Part shown: positions 1 to 64,000 of the stretch, in pieces | How the letters are laid out: each line of letters begins with the position of its first letter | Position numbering within the stretch: the first letter of the stretch is position 1 | Source of the DNA: Promethearchaeota archaeon | Lineage (GTDB): Archaea > Asgardarchaeota > Lokiarchaeia > Sigyniarchaeales > SOKP01 | NCBI GenBank assembly: GCA_019057865.1 | Contig: JAHLWP010000005.1 | Location: 92,912 to 156,911 of the forward strand | Length of the DNA stretch: 64,000 bases | Direction: 5' to 3' | Made by a program: the position numbers and the translations under genes | Notes under the pieces: generated by a model | What the model was told of the DNA's origin: nothing | What the model saw: the letters and a program-made list of their open reading frames with translations, nothing else | Database searches by the model: none

Positions 1-56
1 CTTGTTTAGCTTTTTCAATTAAATTCTTGTAAATTTTCTCTATTTCCTCTGTCCAT

Positions 57-1142
57 TTAAATATTTCCATATCTATCTTCTAATATCTCATACTTACCAT
101 GTAATAATTTAATAATATTAGGCATTATATCAAAAATTATTTCTTTTTCTTTTTTTAATATTAATTCTAATATCCTATATATAGTCAAATAACTAATATT
201 ATCAATCTTTACTTGGAATTTCTTAAAATAATAATTTTGGTATAACCCTTCAAGCGACCATTTTAAATGCCTTTCTTTCAACACTATTGGTATAAAAAGT
301 ATTTTTAATTCATCAATTTTTCTTAAATATTCTTCAAGCTTTACAAAAAATTCATTAGCGTTTTTTGAATTTAATAAAATTTTAATTTTCTCTTCATTAA
401 GAAATAAATAATTCTCTATCAAAAATTGTGATAATAAGTTTTTATCTATTTTATTTCTAATGCCCCTATAAATCATATTTAGATTATAAATTTCAGTTTT
501 ATAATCAATAAAAAGAGTTATCATCGCTTTTTCTTGTTTTTTGTAAATTATTTTGCTTTTTATTAAATCTTCATAGTATAACCGGTCTAAAAAGGCTTCT
601 AAAACAAAAATTTCATCGTTTTTTCTAAAATAGAGAATTCCCTCTCGTATAGCCCTATAATATTTCGTATTCTTAAAAAAAAATTGAATCTCATCTAAGG
701 AGGTCATTTCGAGCAAATCATTTATAAAATCAGTTTTTTCTAAATAATCTTCAACTAAAAAATTGATATTTTTTTCTTTATCTCTTCTACTCTTTCCAAT
801 TATCGATCCAATAATAATTTCTAAAATATTTTTAATCTCATACTTTAAAAGAAAAGCTTTTAAAAACTTTCTCATATGTTCAGGTGAATAGTATAAAATT
901 CTCCCAATTAATTTGATATAAATATGAAACAAAGCTTTTTCAATGTCTGAGATAGTTTCTTTTGTTATATTGATATCCGGGTAATAAGGTTTAATATAAT
1001 CTATAAAATCTTTAATTTTATTTATTTCCCTTAATTTTCTTAATGAGTTATCATCCATTATTAATTGTTTTAATAATGTTATTTTAACAAAAAGATACTC
1101 ATAGGTCGATAAAAATCGTATAACACTCGTAAAGAACACCAA
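57..1142 (-). CDS. atpC: A/V-type ATP synthase subunit C (AC39 family)
   Basis: ~360 aa helical protein with LLKYEIKNI, LEAFLDRLYY and EIYNLNMIYRG motifs typical of subunit C; directly downstream of a proteolipid gene. Start uncertain. Confidence 0.8.
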   Translation of the reverse strand: MVFFTSVIRFLSTYEYLFVKITLLKQLIMDDNSLRKLREINKIKDFIDYIKPYYPDINITKETISDIEKALFHIYIKLIGRILYYSPEHMRKFLKAFLLKYEIKNILEIIIGSIIGKSRRDKEKNINFLVEDYLEKTDFINDLLEMTSLDEIQFFFKNTKYYRAIREGILYFRKNDEIFVLEAFLDRLYYEDLIKSKIIYKKQEKAMITLFIDYKTEIYNLNMIYRGIRNKIDKNLLSQFLIENYLFLNEEKIKILLNSKNANEFFVKLEEYLRKIDELKILFIPIVLKERHLKWSLEGLYQNYYFKKFQVKIDNISYLTIYRILELILKKEKEIIFDIMPNIIKLLHGKYEILEDRYGNI

Positions 1143-1167
1143 AAATAAATTGATAAAACACTCTATA

Positions 1168-1548
1168 TTAAACGGGGGGGCTTGGAATTTTGGTCCATAA
1201 TAGTATAGCTACAATTAGTCCATAAACTGCTAATGCTTCTGCTAATGCCACGACTAAAAAAGCTTTAAAAAAGGATTCTTCACGTTCTGCAAGTGATGAT
1301 ATTGCTGCAGTACCTACTGTTTTTATTGCCCACGCACTTCCTATAACTGAGAAACCAACCGAAAGTGCTGCCGAGAGAGCTAAAGCGATAGTAGTCGGAG
1401 AGTTAAAGTATTCAATTGGTTCAGCTTGAGCAGAAGCAAATGATATCAATCCATCAACAGAAAAGAATACAGTTAATACTAGTATTATTTGAAACAAGCC
1501 AAGTAATAAGTAAAATTTTTTTTTACTATTCATTTTATTCACATTCAC
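1168..1548 (-). CDS. atpK: A/V-type ATP synthase proteolipid subunit K/c with N-terminal signal-like segment
   Basis: Hydrophobic hairpin with VALAEALAVYGLIVAILL (ion-binding Glu). Confidence 0.9.
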   Translation of the reverse strand: MNVNKMNSKKKFYLLLGLFQIILVLTVFFSVDGLISFASAQAEPIEYFNSPTTIALALSAALSVGFSVIGSAWAIKTVGTAAISSLAEREESFFKAFLVVALAEALAVYGLIVAILLWTKIPSPPV

Positions 1549-1654
1549 TAATTTATGTAGTAAAATTAAATATCTTATAGAAAAAAAGGAAATCTTGCGT
1601 AAAAAGATTTCGAGATTTTTTATTATTAATTTAATTAATAAAAAGCTGAATAAT

Positions 1655-2293
1655 TTATTGATAAAGCAAGACTCTTATTAAATCTGTGAGAAAATGAATT
1701 CTATCTGCTAGCTGTTCAAGTAAAACGATACTATCACGAATTCTGAGGAGATTCCTTATATCTAAATCCTCATTAGAGTATAAATATTCAAGGAATTGCC
1801 TATAAATCGTATCAATTTCATTTTCAATTTCATGTATTTTAGTAGTGTTATCAAACACTGCTTCACGCTTATCTCTTAAGTTTTTTATCGTTGTTTTTAA
1901 AACAGCTGCCATTTCAATTATTTTATTAATCAATTTATTATATCTTTTCTTAATTTCTTTATCTAGTTTCCCATCAAATTTAATTTTAGGAAGCATATCA
2001 ACAAATTCAAGAGGGTAGTTAATCAAATTGTCCATTCTTAAGACTAAAGTCATATAATCTCCGACCCCTTGAGCTTCTGCCTCTGAAAATTCTTTAATTA
2101 ATTGAATTTTAATTGAATCTCCATCTTCTTCAGATAATTGCATTTTATTTTTCTTTTTTTCTAAATTATCTTTATTAGACTCATAATCTTCCGCCCAAGT
2201 GGTAAAATATACTGCCATATCACTAATAACCGTATAAATTATTCTAGAATGCTCAATAAGCCTAGTTATGATTTCTTCTTTAATTTTATTCAT
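1655..2293 (-). CDS. DUF47/PhoU-like helical regulator
   Basis: E-x-x-x-D repeats (EEDGD, ENEID) and LEQLADR; ~210 aa. Confidence 0.75.
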   Translation of the reverse strand: MNKIKEEIITRLIEHSRIIYTVISDMAVYFTTWAEDYESNKDNLEKKKNKMQLSEEDGDSIKIQLIKEFSEAEAQGVGDYMTLVLRMDNLINYPLEFVDMLPKIKFDGKLDKEIKKRYNKLINKIIEMAAVLKTTIKNLRDKREAVFDNTTKIHEIENEIDTIYRQFLEYLYSNEDLDIRNLLRIRDSIVLLEQLADRIHFLTDLIRVLLYQ

Positions 2294-2462
2294 ATTATTA
2301 TAGTATCAAGTTTTTTATTTTTAAATATAATATATAAAAGAAACATTAAAAAAAATAGTTTTTATTTCTGAATTATATTAAATTTATATAGATAATATTA
2401 TAATATTCTATTATAAAGGTTATAATACAATCTAATAACTTCTTCATAAAAGGTAAAAAAAA

Positions 2463-3185
2463 ATACTGTCTGAAATTAGAAAAAGGATTAATACTTATAA
2501 CCAAATAACAAATTTCAGTGAAATTGCACGTAGATATTTTATTAATAATTTTTACGATGGGGCATTAACAGTTTTAGGAATCATCTTAGGATTCTTTGTG
2601 GTAGTGCTTAAAAACCCTCATCAACCTACTATTCCTTCTTTATACATTGCATTACCAGGACTTGGAACCTCAATATCAATGTTTATTTCAGGAGTATCTG
2701 GATCTTATCTTTCTGAGGGAGCTGAACTAAGTAAAAAGCGTGCTGATTTAAATATGGCAATGGGTATAATCGAAAGTGAGACTATAGAAGAAGATCTTGA
2801 TATAAAAAAGCAAGAAGAGGAATTAAAAAAAGCAATGTTAAGTAAAGTAAAAATAAAAGTTAATAAAAGTGAAGGTAAAAAAAGAAGAGTAAAAAAAACA
2901 ATTCATGAAAAAGCTCAGAATTTCGCAGGGAAATTTGTTGCTTTAGTAAATGGTTTTGCACCACTTTTAGGAGGTTTAATTCCTTTAATTCCCTTTGTAT
3001 TTGTAAATAATGCAAATTTCATGACATTTATTTATTCATTTATAATTATATTCTTGTGTATTGTTTTATTAGGAATATTTTTGGGAAGAATTTCAAATGT
3101 ATCGATTATAAAAAATATTCTACAAATGTTATTTGCCTTTATAGCTACAATGATTGTTGTTATAATTTTCTTGGGGATCTTTTAG
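2463..3185 (+). CDS. VIT1/CCC1 (TIGR00267-like) membrane protein, paralog 1; start extended upstream of the ORF track
   Basis: Frame open from 2457. Conserved EIARRYFINNFYDGAL lies upstream of the GTG at 2598. GSYLSEGAE and GGLIPLIPF motifs. Candidate starts ATA 2463 or CTG 2466. Confidence 0.75.
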   Translation: MLSEIRKRINTYNQITNFSEIARRYFINNFYDGALTVLGIILGFFVVVLKNPHQPTIPSLYIALPGLGTSISMFISGVSGSYLSEGAELSKKRADLNMAMGIIESETIEEDLDIKKQEEELKKAMLSKVKIKVNKSEGKKRRVKKTIHEKAQNFAGKFVALVNGFAPLLGGLIPLIPFVFVNNANFMTFIYSFIIIFLCIVLLGIFLGRISNVSIIKNILQMLFAFIATMIVVIIFLGIF

Positions 3186-3309
3186 ATACATTAAATAGAT
3201 TTTAATAATATTCGAATTTTTCGACTTTAACTTAATAATTATAATATGGAGAAGATTGAATTAAATGATTTTTAAAAATATATTCAAAAATTGGTGAAAG
3301 TATTCAGAA

Positions 3310-3945
3310 ATGTCTGATTTGGGAGAAATTGCTAGAAGAAAATTTTTTAACAGTTGTTTTGATGGAGCTCTAACTTGTGCAGGTATCGTTAGCGGGTTTT
3401 TTATTATGTTCTTGAGTGAACCTACAAGAAATGTTCCTAATACAGTAATTATTACAGGATTTGCTACAGCACTAGCTATTGGAATAAGTGGTTTATGGGG
3501 TGCTTTTCTTTCTGAAGAAGCTGAACGTAAAAAGAAAATTACAGATATGAAAAAAGAGATGGCAATAATTGAGACTGATGATGAGGAAACAATAGATCAT
3601 TCAGAGAATAATATTAAAAAAACAAAAAAGAAGAAAAAGAAGAAAATAAAGCCTACTTTACTTGAAAGAGCAGAATATTTTGCTACAATTGTAGCTTCTT
3701 TGGTTGATGGAGGTGCACCAGTTCTAGGATCTTCTCTTCCATTAGTTCCATTTTTCTTCGGTACAGTATTAACACCTATACATTTTATAATCTCATATAT
3801 TGTATTAGTAGGCTTGCTTGTATATCTAGGAGTTTTTCTAGGAAAAATATCCGGGGGAGGACGAGTTAGATATGCAATACATCTAGTTACCGCTGGTGTC
3901 GTGACACTTATTGTATCTATATTACTAGGTAAAATTGCAGGATAA
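3310..3945 (+). CDS. VIT1/CCC1 (TIGR00267-like) membrane protein, paralog 2
   Basis: EIARRKFFNSCFDGAL, GAFLSEEAE and GSSLPLVPF motifs. Confidence 0.8.
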   Translation: MSDLGEIARRKFFNSCFDGALTCAGIVSGFFIMFLSEPTRNVPNTVIITGFATALAIGISGLWGAFLSEEAERKKKITDMKKEMAIIETDDEETIDHSENNIKKTKKKKKKKIKPTLLERAEYFATIVASLVDGGAPVLGSSLPLVPFFFGTVLTPIHFIISYIVLVGLLVYLGVFLGKISGGGRVRYAIHLVTAGVVTLIVSILLGKIAG

Positions 3946-4020
3946 GTTTTATTCTATTATCAAAAATTTTATTTTCTGGATTTCATTTTTATATGTAAAA
4001 AAAACAAAGGAACAGATCAA

Positions 4021-4797
4021 ATGCATTTTATTGGGATAGATATTGGGTCATTGGCGACAAAAATAGTCTTATTGAATAATAGTGATTTAATCGACTATCG
4101 AACAGAACGATCTACATTTGATTTCAAAAGAATAGGACATAATTTATTTAAGGAGCTTTTAGAAAAGAATAACTTAAAAAAAGATGATGTTTTTGTTATG
4201 AGCACTGGCTATGGAAGAAATACAATAGATATTGCGGATGACCGAATTACTGAGATTACTGCTCATGCTCGTGGAGGGCAATTTTTCTTTCCAGATGCTC
4301 ACTCGGTTATAGATATAGGGGGGCAAGATAGTAAGGCTATTGTTATGTCTCAGAAAACTGGGAATGTAATTGATTTTCAAATGAATGATAAATGCGCAGC
4401 AGGAACTGGAAGGTTTCTTGAAGTCATGGCACATGCATTAGAGGTCCCAATTAATAAATTTGGAGACTTATCCTTGAATTCAACTAAACCTGCCGCTATT
4501 AGTTCTACATGTACTGTTTTTGCAGAGAGTGAAGTTATCAGTCTTTTTGCTAGAGGAGCCTCTAAGCAAGACATAGCAAGTGGAATTCATAAATCCATAG
4601 CAAGAAGAGTTGCAGGTATGGCAAAACGTATTGGGGTTGGACCTAAACTAGTTTTTTGTGGTGGAGTCGCTAAAAATCCTGCGGTTAAAAAATATTTAGA
4701 AGAAGAACTAGGATTCGAGATAGTTAGTCCAAAATACCCTCAATTAACAGGGGCTATTGGAGCTGCTTTAATAGCTCAAGAAAATCAAAGTAATTAA
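4021..4797 (+). CDS. 2-hydroxyacyl-CoA dehydratase activator (BadF/BcrA/HgdC-type ATPase)
   Basis: GIDIGS, TGYGR, IDIGGQDSK, MNDKCAAGTGRFL and CTVFAESE motifs. Confidence 0.93.
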   Translation: MHFIGIDIGSLATKIVLLNNSDLIDYRTERSTFDFKRIGHNLFKELLEKNNLKKDDVFVMSTGYGRNTIDIADDRITEITAHARGGQFFFPDAHSVIDIGGQDSKAIVMSQKTGNVIDFQMNDKCAAGTGRFLEVMAHALEVPINKFGDLSLNSTKPAAISSTCTVFAESEVISLFARGASKQDIASGIHKSIARRVAGMAKRIGVGPKLVFCGGVAKNPAVKKYLEEELGFEIVSPKYPQLTGAIGAALIAQENQSN

Positions 4798-4908
4798 ACA
4801 TTATTTGATTTTAAAATTATTATAATACTCATTATTTTTTTAATCAGTAACTTTTTTGAAGAATTACCTCTTTTTTGATAAATAATTCAATAATTTTTAG
4901 ATAATACA

Positions 4909-6045
4909 ATGGATGATTTAGAAATATTATCAGAATATTCATTATATCTCAAAGATAAAAAAGAAGAAGGAAAAAAAGTAATTGGATTCATTGCTCATGA
5001 TAATATACCTGAAGAATTAATAGATGCTGCTGGATTTATTCCATTGAGAATGATATTTGCAGGAAATGATGAATTGATGAATGCTAGTCATGATTACCTA
5101 CCACCTTCGACTTGTGCATTTGCCCAATCTTCCATTGGATTGTTCTCATTAAAACCAAGCCAATTTAATTTTTTAAATTTATTAGAATACTTTATTGTAT
5201 CAAACCATTGCGTATCTGATATATGTGCTTCTGAAATAATCTCAAGATATTTTAATATCCCACGATTAAACTTCTATATTTCATATACTAAGAATGATAA
5301 TAGTTTAAAATATTTTAAATTAGAATTAATGGATTTGAAGCAACAGCTTGAAAAAATAAGGGGGAGCGAAATACCAAGTGAAGACTTGAGGGAGAGTATA
5401 ATAAAATATAATAAGTTTAAGAAAAGACTTCTAGAAATAAATAATTTAAATATTAAGAGTTCCGAAAAGTTAAGGATATTCCAAATAGCAATGTTAATTG
5501 GTCCCGAATTTCTCCCTAAATTAGATGAGATTCTACATGAATTTAGAGAAAAAACACCTCAAGAACCTAATAAAACAAAGGATCTAATTGTTACCGGATG
5601 TTCAATATTTATAAATGATTTTCTAATTGATTTAATAGAAGAAAGTGGAGGAAATGTTGCTTTTTTTGATACTTGGATTGGAAACAGTTATTTATCACAA
5701 ACTTTTGAAGAGGAGAAATTAAATTCAGAACTAGATCCTTTAGATCTATTAGTTCATAGATTTAAAAACAATATTTATGGAGATCATTCTGTCCCTAATT
5801 ACTTAGAATTAAAAATTTCCCAAATTGAAAAGATTTATCACGATTACAAGCAGAAAACTGGAAAGAAATTAGGAGTTATAAATCATATTATTAAATTTTG
5901 TGATCACATTTCAATTATGTCTGCTCATTTTAAAAATCAATTACAAGAAAAAGGGATTCGCGTTTTAAATTTAGAAAGAGATTATTCAAGAGCTAATCGA
6001 GGTCAATTATCTACTCGAATAGAAGCATTCATGGAGATGTTGTAA
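4909..6045 (+). CDS. 2-hydroxyacyl-CoA dehydratase subunit (HGD-D family)
   Basis: PEELIDAAG, KFCD and GQLSTRIEAFMEML motifs; follows the activator. Confidence 0.88.
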   Translation: MDDLEILSEYSLYLKDKKEEGKKVIGFIAHDNIPEELIDAAGFIPLRMIFAGNDELMNASHDYLPPSTCAFAQSSIGLFSLKPSQFNFLNLLEYFIVSNHCVSDICASEIISRYFNIPRLNFYISYTKNDNSLKYFKLELMDLKQQLEKIRGSEIPSEDLRESIIKYNKFKKRLLEINNLNIKSSEKLRIFQIAMLIGPEFLPKLDEILHEFREKTPQEPNKTKDLIVTGCSIFINDFLIDLIEESGGNVAFFDTWIGNSYLSQTFEEEKLNSELDPLDLLVHRFKNNIYGDHSVPNYLELKISQIEKIYHDYKQKTGKKLGVINHIIKFCDHISIMSAHFKNQLQEKGIRVLNLERDYSRANRGQLSTRIEAFMEML

Positions 6046-6047
6046 AA

Positions 6048-7406
6048 ATGAGTTTAATAGCTGATGATATCATTCAATTCTCATCTGTATTAAGAATTGC
6101 TTACAATCTATTAGCAGGAAGAGACTATTTAAAGAGAAAGAAGTTCCGGGAAAAGAAAAAATTAATATCAGTTGCTCTACCCTTTTCAGATTTAATCTAT
6201 GGATTTCCTGATTTAGTCCCTGTTTTTCCGATAAGGATGCATGCCTTTAAAATCCATAAATATCTCACATATCTCTCTTTAGGCTCTGATATTTTTGGGT
6301 GGAAGCGTGTTTCTAAATTTTTAAGCTTTGTAAAAAATCTTGGAATTAGTGAAGCAAGTAGAATCATCGAAGAAATCATTGGTGATGTGATAGATACTGT
6401 TAATGATAAATATAATGAAATGTATGACCTTGGAATAGAAAGTGGCATTCCGAATGATTTTTGTTATGGAATAAAGTCTCTCTATGGTATGCATGTGAGT
6501 AAGGGAAAGAATGTAGAAGCTACTTTGAATTACACAATTCGATGCAGTGCATGGAATAAGTATTTAGAATCCTTGAAAACGATTAAAAATCCTGCTAAAC
6601 AGGTCTGGATTGACATTCCTCCGAGAAACATTGGTAATGCCTTAGAATTATTAACAGAAAATATTTATGATGCTATTAGAGAATTAGAAAAGATAAGTGG
6701 AAATAATTATGATAAAAATATTTTGCGAAATCATTTTCAAGTAGCCAATGAAATAAGGAAATATTACAAAACAATTCTATATGAAATAAGCACATCTGAT
6801 TTTTATCCCTGTAATCCTGCCACATTTAGTGAAATATTAGTAATTTTAAATAATAGTTTTCAAGATTATAATTCCAATGCAAATCGATATAGAGATAACA
6901 TGTCATCATTAGTAAATGAAATGAAAGAGAGAATTAGAAATAAAATTGGAATGGACGTAAGTAAAATGCCACGAATCCTAGTTACACCCATGTTTGGTGG
7001 TTGGGAACCAAAAAGCCATGAAATAATCTATGAATTAGGGGGTCGGGCATTATATGCTGATTGGGACATGCTATTACTCTTGGAAGAAATACCTATCTCA
7101 AAATTCTCGGATCCTGTAGAAGCATATGCTCAATTTCTATTGAATGCTACTAAGACAGGAATCGGGTGTGACAATGACACCCTTACAGATTCTTACATAA
7201 GATTGGCTAAACAATTAAAAGCTGAAGGTCTTGTTTTTATTCAATTATTTGGTTGCCATTCAATTTCAAATTGCTATGCAATGCTTAAAGAAAAAATTCG
7301 CAGAGACCTAGAAATTCCGAGCATTGCTTTAACATTTAATAAAATTGGAGAGAATGTAGAGCAAGTTAAAACGCGCTTAGGAGCTTTTATGGAGATGTTT
7401 AATTAA
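6048..7406 (+). CDS. 2-hydroxyacyl-CoA dehydratase family subunit (HGD-D)
   Basis: FCYG, WIDIP, FGCHS and QVKTRLGAFMEM motifs; operonic with the previous gene. Confidence 0.8.
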   Translation: MSLIADDIIQFSSVLRIAYNLLAGRDYLKRKKFREKKKLISVALPFSDLIYGFPDLVPVFPIRMHAFKIHKYLTYLSLGSDIFGWKRVSKFLSFVKNLGISEASRIIEEIIGDVIDTVNDKYNEMYDLGIESGIPNDFCYGIKSLYGMHVSKGKNVEATLNYTIRCSAWNKYLESLKTIKNPAKQVWIDIPPRNIGNALELLTENIYDAIRELEKISGNNYDKNILRNHFQVANEIRKYYKTILYEISTSDFYPCNPATFSEILVILNNSFQDYNSNANRYRDNMSSLVNEMKERIRNKIGMDVSKMPRILVTPMFGGWEPKSHEIIYELGGRALYADWDMLLLLEEIPISKFSDPVEAYAQFLLNATKTGIGCDNDTLTDSYIRLAKQLKAEGLVFIQLFGCHSISNCYAMLKEKIRRDLEIPSIALTFNKIGENVEQVKTRLGAFMEMFN

Positions 7407-7470
7407 ATTCACAAAAATAGTAAATGTAAACTCTGATTAACTAGGAAAAAAATGAAAGATAAGGAATAAA

Positions 7471-7812
7471 ATAAAATATGATAAGCTTTTTGTGTATGGT
7501 ACATTGCAGCATGGACAAAGCAGACATTACATTCTCCAACATTTGAAGTTTGAAAAAGCTGTATTACCAAAGTATAGAAAAGTTTCTCCCCCCTCCTTAG
7601 GATTTCCATTCATTATACGTGATGAAAACTCACAAGTGAATGGTGAAATTTATTACGGTCTAGATGATGAATTATTTCAATCATTAGATCTTATTGAAGG
7701 AGAAGGTTCTTTATATCACAGAATTTTAGTAAAAGTGAAACCACAAAATAGACAGGAAATAGAATGCTTTGTTTATTATCCTGATAAAAGACTTATTAAT
7801 AGTTATTTATAA
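7471..7812 (+). CDS. Gamma-glutamylcyclotransferase (AIG2-like)
   Basis: LFVYGTL (partly upstream of GTG 7492), VNGEIY, LDLIEG..YHR motifs. Start uncertain. Confidence 0.85.
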   Translation: MKYDKLFVYGTLQHGQSRHYILQHLKFEKAVLPKYRKVSPPSLGFPFIIRDENSQVNGEIYYGLDDELFQSLDLIEGEGSLYHRILVKVKPQNRQEIECFVYYPDKRLINSYL

Positions 7813-7815
7813 TTA

Positions 7816-8574
7816 ATGTGGGGATTTATTATGGAAGAGAGAAATGAAATTAATAACGTAGAAAAAAAAAAGATAAGTCTTATTGATAATTATCCAATTG
7901 GTTTTCCGACAGACAGGATTTCGAGAATCGAATCGATTTTAAATGAGAGTATTGCTAATATTAAGGTTGAGACAGTAAATTTTTCTAAATTAAGTTTAAA
8001 AAATCTAGAGGATTGTATTGGTATAATTTTATCTGGCTCCATTTTAAACGTTTCTGATTTCTATTATAATGACAGATTGAGAGATTATTTCAAACAAGAA
8101 TTAGAATTAATAAGATATTTTAACCAAATACCGATTTTAGGAGTTTGTTTTGGATTTCATATTACAGCGTATGCATTTGGTGGCCAAGTATGCAGGATGC
8201 GGATACCTGGTTTATTAGGAGGAAAAATTATATTTATTCTATTAAAGGAAACTGATGATTTGATAACAAAAAAAAACATACCTGTTGATATATTCCACAG
8301 GGATTTTGTCTCTCCAAATGATTCAAAAATTCAAAATTCTTTTGAAATAAATTGTACAACGAGAATAAAAGGATATAAATTAATACAATATATTCGACAT
8401 AAAGAAAGACCTATTTTTGGTATCCAATTTCACCCCGAAACTCATGAATCTTATCATTTTCGCTCAAGTATTTACGATGAGAGGATAATTGCTAAGACAA
8501 TAGAAATCGGACAAGAAGTTATTAATAATTTTGCATGGCTTAGTCTACATAAGCATAATTCCAAAAATCTATAG
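7816..8574 (+). CDS. Class I glutamine amidotransferase-like protein
   Basis: IILSGS, PILGVCFG (catalytic Cys) and GIQFHPE. Confidence 0.88.
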   Translation: MWGFIMEERNEINNVEKKKISLIDNYPIGFPTDRISRIESILNESIANIKVETVNFSKLSLKNLEDCIGIILSGSILNVSDFYYNDRLRDYFKQELELIRYFNQIPILGVCFGFHITAYAFGGQVCRMRIPGLLGGKIIFILLKETDDLITKKNIPVDIFHRDFVSPNDSKIQNSFEINCTTRIKGYKLIQYIRHKERPIFGIQFHPETHESYHFRSSIYDERIIAKTIEIGQEVINNFAWLSLHKHNSKNL

Positions 8575-8750
8575 AAAGAATGGTTATTATGATTAATATA
8601 TTTAATGGTAATTTCAATTTTTTGTATTAAAGGATAAAAAACAAGATTATCCTATGGAATAGACATTATTCGACTAATTTATTGAGAGTAAAAGATTATT
8701 TTTTTATTTCATTTTAAGTTCCAAATTAAAAAATAGATTCAATTTTTATC

Positions 8751-9758
8751 TTATGCTAAAATTGATTCATAGACCTTAATATAATCGTCAACCATTCTTT
8801 CAACAGTAAATTTTTTTTCAACCCATCTTCGACATTCTGCACGATCAATAATATCAATTTTTTTTAATGCCGTAATTGCCTCTTCAATAGAATTGACTAA
8901 AAATCCAGTTTTTCCATTTACGATTACTTCAGACATACTCCCTTTATTAAAAGAAATAACAGGTGTTCCACAAGCCATTGCTTCCACAACCGACAAACCA
9001 AATGCCTCGGGAATATTAATAGGGTTCAATAAGGCATAGCCTCCGCCTAATAACTCATCCCTCTTCTTCGGACCAGCAATACCAACGTATTTTATTAGAT
9101 CATTATTAAGAAAGGGTTCTACTTCTTTTTGAAAATAAGCTTTATCTTGTATAATCCCTGCCAAGATTAATTTCATTCCCACTTTACGTGCTATATCAAT
9201 AGCTTCTTTAGTACCTTTATCATGATGTATTCGCCCAAAAAATATTAAATAATCTTTTGATTTTGATTTAAAAGTAAATTGGTTCAAATCTATACCATGA
9301 TATACTGTAGCAATATAATCCAAGTCTGGAATCCTAGCGGCATTGCTAATAGAAACATAATAGCTCTGATTATTATATTTTTTATAAACTGGTAAAATTT
9401 TGGGAGATGAGATGCCATGGATTGTTGTTAAAACAGGAGTAGAAGTCATCTTCATATAAGTTAGGGGTAGGAAATCAAAATGATTATGAATGATATCAAA
9501 ATCATCTCCCTTTTCGAACACTTCAGATATATGTAAGCATTCCCAAACTTTTGCTATTAATTTATCATCTTCTTCATAGCCATGAGGAGAGACTCCTTCA
9601 AGATGTGCCTTAGTAATTGAATTTTTTGTTGCAAATAAGGTGACTTCAATTCCTTTCTTAACAAGACCTTCAGTTAATAAAGAAACTACATATTCCCATG
9701 GGCCATAGGAACGAGGAGGGGTACGCCATGCAATGGGAGCGAGCATTGCTATGTGCAT
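8751..9758 (-). CDS. Glycosyltransferase family 4
   Basis: PPRSYGPWE, FGRIHHDKG and EAFGLSVVEAMACGTPVI. Confidence 0.92.
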   Translation of the reverse strand: MHIAMLAPIAWRTPPRSYGPWEYVVSLLTEGLVKKGIEVTLFATKNSITKAHLEGVSPHGYEEDDKLIAKVWECLHISEVFEKGDDFDIIHNHFDFLPLTYMKMTSTPVLTTIHGISSPKILPVYKKYNNQSYYVSISNAARIPDLDYIATVYHGIDLNQFTFKSKSKDYLIFFGRIHHDKGTKEAIDIARKVGMKLILAGIIQDKAYFQKEVEPFLNNDLIKYVGIAGPKKRDELLGGGYALLNPINIPEAFGLSVVEAMACGTPVISFNKGSMSEVIVNGKTGFLVNSIEEAITALKKIDIIDRAECRRWVEKKFTVERMVDDYIKVYESILA

Positions 9759-9760
9759 AA

Positions 9761-10732
9761 TTACCCTCCTGATAAGGAATTATGCTCTTTAAGCCATTCA
9801 AGAAGTTCTGAAAGATTAGCTCTTGCTAAACCAATACAACTATCAGCACATCCATAATAAAGTAAGACATCATCATTTTTTTGAATCCAGCCACATGGAA
9901 AAACTACTTTATCAACATCACCAAATATCTCATAAGATTCTTTTGGAGAAAAAACCCATTCATCAGATCTGGCAATTACATTGCGAGGATCTTTTAAATC
10001 TAAAAGTGCAAGCCCTAACCGATATATAATGCCACTAGCAGTAGATTTAACTCCATGGTAAAGAATTAACCAACCCTCGTCAGTTCTCAAAGGTGGGGGT
10101 GATATACCAATTTTTTTTGCATCCCACCAGCTACCTCTCCTAGCTTTAATAAGAACCTGATGCTCCCCCCAATGTTTAAGATTTGGAGAAAAAGCAATCC
10201 AAATATGAGCCCCAGTACCAGGCATTTTGGCAACTGGTCGATGAATCATTGCCCAGCGCCCATTATAGCGAATTGGAAATAATGCAGCATCTTTATTTTC
10301 AGGTGGCATCACAGGACCATAACGAGTAAAATTTTGAAAGTCTGAAGTAGTTATCAACGAAACTAAAGGTCCGCCCTCTGAATAAGCTGTGTATGTAATA
10401 GCTAATAATCTTTTTTCCTCTAAAAAAACAATTCTCGGGTCTTCAATTCCCCAAATTTCTTCCGGGTATGTCTCTGGGTTGGGCAATATAGTTGGTTGAG
10501 AATCAATTTCCCAATTGCTTATACCATTTTTGCTTCGTGCTAATGTTAGATGGGATATACCACGTCTATCTTCAACTCGCATTAATAAAAAAATTTTATC
10601 ATCCAATTTTATTGCTCCTGCATTGAATACTGAATTTGCCATATAGGGAATATCATTTATTGAAATAATGGGATTTTGTGGATCCCGATGAAAAAGTTCT
10701 TTTATCATATTGCTTTTTATTTTTCTCACCAA
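9761..10732 (-). CDS. GH130 glycosidase/phosphorylase
   Basis: VFNAGA, GIEDPR, NKDAALFP, VVFPCG and YYGCAD. Confidence 0.92.
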   Translation of the reverse strand: MVRKIKSNMIKELFHRDPQNPIISINDIPYMANSVFNAGAIKLDDKIFLLMRVEDRRGISHLTLARSKNGISNWEIDSQPTILPNPETYPEEIWGIEDPRIVFLEEKRLLAITYTAYSEGGPLVSLITTSDFQNFTRYGPVMPPENKDAALFPIRYNGRWAMIHRPVAKMPGTGAHIWIAFSPNLKHWGEHQVLIKARRGSWWDAKKIGISPPPLRTDEGWLILYHGVKSTASGIIYRLGLALLDLKDPRNVIARSDEWVFSPKESYEIFGDVDKVVFPCGWIQKNDDVLLYYGCADSCIGLARANLSELLEWLKEHNSLSGG

Positions 10733-11380
10733 TTAGAATTCTGGTTCTAATACTACAGGTTTTCCAGAGATTTTAGCATTTCGTGCTAAATCATAAGCCT
10801 GATTATACTTATCAGCAATTATTTCCCATGAAACAACCTCATCAAGATAGTGCTTTAAATTTTCACCAAGTGACATTCTAAGATTTTCATCACATGCTAA
10901 TCTAATTACATTTTTCTTTAACATTTTCTTAGTTGTAAATAATAAACCACCACCACTTTCTAAAGTTTGCGCAGTTAATCCTTCCATTGGAGCTGTTGTT
11001 ATATATGGTTTATTCAGAGATATTATCCTTGCTAATGTTCCAGATTGAGTTTCATCAATAGTTGGTAATATAATGAAATCACATATTCCCATCACTTTAT
11101 AATAGATATCTCCTCTAGGGATAAATTCATAATAATGTGCTATCCCCTTGCTTTGAAGATCAAGAACATCAGACTTCCACATTATATAATCACGTTGATG
11201 ATTTGGATCACGTATAGTACCAGCTGCAAATAAATTCCATTTTTGACCACATTTTTTTTTAATTTCTTCATTTCTCTTTAGATTTCTTTTATTTATATAT
11301 TTAGAAGATAAAATTTCAAGATTATTTAGATTCTTATCTAATTTCTCATTTATTTCTGCTTTTCTATTTTCATTTTTCAA
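10733..11380 (-). pseudogene. Glycosyltransferase (GT-B) C-terminal half; probably truncated or internally deleted
   Basis: CDFIILP..ETQSGTLAR..KPYITT and SWEIIADKY match the C-terminal GT4 domain. N-terminal domain absent; in-frame stop just upstream. Confidence 0.55.
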
Positions 11381-11816
11381 AATACCACCTTTGATCTGTC
11401 TTTAAATCCTAAGAATGTTAAATCTGAAAATTATTTCATTATATGGGAAGAATTTATTTCATAATTGGCTTGAATGAAATTCTTATTTTTAACATTCAAT
11501 TTAAATTAAAAAAATGATTAAGATAAAAGGATATCAAATTATTTACTTTTCTTTTATAATAATATAATTCAAAATATTTAATTTTTACCTTAAAGAAGTA
11601 GTAATTTTTGATTAATATTTTAAACACCTAATGGGTCTTATTGAATTTTTTTTTAAAAAACTAATCATTTCGATTTTTTCTGGTATTCTTAATAATTTGA
11701 ATAATATATCAACTCTAAAATAATTCTAATAAATTTTAAAACAAAATCTTGATTTTTCTTAAATGACAATTCTAAAATATCAATAAGAATTTTGTTGTTC
11801 TAGGAGTTTATAAAAA

Positions 11817-13166
11817 ATGAGTATTTACGCCGACGATGTTATAAGTTTTACATCAGTTTTAAAGATGTCTTATAATTTTTTAACGGGTAGAGATTATTTA
11901 ACAAAGAGAAAACAAAAAGAGAAAAAGAAACTAATTTCTGTTGCATTAGGTTTTCCAGATTTAGTTTTTGCTGCTAATGCAATACCTGTATTTCCCATAA
12001 GAATGGAGAAATTCAAAATTAATTTATATTTGATGGCATTAAATTCTGCCACAAGCTTATTTGGTTGGGATCTTACAACAAAAATTTTAGGGATCGCAAG
12101 GCAATTAGACTTTTTAAAGGTAGTTGAAAAGGTATTAGATGATGTTGTTAACTCAATTAATGAAAAATATAATGAAATGTATGATTTAGGAGTTAAGAAT
12201 GGAGGCCCTTCTGACTTATGTTATGGTGTAAATGCTCTCTATGGAATGCATAAATCAAGGGGATCTGTTTTAGATGGGAACTTAAATTTTGCCATGCGTT
12301 GCGGTGAGTGGAATAAATTCTCAGAATCATTGCAAACAATAGTTCCTAATCAAATTTGGGTTAATATTCCTCCAAGAGAAATAGAAAATGAAGATAAAGC
12401 ATTAGAAATTATGGTAAATAATGTCAAAAAAGCAATATCAGAATTAGAGGGTATAACAGGGAATTATATTACTGATAATAGTTTAAAAAAACAATTTCGA
12501 ATAGGTAATCAAGTTAAAAGGTTTTATAAAACAATTTTATATGAAATATGTTCATCTGATTTTTATCCTTGTAATCCCGCTACTTTTGCTGAAATATTAG
12601 CTTTATTAACAATTTCCTTCCAAGATTACAATTCTAATGCACAAAGATATTTAGAAAATATGAGTCAATTAGTTACTGAAATGCGGGAAAGAATAAAAAA
12701 AGGGATAGGGATGGATGTATCTGACATGCCACGTATCTTAATAACCCCTATGTTTGGAGGCTGGGAACCAGAAACTCATGAAATAATATATGAATTAGGT
12801 GGCAGGGTTATTTACGCGGATTGGGAAATCTTGGGGCTGTTAGAAGAAATACTAGTATCAAATGATTCGGATCCTATCGAGAATTATGCTAAATTCCTTT
12901 TGAGAGCTTCAAAAAAAGGAATAGGATGCAATATTAATAATTTAAAAAATTCTTATCTGAAAGCCGCTAAGCAAATGAAAGTTGATGGTTTAATTTTTAA
13001 TGAAGTATATGGATGTCCTTCTATATCTAACAATTATGACATCTTAAGAGAGGAAATCAAAACTGAACTTGATATTCCTGCAATTGTTATTAATTTTAGA
13101 AAAATTGGTGAAAATGTTGAACTTGTGAAATCACAACTTAGAACCTACATGGAAGTATTCAAGTAA
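11817..13166 (+). CDS. 2-hydroxyacyl-CoA dehydratase family subunit; close paralog of 6048-7406
   Basis: Shares blocks such as SDFYPCNPATF and MPRILxTPMFGGWEP with 6048-7406. Confidence 0.8.
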   Translation: MSIYADDVISFTSVLKMSYNFLTGRDYLTKRKQKEKKKLISVALGFPDLVFAANAIPVFPIRMEKFKINLYLMALNSATSLFGWDLTTKILGIARQLDFLKVVEKVLDDVVNSINEKYNEMYDLGVKNGGPSDLCYGVNALYGMHKSRGSVLDGNLNFAMRCGEWNKFSESLQTIVPNQIWVNIPPREIENEDKALEIMVNNVKKAISELEGITGNYITDNSLKKQFRIGNQVKRFYKTILYEICSSDFYPCNPATFAEILALLTISFQDYNSNAQRYLENMSQLVTEMRERIKKGIGMDVSDMPRILITPMFGGWEPETHEIIYELGGRVIYADWEILGLLEEILVSNDSDPIENYAKFLLRASKKGIGCNINNLKNSYLKAAKQMKVDGLIFNEVYGCPSISNNYDILREEIKTELDIPAIVINFRKIGENVELVKSQLRTYMEVFK

Positions 13167-13205
13167 AATTTACCCAAAATATAGAAAGAGAATAAATCAA
13201 AATAC

Positions 13206-13796
13206 TTATTTTTTAAATAAATCAGAAGGTCTGATAAGATGAGGTTCCTCTTCCTCTTCTTTCTTCTTTTTATCTTTTTTCTTACCAGGTACATGTCCAT
13301 AAACCTCAGTTGCGGGTGTTGGTGCAGGGGCTGGTGGTGTTGATGACATCGTTGTTGCAATAGGAGGTGTAATACTTATGCCTGCAGTTATAGGTTCTGG
13401 TTGTTGACCTACACTTATTTTTTGATGCATTATAGGTGCTATACTAGTACCTTTCAATCCTTTTAATTCAGTTAATACTTTTTCTAAATTCATTGATTGT
13501 ACGCTTTTATTCATAGTATCCATAATTTCTTTTAAAGATTTTGATGTTTCTCTCAAACCCTTTGGACTAATTCCTGCAAGTAAAGAATCCAGATTTGCAC
13601 TTATGCTTTCATTTAGCTCTTTTAAGGAATCTATAACTGTATTCCAATGTTTATTCATTTGGGATTCGATAACGCCAATCATTTTGATTGTCTGGTTCAT
13701 AAAATCAACATGACTAGCATAGCGTTCTTCATCCTTCGCCCGAAGGTCAGATATCAGCATTATTAACTTTCTTAGAGCTTCTTTTTCTTCACTCAT
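13206..13796 (-). CDS. Hypothetical coiled-coil protein with Pro/Thr-rich tail
   Basis: 196 aa ORF; helical N-terminus, low-complexity linker, K/E-rich end. Confidence 0.75.
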   Translation of the reverse strand: MSEEKEALRKLIMLISDLRAKDEERYASHVDFMNQTIKMIGVIESQMNKHWNTVIDSLKELNESISANLDSLLAGISPKGLRETSKSLKEIMDTMNKSVQSMNLEKVLTELKGLKGTSIAPIMHQKISVGQQPEPITAGISITPPIATTMSSTPPAPAPTPATEVYGHVPGKKKDKKKKEEEEEPHLIRPSDLFKK

Positions 13797-13932
13797 TTTT
13801 AGGGAATTTTCTTTTTATTTTTCTTTATTATAATTATGATTACATAAAAATTTATATATATTTATTTTATAAGGAAAAGAATATAAACTATATTTATCAA
13901 GATAATAAATTTGAATTAGGCGCAATATAAGA

Positions 13933-15423
13933 ATGCTTTTTAAAGAATTTGAATGGCCTAAAAATCCAAAAATTTATGAAATTAACACTTGGCCATGGCT
14001 TAAGTATTTATCAGAAACTTATAATATTTCCATTAATTTGAAGAATATTCCTAACGAAGTATTTAATCAAGAAATAAAATTTTTTGATGCTATTTGGCTA
14101 ATGGGAGTATGGGAACGTAGTCCTGCTGGAAGGAGAATTGCTCTTGAGCGTCAAGATTTACAGAACGAATATCATAAAGTTTTACATGATTTTGGTGAAA
14201 ATGATGTTGTAGGATCACCTTATTCTGTTTATTATTATCATATTGATGCTAATCTTGGTGGGATTGATGGTTTAACTGAGTTTCGTAAACAATTGCAAGA
14301 ACATAGCATCCGTTTAATATTGGATTATGTTCCTAATCACGTTTCTATTGATCATCTCTGGATTTTAGAAAAATCAGATGTTTTTATTACTGGAACTTTA
14401 GAGGATCTAATGACTAAGCCGAATGGATTTTTTTCTGTAGGGGAAATAGTGTATGCTAATGGTCGAGATCCTTATTTTGACCCATGGACAGATACTGTCC
14501 AGATTAATGCATTTTCTCTTGAAGCTCGTAAAAAAGCAATCAATACGTTATTGAGTATCGCTGAATTATGTGATGGTGTTCGTTGTGATATGGCAATGCT
14601 TATGACTAATAATGTATTTAAAAAGACTTGGGGTGAAAAAGCTGGAACTCCACTTGAAAAAGAATTTTGGAAGGAAGTCATTCCGGCAGTAAAACAAAAG
14701 TTTCCAAATTTCTTATTTATAGCAGAGGTGTATTGGGATATGGAATGGGACCTTATACAACAAGGGTTTGATTATTGCTATGATAAAAAACTCTATGACA
14801 GGTTAGCTCATGAGACCATAAACACAGTTAGAGAACATCTCAAAGCAGAATGGGATTATCAGAGTAAATTAGTTCGATTCATAGAAAATCATGATGAGCC
14901 TAGAGCTATAGAAAAGTTTGGAGAAGAACGATCAAAGGCGGCAGCTATTATAGCATTAAATTTGCCAGGAGCAAGATTAATATATGAAGGTCAAACTCGT
15001 GGTTATAAAATAAAATTACCTGTTCAATTAGGAAGGAGGTCATTCGAAGAAGAAAATGCAAAGCTTCTTGAATTTTACCAAAATTTATTAAATATCATAC
15101 CTGGAAGAGAATTTGAAAAAGCAAATTGGTCCCTCTGTAAAGTTGAACCTGTTATTATTGATGACCCCTCTTATCAAAATATAATTTCTTATCTCTGTTG
15201 GTATAACGATATTTTTCGACTTATTGTGGTTAACTATAGTCCATTTCATGTAAAAGCACATATCAGACTTAAGCAAATAGAATTTAACATTGAGAATTGG
15301 AATTTTACAGATTTACTTCATCAGAAAACTTATAGTTATAAAGGGGAAGACTTAGATGAATTTGGCTTATATATAGATTTAAACCCCTGGAATGGTCATA
15401 TCTTTGATATCAAAAGAGAGTAA
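13933..15423 (+). CDS. Alpha-amylase family (GH13) glycosidase
   Basis: LDYVPNH, DGVRCDMA, IAEVYW and FIENHDE conserved regions. Confidence 0.92.
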   Translation: MLFKEFEWPKNPKIYEINTWPWLKYLSETYNISINLKNIPNEVFNQEIKFFDAIWLMGVWERSPAGRRIALERQDLQNEYHKVLHDFGENDVVGSPYSVYYYHIDANLGGIDGLTEFRKQLQEHSIRLILDYVPNHVSIDHLWILEKSDVFITGTLEDLMTKPNGFFSVGEIVYANGRDPYFDPWTDTVQINAFSLEARKKAINTLLSIAELCDGVRCDMAMLMTNNVFKKTWGEKAGTPLEKEFWKEVIPAVKQKFPNFLFIAEVYWDMEWDLIQQGFDYCYDKKLYDRLAHETINTVREHLKAEWDYQSKLVRFIENHDEPRAIEKFGEERSKAAAIIALNLPGARLIYEGQTRGYKIKLPVQLGRRSFEEENAKLLEFYQNLLNIIPGREFEKANWSLCKVEPVIIDDPSYQNIISYLCWYNDIFRLIVVNYSPFHVKAHIRLKQIEFNIENWNFTDLLHQKTYSYKGEDLDEFGLYIDLNPWNGHIFDIKRE

Positions 15424-15432
15424 TACTTATTA

Positions 15433-17283
15433 TTAATGTACAGTTACTGTTTTACTTAAGTTCAATGGTTTATCAGGATCTAGTCCGTGAGATAAAGCGG
15501 TATAATAAGCCAATAACTGTAAAGCAGGGATAAAAGTTATTGGGCTAAAGAGATTATGGTATTTATCTCCTGGTTGTGGAATTCGAATTGTTAGGTCACT
15601 CAATTCTGTTATTTTTTCATCACTTTCTACAACTAATGAAATGATTTTACCTCCCCTTGCCTTAAATTCCATAACATTACCTATTAATCTTTCATAAGTT
15701 TCATCGGGTGGTGCAATAAATATTATTGGAAAACCATCTCTAACGAGAGATATTGGTCCATGTTTTGCATGAGCCGCCGAATAGCCTTCTATGAAGCGAC
15801 ATGCTATTTCTTTTAATTTTAGTCCCCCTTCTTTAGCAGTAGCAATAGATATACCTCGTGCCAAAAAAAAGAAGTTGTGTTCTTTGTCTAAATATCTAAT
15901 AATTTTTTTTACAGAATCTACTTTAGTTTCCAGAAATTCTTCTATTATTGATGGAGTTGAGTTTAATGCTTCATAATATTTTTTTATCTCCTCAAATAAT
16001 TCTATTTTTCGTAATTTGGCTATTTCTAAGCCAATCAATGCTAAAGTTAATACTTGAGTACAATAAGTTTTTGTAGCAGCAACCCCGATTTCAGGTCCGG
16101 CACGAGTAACAATCACATGATCTGAGTATCTAGTAATAGTTGATCCTACAACATTCGTTATTGATAATATTTTTACACCTTTCTTTCTTTTTGCCCACCG
16201 AATTGCATCAATTGTATCTATAGTTTCTCCAGATTGAGAGAGTGCAATAACTACGGAATTTTCTCTTAAACATTCTGCTAATTCGTTCTTAAATTCAGAA
16301 CATTCAACTGCGTGAATATATTTTCCCAAAAATTTAGTAATAATGTATTTCCCAGCTAATGAAGCATAAAATGATGTACCGGCTGCTGTGATATAAATAT
16401 TACTTGCTGACCATAACTCATTAGCAAAATTTATTATTTGATCTTTATGAATCTTCATAGTGCGCCTAAGTGCCATGGGTTCTTCATAAATCTCTTTTAA
16501 CATAAAATGTTCATACCCTCCTTTTTCAGCAGCATCAATACTCCATTCAATCTCTTGTATTTCTTTTTCAATTCTTGTATCATCATTAATATTAAAGAAT
16601 GAAACTTTTCCAGCTTCTAATTTAGCCAATTCATCATCATCCATAATGTAACAATACCTTGTTAAGGGTAGAAAAGCTGGAATATCTGAAGCACAATAAG
16701 TTGCTCGATCTTGATCAATTCCAATAACTAAGGGAGATCCTTTTCGAGCAACAAATATTAAATCCGGACTTTTAGCATAACAAATAGCTATTGCATAAGC
16801 TCCGCGGCATCGTTTTAAAGCGCGAATAACAGCATCTTTAAAATTTAATCCATCTTTTATAAAATCTTCAATTAAATGTGGAATTATCTCGGTATCTGTG
16901 TCAGATTTAAAGATATGGCCTTTGCCAGTTAATTCTTTTCTCAATTCTATAAAATTATCTATTATTCCATTATGAACAATAGCTATTTCTCCCGAACAAT
17001 CTAAATGTGGATGACTATTATTTTTCGTAGGTGCGCCATGAGTTGCCCATCTTGTATGAGCAAGTGCAAGTTTAGAACCATTTGGAAAATCTTTTAAATT
17101 TATTTTTTTCTGAATCTCATCAATTCTACCAGATTCTTTCTTAACATATAATTTGGAATTATATTGAGTAACTATTCCACAAGAATCATAACCTCGATAT
17201 TCTAAACGTTTAATACCTTCAAAAGCAATTTTTCCAACCGATATATCTTTTTGATTTGTGATTACACCAAATATCCCACACAT
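15433..17283 (-). CDS. glmS: Glutamine-fructose-6-phosphate aminotransferase
   Basis: MCGI N-terminus, LEYRGYDS, HTRWATHG, SQSGET and NLSKTVTV. Confidence 0.96.
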   Translation of the reverse strand: MCGIFGVITNQKDISVGKIAFEGIKRLEYRGYDSCGIVTQYNSKLYVKKESGRIDEIQKKINLKDFPNGSKLALAHTRWATHGAPTKNNSHPHLDCSGEIAIVHNGIIDNFIELRKELTGKGHIFKSDTDTEIIPHLIEDFIKDGLNFKDAVIRALKRCRGAYAIAICYAKSPDLIFVARKGSPLVIGIDQDRATYCASDIPAFLPLTRYCYIMDDDELAKLEAGKVSFFNINDDTRIEKEIQEIEWSIDAAEKGGYEHFMLKEIYEEPMALRRTMKIHKDQIINFANELWSASNIYITAAGTSFYASLAGKYIITKFLGKYIHAVECSEFKNELAECLRENSVVIALSQSGETIDTIDAIRWAKRKKGVKILSITNVVGSTITRYSDHVIVTRAGPEIGVAATKTYCTQVLTLALIGLEIAKLRKIELFEEIKKYYEALNSTPSIIEEFLETKVDSVKKIIRYLDKEHNFFFLARGISIATAKEGGLKLKEIACRFIEGYSAAHAKHGPISLVRDGFPIIFIAPPDETYERLIGNVMEFKARGGKIISLVVESDEKITELSDLTIRIPQPGDKYHNLFSPITFIPALQLLAYYTALSHGLDPDKPLNLSKTVTVH

Positions 17284-17496
17284 AGTAAAAAGATAATTTT
17301 TTTTGTTTAAAAATAAAAAAGAATCAAAATTATATTAACATTACTAAATATATAATAACATAATTAATGTAGATAATATATATAGTAGCTAATTTAATTC
17401 TTTTTATTGATATAACTAATATAATTAAGTTTTTAAAGAAATGACTCTTTTTAGTTTTGAAAAAACATTCAATTTTAGGTTTTAAATGAGATAATA

Positions 17497-18456
17497 ATGA
17501 CCATAAAGGTATTAATCACTAAGAATTTTAACCATATGAGTGAAGTAGCAGCTAATATAGTCAAAGAAGAAATTATAAAAGTATTAAAAAATAAAAAGGA
17601 ATTTGTTTTGGGATTAGCTACAGGAAATTCACCTACAGGATTGTATAAAAATTTAGCAAAAATGATGAATAATGGTGAGATTGACAGCTCTAAAATACGG
17701 AGTTTTAACCTTGATGAATATGTGGGACTTCCAGGTGAAAATGTTCAACAACGCACAATACATCCAGAGAGTTATTCTTATTTTATGATACAAGAATTAT
17801 TTGGACTTCTTAATAAGAAATTTATCGAAACATCTGTACCTTTTGGTTGTTTAATTGATCAAAAAAGGTTTATTAAAGAGCTTAAGGCCCATCCTGATGA
17901 TTGGAGTGAACTGGGGGTTGATGCGGGTAAATCAATTGTAATTAAAGATAATGCTGCTTCAGAATACTTACGATGGGTTCGAAAGACAGTTCAAGAAGAA
18001 TATATTCAGAAAATTGAGAATGCTGGAGGTATAGATTTACAGATTATAGGGGTTGGAGGGCGTGGACATGTAGCATTTCATGAATCTGGAATCCCTTTTG
18101 AAGGTAGTAAAGTCTTAATAGTAAAACTTGATGAAAATACTATGACTAATGCCCTAACTGATGGACATTTTCCCTCAAAAGAAGAATCGCCATGGTATGC
18201 AATCAGTATGGGTGCTGAATTAGTTTATAGAGCAAAAACAGTTTTACTTTTAGCTAATGGAGAACGAAAGATGGATCCCATTACTAAATCATTATTAAAT
18301 GACCCAACTCCAGAAGTACCTATATCCTATGGTCAAATCTACTCAGAAAAGGGTGGCAATTTAATTTATGTAATTGATAAAATTGCGGGTAAAAAACTTC
18401 TTGCAAATAAAATGCTGCTAGAGGAAAAGGGTATAGAAATTCAAAACTTAGAATAA
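17497..18456 (+). CDS. nagB: Glucosamine-6-phosphate deaminase (NagB family)
   Basis: VLGLATGNSP, FNLDEYVG, GGIDLQIIGVG..GHVAFHE and AISMG. Confidence 0.85.
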   Translation: MTIKVLITKNFNHMSEVAANIVKEEIIKVLKNKKEFVLGLATGNSPTGLYKNLAKMMNNGEIDSSKIRSFNLDEYVGLPGENVQQRTIHPESYSYFMIQELFGLLNKKFIETSVPFGCLIDQKRFIKELKAHPDDWSELGVDAGKSIVIKDNAASEYLRWVRKTVQEEYIQKIENAGGIDLQIIGVGGRGHVAFHESGIPFEGSKVLIVKLDENTMTNALTDGHFPSKEESPWYAISMGAELVYRAKTVLLLANGERKMDPITKSLLNDPTPEVPISYGQIYSEKGGNLIYVIDKIAGKKLLANKMLLEEKGIEIQNLE

Positions 18457-18467
18457 ATTTATTTAGA

Positions 18468-19916
18468 TTAAAGATAAATTAAATTTAATTTTTCCATCCT
18501 TTCTTTAGCTAGTTCATTAATTTTTTTTGTGGATTCCAAATCAACACTTGATTCACCCGAAATTCTTAAATATGGACTTGTACCTGAGCGTCTTATTAAA
18601 ATCCATCCATCATTAAAATCAAATCTTACACCATCCATTTTATTAATATTCTCCAATTTTTTTCCTTGAGAGCCTAATAATTCCTGTATTTCATCAATAA
18701 TTTTTTGATTAATCTCATCAGTAAAAGGGATATCCTTCTTTAATTTAAAGTTGCTTCTGTAATAAGGATATTCGGGGATATCTTTCAACAATTCTCTTAA
18801 TTCTTTTCCAGTTTCAGCTTTCATTCTTAAGACTTTTGCAATAGTCGCTATGGAATCTGGGCCTAAGTGTGTGCTTGGCCATATATACGTTCCCGACGTT
18901 TCTCCCCCCAAAAATCCATTATATTCTTTTAGTGCTTGGGCAACTTTTATATCCCCAACTTCAGTATAAATCACTTTACAATCAAAAGGTTTTAAGGCAT
19001 CTGCTAATAAACGGGATGAGTTTACTGCTGTTGTAACTATTCTATTTTCTTTAGGTATCTTTTCTTTATTTCGATTTAAATAATCAACTGCCATTAATGC
19101 TAAAAGACGGATTGGATCCACTATATCTCCTCCCTCATCTATAAAAACAACTCTATCTGCATCTCCATCAAGAGCAATTCCAATTTCCCCTTTTTCGGAA
19201 ATATTTATGTATTTAGATAATTGAGTCAGATTTTCTTTACTCGGTTCACTAAGTCTTCCAGGGAATGAACCATCCATATTTCCGTTTATAATAAACATTG
19301 AACAATTGTAAATATGAAGTAATTTAGGAACTATCTCACAGCTAGCCCCATTTCCAGGATCAACAATAACATTTAATGAACTTCCATCAAACATTACACG
19401 ATTAATTACGTCCTTAATATGTATATCGTTAATATCATCAATTGTTGTAACCTTTCCAACGCCATCCCATTCAATTTTTATAAAGTCTTTCTCATTATAG
19501 ATTCGCTCAATATCTTCTTCTTGTTCTTCAATATATCCCATTCCAGATGGGTTCCAGAATTTTAACCCAATATATTCTGGAGTATTATGGGATGCTGTAA
19601 TCATTACTCCAGCATCAGCTCTTAGAAATTTTAAAGACATAGCTAATGTGGGGGTTGGAACAATCCCTATATTCTTTACATTACATCCTGTGCTGATTAC
19701 TCCTGAAATAAATGCGTATTCAATGGGTAAAGCTGGTATACGAATATCTTTCGCAATAACTACAACTGCATCCCCTTTTAGATATGTACCTAATGCAAGA
19801 CCAACATCTAAAGCCATTTGAGGTGTTAGCATAATCTCAGTATTATCATAATTACTAAAAACCCGTCTAATTCCAGAGGTACCAAAAATTGGTATTTTTG
19901 GACTCAATAAAATCAA
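18468..19916 (-). CDS. glmM: Phosphoglucosamine mutase / PGM-PMM family
   Basis: FGTSGIR, ITASHN, DGDADR and IRRSGT; clustered with glmS and nagB. Confidence 0.8.
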   Translation of the reverse strand: MILLSPKIPIFGTSGIRRVFSNYDNTEIMLTPQMALDVGLALGTYLKGDAVVVIAKDIRIPALPIEYAFISGVISTGCNVKNIGIVPTPTLAMSLKFLRADAGVMITASHNTPEYIGLKFWNPSGMGYIEEQEEDIERIYNEKDFIKIEWDGVGKVTTIDDINDIHIKDVINRVMFDGSSLNVIVDPGNGASCEIVPKLLHIYNCSMFIINGNMDGSFPGRLSEPSKENLTQLSKYINISEKGEIGIALDGDADRVVFIDEGGDIVDPIRLLALMAVDYLNRNKEKIPKENRIVTTAVNSSRLLADALKPFDCKVIYTEVGDIKVAQALKEYNGFLGGETSGTYIWPSTHLGPDSIATIAKVLRMKAETGKELRELLKDIPEYPYYRSNFKLKKDIPFTDEINQKIIDEIQELLGSQGKKLENINKMDGVRFDFNDGWILIRRSGTSPYLRISGESSVDLESTKKINELAKERMEKLNLIYL

Positions 19917-20196
19917 TCCTCATTTACTATTAAAATTAAATTAATAAAGAATATTTTAGTTTATATACAGCAATTGAATATAAGATAAAGAAGGATTATT
20001 GCTTTTTATATTTAATTTCTGATTTTTTTCATAAATCAGAATATCTAATTAGGCTAGTTCAATAAAATAAGCACTAAAATAAATTTTAAATTTAAAATGC
20101 TTATATTCGATTAGAAAAGGAAAAGTATTAATTTTTTTAAAGATACTCTTTAAATAAGAAAAAACAAAGTTATCGCAACACTATTCCTAATATAAA

Positions 20197-21675
20197 ATGA
20201 TATTTCAAGGCTTATTTAACATTTTAGACTTATACTTTAATGATATTGATCTTTTTTACAATAATATTGATAAATATTTTTTTAATAAAATTGACAATTC
20301 TTTTAGTGATTATAAAATTGTAGAAGGTAATTTAAACCAAGCTCTCGAAGATCTCACTTCATTTCTCATAAAAGAATTTATTGAATTAGGTTTTGAACAA
20401 ATAGAGATTGAAAATGAATTTTTGGATCCTTTTTTAGAAATAAGAAAAGAAGACAAAGAAAATTTAACTAGTATTAGAGATCTTTATGAAAAAAAAGTAG
20501 CTCCAATAGTTTATGAGATTCTTTTAGAAAAAATCGTTGATTATCTTGTGGATATAAAAGTAACACCTCTTATGTTAAAAGCTAAGTCAAAAGGATTTCT
20601 AACAATTGAAATTATTATGGAATTGAGAAATTTAAAAGATATCCTTAAACGTTCACCTGAAAAAATGGAGAATTTAAGAAAATACATTCAAATCAGAGAA
20701 AAAATTATTGCTAAACTTAGGGAAGAAAAAAAAAAAATAGAAAGTTTAGAAGATTTAGAAAATCCTCAAGATAAACTCCAATTAATGTATTTAATTTATA
20801 GAATAATTGATTTTTTTCATTTACAAAAAAGATTTGACTTTTCTCACATTAAAGAATATCTTAAAAATAATGTAGATGAATGGTTAATTGATGTCCCTTT
20901 AATTACTCTAAAAAATCCTGATATATATTTCTGCGGTATTTACCTAGCTAAACAATTCAATGTTGATCTTGATAAGGAAAAAGTAAATCAGTTTTTGTTA
21001 AAATTATATGAAGAAGCTGTAGATGAATATGAAGTACCCCTTATTGAAGCTACAGATGGAGTATATTATTACCTTAAATCTACAGATTTAATGGAACTAT
21101 GGTTAAACAAAGATCAAATTAATAATATTATATTTATAGACCCCAAATATTTCCAATCTAATTATTTGAAAGATTTTGAAACCTCACAATTGGTCGTAAT
21201 CTTAAAACTCTATAAATATCTGGAAGCTAAATTATTAGATCACGATATAAAAGCTATAACTGATGAAATAGAATTACGTGTCACTTCTGAAGGGATAAAA
21301 CAATTCAGAGATGGTTTTATATCTTCTGAAGCTACTTATTATGTTTTATTTTGTAATTATATGAGAAACACCCTTGAAAAACTGAAGGATTATGCTCTTT
21401 TAGATAATATTGTTTCAAGAATTTATAGAAATCTAGAACTAATAGATTTCTCAGTAGATACAAATTATGATTTGGTAAGTGAATTATTTTACTCAGTTGA
21501 GAGTTTAAAATTATTTAATTGTATAGAAACCAAACAAATGATAATTCATCTTGCTAAATTTCTATTTCCACAAGAAATTGTTAAGAAGATATCAAGTAGT
21601 GAAGAAATAATTTGTACTACAGCAAGATTTAGGCATTTGAAAGTAAATAAGATAACAGGAGAGACTATTTATTAA
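20197..21675 (+). CDS. Hypothetical all-alpha protein
   Basis: 492 aa ORF, no motif recognised. Confidence 0.75.
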   Translation: MIFQGLFNILDLYFNDIDLFYNNIDKYFFNKIDNSFSDYKIVEGNLNQALEDLTSFLIKEFIELGFEQIEIENEFLDPFLEIRKEDKENLTSIRDLYEKKVAPIVYEILLEKIVDYLVDIKVTPLMLKAKSKGFLTIEIIMELRNLKDILKRSPEKMENLRKYIQIREKIIAKLREEKKKIESLEDLENPQDKLQLMYLIYRIIDFFHLQKRFDFSHIKEYLKNNVDEWLIDVPLITLKNPDIYFCGIYLAKQFNVDLDKEKVNQFLLKLYEEAVDEYEVPLIEATDGVYYYLKSTDLMELWLNKDQINNIIFIDPKYFQSNYLKDFETSQLVVILKLYKYLEAKLLDHDIKAITDEIELRVTSEGIKQFRDGFISSEATYYVLFCNYMRNTLEKLKDYALLDNIVSRIYRNLELIDFSVDTNYDLVSELFYSVESLKLFNCIETKQMIIHLAKFLFPQEIVKKISSSEEIICTTARFRHLKVNKITGETIY

Positions 21676-21794
21676 TTAAAGATCACACATGAAATCTTCT
21701 TGAAAAAAATATAGTAAACTTCTTTTAGAAAATAATAATTTTAAATTAAATCTAATCATTTAAGTAAGATAATAATAAGACCAATTGATTACTC

Positions 21795-23273
21795 ATGGAT
21801 TTTAAAAATTTTGAACTTATTTATAAAGAAAATAGACATGAAATTAAAGATAAGCAAGCAATAGAATCAAAATTAAACGAAATTGTAGGAGAAAGTAATG
21901 TTTCAACAAAAGATATTGATATATTGGCTTATACTAAGGATACTACGCTTCTAACATTCAATTGGACAATCGAAGGAAAAATAGCAGGATTGCCAGATTT
22001 CATAACGTGGCCAGAAACTGTTGATCATATATCTGAAATTTTAAGGCTTGCAAATAAAGAAAAGATCCCAATTATACCTTTTGCTGAAGGATCTGGAGTG
22101 GTGGGAGGAGCAATACCCATTCATGGTGGAATTATTATTGATATGAAAAAATTTAATAAAATTCTTGATATAAATGATAAGAATTTAACGGTAACAGCTC
22201 AAACTGGTATTAATGGTATGAATTTAGAACGGTATTTAAATGCTAAAGGTTATACTGCTGGTCATATACCCCAATCTCTCTATATTTCCTCTTTAGGTGG
22301 ATGGATTGCACACCGTGCGGCGGGTCAATTCAGTACAAAATATGGAAAGATTGAAGATATTGTTTTAGGAATGGAAGTTATTTTACCTCAAGGAGAAATT
22401 ATTAATCTTAAAACAATTCCCAGAGCCTCAACAGGACCTCAACTTGATAAATTATTTATTGGTGGAGAAGGTACGCTAGGAATAATTACTAAAGCAACAT
22501 TAAAAATTTGGCCTTATCCTGAAAAACGAGCTTTAATATCGTATGCTTTTCCTACAATTGAAAATTCATTTGAAGCAATAAGACAAATCTTAAGAGTTCA
22601 AATTTATCCCGCAGTTATAAGAATCTATGATCAATTTGAAACTGAAAGACATTTTCCAGATGTTGAACAAGCAAAAGATAAAGTTATGGTTATATTTGTA
22701 TGCGAAGGAAATTCAAAACTCGTTGATTTAGAAGAATCGATTACTAGGGAAAAATGTGAAAATATATTAGGCGTAGATTGCGGTGAACATCCAGTAGAAC
22801 ATTGGTTTGAAACTAGATTTAGAGTAACAGAGACGTCTATGCTGCCTACATATAAAATTGTATTTGATACTCTTGAAGTAGCTTCTTTATGGGAAAATGC
22901 CCCAGATATTTATCATTCTGTTTTAGAAGCAATGGATAAAGTAAAAGGAAATTTAATGATCACTGCTCATATTTCACATTTTTATCCAAATGGAGTAGGT
23001 ATTTACTTTTCATTTGGCGGAGTACCACAGAAAGGAAAAACTGATTTAGAATTTTATCAAGAATGTTGGGATACTACAATTAAAGCTGTATTGGATGGTG
23101 GTGGTTCAATTGCCCATCATCATGGAATAGGGATTAATAGAGCACATTGGATGGATGATGAATGGGGAAAATCAATGAAGGTAATGAGAGATATTAAAAA
23201 TTTACTTGATCCTAACAATATACTCAATCCCGGTAAAATTTATGTGAATACTTGGAAAAGAGGTGAAAATTAA
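21795..23273 (+). CDS. FAD-binding oxidoreductase (alkylglycerone-phosphate synthase/GlcD-like)
   Basis: GSGVVGG, GHIPQS, STKYGKIED, GGEGTLGIIT, HHHGIG and DPNNILNPGK. Confidence 0.9.
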   Translation: MDFKNFELIYKENRHEIKDKQAIESKLNEIVGESNVSTKDIDILAYTKDTTLLTFNWTIEGKIAGLPDFITWPETVDHISEILRLANKEKIPIIPFAEGSGVVGGAIPIHGGIIIDMKKFNKILDINDKNLTVTAQTGINGMNLERYLNAKGYTAGHIPQSLYISSLGGWIAHRAAGQFSTKYGKIEDIVLGMEVILPQGEIINLKTIPRASTGPQLDKLFIGGEGTLGIITKATLKIWPYPEKRALISYAFPTIENSFEAIRQILRVQIYPAVIRIYDQFETERHFPDVEQAKDKVMVIFVCEGNSKLVDLEESITREKCENILGVDCGEHPVEHWFETRFRVTETSMLPTYKIVFDTLEVASLWENAPDIYHSVLEAMDKVKGNLMITAHISHFYPNGVGIYFSFGGVPQKGKTDLEFYQECWDTTIKAVLDGGGSIAHHHGIGINRAHWMDDEWGKSMKVMRDIKNLLDPNNILNPGKIYVNTWKRGEN

Positions 23274-24547
23274 TGGGTGTCTTTGAAACGTTAAAGAAAT
23301 ACAAATGGATGGTTCCCCTTATTGAAAAAGCGGATAGGATTACCAAATCTACATTATTGAAAAATTTTCGTCTAAAAAAGAAGAATTTCTATCCAGAAGG
23401 AGAATATAAAGCAGATATAGACAATTTAATTAAATGTATGCTTTGCGTTAACCTTTGCAGGTTTGACTGCCAAACTCTTCAAGCATCACAATCCGAAACG
23501 ATGAGTCCTGGTTATAAAGCTAGAATTGGCTATTATTTAACAATGGGAAAAATAGATCCTACAAAAGAGGAAAATAAGGATTTTATAGACCTTATGTACA
23601 AATGTACTAATGAAGAGAGTTGTAAAGTTTGGTGCCCTTTTGATTTTTCAGTAGTATCTCTATTAGAAACTGTCAGAGATGACTTAAATGATAAAGGATT
23701 AATGCCAGAATATTGCAAACAGCAGATAGATAAGTTAAATAAGACAAATACAATAGAGGATTATAATATTTATGAAACTTATAAGGAAAAGGGGATAGAT
23801 AATATTGAAACAGATGGAAATGATGAAGTTTATTATTATATTGGCTGTGAAATGATGAAATTTCCAGAGGTTGTTAAAGCAAATATAGAAATCCTGAAAA
23901 AAGCAGGAATAAAATTCTCGACTAATTTGGAAAAGAGAGTATGTTGTGGAGGTCCTGCTTTTAATATTAGAGATTTAGAGACAGGAAAAAGGTTTGCCAA
24001 TAAAAATAAGGAATCAATTGAGAGCACTGGTGCTAAAATTGTCGTTTCAGATTGCCCAGGCTGCGTGTTAACTTTAACTGAAAGATATAATAAAGCGGGA
24101 ATTGATATTGAAGTAAGAATTGTTCATATAGTTGAATATATTAACCATTTAATTAGTGATGGTAAATTAAAATTTGAAAAGGAAATTTCAGAGAAATTTA
24201 AAACAATTACAATTCATGATCCTTGTCTAATCTCAAGGACCCTGAATGATACTACTTCTATAAGGGAGATTTTAAATCAAATTCCGGGGCTTAAAATTGT
24301 CGAGCCAATCTATAACAAAGAGTACGTTCATTGTTGTGGTTGGAGTGGAACAGTTCATTGGGCAGATAAAGAGATTGCAATTAATGAAGCTAAGAACAGA
24401 GTAAAAGAATTAAAAGAGACAGGGTCTAACATCTTCTTAACCGCATGTCCTCTCTGCGAATTAGGTCTAGCTTATGGAATAAATGAAACAGAAAAAGAAA
24501 AATATAAAATATTGGATATATCTGAATTAATAATAAAAGTAATATAA
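23273..24547 (+). CDS. Fe-S oxidoreductase (GlpC/CCG-domain)
   Basis: CxxCxxxC ferredoxin-like Cys, two CCG motifs, HDPC and ACPLC. Confidence 0.88.
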   Translation: MGVFETLKKYKWMVPLIEKADRITKSTLLKNFRLKKKNFYPEGEYKADIDNLIKCMLCVNLCRFDCQTLQASQSETMSPGYKARIGYYLTMGKIDPTKEENKDFIDLMYKCTNEESCKVWCPFDFSVVSLLETVRDDLNDKGLMPEYCKQQIDKLNKTNTIEDYNIYETYKEKGIDNIETDGNDEVYYYIGCEMMKFPEVVKANIEILKKAGIKFSTNLEKRVCCGGPAFNIRDLETGKRFANKNKESIESTGAKIVVSDCPGCVLTLTERYNKAGIDIEVRIVHIVEYINHLISDGKLKFEKEISEKFKTITIHDPCLISRTLNDTTSIREILNQIPGLKIVEPIYNKEYVHCCGWSGTVHWADKEIAINEAKNRVKELKETGSNIFLTACPLCELGLAYGINETEKEKYKILDISELIIKVI

Positions 24548-24585
24548 AAAAATAATAAGTATATACATTTCTATAGAGTGATGAT

Positions 24586-26046
24586 ATGAGTGAATTAATG
24601 TGTGTGTTTGATATTGGAACTACAGGAGCAAGAACGATTATTTTTGACATTAACGGTAAAGAAATTATACGTGCTTATGAGGAATATCCCGTTGTGAAAC
24701 AACCTGTTGGTATTTCAGAACAAGATCCTGCAATTTGGTGGAATGCAATTAAGAAAACTTGTAATTATGTTTCTCAAAAAGTCAATGTCAATGATATTGT
24801 TGGTATTTCTGCTGCTTTTCTTAGACAAACAATGACATTTCTAGATGATAAAGGAATTCCATTACATCCTGCCTTAACATGGATGGATGAAAGAGAAGAA
24901 TCAAGCGCTAAGGATTGGGTTGATGAAGAAGGTGCCTTCAGAAGAGCAATGCCTAAAATTTTATGGATGAAAAAGAATAAATCTGAAATTTTCGATAAAG
25001 TTTCGAAAATTGCTTTTGTTGATACTTATATTATGAATAAATTATGCGAAAACCTTGTAACTGATCCTACTAATGGATATTGGGGAATACTTAATTTACA
25101 AACGCTAAAATGGGATGTAAATTTAGCAGAAGCCTATGAAGTTCCATTAGATTTATGGCCTGATTTACGTTTTCCTGGAGAAGTTCTTGGTGAGCTCACT
25201 AGTGATTCTGCGAAAGAATTGGGCTTACCAAATAACATTCCAGTGATAATGGGGAGCGGAGATCAACAATGTGCTGCTTTAGGATTAGGGGTCCTTGAAA
25301 CAGGTCAAGCAAAAATCACTATGGGCACTGGAACTTTCGTTGATTATGTTGTGGATAAACCGATTATACCAGCCGGAGATATTCCTATATTTTCTATACC
25401 AACACCAATCAAAGGAAAATGGAATCTTGAAGGTTCAATGCCAGGTACTGGAACAGCCATGAAATGGTTTAAAGACAATTTTTCTCAATTACAAATTAAA
25501 GAAAGTCTTGAGAAACAGATAAACGTTTATGATATGCTAGCAAATGAGGCGGCGAATGTACGACCTGGAAGTGAAGGCTTACTTTTTCTACCTTTATACA
25601 TGTACAGAAAAGGTGCAATTCACGGTCTTGGATGGAATCATACTAGAGCACATATGATCCGGGCAATTATGGAGTCTGCTGCTCTTAGTGCTCAGATGTA
25701 TCTCCAAATGTTAGAGGCAATGGGGGGTGCAAAAGTCTCAGAAGTTAAAGCAGACGGAGGAGCGATGAATAGTCAATTATGGGCACAAATCTTAGCAGAT
25801 ATAACATCAAAAAAAATTCTAATACCTGAAGTAAAAGATGGTGCTGCTATGGGTGCCGCAATTTTGGGTTTTTATGGTATTAAGAAATATGAAAGTTTTG
25901 AGAAAGCAGTTAATAACATGGTAAGATTTACTGATGTTAAGGAACCTATAAAACAAAATGTCAAGATTTATAAAAAATTGAATAGGATTTTCATGCCTCC
26001 CTTATTAGAGTTATATGAGAAAAAGAGAATCACAAAAGATTTATAA
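24586..26046 (+). CDS. FGGY-family carbohydrate kinase
   Basis: DIGTTG, EQDP..WW, GDQQ, GTG and DGG..S..WAQILAD. Confidence 0.92.
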   Translation: MSELMCVFDIGTTGARTIIFDINGKEIIRAYEEYPVVKQPVGISEQDPAIWWNAIKKTCNYVSQKVNVNDIVGISAAFLRQTMTFLDDKGIPLHPALTWMDEREESSAKDWVDEEGAFRRAMPKILWMKKNKSEIFDKVSKIAFVDTYIMNKLCENLVTDPTNGYWGILNLQTLKWDVNLAEAYEVPLDLWPDLRFPGEVLGELTSDSAKELGLPNNIPVIMGSGDQQCAALGLGVLETGQAKITMGTGTFVDYVVDKPIIPAGDIPIFSIPTPIKGKWNLEGSMPGTGTAMKWFKDNFSQLQIKESLEKQINVYDMLANEAANVRPGSEGLLFLPLYMYRKGAIHGLGWNHTRAHMIRAIMESAALSAQMYLQMLEAMGGAKVSEVKADGGAMNSQLWAQILADITSKKILIPEVKDGAAMGAAILGFYGIKKYESFEKAVNNMVRFTDVKEPIKQNVKIYKKLNRIFMPPLLELYEKKRITKDL

Positions 26047-26163
26047 TTTTTTATCTTTTTTTTGTTTATTTTAAGTTTTGATAAGTTACTTTCAAATTTA
26101 GAAAAGTATTTTTTGAATCTTTTATTTCAAAAATTATAGAATATCAAACAATTTATAGCTCAC

Positions 26164-26991
26164 ATGCCTTATTTTGTGAATAGAGAGGGATACCGACTTT
26201 ATTATGAAGATATTAACTCTTCATCAAAAATGTGTACTATAATTATGCTTCATGGTTTCGCCTCGTCAGCATCTTTCTTTAAAGCCCAAATAAAAATTTT
26301 AAAAGATAATTATCGGATAATTGCGTTTGATGCTTTAGGGCATGGGAGAAGTGATCATCCAAAAAAGTTGCATCTTTCAAAAAATATAAGACATGAAATT
26401 ATCAGAGATTTAGAGGATTTATTAAAATATTTAGGAGTTAAAGAGAAGTATGGGATAATTGGGCATTCTCTCGTAGGAGGGATGATAGCTCAATTGATTT
26501 GCATGAAACATCCTGAAGATATCAAATTTCTCATTTTATTAAATTCTGGTTATATAATGATCGATAACGTAATTCGAAATATTTTTTACAATTTACTCCC
26601 TTATTCTATTCGTATGAGTTTTTTGGATGTAGTAGCAAATTCAGTTGAAAAAGTTTTAGATAGAATCATTCCTTTTATTATAACTGCATTATCAGATTCT
26701 TTAGTTGGTACAAAATTAACCAAAGACGAGTTATATATGAAAATTGAAGAGCAAATCTTTGGAATGATAAATGAAATAAATGAATATGATCCCTCAAGTA
26801 TTACATGCCCAACTCTTATAATTGGAGGGAGACTTGATAACTTTGCTCCTGGAGCGATGTCAGAAGAACTTCATAAAAAAATTAAAAATTCTCAATTAGA
26901 AATTATTGATATGGCAGGTCATTTCGCTCCTGCTCAACGAAAAGAGATAGTTAATGAATTAATATGTAATTTTATTAGAAGTTTTAAGTGA
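26164..26991 (+). CDS. Alpha/beta hydrolase
   Basis: LHGF, DALGHGRS, GHSL nucleophile elbow and AGH. Confidence 0.9.
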   Translation: MPYFVNREGYRLYYEDINSSSKMCTIIMLHGFASSASFFKAQIKILKDNYRIIAFDALGHGRSDHPKKLHLSKNIRHEIIRDLEDLLKYLGVKEKYGIIGHSLVGGMIAQLICMKHPEDIKFLILLNSGYIMIDNVIRNIFYNLLPYSIRMSFLDVVANSVEKVLDRIIPFIITALSDSLVGTKLTKDELYMKIEEQIFGMINEINEYDPSSITCPTLIIGGRLDNFAPGAMSEELHKKIKNSQLEIIDMAGHFAPAQRKEIVNELICNFIRSFK

Positions 26992-27036
26992 TTAATTAAT
27001 ATTAATTCGGTTAATAAATAAGAGATTGATTTTAAA

Positions 27037-27402
27037 ATGGATGAAATTCATGATCAAAATACGCTCGTTTCATTTTTTAAAAAGGAAGTGAATAATTTCG
27101 TGAATAGCCGTAATTGGACAAAATACCATACACCAAAGAATTTAATTCAAGCTTTAATGATTGAAGCAGCAGAACTATCTCAGTGTTTATTATTCAAGGA
27201 GGATAAAATTGAACATATCTTAAAAGATGAAACTCTATTAACTAACATATCTGACGAAATTGCGGATATTTTTATCTATTTAATTAGTATTGTTAACGTT
27301 TTGGGTTTAGATTTAACTAAAGCGTTTATAGGGAAAATGGAAAAAAACAAAAAAAAGTATTCCGTTAAAGAGTTTAATAATGGGAAGTATTATAAAAAGT
27401 AA
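27037..27402 (+). CDS. MazG-like nucleotide pyrophosphohydrolase (dCTPP1-like)
   Basis: RNWTKYHTPKNL, EAAEL and DEIADIFIY. Confidence 0.9.
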   Translation: MDEIHDQNTLVSFFKKEVNNFVNSRNWTKYHTPKNLIQALMIEAAELSQCLLFKEDKIEHILKDETLLTNISDEIADIFIYLISIVNVLGLDLTKAFIGKMEKNKKKYSVKEFNNGKYYKK

Positions 27403-27482
27403 ATTAGGTTAACCGATTTATAATTTTTTTATTTTATTATTAATAAAAAGATTTTTTATGGCTTTTTCTATTATTTATTATC

Positions 27483-28460
27483 ATGCCAGAGGAAAATATT
27501 GAAAATATTATTAAGGAGCAACTAGAATTTACATTAAAAGAAACAAAATTTCCTTCTTTAGGAAAATTATATAGAGGAAAGGTCCGTGATAACTATATAA
27601 AGGAAGATATTAGGATAATTATTGCAACTGATAGACTGAGTGCATTTGATCGTGTTATTACTACTATCCCTTTTAAAGGTCAGATGTTAAATCAGGTTTC
27701 TTCGTTCTGGTTTGAAAAAACAAAAGATTTAGTAAAAAATCATATCATTGAAGTTCCAGATCCTAATGTTTCAGTTGTTCACCAATGTCAAACACTCCCA
27801 ATTGAAATAATTGTTAGAGCCTATCTTACTGGTACAGCATGGCGTAATTATTTAAAAGGAGAATCTACTTCGGGAATTCTAATTCCTAAAGGGATGAGAA
27901 AAAATCAAAAATTGGATGAAATCTTAATCACACCTTCAACTAAAGCAGAAACTGGGCATGACATTTACATCTCGAAAGAATTCATTATAAAAGAAAAAAT
28001 AGTTAGTAAAGAAATCTATGAACAAATGGAAGATGCCGCTATGAAACTATTTAAATTTGGTCAAAATTACTGTAAGAAGAATGGACTGATTCTAGTTGAT
28101 ACTAAATATGAATTCGGAGTAAAAGATAACGAATTAATTGTAATAGATGAAATTCATACACAGGATTCTTCACGATTCTGGATACTCGATTCATATGATA
28201 AAAAGTTTGAAGAAAATAAAGAACCAGATATATTGGATAAAGAGATATTTAGAGGGTGGTTAATGGAAACATATCCAGAAATTTTCCCTGATATCAAACC
28301 AGATGAAAATATTCCTCCTATAACAGATGAAATTAAAATAGAATTAGCAAAAAGGTATATGAAAAGCTATGAAAAGATTACTGGGATAAAATTTAAAGCC
28401 GAAATTTCCGAAGTAAACAATAGAATATATGAAAATTTGAAAAAAGCTAATTATTTATAG
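27483..28460 (+). CDS. purC: SAICAR synthase
   Basis: GKVRD, TDRLSAFD, LVDTKYEFG and DEIHTQDSSRFW. Confidence 0.95.
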   Translation: MPEENIENIIKEQLEFTLKETKFPSLGKLYRGKVRDNYIKEDIRIIIATDRLSAFDRVITTIPFKGQMLNQVSSFWFEKTKDLVKNHIIEVPDPNVSVVHQCQTLPIEIIVRAYLTGTAWRNYLKGESTSGILIPKGMRKNQKLDEILITPSTKAETGHDIYISKEFIIKEKIVSKEIYEQMEDAAMKLFKFGQNYCKKNGLILVDTKYEFGVKDNELIVIDEIHTQDSSRFWILDSYDKKFEENKEPDILDKEIFRGWLMETYPEIFPDIKPDENIPPITDEIKIELAKRYMKSYEKITGIKFKAEISEVNNRIYENLKKANYL

Positions 28461-28506
28461 AATTTAAGAAAAATTTATATAATAATCAGTAGTATTTTTT
28501 CTTATA

Positions 28507-28710
28507 ATGTTAAATTTAATTCTTTTATTTATTGATTTTGTCTTATTTATTCTAAGTTTTATATTTGCTATAATTGACATTAAATCTTATACTAAAGATG
28601 AAAAAAAAGAGATAGATATGAAAAAATTACCTAAGTTTAGCAAATATAGTTTACTGTGTGGTCTTTTAGCTTTAATATTAATGATAATAGTTAGTATTAG
28701 CTATATCTAA
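28507..28710 (+). CDS. Small two-TM hypothetical protein
   Basis: 67 aa ORF with two hydrophobic segments. Confidence 0.6.
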   Translation: MLNLILLFIDFVLFILSFIFAIIDIKSYTKDEKKEIDMKKLPKFSKYSLLCGLLALILMIIVSISYI

Positions 28711-28912
28711 GATTTACTATTATAATGAAATGCAAAAAAATATCCACTAAATTTTTCCTTAAATCATCTTTTCTAACAATATTTAAGTAATTGTAGAGGG
28801 CAAAAACTTAAAATAAATCAAAAAATAACAAGCTCTTGTCGTTTTTGTCGATGAGAATTATTTTTAAATTAATAAGAATTAATAAAAATATATACAACCT
28901 CTTTTTTCATAA

Positions 28913-29182
28913 ATGGATCGTCAAGAATTTCAAGTAGAAATAACATTAATGAATAAACCAGCAGCTAGAGATCCAGTTGGCGAAACTATTCAAAAAGACC
29001 TTTTGGCTAAAAAAGGGTATGATATAGTATTTAATGTTCGTTCAGGACAATTTTTGCAAATTAATCTTAAAGCTGCTGATGAGAATGAAGCTAAAAAAAT
29101 TGTAGAAAAAATGTGTAATGATCTACGAATTTTCAATCCAGTTACACAAAACCTAACTATTTTAAAAGTATCGAAATCATGA
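28913..29182 (+). CDS. purS: FGAM synthase subunit PurS
   Basis: DPVGETI, VRSG and NPV; precedes purQ and purL. Confidence 0.92.
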   Translation: MDRQEFQVEITLMNKPAARDPVGETIQKDLLAKKGYDIVFNVRSGQFLQINLKAADENEAKKIVEKMCNDLRIFNPVTQNLTILKVSKS

Positions 29183-29892
29183 CTGTTAAAATAGCTGTAA
29201 TTCAGTTTGCTGGAAGCAATTGTGATTTAGATACGATACATATTTTAAACAATGTTGTTGATGATATCGAAGCAGATTTAGTCTGGCATAATCTTTTTAA
29301 GGAAACTAAATATGATGGAGTAATTTTACCTGGAGGATTTGCGTTTGGAGATTATTTAAGAGCAGGAATTATTGCTGCCCATAGTCCTGCAATTGACGAG
29401 GCAAGAGTGATGTTAGATGATGGAAGACCTGTAATAGGTATTTGTAATGGATTTCAGATATTAACAGAAGCTCAGTTCCTTCCAGGTGCTTTATTAAGAA
29501 ATGATTCTTTAAAATTTATTTGCAAATGGGTAAATCTAAAAGTAGAAAACAATTCAACAGCATTGTCCAATAAAATGAATATAAATGATGTTCTTGCCAT
29601 ACCTATTGCCCATGCAGAAGGGCGATATTATACTGATAATTTAAAAGAATTAGAAGAAAATAACCAGATTGTTTTTAGATACTCTACTGAACAAGGAAAA
29701 TTAACTAAAGATGCAAACCCTAATGGATCCTTAGAAAATATTGCGGGGATTTGTAATTTAGAACAAAATTGTGTTGGTTTTATGCCTCATCCAGAACGTG
29801 CGTCAGAAGCCATTCTAAGTCCAAAAAAAACAACTCATGGAAAACTTTTTTTTGATTCTATAGTTGAATTTATAAAGCGGAGGGTGTCTTAA
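29179..29892 (+). CDS. purQ: FGAM synthase glutaminase subunit
   Basis: GSNCD, PGGFAFGDYLRAG, GICNGFQ and MPHPER. Confidence 0.96.
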   Translation: MTVKIAVIQFAGSNCDLDTIHILNNVVDDIEADLVWHNLFKETKYDGVILPGGFAFGDYLRAGIIAAHSPAIDEARVMLDDGRPVIGICNGFQILTEAQFLPGALLRNDSLKFICKWVNLKVENNSTALSNKMNINDVLAIPIAHAEGRYYTDNLKELEENNQIVFRYSTEQGKLTKDANPNGSLENIAGICNLEQNCVGFMPHPERASEAILSPKKTTHGKLFFDSIVEFIKRRVS

Positions 29893-32138
29893 TGACAAGG
29901 GTAATTCTTAATGGAGAAGAAGTAGACATAGAGATGAATAAGGGAGATTTCGAAAAAGTAAAAGAGTTATTAGATAAAGAGCCAAATATTACTGAATTGG
30001 GCATGTTTGATATTATGTGGAGTGAACATTGTTCTTACAAATCATCTCGCCCAAAATTAAAAAATTTTGAAGATGCTGAAGAAAATTATGATTATGTGCT
30101 AGCTGGTCCTGGCCAAGATGCGGGGGTTATAGACATTGGAGATGGTTATGCTTTAGCATTTCGAATTGAATCTCATAATCATCCTTCTGCAATTGAACCA
30201 TATCATGGAGCTGCTACAGGAATTGGTGGGATAATAAGAGATATACTATGTATGGGTGTTAGACCAATAGCATTATTGGACCCTTTAAGATTTGGTCCAC
30301 TAAAAAACAATCCCCACTCTCAATGGCTATTTAAATATGTTGTAAAAGGGATTGCTGATTATGGCAACTGTACAGGAATCCCGACTATTGGGGGTGAAGT
30401 AGAATTTGATGAGAGTTTTGAGAGTAATTGTTTAGTAAATGTTGCCTGTATTGGATTAGGGACAATCGAAGATTTTAAGCATGCTCCAAGCAGAGCATAC
30501 AACCCTGGTGATTATGTAATCCTTATGGGAGGATCTACAGGTAGAGACGGAATTCATGGAGTAACATTTGCTTCTCGCACACTAACAGAGATGTCCGAAG
30601 CAGATAGACCAGCAGTCCAAATTGGTGATCCGTTTACTAAAAAAATGATTATTGAAGCAACTTTAGAAGCGATAAAAACAGGATATGTAAGAGGTTTAAA
30701 AGATCTTGGTGGGGGCGGACTTACCTGTGCAACAAGTGAATTAACTGGTGATGGAAATACTGGAGCAAAAGTAGATTTAAGAAAAGTTTTTACTAGAGAA
30801 CCAGGAATGAATTCTTATGAAATTATGCTTTCTGAATCACAGGAACGAATGGCTTTCGTAGTTAAACCTGAGGGATTAGAGACTGTTCTTGATGTATTTA
30901 GAAAATATGAAATGAATTTTGCTGTAATTGGTAGAACAGACGATTCAAAAATTCTCAAAGTATATGATGGAGATAATCTTGCTGTAAGTATACCTTCCAA
31001 GGCACTTTCCGAATCACCTACTTTTAAAAGGGAAGAAAAACGACCAGACTACTTAGATGAATTACTCTCCCAGAAAACTCCTAAATCAATTTTAGGTTTA
31101 GATGAAATAATTTATACGTTAATTGCTTCAGAAAATATTTGTAGCAAGGAATGGGTCTATAGGCAATATGATCATGAAGTTGGAATTAGATCAGTTGTAA
31201 AATGTGGTGAGGGAGATTCAGGAGTTCTCAGAATAATTGGTACAGATAAATTCATAGCTGCAAGTGTCGGTGTAAATTCGAAGCAATGTTTTTTGGATCC
31301 ATATGAAGGTGCCAAAGGAGGGTTAGTTGAAGTATGTGGAAATATAATTGCAGATGGGGCAAAGCCAATGGCAATGGTAAACTGTTGTAACTTTGGAAAT
31401 CCTGAAATACCTGAATCATTTTGGTATTTTTCTCAAGCTGTTGATGGAATGAATGATTTTTGTAGAGACTTGAGGATTCCAATAATAGGTGGAAATGTTT
31501 CTTTCTATAACGAGGACGAAGTAAAGAAAACCGCAATTAAAGCAACACCGATGATAATGATCGTTGGAGTAATAGAGGGTGAAGACAAGATTATTACTCT
31601 ACCATTCAAAAAAGCGGGTAATGATTTGTTTCTAATTGGTGAAACTGCAGCAGAATTAGGAGGATCTGAATATCACTCTGTAATTTATAATCTAGAAGGT
31701 GGTATACCTCCTAAGGTAAATGATAAAAAAGTAAAAGCAACTTGGGATTTCCTTTTTGATTTATATAAAAATGACCTTGTAAAAGCAAATCATGATGTAA
31801 ATAAAGGTGGGTTCATCATTACAATAGCTGAAATGTGCTTTAAGAATAATTTGGGAGCTGAACTGAAACTAAAAGGATGTTATGATGAAAATTTAAGAGA
31901 TGATGAATTTCTATTTAGTGAATCTGTTGGGAGATTTATTATTGAAACCGACCCTAAAGATTATAAGATCATAATTAAGAAAGCAGAAAAGTTCGGTGTA
32001 GATTTAAAGAAAATTGGTGTTTTAATTCCAAAACCAGAAATTATTATTAAGGGTTTGAAGTTAAAAGATTTAAAACTCGATGTTAAAAAACTGAAAAATT
32101 TATATGACTCAACCATCCCTAACTTAATGGAAATTTAA
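29892..32138 (+). CDS. purL: FGAM synthase subunit II
   Basis: MWSEHCSYKSS, ESHNHPS, SESQERM and GGNVSFYN. Confidence 0.97.
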   Translation: MTRVILNGEEVDIEMNKGDFEKVKELLDKEPNITELGMFDIMWSEHCSYKSSRPKLKNFEDAEENYDYVLAGPGQDAGVIDIGDGYALAFRIESHNHPSAIEPYHGAATGIGGIIRDILCMGVRPIALLDPLRFGPLKNNPHSQWLFKYVVKGIADYGNCTGIPTIGGEVEFDESFESNCLVNVACIGLGTIEDFKHAPSRAYNPGDYVILMGGSTGRDGIHGVTFASRTLTEMSEADRPAVQIGDPFTKKMIIEATLEAIKTGYVRGLKDLGGGGLTCATSELTGDGNTGAKVDLRKVFTREPGMNSYEIMLSESQERMAFVVKPEGLETVLDVFRKYEMNFAVIGRTDDSKILKVYDGDNLAVSIPSKALSESPTFKREEKRPDYLDELLSQKTPKSILGLDEIIYTLIASENICSKEWVYRQYDHEVGIRSVVKCGEGDSGVLRIIGTDKFIAASVGVNSKQCFLDPYEGAKGGLVEVCGNIIADGAKPMAMVNCCNFGNPEIPESFWYFSQAVDGMNDFCRDLRIPIIGGNVSFYNEDEVKKTAIKATPMIMIVGVIEGEDKIITLPFKKAGNDLFLIGETAAELGGSEYHSVIYNLEGGIPPKVNDKKVKATWDFLFDLYKNDLVKANHDVNKGGFIITIAEMCFKNNLGAELKLKGCYDENLRDDEFLFSESVGRFIIETDPKDYKIIIKKAEKFGVDLKKIGVLIPKPEIIIKGLKLKDLKLDVKKLKNLYDSTIPNLMEI

Positions 32139-32358
32139 AATCATAGCTGAGGTCATATTATCTACCAACAAAATTATATAATTTGTGGTGAGGATGCATT
32201 AATAAAATTTTGGACTTTAGACAATTAGATTTAATGAAGACAATTAATAAACACTAATAATTGCATCTACTTTTTTTTTTAAAACCATAAATTTGAAATA
32301 TTTTCATAATTTTATATAATAAAAGTAGCTTAAAAATAGGATATTAGGTATCTTTATA

Positions 32359-32553
32359 ATGGTTCGTTGTAGGGCATGTATTAAATGTAGACAATATATC
32401 GTTATCCACCCAGATAATCCTATCAATCAGCTTGAGATAAAAAGGTTTGAAAAGAAACACTTACGCCATACGATTATGACAGTAGATCTCAATGAAATAA
32501 AAGGAATCTATGATCCCTTTAAAAATAATGGAGCAGAAAAAACCTCTTTATGA
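32359..32553 (+). CDS. Small CxxC...HxxH putative zinc-binding protein
   Basis: CIKC ... FEKKHLRH; homolog at 56318-56488. Confidence 0.75.
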   Translation: MVRCRACIKCRQYIVIHPDNPINQLEIKRFEKKHLRHTIMTVDLNEIKGIYDPFKNNGAEKTSL

Positions 32554-32625
32554 ATTAAATTATTAAAAAGTAATAAAAAAGAAAAAAAGATTTAATTTAA
32601 TTATAATTTTACTAATTCTATTTAA

Positions 32626-34122
32626 TTATTGCTCAATTTTAGTACCGCACCACTTACAGAATTTATCTTTCTCCAGAAACTTGCTTCCACAATAGGAACA
32701 TGTTTTTGACATTGCTGGTGTAGTAACTGAAGGAGTACCAAGTTGCCTTCCTTGTATTTTACCCCCACAATTTGGACAGAATTGGGCATCTGGTGAATGA
32801 GTTGTACCACAACGAATACATTTATAAGTAGGGGGGGGTGCTTTTTGAGTAGGAGTTGTTGGAGTTAAAGGTTTAGTGGGCATTGAAGGTTCGGTTGGTG
32901 CTGCAGGTTTAGGAGGGGCTTTACTTTTCAATTTTTTTTGACCTTTTCTAGCAATAACAGCAGCTATTATTAATATGACAACTATAACTGTGATAATTAT
33001 CAATATTGGGCTAACTTCTAACCATCTATCAATTGATGTTATACCAGTATCATAACTTACATCAAAAGTGATTAAAGTAGATTCTTCTGGAGAATTCAAA
33101 GGATCAAAGTAAATGAAAAAATACCAATTTCCCGAATTGGGAACTTGTCTTGTTTGTTGAGGAATAAAATCAGTATCTAATACATAAAATTCAGTTCCAG
33201 TAAAGTCTACAATATTAGTAGCAGTATAATTAACTGTAAAATCTACGTCGACGGATGAAATCCCATCATTATACCATACTACATAGTAATCCTTTGCTTC
33301 ATTAATAACAAGGTCTCCCGTACCCTGATTACTATTTGCTTCCTCTACATAAAATGAAGGTGAACCTCCTTGATTCCAAATATAAAGATCATAACCATCA
33401 CCTATGAAAAAGTCAATCAAATCAGTTGAATTATAATCGTACTCTATTACCGATTCTGGTCTTAAAAATAATTGGAGATAATGATATTCATCACTCAAAA
33501 GACTTTCCGGACCTACTTCACTTCCATTTAATATAGTTGTCGGTAAGTATTCAAAAGGACGATCCCAGATAGCAAAACTAATATTAGCTGGTGATGATTG
33601 AATAGAGAAGGTGATATTATTACCTGCTTCAATATTTTCATATTCATACCAGAATTCATTAAAATATAAGGTTTCTGTGGAACGATAATTCACATTTCCA
33701 TTGACATCAGCTTCACTAAAAGGGAATAACATAGCCACGCCAAAAGCAGGTAATAAAATCAATGCCATCAAAATTAAAAAGACTATACCTCCACCAATAT
33801 ACATAGGAGAGTAATACCAAGGTCGATAATAGTGACCAGCCCACCATGGTGAGTACCACCACCTATAATACCAAGGTCGATGATACCACCACCAAGGTCG
33901 ATAATAATATCGACGTGGTCTATACATTGTGTGTGAATAAGGACCTCTTGGAGATCGAGAAACTATTCTTGTTGCACCAGTTCGCCCGAATGGTCTTCCA
34001 CTTGTTCGAACATTTCCCATACGAAAACTGCCAGGTCCACCTCGAAATCCCCCACCTCGAAGCCCACCTCCGCGAAATCCACCTCCACGGAATCCCCCAC
34101 GAAATCCTCCACCACGGGGCAT
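32626..34122 (-). CDS. Membrane protein: RGG/aromatic N-terminus, TM, large ectodomain, TM, Pro-rich linker, double zinc ribbon
   Basis: GGFRGG repeats, RPW(W/Y)Y repeats, two hydrophobic helices and four CxxCG knuckles. Confidence 0.85.
   Translation of the reverse strand: MPRGGGFRGGFRGGGFRGGGLRGGGFRGGPGSFRMGNVRTSGRPFGRTGATRIVSRSPRGPYSHTMYRPRRYYYRPWWWYHRPWYYRWWYSPWWAGHYYRPWYYSPMYIGGGIVFLILMALILLPAFGVAMLFPFSEADVNGNVNYRSTETLYFNEFWYEYENIEAGNNITFSIQSSPANISFAIWDRPFEYLPTTILNGSEVGPESLLSDEYHYLQLFLRPESVIEYDYNSTDLIDFFIGDGYDLYIWNQGGSPSFYVEEANSNQGTGDLVINEAKDYYVVWYNDGISSVDVDFTVNYTATNIVDFTGTEFYVLDTDFIPQQTRQVPNSGNWYFFIYFDPLNSPEESTLITFDVSYDTGITSIDRWLEVSPILIIITVIVVILIIAAVIARKGQKKLKSKAPPKPAAPTEPSMPTKPLTPTTPTQKAPPPTYKCIRCGTTHSPDAQFCPNCGGKIQGRQLGTPSVTTPAMSKTCSYCGSKFLEKDKFCKWCGTKIEQ
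34035..34119 (-). repeat. Imperfect ~12-15-nt coding tandem repeat (GGFRG)
   Basis: GC-rich periodic ccacctcgaaat-like units inside the CDS. Confidence 0.7.
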
Positions 34123-34123
34123 T

Positions 34124-35134
34124 TTATTCTTTCACCTCTCTTATTCCAGATTGCGGAATTTCTTTTTCACAGAAAATGTAATCACGGTATATAGCTCCTA
34201 GAATCAAAAGCATTGAAATAATGGAAATTGTTAGACCTACAGGGTCAATTGTTATATCAACAGCTGGTTCGGCAGTTGCAAATCCAATACCAAAAAGGAT
34301 CCACTCAAGAACCATAAAGAAAAGAACTAATCCAGGAATTATGTATTGTATAACTCGTCCTGTTCGATAATTTCTAACATTAGCAAAACTGGCATAGATT
34401 AACGAAAATAAACCAATTATGCCAAAAATTAGTAATAAAACACTATTAACCACTAAAAATCCCCATATAACACCATGTCCTGATATCAGATCTGTAAAAG
34501 GTACGAAAAAGTTTACTCCACGTGCTTCAAAGAAATGAAATGTAACTTCTCCTCCTCTTAAATCCATACCCAAGAAGCTCAAAAGATCTGTTAGATCTGC
34601 TGTAAAATAACTAAACACTCCCACTAAAGGTAATATAATTCCTAAAACAAATGCTATTATCGCACATGCACTAGCAAACCAAAATTCGGCTACTTTTGTA
34701 TTTCGTACCGGTATTAATCCAATTTCATCCACAATTTTATCAGGAATATAACTCCAACAATCTTGAATAGTAGCAACTCCAATAAGCTTTTCTTTTTCAA
34801 CTACTGGAACAACATTAACATATAAGTCACGCATTCTTATAAATGCCTCTTCGACAGGAGTATCTAATGAAACTGGAGTGATTGTATACATTGTTGACAC
34901 AACTCTCTCAGTTTTCGAGTCTGATCCTTCTGCTACAACATTTTTTACTATGTCAAAATCAGCTATAACTCCAATTACTTTTTGTGTTTCCCCTTCTATT
35001 ACTACTAAGTCTGGTACCCCCAATTCCTTCATTTTTTTAGCGGCATCTTGAATTGTTGCATTCGAATCAATTGTACCATATTCATCATCTATAACTAGAT
35101 CCCTTATATAAAATTCTTGTTTAGATAAAGCCAT
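34124..35134 (-). CDS. CBS-pair protein with C-terminal TM domain
   Basis: Two CBS repeats (ATIQDAAKKM, TPVEEAF..M, VPVVE) followed by ~4 TM helices. Confidence 0.85.
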   Translation of the reverse strand: MALSKQEFYIRDLVIDDEYGTIDSNATIQDAAKKMKELGVPDLVVIEGETQKVIGVIADFDIVKNVVAEGSDSKTERVVSTMYTITPVSLDTPVEEAFIRMRDLYVNVVPVVEKEKLIGVATIQDCWSYIPDKIVDEIGLIPVRNTKVAEFWFASACAIIAFVLGIILPLVGVFSYFTADLTDLLSFLGMDLRGGEVTFHFFEARGVNFFVPFTDLISGHGVIWGFLVVNSVLLLIFGIIGLFSLIYASFANVRNYRTGRVIQYIIPGLVLFFMVLEWILFGIGFATAEPAVDITIDPVGLTISIISMLLILGAIYRDYIFCEKEIPQSGIREVKE

Positions 35135-35319
35135 GGATAATACTTCCCATTTTGTTTTAAATTATATTATTTATGAGATATACGCAGTATACAATATATA
35201 AATGTTTTGATTATATTAAGGAATCAATTATAATTTCGAGTTTGAAGAAAAGTGTAAAAATACCACTTAAAAAATAGTTTCTATTAGATTAGGCTGAATT
35301 TTTTTTAAATAAATTAATT

Positions 35320-36111
35320 TTAAAGGAGTTCTAATATAGAATTAAATGATTCAATAATCATAAATGGCTTAATTTGTGTTTTATTTGAGTCATAGAATTG
35401 TCCCTTTCCGGTTTTAACTAATATACTTTTAATACCTGCATTATTTGCTCCTTGTATGTCAGATTCAATATCATCACCAATGACAAAAACCTCATTTGCA
35501 GAAAGATTGATTTTTTCTAAAGCTTGCAAAAAATATTCCTTCGAGGGTTTCCCAAATATTTTAGGAGTAATATTTGCAGCATTAGCAATCATTTGTACAA
35601 ACGAACCAGTATCGATAATTGGTTCACCATTGCGATCGAGATAATATTTATTACCTTGTGTTCCAAGAAGTCTAGCACCCTTAAATACATACTTAAATGC
35701 TTCATTAAGTCTGTGAACATCCCAATTATCATGAAAATCTCCTAAAATTACGAAATCAGGAACGTTAACACCTTCAACTTGAGGAAAGTTTTGAAATTCC
35801 TGCTCAACTTCTTGAGTTGTAACAAAATAAGATTTTTTATTTGGATACTTAGATAAAAATTCTTTTAATGCAATAATAGGCGTATAAATCTCTTCTTCAT
35901 ATATGGTAAATCCATAATCTTGTAATATTTCTAAAACTGTTTTAGGAGATTTGCTATCTGTATTTGTGAAAAATAGCAATTTTATACCTAGATCACGTAG
36001 ATTATTAATGGCATCTATAGCTCCTGGAATTGGAGCCCCTTTAAAATAAAGAGTTCCATCAATATCAGATAATATTCCCTTAATATTATCGAATTTTTTA
36101 TTCATTTTCAT
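35320..36111 (-). CDS. HAD-IIA hydrolase (LHPP/HDHD2/NagD-like)
   Basis: DIDGTL, TN, GKP, IGDDIESDI and VKTGK. Confidence 0.92.
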   Translation of the reverse strand: MKMNKKFDNIKGILSDIDGTLYFKGAPIPGAIDAINNLRDLGIKLLFFTNTDSKSPKTVLEILQDYGFTIYEEEIYTPIIALKEFLSKYPNKKSYFVTTQEVEQEFQNFPQVEGVNVPDFVILGDFHDNWDVHRLNEAFKYVFKGARLLGTQGNKYYLDRNGEPIIDTGSFVQMIANAANITPKIFGKPSKEYFLQALEKINLSANEVFVIGDDIESDIQGANNAGIKSILVKTGKGQFYDSNKTQIKPFMIIESFNSILELL

Positions 36112-36868
36112 TCAAAACTCCTTCATTTTAATGAATGGTATTTATAATCTGAGAATTACGATAGATATTTATATATATTTGAATTATTTTTTCATTTTAT
36201 GAATCCCGATCATTATTTAAAATATAAAAATAAAAAACATAACACGAAAAAATTTAATGTATCACGAAAATCCCTTTGTATCTTTGTATAATTATACGAA
36301 AGTATAATCTCAATAGTAACTAGAAAAAACAGTTAAAAAACCAAAAATGTTGTGATTATGATTACGATGTTAATACAAACCTAACATATCATCTTCATTA
36401 GATAATAATAAATTTATTGAATTTTAAATGAAACAAACGGGTGCTCAACTAAAAAAAAAGTTTAATTTCATAATTTAGCAACAAAACTGAAATCTATTAC
36501 CCCCTACCTTTATCTTATATATATAATTCTATTAATTATCAAACTATGAAGATTAGGAATTGATTTGAGCATTTTTAATAATTAAAAAGAATATCGAGTA
36601 ATTGGTTAAAAATTTAAAAATATTGTAAATAAATTCCTCTTTATAGACTTAATAGATAATAACTGATAATTACCTTCGTTAAATTCCAATTTAATGAAAT
36701 TTAGAATCATATAATTGATATGAATATTTAAAGAATAAGCTTCATTTCAAGTTTTTTAATACATATTATAGAAATATCTCCATATTACCAAAATAATATT
36801 GGACCTATAAATCTTAAATTTCTTAAAAAAGATTCAAATTCAATGAAAAATTTAGAAAAAATGGTATT

Positions 36869-38068
36869 ATGAAAGTTACTAAAAAGTATATAATTGCTTT
36901 AATTTTAGTATTTAGTGTTGTTGGAGCTGGAATTGCTTCTTTTGTAATTTTTCTTCCTTCTAAAAAATCTTTTGAGTCTAAGATTCGAGATTTGATGGTA
37001 GATTATGAGATCCCATCATTAACCGCTGGGATTGCTATTAATGATAGCCTTATTTGGGTTAACGGATTTGGTGATCAATCTGATTTAGAGACTGTTTATA
37101 TGATTGGTTCAATCACCAAAACATTCACAGCAACTACTTTACTTCAACTCAATGAAAGTAATTTAATAAATTTGGATGATGACATAAATGATTATCTACC
37201 TTTTGATGTAAGGCACCCAAATTATTTAAGTACTCCAATATCGATTCACATGCTTTTAACTCATACGGCAGGTTTAGCAAGAGATTTCTATTATTCTATG
37301 AGTTATTATTTTGATAAGCAATTTATTCAATGGATAAATACGGTTTTTGATACAAATTTCGCTTATTGGGATCCTAAACCCTCTCTAGAAGAGTTTCTAA
37401 ATGGTAGTATAAACCCATCTGGTCTATATTATAATTCAAATAATTGGGTTTCAGAACCAGGAACAGAATTTCTTTACTCTAATGCAGGTTTTGAGTTACT
37501 TGGCTACTTAGTTGAACAAGTTACGAATCAATCAATAGTAGAATATGTTCAAGAAAACATCCTTGATCCATTAAACATGACAAATAGTGGATACAATTAC
37601 ATAGATTTTACCGGAAAGAACGCAATTCCTTACGAAAGGATATATGGGAGTAATTTTGCTATACCCTTTTATAATTTAAGTTTAAATGGAGCAGGTTCTT
37701 TAAGAAGTACAGTACCAGATTTGGCAAAATATATGATTGCTCACATGAACCAAGGTGAATATAATGGATTTCAATTACTTACTCCTGAAAAAATTGAATT
37801 AATGCATAAAAAGCACGTATTAATTCCTGGATCTGAACCGGTTGGCTATGGACTAGGGTGGATCATTACCGATGGAATTCAAGGACATGATGGAGCAACA
37901 CCAGGGTTCCTTTCCAGTATGTATATGAAGGAAAGTGAACAAGGCACCTTTGGGATAATAGTAATGTTCAATCGTGGTAGCAGCCTCATATTAGACATTG
38001 AACTTCTTACAGAATTTTATCCAGCAATATTACAATTACTTTTGGAAAGAGCAGAAAATCTGATTTAA
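36869..38068 (+). CDS. Serine hydrolase, beta-lactamase/AmpC family, membrane anchored
   Basis: SITK (SxxK), LLTHTAG, YSN and HDG. Confidence 0.9.
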   Translation: MKVTKKYIIALILVFSVVGAGIASFVIFLPSKKSFESKIRDLMVDYEIPSLTAGIAINDSLIWVNGFGDQSDLETVYMIGSITKTFTATTLLQLNESNLINLDDDINDYLPFDVRHPNYLSTPISIHMLLTHTAGLARDFYYSMSYYFDKQFIQWINTVFDTNFAYWDPKPSLEEFLNGSINPSGLYYNSNNWVSEPGTEFLYSNAGFELLGYLVEQVTNQSIVEYVQENILDPLNMTNSGYNYIDFTGKNAIPYERIYGSNFAIPFYNLSLNGAGSLRSTVPDLAKYMIAHMNQGEYNGFQLLTPEKIELMHKKHVLIPGSEPVGYGLGWIITDGIQGHDGATPGFLSSMYMKESEQGTFGIIVMFNRGSSLILDIELLTEFYPAILQLLLERAENLI

Positions 38069-38177
38069 AAAGCTCTTATTAATTAAGAATTATCTTTTTT
38101 ATATCTTTTTAGAATTTTGCCGTAAAAGTAAAAAATCTACATTTTTTGGGCACTTTTCTAATATATGTTCTATATTC

Positions 38178-39362
38178 TTATTCTGTTTTTTGATATTTTT
38201 TATTTTTAATAAAATTAGAATCGTGCTCTTTTAATGTATCTATAAGAACTAAACACAGATTCTTTAAAATCTTAGTATCTATTTTGTCGATCGTATCATT
38301 AGGAGTATGCATATAATCATATGCTTCCACCTCACCAATACCAAATCCTTGAAGACCCTTGTCTCCTAAAAAGCCTCCATCGGAATGAGTGCCGAGAACT
38401 CTGCTTGTAATATGATGGCGTATTGGAAGATTTCTGTTGTTATTCAATAGCAAATAATCTATCTCCTTGATGTGATCCACATCATTTTCTCCTGGAAATA
38501 GATATACGTGATTAGCTATGGATTCAAAATTAAATATTATCGATTTATCGAAATCTAAGTTTTCCAAATTATTATAAAAATGCCTAATACCCATTGTTCC
38601 GCATTCTTCAGCTCCAGTAAAAAGAAACCACATGTTATAATTTGTTAATCTGTTTTTGGGAACACTATAATAGTTTACCAGTTCTAAATTGCACACTATA
38701 CCTGAAGCATTATCAACAGCACCAACAGAACTATTATCTGTGGTGTTAAGAAGAAATACTATAGAGGCTAACATATTCATTAGTAAAGGAAACAGCCCGA
38801 TAATATAAAAGATTATTTCAAATCCCATAGAGATAAATATTTTATAGATTATTACAACAGCCAAAATAAGTGATGAGGAGATCCAAAGTTTAATCATTCT
38901 TATCCGAGTATTAATTGTGAATCTTTGTCCTTTGGAATCCAAATGACTCATAAACATTACTATTCTGTCATTATTGTCCTTTTCATTTGATTTAGAGTTA
39001 ATCTTTACTAAGAGGTTTTGTGAATTAAATTTTTTAATGAATTGAATTTTTTCGGGTTTTCTCGTCAATATGAGAGAGGTTATCACTATACAAAATAAGA
39101 TAAGTATCAAAACAAAAGATATCATCATAATTATGTTCAAGTATAATAATAATAAAATTAACGAACCAGATAAAAATGCTATTTTTGGATATATCCTCGA
39201 ATAAAACGAACTGAAAGTAAAAGGTTGGATTTCAAAATCCAAGTTCAAATTCTTTACTTCTTCCATTACTTTATTAAAAGCTTTAAGTTCAAATTCCGTT
39301 CCAGATAATCGAGGAAAAGCAAGATTTTTGAGATTTTTTTTAATTCGGGCTTCATTAACCAT
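38178..39362 (-). CDS. M28 family membrane metallopeptidase
   Basis: SHLDS, GAVDNASG, AEECG and HTPND; TM insertions. Confidence 0.88.
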   Translation of the reverse strand: MVNEARIKKNLKNLAFPRLSGTEFELKAFNKVMEEVKNLNLDFEIQPFTFSSFYSRIYPKIAFLSGSLILLLLYLNIIMMISFVLILILFCIVITSLILTRKPEKIQFIKKFNSQNLLVKINSKSNEKDNNDRIVMFMSHLDSKGQRFTINTRIRMIKLWISSSLILAVVIIYKIFISMGFEIIFYIIGLFPLLMNMLASIVFLLNTTDNSSVGAVDNASGIVCNLELVNYYSVPKNRLTNYNMWFLFTGAEECGTMGIRHFYNNLENLDFDKSIIFNFESIANHVYLFPGENDVDHIKEIDYLLLNNNRNLPIRHHITSRVLGTHSDGGFLGDKGLQGFGIGEVEAYDYMHTPNDTIDKIDTKILKNLCLVLIDTLKEHDSNFIKNKKYQKTE

Positions 39363-39681
39363 AATAATGTATAGATATGATTTTATTTCTTTAAAATATG
39401 TATTAAAATTTGAATCATCTTCTTTTAAATTACCTATATTAATTTATTTTATTAAAATTAGGTTGCTAATTCTCTATAGTTTTACTATTTCTTTAGTATT
39501 GTTAAATTTTCGTTTTGAAATCAATGATTTGGTTGTTGAAATAATGACATTTAATATTTATCAAGTGGAAATTGAATGTTCGGATTACGATATGTTTATA
39601 AGGGTGTTCTTTTTATATTCTATTAGTATTCGTTTTAAGATACATATCGTAAAAAAAATACAATAAATTGGTGAAGTTAAA

Positions 39682-40323
39682 ATTTTTTTTGGAAAACGTT
39701 TCAGTGGATATCATACTGATACTGTATCAGGTTTAGAGATATTGGTATTATCAATAATTAAAAGTAGTACAGGTATTACCGGATATGAAATTATTCAAAG
39801 GATTAATAGAAACTTTAAAGGGCTTTGGAGAGGTTCTGCTGGAACAATTTATCCACTATTGAATAAACTAGCAAAAAATGATTTTGCTAAAATTGAGGAA
39901 ACAACTGAAAATAATCGTCTTAAAAAGATTTATTATATTACAGAGAAAGGTGTAAACGAATTAAGTAGTGCTTTAAAAAATAACTTTAGACTCAGTATTA
40001 ATTCTTTAGGAGATTTCTTACAGACAATTATTAAGGCAATACCCCGGTTTGAAGAAAATGTTAGTAATGCTTTTTGCTGTTTTCCATTTCATGATTCTCC
40101 TATGGATGAGAAAATTGATATAGATGATATCTCAAAAATGAACATCGAAAGAATAAAAAGTATCATAAATCGTTTAAAAATCAGTAAGGAAAAACATGAA
40201 AAACGACTTGAAAGAATAAATAATAATTTAGAGAGATACAATTCATTACTAAAAAAAGTCAAAGAGGAAAGAAAACTGAGAAAACGACCTTTAGAGATAT
40301 ATGATGACGATTACGTAATCTAA
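39682..40323 (+). CDS. PadR family transcriptional regulator
   Basis: GYEII, GTIYPLLNKL and KIYYITEKG. Frame open from 39667; likely start ATT 39682 after GGTGA (TTG 39742 is the alternative). Confidence 0.88.
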   Translation: MFFGKRFSGYHTDTVSGLEILVLSIIKSSTGITGYEIIQRINRNFKGLWRGSAGTIYPLLNKLAKNDFAKIEETTENNRLKKIYYITEKGVNELSSALKNNFRLSINSLGDFLQTIIKAIPRFEENVSNAFCCFPFHDSPMDEKIDIDDISKMNIERIKSIINRLKISKEKHEKRLERINNNLERYNSLLKKVKEERKLRKRPLEIYDDDYVI

Positions 40324-40382
40324 TTAATTTTAACTTGAACCAATTATCTAATAAAAAATTAAACAAAGGAGGAAAAAAATCT

Positions 40383-40865
40383 ATGTGTCACGAAAGATCC
40401 CATCATGGACCAAGAGCTAAGGCTTGGTGTTTCCCATTTGGACATCACGATGTTGAGAAAATGAAAAGGATGGCTGGACATTTTATGAGAGGTTTTTTGG
40501 GAAGTTATATTCCTTATAATATTGAAGATCTCGGAGACAGTTATTTAATTACAGTACCATTAGCTGGACGCACTAAAGAGGATGTAACAATTTCTCTCAT
40601 CAATGAGCACTTAAATATTAAAGCAGCGAAACCTCAGATTCCTGAATTGGAGAAAGTGAAAGAAAAACCAGAAGAAAAAGCTTCCAGTGATGTTTGTTGT
40701 TCTCCATTTTTCGGGAAGGGTTTTACGTTTATCGAAGTGAATATGGATATCCCTTTGCCAGTTGGAGCAGACCCAGATACAATCGTTTCAAAAATGGCAA
40801 ATGGTCTCTTAAAGATAAACATGGGAAAGAAACCAGCTAAAAAAATAGATATTAATGAAAATTAG
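40383..40865 (+). CDS. Small heat-shock protein (Hsp20)
   Basis: Alpha-crystallin motifs (PLP..D...SKMANGLLKI); ATG 40383 follows AAGGAGGA. Confidence 0.88.
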   Translation: MCHERSHHGPRAKAWCFPFGHHDVEKMKRMAGHFMRGFLGSYIPYNIEDLGDSYLITVPLAGRTKEDVTISLINEHLNIKAAKPQIPELEKVKEKPEEKASSDVCCSPFFGKGFTFIEVNMDIPLPVGADPDTIVSKMANGLLKINMGKKPAKKIDINEN

Positions 40866-40880
40866 GAATAAATTTAAAAA

Positions 40881-40990
40881 ATTAAATGTGGAGTACCTTA
40901 GATTTAAGTATTAATCATTTCAACGAGAGCTTAAATGCATAATATTAACTCTAAAGCACCCCATTTAATAATATTTTTTTTCTTTTTTAA
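40881..40990 (+). terminator. Long imperfect hairpin plus T-tract downstream of hsp20
   Basis: Nested complementary pairs attaaatg/catttaat, ttaga/tctaa, ttaa/ttaa, tatta/taata and cattt/aaatg, then a T-rich run. Confidence 0.45.
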
Positions 40991-41104
40991 TTGTTTTTAG
41001 ATGAATGTTTTGGTAAATAATAAAATTATAAATAATACCTTTTTCTTAAAGATTTTATATCTTAAAATTTAATTTTATGTTATAAGAATATAAATAAAAA
41101 AAAT

Positions 41105-43717
41105 TTGATTTACATGAAGTTTCAAAGAAGTAAAGAAAATGACTCGCGCCCTATAAATTTAGTACTTATGGCAGCTTCTTTCATAGTATTCGGAGTTTTA
41201 GGTATTGTATTTATTACCCAAATGGAATTACACCCAGGATGGGCATGGGAAGAAATTAGGGATGTATATCCAATAGAGTTAAACTCTTTCGAAACAGAAG
41301 ATGTAAATGGAAACGGTCATAATGATATCATCAGTTATGCTGATATTCGCGGAACTGATCGTCCAGAGCAATATTCAATAATTCAATATGGTGGTATTTT
41401 CTGTTTAGAAGGATCAAGTGGGAGTTTAATATGGGAAAGAGAGTATACTGGTCCAGTGAAAAATGTATTTCCTATAATGAATGTCAATGGACTTGGTCCT
41501 AACGATTATTTTGTAAGTAAAGCGTCAATATCTCCTAATTGGACAGCTTGGAATGATCACTATGAACCAGAAACTCTTCCAAATCAGTATACTAATCATA
41601 TTATAGATGGAAGTACCGGGAATGATTTAGCTGGATACGAGTTCAGTTTCACTAATTTTTACATACGAGATTTAGTCAGTATTGATGACGTGCCAGATGA
41701 TCAATATGAAGATCTAATTGTAATAGAGTGCGAAGAATATGAAGTATATAATCCTTGGGAGAATCGAACTGATATTTATTATGACTGTAATCTGACTAGC
41801 TATTTTGTCAATGGAACTAAAACTAATAGTTTTCCTGTGTTCAATGCGAGCATCTGGAGAGAATCCTCATTCCCAGCACTTGAATTATTAGATTATAATG
41901 GTCAGTCTCATGTATTATATCTTGACGAATTATCTCTTACTTTGCTTAACACAAGTGTATCTAATTTCCTAGATCCAATATATAACATTACTTTAACTGA
42001 ATATCTTGTGGGCTATGAAATTATTGACGACATAAATTTAGATAATATTGCAGATATATTAGTATCTTCTCGAGATGATGGACTTGTAACTGTAAGAAGT
42101 GGGTTAAATGGGAATATTTTAGGACAATTTGCAATAGATCCAGATTATAATAATATTTATTTAGAAGAAATTCATAGCTTTGAAGGAGATGGTATATTCT
42201 ATTTTTTATTAGAAGTTAGATATGGGCATGGTGATGATGATGAACGGTTTATTCGAGTATATAGTTTTGATTTAACAACTGAACAATTGATCCGGGAAGT
42301 TGTAAGACATGGATATAGTGATAGCTTTAAAATTTTAGTGTTAAATGAAGATCTTAATGGTGACTTGATTGATGAAATAATTTATCATGAAAGATATCAA
42401 CCTTTAATAGGTTTTAATGAAGTAATGCGCTATACAATTTTGAATCCTATTAGTGGAAAAAAATATGCAATTTTAAACACTGAATATTATGCACAATCAA
42501 TAATTACTATAAGTGATTTTGATGGTGATGGTAAAAAAGATTTTGCTATTACAGGAGATGATAGAGTTATAGCACTTTCCACCCAGAAACCAGTGGGATT
42601 ATGGTTATCACCAGCATTTCCATTAGGTTTACCGTTGTTTATCTTACTTGCAACATTATTAGCGGCAGGTATAATAATTATTATTTTATTCGGAAGAAGA
42701 TTGAATTATCGACGTCAAAGTGTTAAAGAACATAAACTTACTGTTGCTGTAAATGTACTGGCGATTTCATTAATGACTATAACATTCATTCTATTTTTAA
42801 TTATGATGAATATCTTCAATAATACATTGATAATGGGTACTAATAATACTAATATTGTTATAGCATTCTTAGTTGTTACTATCACATGGTATGGTACGTT
42901 GCCGTTAACTGCTGCTCTTTACAATCGATTTGCTCCTCAGTTTGCATATATCTTTGTTAAATTGAGAGATTTATTCTTTAAAATTTCTAAAGGTTATAAA
43001 AATGATATCATTATCTTGGATATGAAAGGTAGGAAAGAAATTGGGATTATAATTCAACTTAAACGATTAATTTTACCATTGCTTCTCGCCATTTCCGTTG
43101 GATTTTACTCTTATGATACTTTGACTACTTTACTTGGATACCCTCAAACTTTTGGTTTATTTGGATCCACAGAATTCTTTAGTTTTATGATGGGATATAT
43201 GTTATGTTGTGTATTACCAATGATCTTATCTTTCGTTTTCTTTTCGTTTTTCGTTTCAGGTAATTATTTGCTTGATGATGCTGGAGTTGTATATTACCGT
43301 GAAAATAAGAAATATCGTCAGCCTGGAGACATTGAACCTTTAAGTATTTGGTCTCAATCTATTGTTAAAGGTATTGCTGGACTTTCTGCTATACTTACTT
43401 TTGGTGCATTTCTTAGCACTGTTGATTTTTCTGGGTTCTTTGGAGAAGGAGACGCTTTTATGATAATCTTTGGAGTGCTTATTACAGTGGTTATGTTTGG
43501 GGGTATTCCATTTTTAACAGCGTTCTCCTATGTCCTCCTTGCAGGAGAAGTTATGGAATTATGTGCCGAAGAAAACATAAAAAAGCTTTATAATATCATG
43601 GAAAAGAATGGATATGATACTACTCCACGCGATATTACGAATATTTATCCTTCAGGATTCCCTTCTTCTGAAAAAGACAAACTAGATAAACTGGAGAAAG
43701 CCGAAAATAATCAGTAA
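41105..43717 (+). CDS. FG-GAP/VCBS-repeat ectodomain polytopic membrane protein
   Basis: Several D-x-[DN]-x-[DN]-x-x-x-[DE] loops (DVNGNGHND, DINLDNIAD, DLNGDLIDE, DFDGDGKKD) and ~7 C-terminal TM helices. Confidence 0.8.
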   Translation: MIYMKFQRSKENDSRPINLVLMAASFIVFGVLGIVFITQMELHPGWAWEEIRDVYPIELNSFETEDVNGNGHNDIISYADIRGTDRPEQYSIIQYGGIFCLEGSSGSLIWEREYTGPVKNVFPIMNVNGLGPNDYFVSKASISPNWTAWNDHYEPETLPNQYTNHIIDGSTGNDLAGYEFSFTNFYIRDLVSIDDVPDDQYEDLIVIECEEYEVYNPWENRTDIYYDCNLTSYFVNGTKTNSFPVFNASIWRESSFPALELLDYNGQSHVLYLDELSLTLLNTSVSNFLDPIYNITLTEYLVGYEIIDDINLDNIADILVSSRDDGLVTVRSGLNGNILGQFAIDPDYNNIYLEEIHSFEGDGIFYFLLEVRYGHGDDDERFIRVYSFDLTTEQLIREVVRHGYSDSFKILVLNEDLNGDLIDEIIYHERYQPLIGFNEVMRYTILNPISGKKYAILNTEYYAQSIITISDFDGDGKKDFAITGDDRVIALSTQKPVGLWLSPAFPLGLPLFILLATLLAAGIIIIILFGRRLNYRRQSVKEHKLTVAVNVLAISLMTITFILFLIMMNIFNNTLIMGTNNTNIVIAFLVVTITWYGTLPLTAALYNRFAPQFAYIFVKLRDLFFKISKGYKNDIIILDMKGRKEIGIIIQLKRLILPLLLAISVGFYSYDTLTTLLGYPQTFGLFGSTEFFSFMMGYMLCCVLPMILSFVFFSFFVSGNYLLDDAGVVYYRENKKYRQPGDIEPLSIWSQSIVKGIAGLSAILTFGAFLSTVDFSGFFGEGDAFMIIFGVLITVVMFGGIPFLTAFSYVLLAGEVMELCAEENIKKLYNIMEKNGYDTTPRDITNIYPSGFPSSEKDKLDKLEKAENNQ

Positions 43718-43759
43718 TTTAAAATATTTTAATAAAATTTTTTTTTCTATTTAAATAGC

Positions 43760-44944
43760 TTATCTAAGATTTTTTATTTTAGCAAAAAAGTCTTTTGAAG
43801 GCAAAGATTTAGATAAAAACATATTTTTAACATGGATTTTAAACTCTGGATCTTTTTCTGCTAATTTTAATAGTTTATTAAAATTTTCTCCCTTATTCTC
43901 GTAAAAGAATTGAATCATTGAACGTCTTAACTTAAAATTTCTGATGATCTTCTTGATGTCGGGGTGTGATTTATATTTTTTTAGTATATTTTTCGAGTAA
44001 TCTTCTTCCTGTAAAGCTTTAATAGCTATTTCTGCTGCGGCTTGACCAGAGATAATGGATGCATGAATTCCTTCTCCACTTATAGGAGCTACAAATCCTC
44101 CTGCATCTCCTATAAGCATTAGATTATCTGAATAAAGACTTTTTTCTAATACACCTACTCCTGGATATGGGAAAGAACCAGACCATATGGTCTTGTAATC
44201 TGAACTTGGCACATAATTTTTAATATTTGGATTTCTAAGAAACTGATTATAAAGTTCATTTAAATTGTATTTTAGATTATCTTCATAAAAAGTAGTTATA
44301 CCAATATTAAACCTTTTATTACCTAATGGAAATATCCATCCATATCCTTTATAACTTTTAAAGTATGTATATATAAATTCCTCGTCTAAATTATTCCCAC
44401 CTTCCATTATGGCACATTTGCCAATTCCAAGTTCTTCAGATTTCCACTTTGATCTTAATCCTGATTTTAAGGCTAATTTAGAACTTATACCATCAGCGAC
44501 AATAATTATATTTCCATAATACTCCTTGATACCAGAGGGAGATCTTGTTTTGATACCAATTTTTTTATGATTTTTTGTTATAAAATCAAATGAGAAATTG
44601 TTATCAAATAGTTTTGCTCCTGAGTCAATTGCAATATTTCTCATTAAGTTATCCAATTCTAGTCGATCCATAACAGTTCCATATATATCACCTGGTAAAG
44701 TATATTCCATTTTATGATAATCTGCTGAATGCATTACAATTCCACGAATTTTAGGAATGTTTAATTTTTTTAGTTGCGGATATAAGTTAAGAGCTCTATG
44801 ATGCACAGCTCCTCCACATGGCTTACGCCAACTCGTATCTTTTTCTATTAAAGCAATTTTATACCTCGCCATGGCTAAGATCTCAGCGCATCTTGATCCT
44901 GAGGGTCCTGCCCCTGATATAATTACATCATACATAGTATTCAC
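43760..44944 (-). CDS. Geranylgeranyl reductase family flavoprotein
   Basis: GAGPSG, KPCGG, GYGWIFP and GDAGGFVAPISGEGI. Confidence 0.9.
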   Translation of the reverse strand: MNTMYDVIISGAGPSGSRCAEILAMARYKIALIEKDTSWRKPCGGAVHHRALNLYPQLKKLNIPKIRGIVMHSADYHKMEYTLPGDIYGTVMDRLELDNLMRNIAIDSGAKLFDNNFSFDFITKNHKKIGIKTRSPSGIKEYYGNIIIVADGISSKLALKSGLRSKWKSEELGIGKCAIMEGGNNLDEEFIYTYFKSYKGYGWIFPLGNKRFNIGITTFYEDNLKYNLNELYNQFLRNPNIKNYVPSSDYKTIWSGSFPYPGVGVLEKSLYSDNLMLIGDAGGFVAPISGEGIHASIISGQAAAEIAIKALQEEDYSKNILKKYKSHPDIKKIIRNFKLRRSMIQFFYENKGENFNKLLKLAEKDPEFKIHVKNMFLSKSLPSKDFFAKIKNLR

Positions 44945-45116
44945 TTATATCTTCAAATTAACTATAATAATTTAATTCAAATTACTTTTAATATTAATTG
45001 TTTGTCAGTATTATCCTTGTATTATATAAATATATTACTGCATTTTAGCCTTAAAATATTAAATAAAACAAGTTTAATATAAAAAATTTTGAAACAAGAG
45101 GGGTTTGTAAAAAAAA

Positions 45117-45307
45117 ATGAAGTTAATAACCTGTCATATACCCGAAAGCGGATTTAAATAGCTTAAATTCGCCGGAAAGCCTATCTGACGGGAATTGAAG
45201 AGCTTGTAAACATGAATCTCTATCCCAATCGGTCTGAAGTAATCCGTGTAGCGATACGTGATTTACTTAAAACCGAACTTAGCTCAATCCTAAGGAGAAA
45301 GGAATAA
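45117..45307 (+). CDS. Ribbon-helix-helix regulator (CdrS/aCcr1/CopG-like), split: join(45117..45146,45179..45307), 52 aa
   Basis: Joined translation MKLITCHIPE-AYLTGIEELVNMNLYPNRSEVIRVAIRDLLKTELSSILRRKE carries the YPNRSExIRxAIRDLL signature. TATA-like sequence upstream, T-tract downstream. Confidence 0.88.
45147..45178 (+). other. Candidate 32-nt BHB/BHL-type mRNA intron
   Basis: 10-bp intron stem 45148-57/45163-72; AAA bulge 45145-47; central helix 45141-44/45173-76; exon-exon stem 45130-40/45182-92; in-frame TAG at 45159. Confidence 0.8.
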
Positions 45308-45410
45308 TTTCTAAAATTTTTTCTTCTTTTCTTTTTTAAGTTCTAGCATTTACATTAGATCAGAAAGTGTTAATTATGATTTTATATAAAGCAAATCCTT
45401 TTCATAACTA

Positions 45411-46277
45411 ATGACTTTTTCTCATTTTGATTTTAGATACATTGATTTACATACTCATTTTTTTCCTCCAGAAATTTTTAAAGCAATTTGGAATTTCTTC
45501 GAACTGCCAAATAAAAAAGGTGAATCTAGAGGATGGCCAATTAAATATAAATATTCGACTGAAAGGTTAGTAAAAATATTAGAAAGCCAAAATGTAGAGA
45601 AATTTTCTACATTTAACTATGCTCATAAAGCAGGAGTTGCAGATTTTATTAATGAATGGACAAATCAGTTTGTCAAGGAATTTAAAAATGCACTTGCTTT
45701 TGGATGTGTCTCACCTGAGGATGAAGATCGGGTAGAATATATCAGCAAAATTTTTGATATTTATAATTTCTATGGTATCAAATTACAGCTTCTAGTACAG
45801 AATTTTTATCCATATGATGAGAGAATGTTTGAAGTATATGATATAATTTTAGATAGTGGAAAATGGATTACATTTCATGTAGGTACAGCTCCTTATAGTA
45901 ATCGGTATGTAGGATATAAAAGTTTTACAAGGTTCATTGAGAAATATCCAAACATGAATGTGATTATCGCACATTTAGGAACATACGAGTTTGAGAAGTT
46001 TTTTGGAATTCTAGATGAGTATGAAAATCTTTTCTTAGATACAGCTATGGTATATATAGATTTGGACTTATTTCAAAAGTGGAAAAAAAATGTTGAACTT
46101 CCAAAACCAGAATTGCTTTTATCATATGAAGATCGATTATTCTACGGAAGTGATTTTCCAAATATTCCCTATGATTACGAATTTTCCACAAAAGGATTAT
46201 TAGAGTTAGATCTACCTAAAAAATTTTATGAAAACATATTCTATAATAACGCAAAACGGATATTCAAACTGTCTTAG
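45411..46277 (+). CDS. Amidohydrolase family 2 protein
   Basis: IDLHTH, FHVG, IAHLG, LDTA and YGSDFP. Confidence 0.9.
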   Translation: MTFSHFDFRYIDLHTHFFPPEIFKAIWNFFELPNKKGESRGWPIKYKYSTERLVKILESQNVEKFSTFNYAHKAGVADFINEWTNQFVKEFKNALAFGCVSPEDEDRVEYISKIFDIYNFYGIKLQLLVQNFYPYDERMFEVYDIILDSGKWITFHVGTAPYSNRYVGYKSFTRFIEKYPNMNVIIAHLGTYEFEKFFGILDEYENLFLDTAMVYIDLDLFQKWKKNVELPKPELLLSYEDRLFYGSDFPNIPYDYEFSTKGLLELDLPKKFYENIFYNNAKRIFKLS

Positions 46278-46316
46278 TTTAATTTTTTCTAAAAATAAAG
46301 AATATTTAATTAAAAA

Positions 46317-47330
46317 TTACTTTTTTAAAATCTTAACAGCTTCATCAATGATCCTTTTAGCATTTGGGAGCGCTTGATCTTCTAATTCTCTTGAATAGGG
46401 TATTGTATTTTCAGTACAGACACGACCGTATTTAAATAATAATCCTTCTTCTAAAAGTATTGCACATATCTCACCAGAAAGTCCGAAACTCTTGTAATCT
46501 TCATCAACAATTAGTACTGCTTCTGTTTTACTAACAGACTTTTTTAAACCTTCTATATCCAGTGGAACCACACATCTTAAGTCTAAAACTTCAGCTGAAA
46601 TGCCTTTTTCTTCTAAGATGTGAGCAGCTTCGATGCTTCGATGTACACTGACTCCAAGACTAACTAATGTGATATCGTTTCCCTCTTTTATGCGATTCAG
46701 TTTTCCTAAAGGAATTGGGGCCCATTTCTCAGGTACTTCTCCTTCTATTCCTTGCTCTGGAACATCGAAAGAAACAGTAGTTCTCCCACCAATCCCCATG
46801 AAGTCCAGCCAGTAATCAGCTAACAATTTATGTTCAAAATAAATTACAGGATTATCTTCATAGATAGAAGAAAGCATCAAACCTCCTGCATCGGCAGGAT
46901 TTGATGGAACAACAATTGATAGTCCCGGTATATGAGCCAACCAACCCCATAGGCTTTGTTCATGTTGTCCAGCATCACCATAACCACCACCACAAGCAGT
47001 TCTGATAACAAGGGGAACATTCCATTTATTCCCTGAAAAGAAGGATATTTTTGCTGCCTGATTAAGGATAGCGTCCATTGCAACACCTATAAAATCCACT
47101 AACATAACCTCTACAATAGGTCGCAAACCAGCCATAGCGGCAGTGACTGCAGCACCAACAAAAGCACCTTCACTTATAGGGGTATGTTTTACTCTTTCTT
47201 TACCAAATCGGGCGAATAGGTTTATCCGTAAGGTGTGAACGTCCTCTCCCATGATAATAATATTTTCATCTTCAACCATAGCATATGTGAGCGCACTTTC
47301 AATGGCTTGAGCAAATCCCATCTTAGTCAT
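46317..47330 (-). CDS. 2-oxoacid/acetoin dehydrogenase E1 beta subunit
   Basis: MGEDV, TPISE, GLRPIVE and PVIYFEHK. Confidence 0.92.
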   Translation of the reverse strand: MTKMGFAQAIESALTYAMVEDENIIIMGEDVHTLRINLFARFGKERVKHTPISEGAFVGAAVTAAMAGLRPIVEVMLVDFIGVAMDAILNQAAKISFFSGNKWNVPLVIRTACGGGYGDAGQHEQSLWGWLAHIPGLSIVVPSNPADAGGLMLSSIYEDNPVIYFEHKLLADYWLDFMGIGGRTTVSFDVPEQGIEGEVPEKWAPIPLGKLNRIKEGNDITLVSLGVSVHRSIEAAHILEEKGISAEVLDLRCVVPLDIEGLKKSVSKTEAVLIVDEDYKSFGLSGEICAILLEEGLLFKYGRVCTENTIPYSRELEDQALPNAKRIIDEAVKILKK

Positions 47331-48330
47331 TTTTCATCCCTCCAATATCTAACGCTTTATTAACTATTTGTTTAATTTCTTTATTGACTTCTTCTTCTAT
47401 CTGTATGAGGCGATCCGCATCGGTTTTCAACTTTTTCTGAGTAAAAACTATAGGATCAAACTTTTTCTTAAGTTGTCCTCCAATTTTACGCAAAAGCAAA
47501 AGAACCTCATTTAGACTTTCACCACTATATTCTTTAAGAGAATCTGCAACTTCAGCTAACATGTTAGGATCTCGATAGTATCTAAGTAGTGGATCTCCAA
47601 GAAAATGTCCTTCCTTGTGCACACAATGGGCGTGGATAAACTGAGGTCCACCGTTATTACGCATTTTGGAGATTGCTTCATTTACAACTTTCCAAACTGC
47701 TTCTACATCAGTTCCATCAACTTCATATCCTTCTATACCGAAGCTTTTAGCTCTATCTATTAATTTTCCTCCTGTAACATTATTCGTAACCGTTGAAACC
47801 GCCCAATCGTTATCTTTACAAACAAAAAGTACAGGTAAATTCCAGACAGATGCTAAATTCATTGATTCAAGCATCATTCCCTGATTCATTGCTCCTTCTC
47901 CAAAGAAGGCAACAGCGATCTTTTTTTGTTTTTGATACTTCAAAGCTAATGCAAAACCCGTAGCTGCTGGACCTGATGAGCCTACAATACCTGAAGAGGC
48001 TGCTAAATGCTCTTTTGAAAAGAGATGCATGTGACCACCCTTTCCATTGCAAAGACCCATAGAATGACCTAAAAATTCTAGTAATATTAAAACAGGATCT
48101 ATTCCTCGCATAATAAATGGAGGAGTTCCACGATGGTCAACTGCCATAGCATCACCCTCTTCTAATTGTGAAACTACTCCTGCTATAATCGCTTCTTCCC
48201 CTGTTCCAAGATGCATCTCACCTGAAATCTTTCCTTTTTCCCATAAATCCGTTACAGCCTCCTCAAAAAGGCGGCTACGCAACATGTCTCGATAAAGTTG
48301 CCATACTTCTGCTTCGACCATAATTTTCAC
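47323..48330 (-). CDS. 2-oxoacid/acetoin dehydrogenase E1 alpha subunit
   Basis: HLGTGEEA, GKGGHMH and the ThDP motif GEGAMNQG...N. Confidence 0.92.
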   Translation of the reverse strand: MKIMVEAEVWQLYRDMLRSRLFEEAVTDLWEKGKISGEMHLGTGEEAIIAGVVSQLEEGDAMAVDHRGTPPFIMRGIDPVLILLEFLGHSMGLCNGKGGHMHLFSKEHLAASSGIVGSSGPAATGFALALKYQKQKKIAVAFFGEGAMNQGMMLESMNLASVWNLPVLFVCKDNDWAVSTVTNNVTGGKLIDRAKSFGIEGYEVDGTDVEAVWKVVNEAISKMRNNGGPQFIHAHCVHKEGHFLGDPLLRYYRDPNMLAEVADSLKEYSGESLNEVLLLLRKIGGQLKKKFDPIVFTQKKLKTDADRLIQIEEEVNKEIKQIVNKALDIGGMKND

Positions 48331-48450
48331 ATAATTAATTCAGTTTTTAATCTAATATTATTGATGTTTTTAATTTCATTAATTATACTTTTTTTTAATT
48401 ATTTTGTGTTAAATCTTCTTAGTTTAGAGTATTCTTAAACATAAAGTCAA

Positions 48451-49296
48451 TTATAATAATGCTAAACTTACTGACATTATAAACATACCAGTTATAATTC
48501 CAATTATTGAATAATGTTCCTTAGCTAATGATCGAGATACAGGTAATAATTCATCTAAAGAAATATAAACCATAATTCCACCAACGGCACCCAACATTGC
48601 ATTTAATACATTATCATTTATAAATGGGAAAAGAATCAACCATGTTAATACTGCTCCTAAAGGTTCACTCATTCCTGAAAGAAAAGACCATTTAAAAGCT
48701 TTTTTCTTATCTAATGTACAAGCATAAATTGGTACTGCCACAGCAATTCCTTCTGGTATATTATGTAATGCTATGGCTATAGTCAATAAAATTCCAAGCT
48801 TAACTTGTGTTAGAGTTCCTATAAAAGTGGCCATACCTTCGGGGAAGTTATGAATAAATACTCCAAAGAATATAAATATAGACGATTTTACTAAGGAATC
48901 ATTAACTTTTTCACCACGGTGGTGAGGACGTTGCCGATGGCGATGACCATAATGAAGATGTGGTTTGCGTTGACCTTTATTATTAATTAAAATCTCAATA
49001 GAATCCTCAAATTCATATTCGTGAGAAATTAATACATCAATAATAAACATTATTACCATTCCTAAAAAAAAAAAAGAAATTGCCATGAGAAAACCAAGTG
49101 CTTCTATACTCTTTGGCAACAATTCCAAAAATGAAATTAAAATCATGACTCCTGCAGAAAATCCCATAATGAAAGAAATAAATTTTGGGCTAGGTCTTTT
49201 CATAAAAAAAGCAATAAAACTGCCAATGGAAGTTGAAAGCCCCGCTAATAAACTTAATAATAGAGCAAGTATGAGATTTTCCATATTTAAGACCAT
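48451..49296 (-). CDS. zupT: ZIP-family zinc transporter
   Basis: HNFPEG, HNIPEG, His-rich loop and DELLP. Confidence 0.92.
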   Translation of the reverse strand: MVLNMENLILALLLSLLAGLSTSIGSFIAFFMKRPSPKFISFIMGFSAGVMILISFLELLPKSIEALGFLMAISFFFLGMVIMFIIDVLISHEYEFEDSIEILINNKGQRKPHLHYGHRHRQRPHHRGEKVNDSLVKSSIFIFFGVFIHNFPEGMATFIGTLTQVKLGILLTIAIALHNIPEGIAVAVPIYACTLDKKKAFKWSFLSGMSEPLGAVLTWLILFPFINDNVLNAMLGAVGGIMVYISLDELLPVSRSLAKEHYSIIGIITGMFIMSVSLALL

Positions 49297-49575
49297 TATT
49301 TAATATTATTAGCAAATAATTATCCGCGTTTAATAAATGATATTTTTTTAAAATATTATTTTCACAGATAAAGATTATGATATATTTAATTATAAAACCG
49401 GGTATGAATTAATAAAAATTAGAAAATAGTTTTAAGATTTATTATAAAAGGTTAGAGAAATATAAGATAAAGCGTATTTGGAAAGGTAAATTAAAATATC
49501 TTTTAAAAATTAAGATTATATATAATATGAATCCCTCTTCTTAATTAATTTTATTAAAAATGATTAGGAGACATT

Positions 49576-50073
49576 ATGAGAAAGATAAATGATACTGATA
49601 AGTTGTTTTATTTTGAAAATAATTTTTTCTCTGTAGATGGTATATGGATGCTGGAGACTGAGAAGGAAGTAGGGTGGGATGTTGCCATAAAAATCGATAC
49701 AGCGGTATGGACAAGACTTTTAAAAATTTTTATCCGACGGATTAAACGTTATTTAAACATTGATACAAATTCTTTGGAAGATTTAATTGAAATAATTACA
49801 TTTCGTTGGTCCATAGAAGGATGGGATTATGAAATTATAAAAAATAACGAGTCAGATATAGTTATAAATATAATTAAATGTCCATATAAGTCTATTATGG
49901 AAAGAAGCGAGAATCGCCAAGAGAAAATTCCTTTGATTTGCAAAAATATGTGTGAACCGTTTTATAAAGCTGTTTTTGAAGATTTTAATCAAGAAATAAA
50001 AATTGAAAGAAACAAGTTTATGGGATTAGGGGATAAAATTTGCGATTTTCATTTTAAAATAATTAAGAAATAA
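49576..50073 (+). CDS. DUF6125/ATC-hydrolase-like (V4R-like) protein
   Basis: VDGIWM, CPY..C..C and GDKICDFHF. Confidence 0.7.
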   Translation: MRKINDTDKLFYFENNFFSVDGIWMLETEKEVGWDVAIKIDTAVWTRLLKIFIRRIKRYLNIDTNSLEDLIEIITFRWSIEGWDYEIIKNNESDIVINIIKCPYKSIMERSENRQEKIPLICKNMCEPFYKAVFEDFNQEIKIERNKFMGLGDKICDFHFKIIKK

Positions 50074-50145
50074 CAATATCAGAACTTAATCAATTTTGTT
50101 AGTTTTGAATAACTTATAAGTTGAGACATTAATTAATTTAATAAT

Positions 50146-52029
50146 TTATTCGCCATAAATATTCTCGAAATATTTAACTTGCTCTTTTAAGTTTAGCAGA
50201 ATTATGTTTTTCTCATTATCTGTAATTGAATAGAGTGAAAAGATAAAGTTATCAATCTCTCTTAATAATTGATTTGTTAAAGCATTGTATTTTCCGTTAG
50301 TCATCCTTAGATTTTCGATAATTTTGTTTACTTTAAAAGCTATTTCAGATTTAGTATTTTCATTAGAATTTCTAAACGGTAAATGACGGATCATATATTG
50401 ATTTAAATTTATTGTAGTATCTTTTTGGTTATTAATTCCATAAATGCAATAAAATTGGATTAGAGCAGAATTAATAAGAGCACATAAATATTTTAATTCC
50501 TCAATATCATCATAAAGTAAAGAATAAATCGATGAAGTAAAACATACATTTTCTTCAGTATAAATTGCTTCAGGTATTATGTTATTATGCTTAATTAGTA
50601 ATTTTGGTTTTGTATAATATTCATAATCCTCACCTTTCAGAAGATTTGAATCAATTTCTTTCATATTAAAAGATTTACTTTTTGTTAAATAATAATGCTT
50701 AAAATCATTTCTTGCACTTATAAAAAGACAAGAACTTTTAGAATTATTTTTTAATATTTTTCTAACTTGTTTCAAGCCCTTATCTTCTTCTCCTCGAATC
50801 ATTTTTGGAAAACTTAGATGATTTAGATAATTCAAATTTCCATTTCGTTCGATTTTATTGATTATTTGATATGTTATATCATCAGTTTTAATTCTTATAC
50901 GGTTTAATGCGATAGTTTCAAACCCACAATGGGGACAATGCTTATTAAATGTGTAAAAATATAACTTCTTTGATTTGTTGCAATAAGGGCATTTTAAGTT
51001 AAAGCAAATTCTTAGTAAATCAGTATTTTGATTTTTGTATGTTATGATTTTTTTCTTCGGATAATCATAAATTTGTAGATCCCTATTTTTATGATTCTTG
51101 TTTCTATAGAAAATTATTTGGACTTCGTTTGTCGCATTTTTAAAAATTTTAGAACCAATATCAAAAATTTTTAGTATGTTTGCTTTAGAGAGTAAACTAT
51201 TTCTAAATTTAACATAACCTTGTCTAAGAAGAAAACTTTTTGGGACTATAAAAACTATAAATTCATTACTCAAATCCAAGGATTTTAATAAAAATGCACA
51301 GTAAATATCATGATAAAAAATATCTTCTTTCTTTAAAATCAATTTTTCATTTTGGTTTAAAATATTTCCATAAGGAGGATTCCCTATAATAATATCGTAT
51401 TTTGCAGAATTAGAATTCAAAATAATATTTTCAATTCTCAAATTTGACTGTAAAATGGGAAGAATTTCCGAGAAACTTAAATTAGATCCATCAAAATACC
51501 AAGCAAGAAGTTTAATTGCACATAACTTAATTGCATATTCATTTGTATCATAACCATAAAGGTTTTTTAATATCCTAATTTTAATATCAATATTTTGGGG
51601 TTCAAAATCTAATTTTCTAATAAGTTTATATAAATAATCTGCTGAATTTATTAGAAAATTTCCAGAACCACACGCAGGATCACAAATTGTTATATTTGAT
51701 AATATTTCATGAATCTTCTGTTGAAAATTTGATGTCAAATTGTTAATTTCATAAATTCTACTTATCTTTTTAAAATTTTTAGAATTTTCTTTTAATTTTT
51801 CATTAATGATAAAGATTAAAGCTTCAGTTACCATAAATTGGGTAATATCTTTTTCCGTATAATAAATTCCCTCTTTTTTTCGATTATGATAACTATTTAA
51901 AAATAGATCTTCAAGCGAATCTATTATTGGAATTAATACTTTAAAATCCTTTATATTGTTTGAATTAGTAGATTTTTCAAATAAACTAAGGAGTTTTTCA
52001 AATTCTTCAAAATTTTTTTGCTGGATCAT
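50146..52029 (-). CDS. N6-adenine DNA methyltransferase (Eco57I/TaqI-like) with Cys-rich insert
   Basis: GIYYT, DPACGSGNF, IIGNPPY and a TaqI_C-like end (YLCALINS). Confidence 0.88.
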   Translation of the reverse strand: MIQQKNFEEFEKLLSLFEKSTNSNNIKDFKVLIPIIDSLEDLFLNSYHNRKKEGIYYTEKDITQFMVTEALIFIINEKLKENSKNFKKISRIYEINNLTSNFQQKIHEILSNITICDPACGSGNFLINSADYLYKLIRKLDFEPQNIDIKIRILKNLYGYDTNEYAIKLCAIKLLAWYFDGSNLSFSEILPILQSNLRIENIILNSNSAKYDIIIGNPPYGNILNQNEKLILKKEDIFYHDIYCAFLLKSLDLSNEFIVFIVPKSFLLRQGYVKFRNSLLSKANILKIFDIGSKIFKNATNEVQIIFYRNKNHKNRDLQIYDYPKKKIITYKNQNTDLLRICFNLKCPYCNKSKKLYFYTFNKHCPHCGFETIALNRIRIKTDDITYQIINKIERNGNLNYLNHLSFPKMIRGEEDKGLKQVRKILKNNSKSSCLFISARNDFKHYYLTKSKSFNMKEIDSNLLKGEDYEYYTKPKLLIKHNNIIPEAIYTEENVCFTSSIYSLLYDDIEELKYLCALINSALIQFYCIYGINNQKDTTINLNQYMIRHLPFRNSNENTKSEIAFKVNKIIENLRMTNGKYNALTNQLLREIDNFIFSLYSITDNEKNIILLNLKEQVKYFENIYGE

Positions 52030-52191
52030 CTTTATTTAATAAAGAATTTGGTTTTTTAGAAAGAAAGATATAAGAAATCAGATCTTTTCGATTATTAATT
52101 AACACCATTAATTTTTAAACTAAAATATTTTATTATTTATACGATATTTTCTTTATATTTTTATAGTTAAATTACCTTAATATAATAGGAT

Positions 52192-52686
52192 ATGACTAGT
52201 GATAAAGAGGAAAAAAAAGACTATTACGGGGTTGCTCCAATAAGTACAGTTGTAAAACAAATGAAAAAGGAATATGATAGAGACTCTAAGGATTGGAGAG
52301 TAATAGGATCAAAAGACGATAAAGGTAATTCTGATACTTTTATAACAAAAAAGCCTAATGCTTACTGGTTAAAATCAAAACAATTGAGCCCTTATTCTGC
52401 TTTGAGCATGGGTACAGTTGTTAGAAATTTAGATAAAGATATTGATGAAAAAATTGGGAAAAAGATGTCCCCAAATGATATGCTTCGCTTTTTTGGGATG
52501 ATTGTTCCCATAAAAAAAGATCAGAATGTTATTGCTACTGGTATTGAAAAATTTTCTCAAGAACACGGTAATTATTTAAAAGATTTAATATATGAACGAG
52601 ATCCTAATATCGGGCATGTATTAGGAAGGCGGATTGATAAGGAATTTTCAAAAAAACATCCGCAACGACGCGGTTTATATATTTAA
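52192..52686 (+). CDS. Hypothetical protein
   Basis: 164 aa ORF with ATG start. Confidence 0.75.
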   Translation: MTSDKEEKKDYYGVAPISTVVKQMKKEYDRDSKDWRVIGSKDDKGNSDTFITKKPNAYWLKSKQLSPYSALSMGTVVRNLDKDIDEKIGKKMSPNDMLRFFGMIVPIKKDQNVIATGIEKFSQEHGNYLKDLIYERDPNIGHVLGRRIDKEFSKKHPQRRGLYI

Positions 52687-52699
52687 AGAAGGAGAACTC

Positions 52700-53113
52700 T
52701 TATACTTTTTTTTTTAACGAGTTTAAATCGTTTTTATTCTTTATAATTGGAAGACTGCTGGAATAATTTGTGGAATTATTAATTAATTCGGTTATTACAG
52801 CATTAATTTTTTCAGATCCAGGTTTACCCTCGAGTTCTTTAGCAAAATCCTTGATCTTTTGAACATTAAAATCTTCTAAATAGAAGGATAGTCCCTTTGA
52901 TAACTCTTCAAATAAAAATTGGAAAGATAAGTCAGCATTTCTCTCTGTTGTGAATAAAGGTTCTTCTGGATCTTCAAAAGTATATGAGATTTCCACCCAA
53001 CGGTCGTTGTCTGCTGGAACCATTCCATAAATATAATCCTTTGTATAAATCCATAAAGGAGTACCTTTATCGAAAGACGAGTCGACTAAATTAGTAAAAT
53101 CATCTTTACTCAT
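52700..53113 (-). CDS. Hypothetical protein
   Basis: ORF; likely start is ATG 53113 (MSKDD). Confidence 0.7.
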   Translation of the reverse strand: MSKDDFTNLVDSSFDKGTPLWIYTKDYIYGMVPADNDRWVEISYTFEDPEEPLFTTERNADLSFQFLFEELSKGLSFYLEDFNVQKIKDFAKELEGKPGSEKINAVITELINNSTNYSSSLPIIKNKNDLNSLKKKV

Positions 53114-53264
53114 ACTAATCCTATTTTGTAGATTTTTAATAAATTTTTTCCTACTATAATTTCGGATACTTTTATAATTAAGTAATTTCAAATTTCTTAT
53201 TTTAATCTTATCTTTTCTAAAGTTTAAAAAGAGTTTTAAATAAAAAGAAGAATTGAAATATAGT

Positions 53265-54029
53265 ATGCGGAAATTGGATTATAAAAAAATTAATTCTGAT
53301 ATTCAATCTTGGATTAAAGATTATGTGAATTCCGCAAACACCGATGGAATTGTAATTGGAATTAGCGGAGGTATTGATAGTGCTGTAACTGCTGCATTAT
53401 GTGTAAAATCAATAGGTAAGGATAAAGTTATAGGATTAGGTTTACCTTGCTCATCAATACCTCAAGATATAGAAGATGCTAAAAAGATTGCTAAAATTTT
53501 AGGAATACAATTTCTTATAATAGATTTAACGAGTATTTATAATGAATTTATGGAGCGTGTTTCTCCTCTTATTAAATCCAATAAAATAGCAATGGCAAAT
53601 TTAAAGCCTCGATTAAGAATGATGACGGTTTATTTTGTAGGTCAATCCATGGGCAGATATCTAGTAGGTGGAGCCGGGAATAGGACAGAATTAGCAATTG
53701 GTTACTTTACTAAATATGGTGATGGAGGTGTAGATTTTGAACCTATTGGAGGACTTTATAAATGTGAAGTAAGGGAAATTGGAAAGCTTCTAGGAATCCC
53801 TGAAAATATTATTAAAAAACCACCTTCAGCAGGTTTATGGAAAGGTCAAACTGATGAGGGCGAAATTGGCTTAAGTTATGATACAATAGATGAAATCCTC
53901 TATAGATTAGATTATAACTTAGATCTAGATGATCTTAATGAAAAGGATATCACTAAAGTTAAAAACATGATAAAATCAGCACAACATAAAATGAAAATGC
54001 CTCCAACTTTTAAAATAAACAAAAATTAG
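53265..54029 (+). CDS. nadE: NH3-dependent NAD+ synthetase
   Basis: GISGGIDS, NLKPRLRM, GYFTKYGDG and PPSAGLW..QTDE. Confidence 0.96.
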   Translation: MRKLDYKKINSDIQSWIKDYVNSANTDGIVIGISGGIDSAVTAALCVKSIGKDKVIGLGLPCSSIPQDIEDAKKIAKILGIQFLIIDLTSIYNEFMERVSPLIKSNKIAMANLKPRLRMMTVYFVGQSMGRYLVGGAGNRTELAIGYFTKYGDGGVDFEPIGGLYKCEVREIGKLLGIPENIIKKPPSAGLWKGQTDEGEIGLSYDTIDEILYRLDYNLDLDDLNEKDITKVKNMIKSAQHKMKMPPTFKINKN

Positions 54030-54043
54030 AATTTTAAAAATAG

Positions 54044-55267
54044 TTATAGACCTGCAATTACTCTTCTAATCTTATTAATTCGCGAAGTAATTTCATTTAG
54101 CTTGAATTTAAGGTCATCACTTTGATTTTTATATTCAAAATCGTCAATATTACCTTTATGATATCTCTTTTCTAAATCTTTAAAGCTTTTCTCTAATGAA
54201 TATCTCCTTCCTTCCAGAGCAATTAATTCTTGATATAATGCATCTTTATCAGCAGGTAATTCATCAGTAGTTGAAATACTATCTTCAACTTTAGTAGCGC
54301 CAAATTCTACAAAAGGCATTGTACTTGTTTTCTCCTTAAACCCTCCTTTCTTTTTCTTTTTCTCCTCTTTTTTTTTCTTTTCTTTCACTAGCATTCCACC
54401 AACACGACCAATAACTTGCTCTGAATTATTAGTCTTTTCTCCGACAGAGGAGAATACATTAAACAGATCTTCACCGCTAGATTTTACGGATTCTGCTTCT
54501 ACTTCTTCTACACTAACAGTACTAATTGTTGGTTTTGAATTAATGGCAAACTCTGCTTTATTAATCTCAATTTCGCTAGACTCCAAAGAGGGCATTTCAG
54601 TTACTGATGTAGTTATCTTTGGTTTCGCCCTTTCTTCCTTCTTTTTAGGTTCAGTGGGTTTACTCTTAACTCTAACTGGAGGTACATCTTTTGGAGTCTT
54701 TATAGCTGGAATTTTTATTTTAGGAGGGGGTAGTTTTGATTCTTTTTTTGGTTTTATCGTTTTTACTACTCGTGTCTGAGAAACTTGCTTAAGTGTTTCA
54801 TCCTTTTTTTCTAAATCTTGTTTTAACATTTCAATTTTTTCTTTTAGACCTTCAATTTCTCCTTTAAATTGTTCAGAAACCTTATCCACTATTTCTGTAA
54901 TATCTATTTGAGAAGAAGCAGAATTAACTTGAGATTGAGTGGCTGATGTTTCTTTGATTTCTTTTTTCTCAAATTTAACTGTTTTGTCGGTGATATTAAT
55001 AATTTTTTGTATATATTCAGGTAATTCAGATTCAATGAACCAAAATTCCAGTGTATCCCATTCTTCTAATTTCATGAGAGCATCCTCAAAAAGACGCATG
55101 TTAGCTCCTATATCAAATGTATTTATAGTTCTTAAAGATTTTATCTTCTCCATTAATTTATCCCGGGCTTCAATTTCATCATCCGGAGTTGGTTCTTCCT
55201 CTGCTAAGAGTAGATAAATATCTTTTATCTCCTGAATAGTAGTTTTTAACTTTTCCTCTTCACTCAT
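54044..55267 (-). CDS. Hypothetical coiled-coil protein with Pro/Lys-rich disordered linker
   Basis: 407 aa ORF. Confidence 0.8.
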   Translation of the reverse strand: MSEEEKLKTTIQEIKDIYLLLAEEEPTPDDEIEARDKLMEKIKSLRTINTFDIGANMRLFEDALMKLEEWDTLEFWFIESELPEYIQKIINITDKTVKFEKKEIKETSATQSQVNSASSQIDITEIVDKVSEQFKGEIEGLKEKIEMLKQDLEKKDETLKQVSQTRVVKTIKPKKESKLPPPKIKIPAIKTPKDVPPVRVKSKPTEPKKKEERAKPKITTSVTEMPSLESSEIEINKAEFAINSKPTISTVSVEEVEAESVKSSGEDLFNVFSSVGEKTNNSEQVIGRVGGMLVKEKKKKEEKKKKKGGFKEKTSTMPFVEFGATKVEDSISTTDELPADKDALYQELIALEGRRYSLEKSFKDLEKRYHKGNIDDFEYKNQSDDLKFKLNEITSRINKIRRVIAGL

Positions 55268-55431
55268 AAGGGATTACTTGATTTATTTATTTTGATTCTC
55301 TGCAAAAAATTTCTCTTTAAGTATTTAAAAACATTTCACTAATTTATTTTTTTGCGTTATAATAAGTTTAAATAAATTCTACCTAATTTACTAAGATTTA
55401 AAAACAAATAAACAAAGATTGAATAAAAAAT

Positions 55432-56139
55432 TTAATTTAATTTTTGTGATCTCTTTATTTTTTTAATTAAAATTCCTGAAATAACGCAAATCGCACCAAT
55501 TAAAATGTATATATCATAACTGAGAATTACTGCTCTCCCTTCTTTACCTTTACATATATTATTATAAATATAATTTACTATGCAATTAATTTCACTGATA
55601 CACTTATAACCATTGCCTATAAATGTATTTCCTGAAACTGTGTTGTAATTACTTTGTTGCAATTCTATTCCAATTTGGTTGTTGTTTGCCGTATTGTCTG
55701 AGATATTGTTATAATCGCTTTTCCATAACATAAAGCCGTATATATTGTTATCATTTGCCTCGTTTCCTGAAATGTTATTATAATTACTCCACTGTATAAA
55801 TATCCCTAGACCCCCTATTAAACCATCTAATGGATCATCATAGTTATTATTTGCATAATTTCTAGTAATGTTATTATTATCGCAAAAGTCAAGACTAATG
55901 CCTAAACGATTGTTGGTAACAGTGTTTTCTGTAATAATATTATTATCATAGTCTTGTAGATATATCCCGGAGTGGGTATTATCCGAGCAATCATTTTTAA
56001 TTAATTTTCTAAGATGGACTTCGTATAAGGTGTTTGGATCAATTATTTCTTCAGCAATTAGATCTGGTGGGATCGCAATTTTGTAATAATTTCCTTGTTT
56101 TTGAGGTTTTGCTGGAAAAGTTATTACTTCCTCTGTCAT
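55432..56139 (-). CDS. Apparent chimera: AbrB-like N-terminus fused to NosD-type parallel beta-helix and C-terminal TM anchor
   Basis: KQGNYYKIAIP..IDPNTLYEV followed abruptly by GIxL..SxYNxISxN repeats. Confidence 0.6.
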   Translation of the reverse strand: MTEEVITFPAKPQKQGNYYKIAIPPDLIAEEIIDPNTLYEVHLRKLIKNDCSDNTHSGIYLQDYDNNIITENTVTNNRLGISLDFCDNNNITRNYANNNYDDPLDGLIGGLGIFIQWSNYNNISGNEANDNNIYGFMLWKSDYNNISDNTANNNQIGIELQQSNYNTVSGNTFIGNGYKCISEINCIVNYIYNNICKGKEGRAVILSYDIYILIGAICVISGILIKKIKRSQKLN

Positions 56140-56317
56140 ATATAGATTATGTACTCACCGTGTAAAAGATTAATGCAATTAATATACTAAATGTATATAA
56201 ATTATACAAGCATTTATATGATAAAATTGTATATCTCTAATATAAGTAAAACAATATCAATTGTAATAAGAAAGTAATTGAGTACAAATATTAATGCAAG
56301 GAAAGGAAGTGAATTAA

Positions 56318-56488
56318 ATAAGGATAAAAGTATGTTTCAAGTGTCATGAATATCTACCTATTATTGAAAATGACTATATCAATAAAAAACAATTAGAAAA
56401 GTTTGATTCATTACATTCTGGCCATCCTGTTCAGATTGTAAATGAAGAAGAGGTAGGGAATATAAGAGAATGGAAAACCATTTTGTGA
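56318..56488 (+). CDS. Small CxxC...HxxH putative zinc-binding protein (not in ORF track)
   Basis: (I)RIKVCFKCHEYLPIIENDYINKKQLEKFDSLHSGHPVQIVNEEEV aligns to 32359-32553. First codon is ATA, directly after TAA. Confidence 0.65.
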   Translation: MRIKVCFKCHEYLPIIENDYINKKQLEKFDSLHSGHPVQIVNEEEVGNIREWKTIL

Positions 56489-56550
56489 ACAAAAAATAAA
56501 ATTAATATACTAACTTTTATTAAATTGATACCTCAAATAAAAAGAAAAAT

Positions 56551-56760
56551 TTACTTTTTTTCTATTGATGTCCCACATTGTGGACAAAAACTTACCTTCT
56601 TATTTAATTTGTTCCCTTAAAATTTACAGAGATAGAAAGTTTCTAGCGCTTTAAAATCTTCAATAAATGCATTATTAGCTTTTATATATATCTTCTGCGG
56701 AATAAATAAAGAAAAAATTATAAAAGGTAGAGAATAAAAAAGCAATACCTCCACATAATT
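56551..56760 (-). pseudogene. Remnant of a TM plus zinc-ribbon protein
   Basis: Translates ...LFIPQKIY...YLCKF*GNKLNKKVSFCPQCGTSIEKK*; stop at the second Cys position. Confidence 0.45.
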
Positions 56761-56861
56761 GTTGAGTTTCATAAGAAATTTTCACTATAAATTCTATCAT
56801 AAAAATTTTTATTAATTTTATAAGAAAAATTTAAATACACATTTTTTCTTAAATAACTGAT

Positions 56862-57771
56862 TTGACTGAAAATAAGATTCATAATAGACTGGAACGATTA
56901 ATTGCTTCATTAATTATTACAGAAAATCAAAAAAGCTTTCTTCAAGAAAAAGCTAATGATTTTTTCAATAAGTTAAAATCCATTTCTCAAAATCAAATCC
57001 CTTACTGGTCGTCTCTTTACTTATCAAAAAATATCTATCAATACACCTTAAGGCGATTCTGGTTTGGTAAATTTCTCGATAGGGGGCTTTTCATTAAAAA
57101 TCGATTTGATGTTGACATATATCTTGTATGTGGGCAAAATAACACTTACCCTAATAAGCAAAACAATCTAACTGGAAGCCTGCTTTTCGAATTACTTTAT
57201 TCTCATCTTAAAGTTTACCAATTTAATCATAGAGAACATATGAAAATATTAAAGGAACCTCCTTATGGACATGCAGTTCCCATTCGAATGGATTATCAAG
57301 GCATCTCTATTCTTTTTGACTGTATTCCCGCAATTGAATTACATGACAGATATCTTATTATTCCCAATGGAACGGGGGGCACCAAAAAAATTAAACCCGA
57401 AATTAGAAGAACAAGCTCTCTCTGAATTGGACAAGAAGCAAAATGGAAAAATAACCAAACTTATCATTCTTTTGAAGTACTGGAATTTCAATTGGGGGAA
57501 ACCTATAAAAGGATACCTAATTGAACGTCTCGTTGAGTATATATTTGAAAAGATTGAGGTTCAGAGCTGGAACCAAGCTGTAAAAACTTTACTCAATCGA
57601 GCAAATTATATCTTAGATAAGGAGAAATTTTTACCTGATAGAGTAGTTAACCAATATTCTGTATTTGATGAGTATCCTAGTAATAAGTTAAAAGATTTCC
57701 TTGAAATACTTATAGAAGCAGAAAATTATGCCCAAAAAGGTAAATGGGAAGATTTATTTAGTGATTTATAG
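56862..57771 (+). pseudogene. SMODS/CD-NTase-like nucleotidyltransferase, frameshifted
   Basis: RGLFIKNRFDVDIY, FDCIPA and IIPN in one frame continue as NPK..KLIILLKYWN..IKGYLIE in the next; junction at G6/A7 runs 57374-57390. Confidence 0.7.
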
Positions 57772-57916
57772 TTTGAGATTAGATGTTTAAACAAACTAAA
57801 AGTTCTTCAAGTTCCCATTCATCTCAACTTTAAAAATAAATTTATTTTCAATAAATAGAGTGAAAAAACTCATAAAAGAGGTAAGACTTAAATAGAGGTA
57901 TTACTATTTCTCTAGT

Positions 57917-58153
57917 ATGACCAAATTAAAAGTTGGTCCTAAAGGACAAGTTACCTTGATAAAAAAAATAAGAGAGAAATTTGGCATAGAACCAGGTTCA
58001 CTTATCGAGGAAATCGAAGTTGAAGATGGTATATTAATAAAACCTATAGAATCTTCATTTAAAAAATGGAAGAGTCTTAAAGAGAAAGTAAGTAAGAAAT
58101 GGCCCTCAGATATTTCTTCTGTACAAGCAATTCAAGAGGATAGAACAAAATGA
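57917..58153 (+). CDS. AbrB/MazE-type antitoxin (VapB)
   Basis: KVGPKGQVT..IREKFGI.PG; overlaps the PIN gene start (ATGA). Confidence 0.88.
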   Translation: MTKLKVGPKGQVTLIKKIREKFGIEPGSLIEEIEVEDGILIKPIESSFKKWKSLKEKVSKKWPSDISSVQAIQEDRTK

Positions 58154-58566
58154 AAGATATAATCGTAGATTCTAATGTTTTTATTGCATCCTTAATAAAA
58201 AATGATAAATTTCACCAGAACAGCCTTGATATTATTGAAAGAATGGAAAATGGTGAATTAAATTTTCATATATCTATGATAACCCCTATTGAAATATGTT
58301 GTGTCATTGCAAGGAGAGTGGGAATAAAAGAAGCAAAGGAAAGTGAAGAAATAATCCAAAATTGGGTTAAAGAAAAAAAAATTAATATTTATGAACTGAA
58401 TGAAAAGAGAATGCTTGAAGCACAAAATCGTGGAATCAATTTTAAATTAAAGGGAATGGATGCAATCATAGTTCAATTAGCATTTGAATTAAATTTCCCA
58501 TTAATCACTTTCGACAATGAAATTATTGAAAGAACAAAAGATATCCAATTTTTTGAATCATCTTAA
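58150..58566 (+). CDS. PIN-domain toxin (VapC)
   Basis: IVDSNVF, D..H, MDA..V..A and LITFD. Confidence 0.9.
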   Translation: MKDIIVDSNVFIASLIKNDKFHQNSLDIIERMENGELNFHISMITPIEICCVIARRVGIKEAKESEEIIQNWVKEKKINIYELNEKRMLEAQNRGINFKLKGMDAIIVQLAFELNFPLITFDNEIIERTKDIQFFESS

Positions 58567-58583
58567 TATTATGATCTTTAAAT

Positions 58584-58909
58584 ATGTTTGGTAAAATTTT
58601 AGCTAATAAATTAGACGAATATGAAAAAGCACTTTATCCTCCTTTAGGAAAAGGAGAGCTTGAAGCTCTTGAATTAGCTAAACAAAAAAAAGTGTATTAA
58701 TTATCGACGATAAGAAAGCGTGAAACATAGCGCAAATCCAAAAAATAAAGAACCAAACTACTATTGCGACAATATTTGAATTACTTTTTTCCAAAAATAT
58801 TAATTTTCTAGAATATAAATCTAATATAAAACAATATGCTGAAAATAGTTGGATTTCAGCGGATATTATTCAAGAATATAATGATAAAGGAGAAGAATAT
58901 GGGAGATAA
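58584..58909 (+). pseudogene. DUF3368-like PIN-domain pseudogene
   Basis: LGKGELEALELA, frameshift in the A-run near 58684-91, then VLIIDDKKA*NIA (TGA at the usual Arg). Confidence 0.7.
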
Positions 58910-59059
58910 AATATCGATTTCTTAGTTTTTTGTATCACTTTCTAATATATTTAAATTCATAATAATTAATTTTCTTTGAAAAACAAAAGTTAGGTAAAAA
59001 AATGGTTTCATAATATAAACAAGTACGCAATAAAAAACGAACGGAGGAATTATAAAATT

Positions 59060-60226
59060 ATGGGAAAAAAAGTAAGATATTTTATTTGTGGGAGTGCAGG
59101 TAAGTGGGACGATTATAATCCTATCAAGGTTACACGAGAGGAAATCGTTTCAGAAACAGTGTATATCTTAAATAGAGAACCTCTCACTATTTCACAAATC
59201 AGCGATGCCATCAAAAAAGATGAAGCTACCGTCAAGAAGATTATAGACTCGCTCCTAAAGGCTAACGTCATTAGAGAAGATGATGGAAAGTATTGGATAA
59301 ATTTTACATTATACTCGAAAGAAGATAATAAAATCCTTCTCGATATCGGAAAGGAATATGGAAAGCAGTTGGCTCATAAACTGATGGAGAATAAAACAGA
59401 GCTTTCCAATCTAACAGACAGAATACGATGTGCCGATTTTATCGAAAGAAATAAGATTAATTTTGCCTTAATCGGTTTTTTTGCTCTTGATTGGTATTGT
59501 TTGGAAGAATTGGAAAAATATAACTTTTTGGTGCTTTATAAGAAACAACCCGGTAACAGAGATTATATCCTTAAAGGTAATGAACTTTCTGATACTAATG
59601 TGATTAAATCGCTGTTATATTGTGGAAGCAATAATCAGACTGTTGGAGAATATACTTTTACCTCATTTGGTGGAGGTGCTGTTAGGTCTTCCTTCCCTAA
59701 TATATTGTGGCAAGTTTCAACCTCAGCATTTGATAACATCAAGGGTAGCTCGGATTTAAGGGAAGCCTTCGTTAATGTCTTACCCCTTTATACCGAAGAT
59801 TTGCTCAAAGATTGTGGTAAGCTCATCGAATCGTTGATAGTAGGTAAGGAGACAGAAGCGACGAATAGAGACGCTCTTCTCAATCTTTTGGAAAAATTGG
59901 AGTATATCATTAAAGAAGATGGAAATCATAAAGTCAACATCCCGGTATTTTTTCCAGAGGACAAAGAAATCATCAACAAAATAAACAGCCGAGTCGCAAA
60001 AATAGTAATCGACTTCATCGACCCGATTTATTCGAAAATTAGAGACGGTCTAAGTGGAATAAGACCAACATTGAATAAAATCCCATTCAGAGAGACTTTC
60101 TCTGAAGTTTGGCATAAGATATTCGGCTATTGTAATAGATTTCTCGCAGAAGAAGGATTTATGTATGATCCGCCAGAAACACCATATAATGCACGATATC
60201 TCCCTTGGATTACCATAGAAAGATAA
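59060..60226 (+). CDS. Winged-HTH domain protein with internal duplication
   Basis: LTISQISDAIKKDEATVKKIIDSLLKANVI; repeated EDG..(I/V)N motif. Confidence 0.7.
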   Translation: MGKKVRYFICGSAGKWDDYNPIKVTREEIVSETVYILNREPLTISQISDAIKKDEATVKKIIDSLLKANVIREDDGKYWINFTLYSKEDNKILLDIGKEYGKQLAHKLMENKTELSNLTDRIRCADFIERNKINFALIGFFALDWYCLEELEKYNFLVLYKKQPGNRDYILKGNELSDTNVIKSLLYCGSNNQTVGEYTFTSFGGGAVRSSFPNILWQVSTSAFDNIKGSSDLREAFVNVLPLYTEDLLKDCGKLIESLIVGKETEATNRDALLNLLEKLEYIIKEDGNHKVNIPVFFPEDKEIINKINSRVAKIVIDFIDPIYSKIRDGLSGIRPTLNKIPFRETFSEVWHKIFGYCNRFLAEEGFMYDPPETPYNARYLPWITIER

Positions 60227-60298
60227 AATCATTCTTTATAAATTTGAATATTAGAACATTTGGTTTTAATTAAAAGAAGATTTAGTAGAGAAAATCCC

Positions 60299-60364
60299 AA
60301 TCTTTTTACTTTCTATTTCATCTTTTCAAAGGAAATTTCATTGAAATTAGACTCTGAATTTACC
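60299..60364 (+). repeat. Imperfect direct repeat, copy 1
   Basis: Ungapped match to 63869-63934, about 56 of 66 nt by manual count. Confidence 0.85.
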
Positions 60365-60426
60365 TTTCCATTACAATTTCACAGAAAATTGGGACAAAAT
60401 TTAAAAAGGCTCGAACCTTGTGTCTC

Positions 60427-63400
60427 TTAAATCAATTTACTCTTTAAAGAATTTATATGATTTTTAATCGATTCTGTTATTGGAATTTCATTCAATCCAT
60501 GCTGATTTATAATTTGTAATGCTTCTTCGTACAATTTCAATGCATCTGAATAATTTCCTAGGGTGTAATAAATTTCCCCGATGTAATTTAAGTCACTAAC
60601 TTTTTTTTCAAAATCAAATAGTTGATCATCAATTTTTAAAGCGTCTTCATAATATTTTAGCGCTTCCGTATAATTTTCTGAAAGGTAAGATGTAAATCCG
60701 AGATTGCTAAGATCTATAGATTTTCCAGGTATGTTGTTTAAAATTTCGTCTATTCTAAGTGCTTCCTTATAATACTTCAACGCCTCGATATTACTTCCTT
60801 GAACCCTATATAAAAGTCCTATGTTGTTGAGAATAAAAACTTCCAAAGAAAGCTCCTTTGCTTTTCTAGCAGAGGAAAGAGCTCTTTTGTATAGTTCCAA
60901 AGCCACTGGATATTCATACCCCTCAAAATAAGCCCATCCAGCATCATTAAGAATTGTAGCTTTTCTAGTAAAGTCTCCTAATTGATCATATGTTTTGCAC
61001 ACTTCTTCTAACAGATTTGATGCTTTAGTATAATTTCCATATATGAAATGAATAACAGTAATATATTCAAGATTCATGGCTTTTGAGGTCAGTACATTTA
61101 ATTGCTCAGCGATCTGAAGTGATTTCTCGAATGATTTCAAAGCAACAGGATAATTCTTTTGGTCCATATAAATCCGCCCAATATTGTAAAGTGGTTGTAT
61201 CTTCATTGACAAAATTCCTAATTTTTCAACAATTTGGAGTACTTCTTCGAAATTTTTTAACGCATCGTTATGATTATTTTGAAAATAGCGAATTATTCCT
61301 ATGCTGTTAATTAATTGTCCTTTTAGCAATAAATTATTTAATTGTCTAACGAATAGGAGTGCTTTTTCGAAATATTTTAACGCTTCAATAATGTTGTTTT
61401 GTGCCATATAAAGCTCACCAATATTTTTTAAACTAACAGCTTTTCCCAATAAAAAATTTGTTTGTTCTATTATTTTGACGGCACTTTCAAAACAATTTAA
61501 TGCCTCGACAAATTTCCCTATTGTTGTATAAATTTCCCCGATATTATTAAGGCGAATCACTTCCCCCTTTAAATCATGTAATCTCTTATCAATCTGAAGA
61601 GCATCCTTGAAACATTTTAAAGCCTCTGGAAATTTTTTCTGTGTCTTATAAATTCCTCCGATATTATTAAGACACATTGCTTTCAATTCTAAATTCTTCA
61701 ATTTTTCAGCAATACGGAGTGATTCTTCAATAAATTTCAGCGCTTCGGAATATTTCCCTATTGTAGCATAAACCATTCCTATATTATTAAGGCGAGAGCC
61801 TTTACCAGATAAATTTTCCAATTTTCCATCAATAGTAAGCGCTTCTTCCAATTTTTTAAGCGCTTCGGAGTAGTCTCCTTGATCAAAGTGAATTTGTCCG
61901 ATATGATTAAGCGATTGTGCTTTAATATGCAAATTTTTTAATTGGTTTGCAATTTTAAGTGCTTTTTCGTATATTTCCATTGCCTTTTTATAATTCCCTT
62001 GAGTGTAGTATACTTGTCCTATGTTATTAAATGTTTGGGCTTTCCCAGATAAATCGCTCAATTGCTCGGAGATCTGACAAGCTACATTGAACCATTTAAG
62101 AGCTTCAGGATAATTTCCTTCAGCGTTGTATATCAGCCCAATATTATTAAGAATGACTGATTTTTCTAATAAATCATCCAATTTTTCATTAATTTGGAGA
62201 GCTTCTTCAAACTTTTTTAATGCTTCGGGATAATTCCTTTGAACTCTATGAATCTCTCCGATATTGTTAAGACAAGTGGCTTTTCCCTTTAAATCATCTA
62301 ATTTTTCGTCTATATTAATAACTTCTTCATAACATTTTAACGCTTTTTCATAGTTCCCTTGTACATAATGTATCCCTCCGATGTTATTAAGACAAGCAGA
62401 TTGAACGTCTAAGAGATTTCTTTGAGATGCGATATAAAACGCTTCTTCAATTCTTTCCAACGCTTCAAGATATTTATCTTGAGACATATAAATTCTTCCA
62501 ATGTTATTAAGTACTTTCGCTCTCATTATTTGGTCACTTTCTTGCTCTGCTATGGAAAGTACTGCTTCTCCACATCTCATCGCATCTTTATATCTATCTA
62601 AATCAAAATAAATTTTATGGGGAATTAACTTTTTACTAATCACACTTGGAAATTTTATATTATTCTGGAACCATTCTATAGGATTTAGTGAAAAATCAAC
62701 GTTGCTAATTTCTGGCTTATTTTCTAAAAGATCACGGATTAACTTTGTAGTATTTGCGTCTACGCGATATACATTAGCTTCATTATTCATTTGTTTAATA
62801 TCTACAAGAATTTGATCTATTTTATCTAATTCTTGAAGTTGCTCTACATCAAATTCGTAAATTTCTTCTTTTTCTCCTACTTTCTTGTTATGTTTAATCC
62901 AAATAACATTCCGGAGGTTTTTTAATACCTTTAATGTAGGTCCTATATCGAAATCGTCGCTACCAGAATACCCGATTATTACCAGAGAGCGACCATTTGA
63001 AATGTTATCAAACAAGGGACGTTTGAAAGGTTCCACTTGAAACACGTTTAATCCCTCTTTGTTGGAACCGAACGCCTGAATGGTGACAACCAGCGAATCT
63101 CTTGTGTTCTCACCCGTAATCGTGTTTTTAGTCGAGCCGTGAATCTTATACAATGCCTTTTTTCCGTGTTCAAATATTTCGTTTGGATTGCAATACTTTT
63201 GAAAATCCTCTTTAGTGATGACTGGAGTAATATCTTCCTCGGGAACATCGGATTGTTGGAGAGCGTATTCTATTAAAAAGTCAAAATTTGTTGTCATAAC
63301 GAAATGTCCTTTTGTGATCATTTCAGCAAGAAAAAAATGCTGATAGTTTGGCTTATCGCATTGACTATAATAATCTATGATTTTAAGCTCCGGATCTAAT

Positions 63401-63624
63401 TGATCCCTAACAATTTCTACAAGTTGCTCGAAGCGTAATTCCTCTAAGTCCAAAATTTTTTCAATTTCTGATCTATCGCATGTATAATTAATGATCGCAT
63501 CCATCATTGGCTTACCAGCAGGCAGACATGATGGAGGATCAATCGAGCACCCAGCACCCACTAAAAAGGTTAATTTTGCGTCTGGGGTGAATAAATCTTT
63601 TATCGCTAGGTTTGTAAGCTTCAT
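60427..63624 (-). CDS. SIR2-like domain plus long TPR array
   Basis: FLVGAGCS, TTNFD, KIHGS and IGYSGSD, followed by ~17 40-aa TPR units (LNNIG.IY...G.Y.EAL). Confidence 0.92.
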   Translation of the reverse strand: MKLTNLAIKDLFTPDAKLTFLVGAGCSIDPPSCLPAGKPMMDAIINYTCDRSEIEKILDLEELRFEQLVEIVRDQLDPELKIIDYYSQCDKPNYQHFFLAEMITKGHFVMTTNFDFLIEYALQQSDVPEEDITPVITKEDFQKYCNPNEIFEHGKKALYKIHGSTKNTITGENTRDSLVVTIQAFGSNKEGLNVFQVEPFKRPLFDNISNGRSLVIIGYSGSDDFDIGPTLKVLKNLRNVIWIKHNKKVGEKEEIYEFDVEQLQELDKIDQILVDIKQMNNEANVYRVDANTTKLIRDLLENKPEISNVDFSLNPIEWFQNNIKFPSVISKKLIPHKIYFDLDRYKDAMRCGEAVLSIAEQESDQIMRAKVLNNIGRIYMSQDKYLEALERIEEAFYIASQRNLLDVQSACLNNIGGIHYVQGNYEKALKCYEEVINIDEKLDDLKGKATCLNNIGEIHRVQRNYPEALKKFEEALQINEKLDDLLEKSVILNNIGLIYNAEGNYPEALKWFNVACQISEQLSDLSGKAQTFNNIGQVYYTQGNYKKAMEIYEKALKIANQLKNLHIKAQSLNHIGQIHFDQGDYSEALKKLEEALTIDGKLENLSGKGSRLNNIGMVYATIGKYSEALKFIEESLRIAEKLKNLELKAMCLNNIGGIYKTQKKFPEALKCFKDALQIDKRLHDLKGEVIRLNNIGEIYTTIGKFVEALNCFESAVKIIEQTNFLLGKAVSLKNIGELYMAQNNIIEALKYFEKALLFVRQLNNLLLKGQLINSIGIIRYFQNNHNDALKNFEEVLQIVEKLGILSMKIQPLYNIGRIYMDQKNYPVALKSFEKSLQIAEQLNVLTSKAMNLEYITVIHFIYGNYTKASNLLEEVCKTYDQLGDFTRKATILNDAGWAYFEGYEYPVALELYKRALSSARKAKELSLEVFILNNIGLLYRVQGSNIEALKYYKEALRIDEILNNIPGKSIDLSNLGFTSYLSENYTEALKYYEDALKIDDQLFDFEKKVSDLNYIGEIYYTLGNYSDALKLYEEALQIINQHGLNEIPITESIKNHINSLKSKLI

Positions 63625-63868
63625 TATTTAGATTTCGTATGAACAAAATTCCATTAAAATAAAAATTAGCAAGACTCTATTTAACATTTTTGGCTTGTGA
63701 CATATGATCTTGGGTCAGAAGACAAAATAGGTTAGGTTTATCATATAGATGATAACTAGTTCAATCTTCTTTTTCTTTCCCATATACCAGATTAGGGTAT
63801 ATGCTTCCAAATTCCGGAATTATTCAAGATCTTCTAGTTCTTCATCTTCTTTTTCCCATTCATCTTTT

Positions 63869-63934
63869 AATCTTCTTACTTTTGCTTTAGTTTTTTCAAA
63901 GGAATTTTCATCGAAATCAGACTCTGAATTTACC
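63869..63934 (+). repeat. Imperfect direct repeat, copy 2
   Basis: Shares core ttttcaaagga..ttca..gaaat.agactctgaatttacc with copy 1. Confidence 0.85.
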
Positions 63935-64000
63935 ATTCATGAAATTTTGGGTAGTTACAAAACCCAGTGATGGGTTTTAAATCTTTCGATATCTGCTTTT

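What the first reader, a model, noticed from the sequence alone, without database searches (positions are those of the whole stretch)
45117..45307. Candidate tRNA-type (BHB) intron splicing an Asgard RHH transcription factor mRNA
Seen: ATG 45117 reads MKLITCHIPE-SGFK-stop. The rest of an intact RHH protein (AYLTGIEELV...YPNRSEVIRVAIRDLL) begins at 45179 in another frame. The junction folds into four elements: (1) exon-exon stem 45130-40/45182-92 with one mismatch; (2) central helix CCCG/CGGA with 3 bp plus a C-A pair; (3) 3-nt AAA bulge 45145-47; (4) 10-bp intron stem with TAG in its loop. The 3' side opens into a loop beginning AAG at 45177. Established: archaeal EndA cuts after the second nucleotide of each bulge and RtcB ligates. 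Applying that rule removes exactly 45147-45178 (32 nt), giving CCC GAA|GCC TAT, which restores frame and normal RHH spacing. Exon 1 is precisely the DNA-contacting beta-ribbon. mRNA BHB introns are known mainly from crenarchaeal cbf5. The protein resembles the cell-division regulators CdrS and aCcr1. Inference: splicing acts as an on-switch for a regulator, conceptually like HAC1/XBP1 non-spliceosomal splicing. The relaxed (BHL-like) motif could make splicing incomplete and tunable.
Basis: partly seen in the sequence, partly recalled or inferred. Interest (0 to 1): 0.95.

Follow-up and report, generated by a model that had tools for sequence, protein, structure and literature searches.

The report
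tRNA-type mini-intron in Asgard regulator gene
A small DNA-binding regulator gene of a Loki-type Asgard archaeon is broken by a 32-base insert shaped like a tRNA intron, and comparison with relatives says it is very probably cut out of the messenger RNA; in the papers I could search this is shown inside an archaeal coding sequence only for cbf5, and nothing indicates that it acts as an on/off switch.

Summary
Observation confirmed. Removing 45147-45178 gives a 52-aa ribbon-helix-helix (RHH) protein with about 20 synonymous but under 1 amino-acid difference from intronless orthologs of the genus. Fourteen distinct alleles (9 of 109 family genomes, 5 metagenome contigs) carry a 30-40-nt hairpin at this site. 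In all 14 the bulge-helix-bulge (BHB) cut rule restores the conserved PEAY; in one, the intron and its motif sit one base downstream. Intron-bearing alleles have a strong exon-exon stem (mean -10.6 vs -2.7 kcal/mol). The genome encodes an EndA with a Crenarchaea-type specificity loop, and RtcB. So this is very probably a spliced mRNA intron (about 0.9); no RNA data could be read. The on-switch idea is unsupported: about 92% of orthologs lack the intron, the relaxed pair is not conserved, and similar introns split rps12 and acetyl-CoA synthetase in this genome. The protein is CdrS-like but fails the CdrS and aCcr1 cut-offs and has no ftsZ neighbour. This scan found such introns before on other DNA, including first-reader notes on this intron in two other genomes.

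The parts
45117..45146 (+). Exon 1: codons 1-10 (MKLITCHIPE), the ribbon strand and turn of the RHH protein
   Evidence: same residues in intronless orthologs; helix A starts at residue 10
45147..45178 (+). 32-nt predicted EndA-type intron; carries in-frame TAG (45159-61) and shifts the frame
45179..45307 (+). Exon 2: codons 11-52 plus TAA; helices A and B of the RHH
   Evidence: PF01402 above cut-off; 20 synonymous vs 0.9 nonsynonymous codon differences to genus orthologs
45141..45144 (+). 5' strand of central helix (CCCG, exon; Pro9 codon plus G of Glu10)
45145..45147 (+). 5' bulge AA|A; predicted cut between 45146 and 45147
   Evidence: cut rule from PMC2738675
45148..45172 (+). Intron hairpin: 10-bp stem, 5-nt loop AUAGC; TTTAA/TTAAA core corresponds to TTGAA/TTCAA of most relatives
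45173..45176 (+). 3' strand of central helix (CGGA, intron): 3 G-C pairs plus C.A
45177..45181 (+). 3' bulge/loop AA|G-CC; predicted cut between 45178 and 45179
45130..45140 (+). 5' strand of exon-exon stem
45182..45192 (+). 3' strand of exon-exon stem
45317..45337 (+). T-rich tract after the stop, a likely archaeal terminator (inference); present in orthologs

Best explanation
[quoted passage not shown] Shown: the gene is broken in DNA, the RNA can form a relaxed BHB, the product is under purifying selection, and the enzymes are encoded. Inferred: the two-subunit EndA cuts after A45146 and after A45178, RtcB joins the exons, and a 52-aa CdrS-like RHH factor is made. Also inferred: the intron is a tolerated passenger, one of several about-30-nt mRNA introns in this genome, spliced constitutively, and kept only where flanking codons hold a stem that presents it to EndA.
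For: (1) About 150 loci are uninterrupted and read P-E-A-Y-type residues across the junction. (2) 14 distinct alleles from independent assemblies have 30-40-nt inserts here, of all three length phases, and all truncate the unspliced frame. (3) In all 14 a central helix of 3-4 pairs forms at the cut that restores PEAY (shuffle chance 0.000-0.07 per allele). The third base of the Pro codon covaries with its intron partner (C-G 9, U-A 2, A-U 1). (4) In G029 the 31-nt intron and its perfect helix CUGA/UCAG lie one base downstream, and only that register gives the conserved Ala. (5) Exon-exon duplex: mean -10.6 (14 intron-bearing) vs -2.7 kcal/mol (94 intronless). Each intron-bearing allele beats a synonymous-codon null at p<=0.024, against 5% of intronless ones, and is stronger than its chosen intronless neighbour in 9 of 9 pairs. 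(6) The EndA alpha subunit best matches Aeropyrum pernix EndA (E 3e-35) and keeps the loop with the KPR motif; a second paralogue lacks the catalytic His; RtcB is present. That loop confers cleavage of relaxed motifs (PMC3241643). (7) A genome-wide scan ranks this site in its top four, with inserts in single-copy rps12, an acetyl-CoA synthetase and a Roadblock-domain ORF.
Against: No spliced RNA was seen for this gene, so cleavage and ligation are inferred. The window's motif is imperfect (C.A pair, 1x6 loop). The 14 alleles are related, and about six from the g28 group are one lineage, so pooled statistics overstate independence. The intron stem is irregular in the 39-40-nt alleles. That the intron is merely a passenger is argued from distribution, not measured.
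Confidence: 0.8

Rival explanations
1. The intron is spliced and its splicing is a regulated on-switch for the transcription factor.
For: Unspliced RNA yields only a 14-aa peptide, and the junction separates the ribbon strand from the helices. The motif is relaxed, and relaxed motifs are cut more slowly in vitro (PMC3241643). The cbf5 intron was proposed as a negative regulator (PMC2738675).
Against: Only 9 of 109 family genomes have it (4 of 42 in the genus). Close syntenic relatives G033 and G012 lack it. The helix is 4/4 in 8 of 14 alleles and the mismatch wanders among four positions in the rest. Similar introns interrupt rps12 and acetyl-CoA synthetase, so the cell must splice them routinely. 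Stops in in-frame alleles are expected by chance (0.63-0.80). The position is simply explained by the invariant Pro codon supplying C-G pairs in a 29% GC genome (inference).
Confidence: 0.1
2. No RNA splicing; the ribosome hops over the insert (translational bypass as in T4 gene 60).
For: 9 of 14 alleles end in GAA, matching the last exon-1 codon, and a hairpin follows.
Against: The window's own landing codon is AAA; others are GTA, AGA, GAT, GAG. The stop is usually not next to the take-off codon. G029 needs a mid-codon junction. Bypass does not explain the covarying central helix or the exon-exon stem.
Confidence: 0.03
3. A dead gene or an assembly artefact.
For: The genome has four other RHH paralogues, and the ortholog was not found with this query in 26 of 135 family genomes, many of them incomplete.
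Against: Homologous inserts occur in 13 other alleles from separate assemblies. The spliced product differs from genus orthologs by 20 synonymous and 0.9 nonsynonymous codons. The exons carry a stem specific to intron-bearing alleles.
Confidence: 0.04

Closest known systems
cbf5 pre-mRNA intron of Desulfurococcales and Sulfolobales (Watanabe 2002, Yoshinari 2006; Yokobori 2009, PMC2738675)
   Same: Short intron (cbf5 16-44 nt; here 30-40) in a coding sequence, relaxed BHB, cut after the second bulge base, hetero-oligomeric EndA, presence/absence among relatives.
   Different: Asgard (Promethearchaeota) lineage; small transcription factor; a minority allele (about 8%) rather than a clade-wide trait; one allele displaced by one base; one of several such introns per genome; no RNA proof yet.
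HVO_1309 5'-UTR BHB intron of Haloferax volcanii (PMC7714728; PMC10485636)
   Same: EndA-cut intron in an mRNA.
   Different: That one lies in the UTR and is cut by a homodimeric EndA; this one breaks the reading frame.
Non-canonical tRNA introns of Asgard archaea (PMC11291895; bioRxiv 10.64898/2026.10.13.758758)
   Same: Short inserts at BHB-forming sites, patchy distribution, two-subunit EndA, route of arrival unknown.
   Different: Those papers cover tRNA genes; the preprint's text has no mention of mRNA or cbf5.
HAC1/XBP1 unconventional splicing (own knowledge)
   Same: Non-spliceosomal cut and ligation (RtcB in animals) restores a transcription-factor frame.
   Different: HAC1/XBP1 use the stress-activated nuclease IRE1 on two stem-loops and the intron is widely conserved; here the nuclease is the housekeeping EndA and most orthologs lack the intron.
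CdrS (NF058555; PMC7439475) and aCcr1 (NF053762) RHH cell-division regulators
   Same: Stand-alone small RHH with the PNRSE motif; best NCBIfam hit is CdrS (E 3.7e-10).
   Different: 39.7 bits vs cut-off 100 (CdrS), 21.6 vs 60 (aCcr1); neighbours are metabolic genes, not ftsZ.

Membership tests
EndA-spliced (BHB-type) archaeal mRNA intron | Insert absent from orthologs whose precise removal restores a conserved frame | tested here: met
EndA-spliced (BHB-type) archaeal mRNA intron | 4-bp central helix with cuts after the second base of each bulge at the protein-defined junction (relaxed forms allowed) | tested here: met
   3/4 pairs here, 3-4/4 in all 14 alleles
EndA-spliced (BHB-type) archaeal mRNA intron | Strict canonical motif (perfect helix, two clean 3-nt bulges) | tested here: not met
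   C.A pair and 1x6 loop on the exon side; cbf5 motifs are also mostly unconventional
EndA-spliced (BHB-type) archaeal mRNA intron | Genome encodes a broad-specificity EndA and RtcB | tested here: met
   specificity inferred from the loop sequence, not assayed
EndA-spliced (BHB-type) archaeal mRNA intron | Spliced mRNA or excised intron observed | tested here: inconclusive
   no RNA run was listed; look-ups of identical proteins returned only other alleles
EndA-spliced (BHB-type) archaeal mRNA intron | Cleavage by cognate EndA in vitro | not testable with these tools
   bench experiment
HAC1/XBP1-type regulated splicing switch | Intron conserved across the orthologs of the regulator | tested here: not met
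   9 of 109 family genomes
HAC1/XBP1-type regulated splicing switch | Condition-dependent splicing by a signal-activated nuclease | not testable with these tools
   needs RNA from several conditions; the motif points to housekeeping EndA
CdrS / aCcr1 | RHH domain | tested here: met
   PF01402 28.7 bits vs cut-off 20.5 for an intronless ortholog; model
CdrS / aCcr1 | Score above curated NCBIfam cut-off | tested here: not met
   39.7 vs 100 and 21.6 vs 60
CdrS / aCcr1 | cdrS next to ftsZ | tested here: not met
   neighbours; ftsZ genes on C77 and C41 have no RHH match nearby
CdrS / aCcr1 | Regulates cell-division genes | not testable with these tools
   needs binding or expression data

The most novel reading that the evidence does not exclude
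In Lokiarchaeia, EndA-type mini-introns have spread into many mRNAs and can shift by single bases; in this RHH gene the host has co-opted one as a condition-dependent switch that controls when a CdrS-like regulator gains its DNA-reading strand, an archaeal counterpart of HAC1/XBP1 control.
Probability: 0.1. Interest if true: 0.93.

Novelty: new member of a known kind. Interest (0 to 1): 0.7.

Why it matters
In the papers I could search, splicing inside an archaeal coding sequence is confirmed only for cbf5, plus one 5'-UTR case. A frame-breaking intron in an Asgard transcription factor, beside others in rps12 and acetyl-CoA synthetase of the same genome, suggests that the archaeal relatives of eukaryotes splice mRNAs with the tRNA machinery more often than reported. 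It also means such genes are missed or called pseudogenes in annotations. This gene is a handy test case: 52 aa, paired intron-bearing and intronless alleles, a one-base displaced allele, and measurable adaptation of synonymous sites to the splice structure.

Tried and rejected
RNA evidence: no RNA holder was listed for the locus, which is no evidence either way, so no reads could be laid. Look-ups of proteins identical to two spliced products returned only other, intronless alleles at least 12 nt from any intron-bearing allele. The 31-aa ORF from the internal ATG 45212 is not on record, and that Met is not kept in the g28 intron-bearing alleles, so I do not treat it as a product. Gene tree on 81 columns: too weak for gain versus loss (11 changes, 3 forced by well-supported branches; one clade not rejected, p-AU 0.067). 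Donor of the intron: no clear second copy in this genome by pattern or by covariance model in five genomes (one weak hit, E 0.09, is ordinary coding DNA). Exchange of the intron block by recombination: the 5' block is more diverged than the 3' block in 3 of 7 neighbour pairs (p<0.05) but not for this genome; left open. A 31-nt register using CCGG was considered and rejected: it breaks the frame, loses a stem pair, and the sister allele L146 shares the 32-nt register. Conserved stop as a sign of function: expected by chance. No PDB sequence match. The first scan script timed out; the first filters were dominated by false hits. The scan is not a census: most lower-ranked hits are unverified or false. 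The sigma-70 promoter scan is not informative for archaea.

Full report
1. Observation. The sequence is as described. Exon 1 (45117-45146) reads MKLITCHIPE; the unspliced frame continues SGFK and stops at TAG 45159-61; the rest of the protein starts at 45179. The minimum-energy fold is the proposed motif: exon-exon stem, three G-C pairs with an open C.A, AAA bulge, 10-bp intron stem with a 5-nt loop, and a 1x6 loop on the 3' side. On its own the fold is modest (z -1.98). Record titles of relatives place the organism in Promethearchaeota (Lokiarchaeia-type). The genome is 29% GC.

2. Orthologs fix the junction. The gene was matched in 109 of 135 family genomes, usually before an amidohydrolase, ZIP transporter or similar metabolic gene. 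About 150 fetched loci are uninterrupted; 101 read PEAYL and nearly all others a close variant. The spliced product of the window differs from 24 intronless genus orthologs by 20 synonymous and 0.9 nonsynonymous codons on average, so the gene is under purifying selection.

3. Same-site inserts. An exhaustive spliced alignment found 14 distinct alleles with an insert after codon 10: G000 (32 nt), G016 (30), G029 (31), G019 (30), G142 (30), G129 (32), G128 (39), G120 (40), G124 (40), and metagenome contigs L146 (34), L148 (30), L151 (39), L152 (35), L155 (39). All truncate the unspliced frame. In each, the register that restores PEAY forms a central helix of 3 or 4 pairs; shuffling the intron gives this by chance at 0.000-0.07 per allele. 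The wobble base of Pro9 covaries with its intron partner (covariation score 0.187 vs 0.135 shuffled, much lower when partners are slid). The hairpins look homologous: TTGAA-5 nt-TTCAA in most, TTTAA-ATAGC-TTAAA in the window, a compensatory change. G029 is a natural test: its intron sits one base downstream, inside the Ala codon, with a perfect CUGA/UCAG helix and bulges AG|A and AA|C, and only this register gives the conserved Ala. It rests on one assembly.

4. Exons fit the splice structure. Pairing between codons 4-8 and 11-17 averages -10.6 kcal/mol in intron-bearing alleles and -2.7 in 94 intronless ones; a control region shows no difference (-4.6 vs -4.7). Each intron-bearing allele beats a synonymous-codon null at p<=0.024, against 5% of intronless ones. 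Nine of nine neighbour pairs go the same way. Kin are not independent, so the pooled p-value overstates. Some intronless alleles syntenic with the window have intermediate stems (-5.6 to -7.4), which fits either recent loss or a predisposed site.

5. Machinery. The genome has two EndA paralogues and RtcB. The C71 subunit best matches A. pernix EndA alpha (E 3e-35), keeps the catalytic His region and the Crenarchaea-specific loop with KPR; the C69 subunit lacks the His. That loop and its Lys allow cleavage of relaxed motifs (PMC3241643). A broad-specificity two-subunit enzyme is therefore predicted, not assayed.

6. Is it a switch? Only 9 of 109 family genomes carry the intron (4 of 42 in the genus, 5 of 34 in genus g28). 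G033, a close syntenic relative that shares this genome's rps12 intron almost base for base, lacks it. The helix is perfect in 8 of 14 alleles, and the mismatch falls at four different positions in the other six, so the relaxed pair is not a conserved feature. My genome scan ranks four sites on top: an acetyl-CoA synthetase (32 nt; exon pieces match AMP-binding profile 6-211 and 215-321), a Roadblock-domain ORF (32 nt; only exon 1 confirmed), single-copy rps12 (30 nt with TAA) and this RHH. All are 30-32-nt hairpins between bulges. A cell that must splice rps12 splices constitutively. The junction does fall at the ribbon-helix boundary, but that is where the invariant Pro codon supplies C-G pairs in an AT-rich gene (inference). 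A switch is not excluded (about 0.1).

7. Protein. PF01402 is met. CdrS and aCcr1 models score well below their cut-offs, and neither ftsZ gene has an RHH match nearby. It is a CdrS-like RHH of unknown regulon, one of five paralogues in the genome.

8. Literature. Confirmed archaeal mRNA substrates of EndA are cbf5 and the 5' UTR of HVO_1309; Yokobori 2009 notes that introns in other genes were predicted but unconfirmed. Asgard papers describe intron-rich tRNA genes only. My searches found no report of mRNA introns in Asgard archaea; the library lacks most subscription papers. Earlier notes of this scan list many such introns in Loki-type genomes, several in this genome, some said to have spliced RNA, and two first-reader notes on this RHH intron in other genomes. 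These are unchecked leads; I verified rps12 and the two RHH alleles myself.

9. Verdict. Very probably a spliced cbf5-type mRNA intron (about 0.9 in all: 0.8 passenger, 0.1 regulated switch). New member of a known kind that is very rare in print. Shown: anatomy, homologous inserts, covariation, selection, enzymes. Inferred: cutting, ligation, constitutive splicing. Interest 0.7.

Noticed in passing
G000:C27:25030-25059 (-), locus L235: 30-nt BHB-type insert with TAA in the only rps12 gene; nearly identical in G033. G108 has a stop-bearing break at a later site of rps12; the other full-length matches in the family are uninterrupted.
   Followed up: yes
G000:C82:548-579 (-), locus L266: 32-nt insert with a perfect 4-bp central helix splits an Asp codon of an acetyl-CoA synthetase gene; the exon pieces are contiguous on the Pfam profile.
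   Followed up: partly
G000:C56:2607-2638 (+), locus L267: 32-nt BHB-type insert in a Roadblock/LC7-domain ORF.
   Followed up: partly
L010/L088 (G029), RHH codon 11: Intron displaced by one base with the BHB re-registered: intron sliding or an independent insertion one base away.
   Followed up: yes
L019, L027, L054, L057-L069 and others: About 43 of 152 uninterrupted loci have ATA, ATT or ATC at the initiator position; the ATC cases seen follow a GAGGTGA Shine-Dalgarno (L019, L027). Suggests non-canonical initiation.
   Followed up: no
L027/L199 (G019:C170:14116-14208): Partial tandem copy of the RHH 3' part 139 nt downstream; G093 and G082 also have second copies nearby.
   Followed up: no
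window 45096-45116: AGGGG followed by T and A runs just upstream of the ATG is conserved across the genus; this genome and L146 have extra bases before it. Function unknown.
   Followed up: no
L244-L246, L253, L255: Some intronless alleles read CCG GAA at the site, and the window's intron ends in a similar CCGGAA; duplication of this palindromic word would create a BHB, a possible route of intron birth. Untested.
   Followed up: no
G000:C75 about 125980-127000, locus L234: The N-terminal part of cbf5, through the motif with the catalytic Asp, is uninterrupted in this genome.
   Followed up: partly
whole genome: ARAGORN finds only 18 tRNA genes, most with introns, in a genome rated 99.7% complete, suggesting heavily interrupted tRNA genes.
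   Followed up: no
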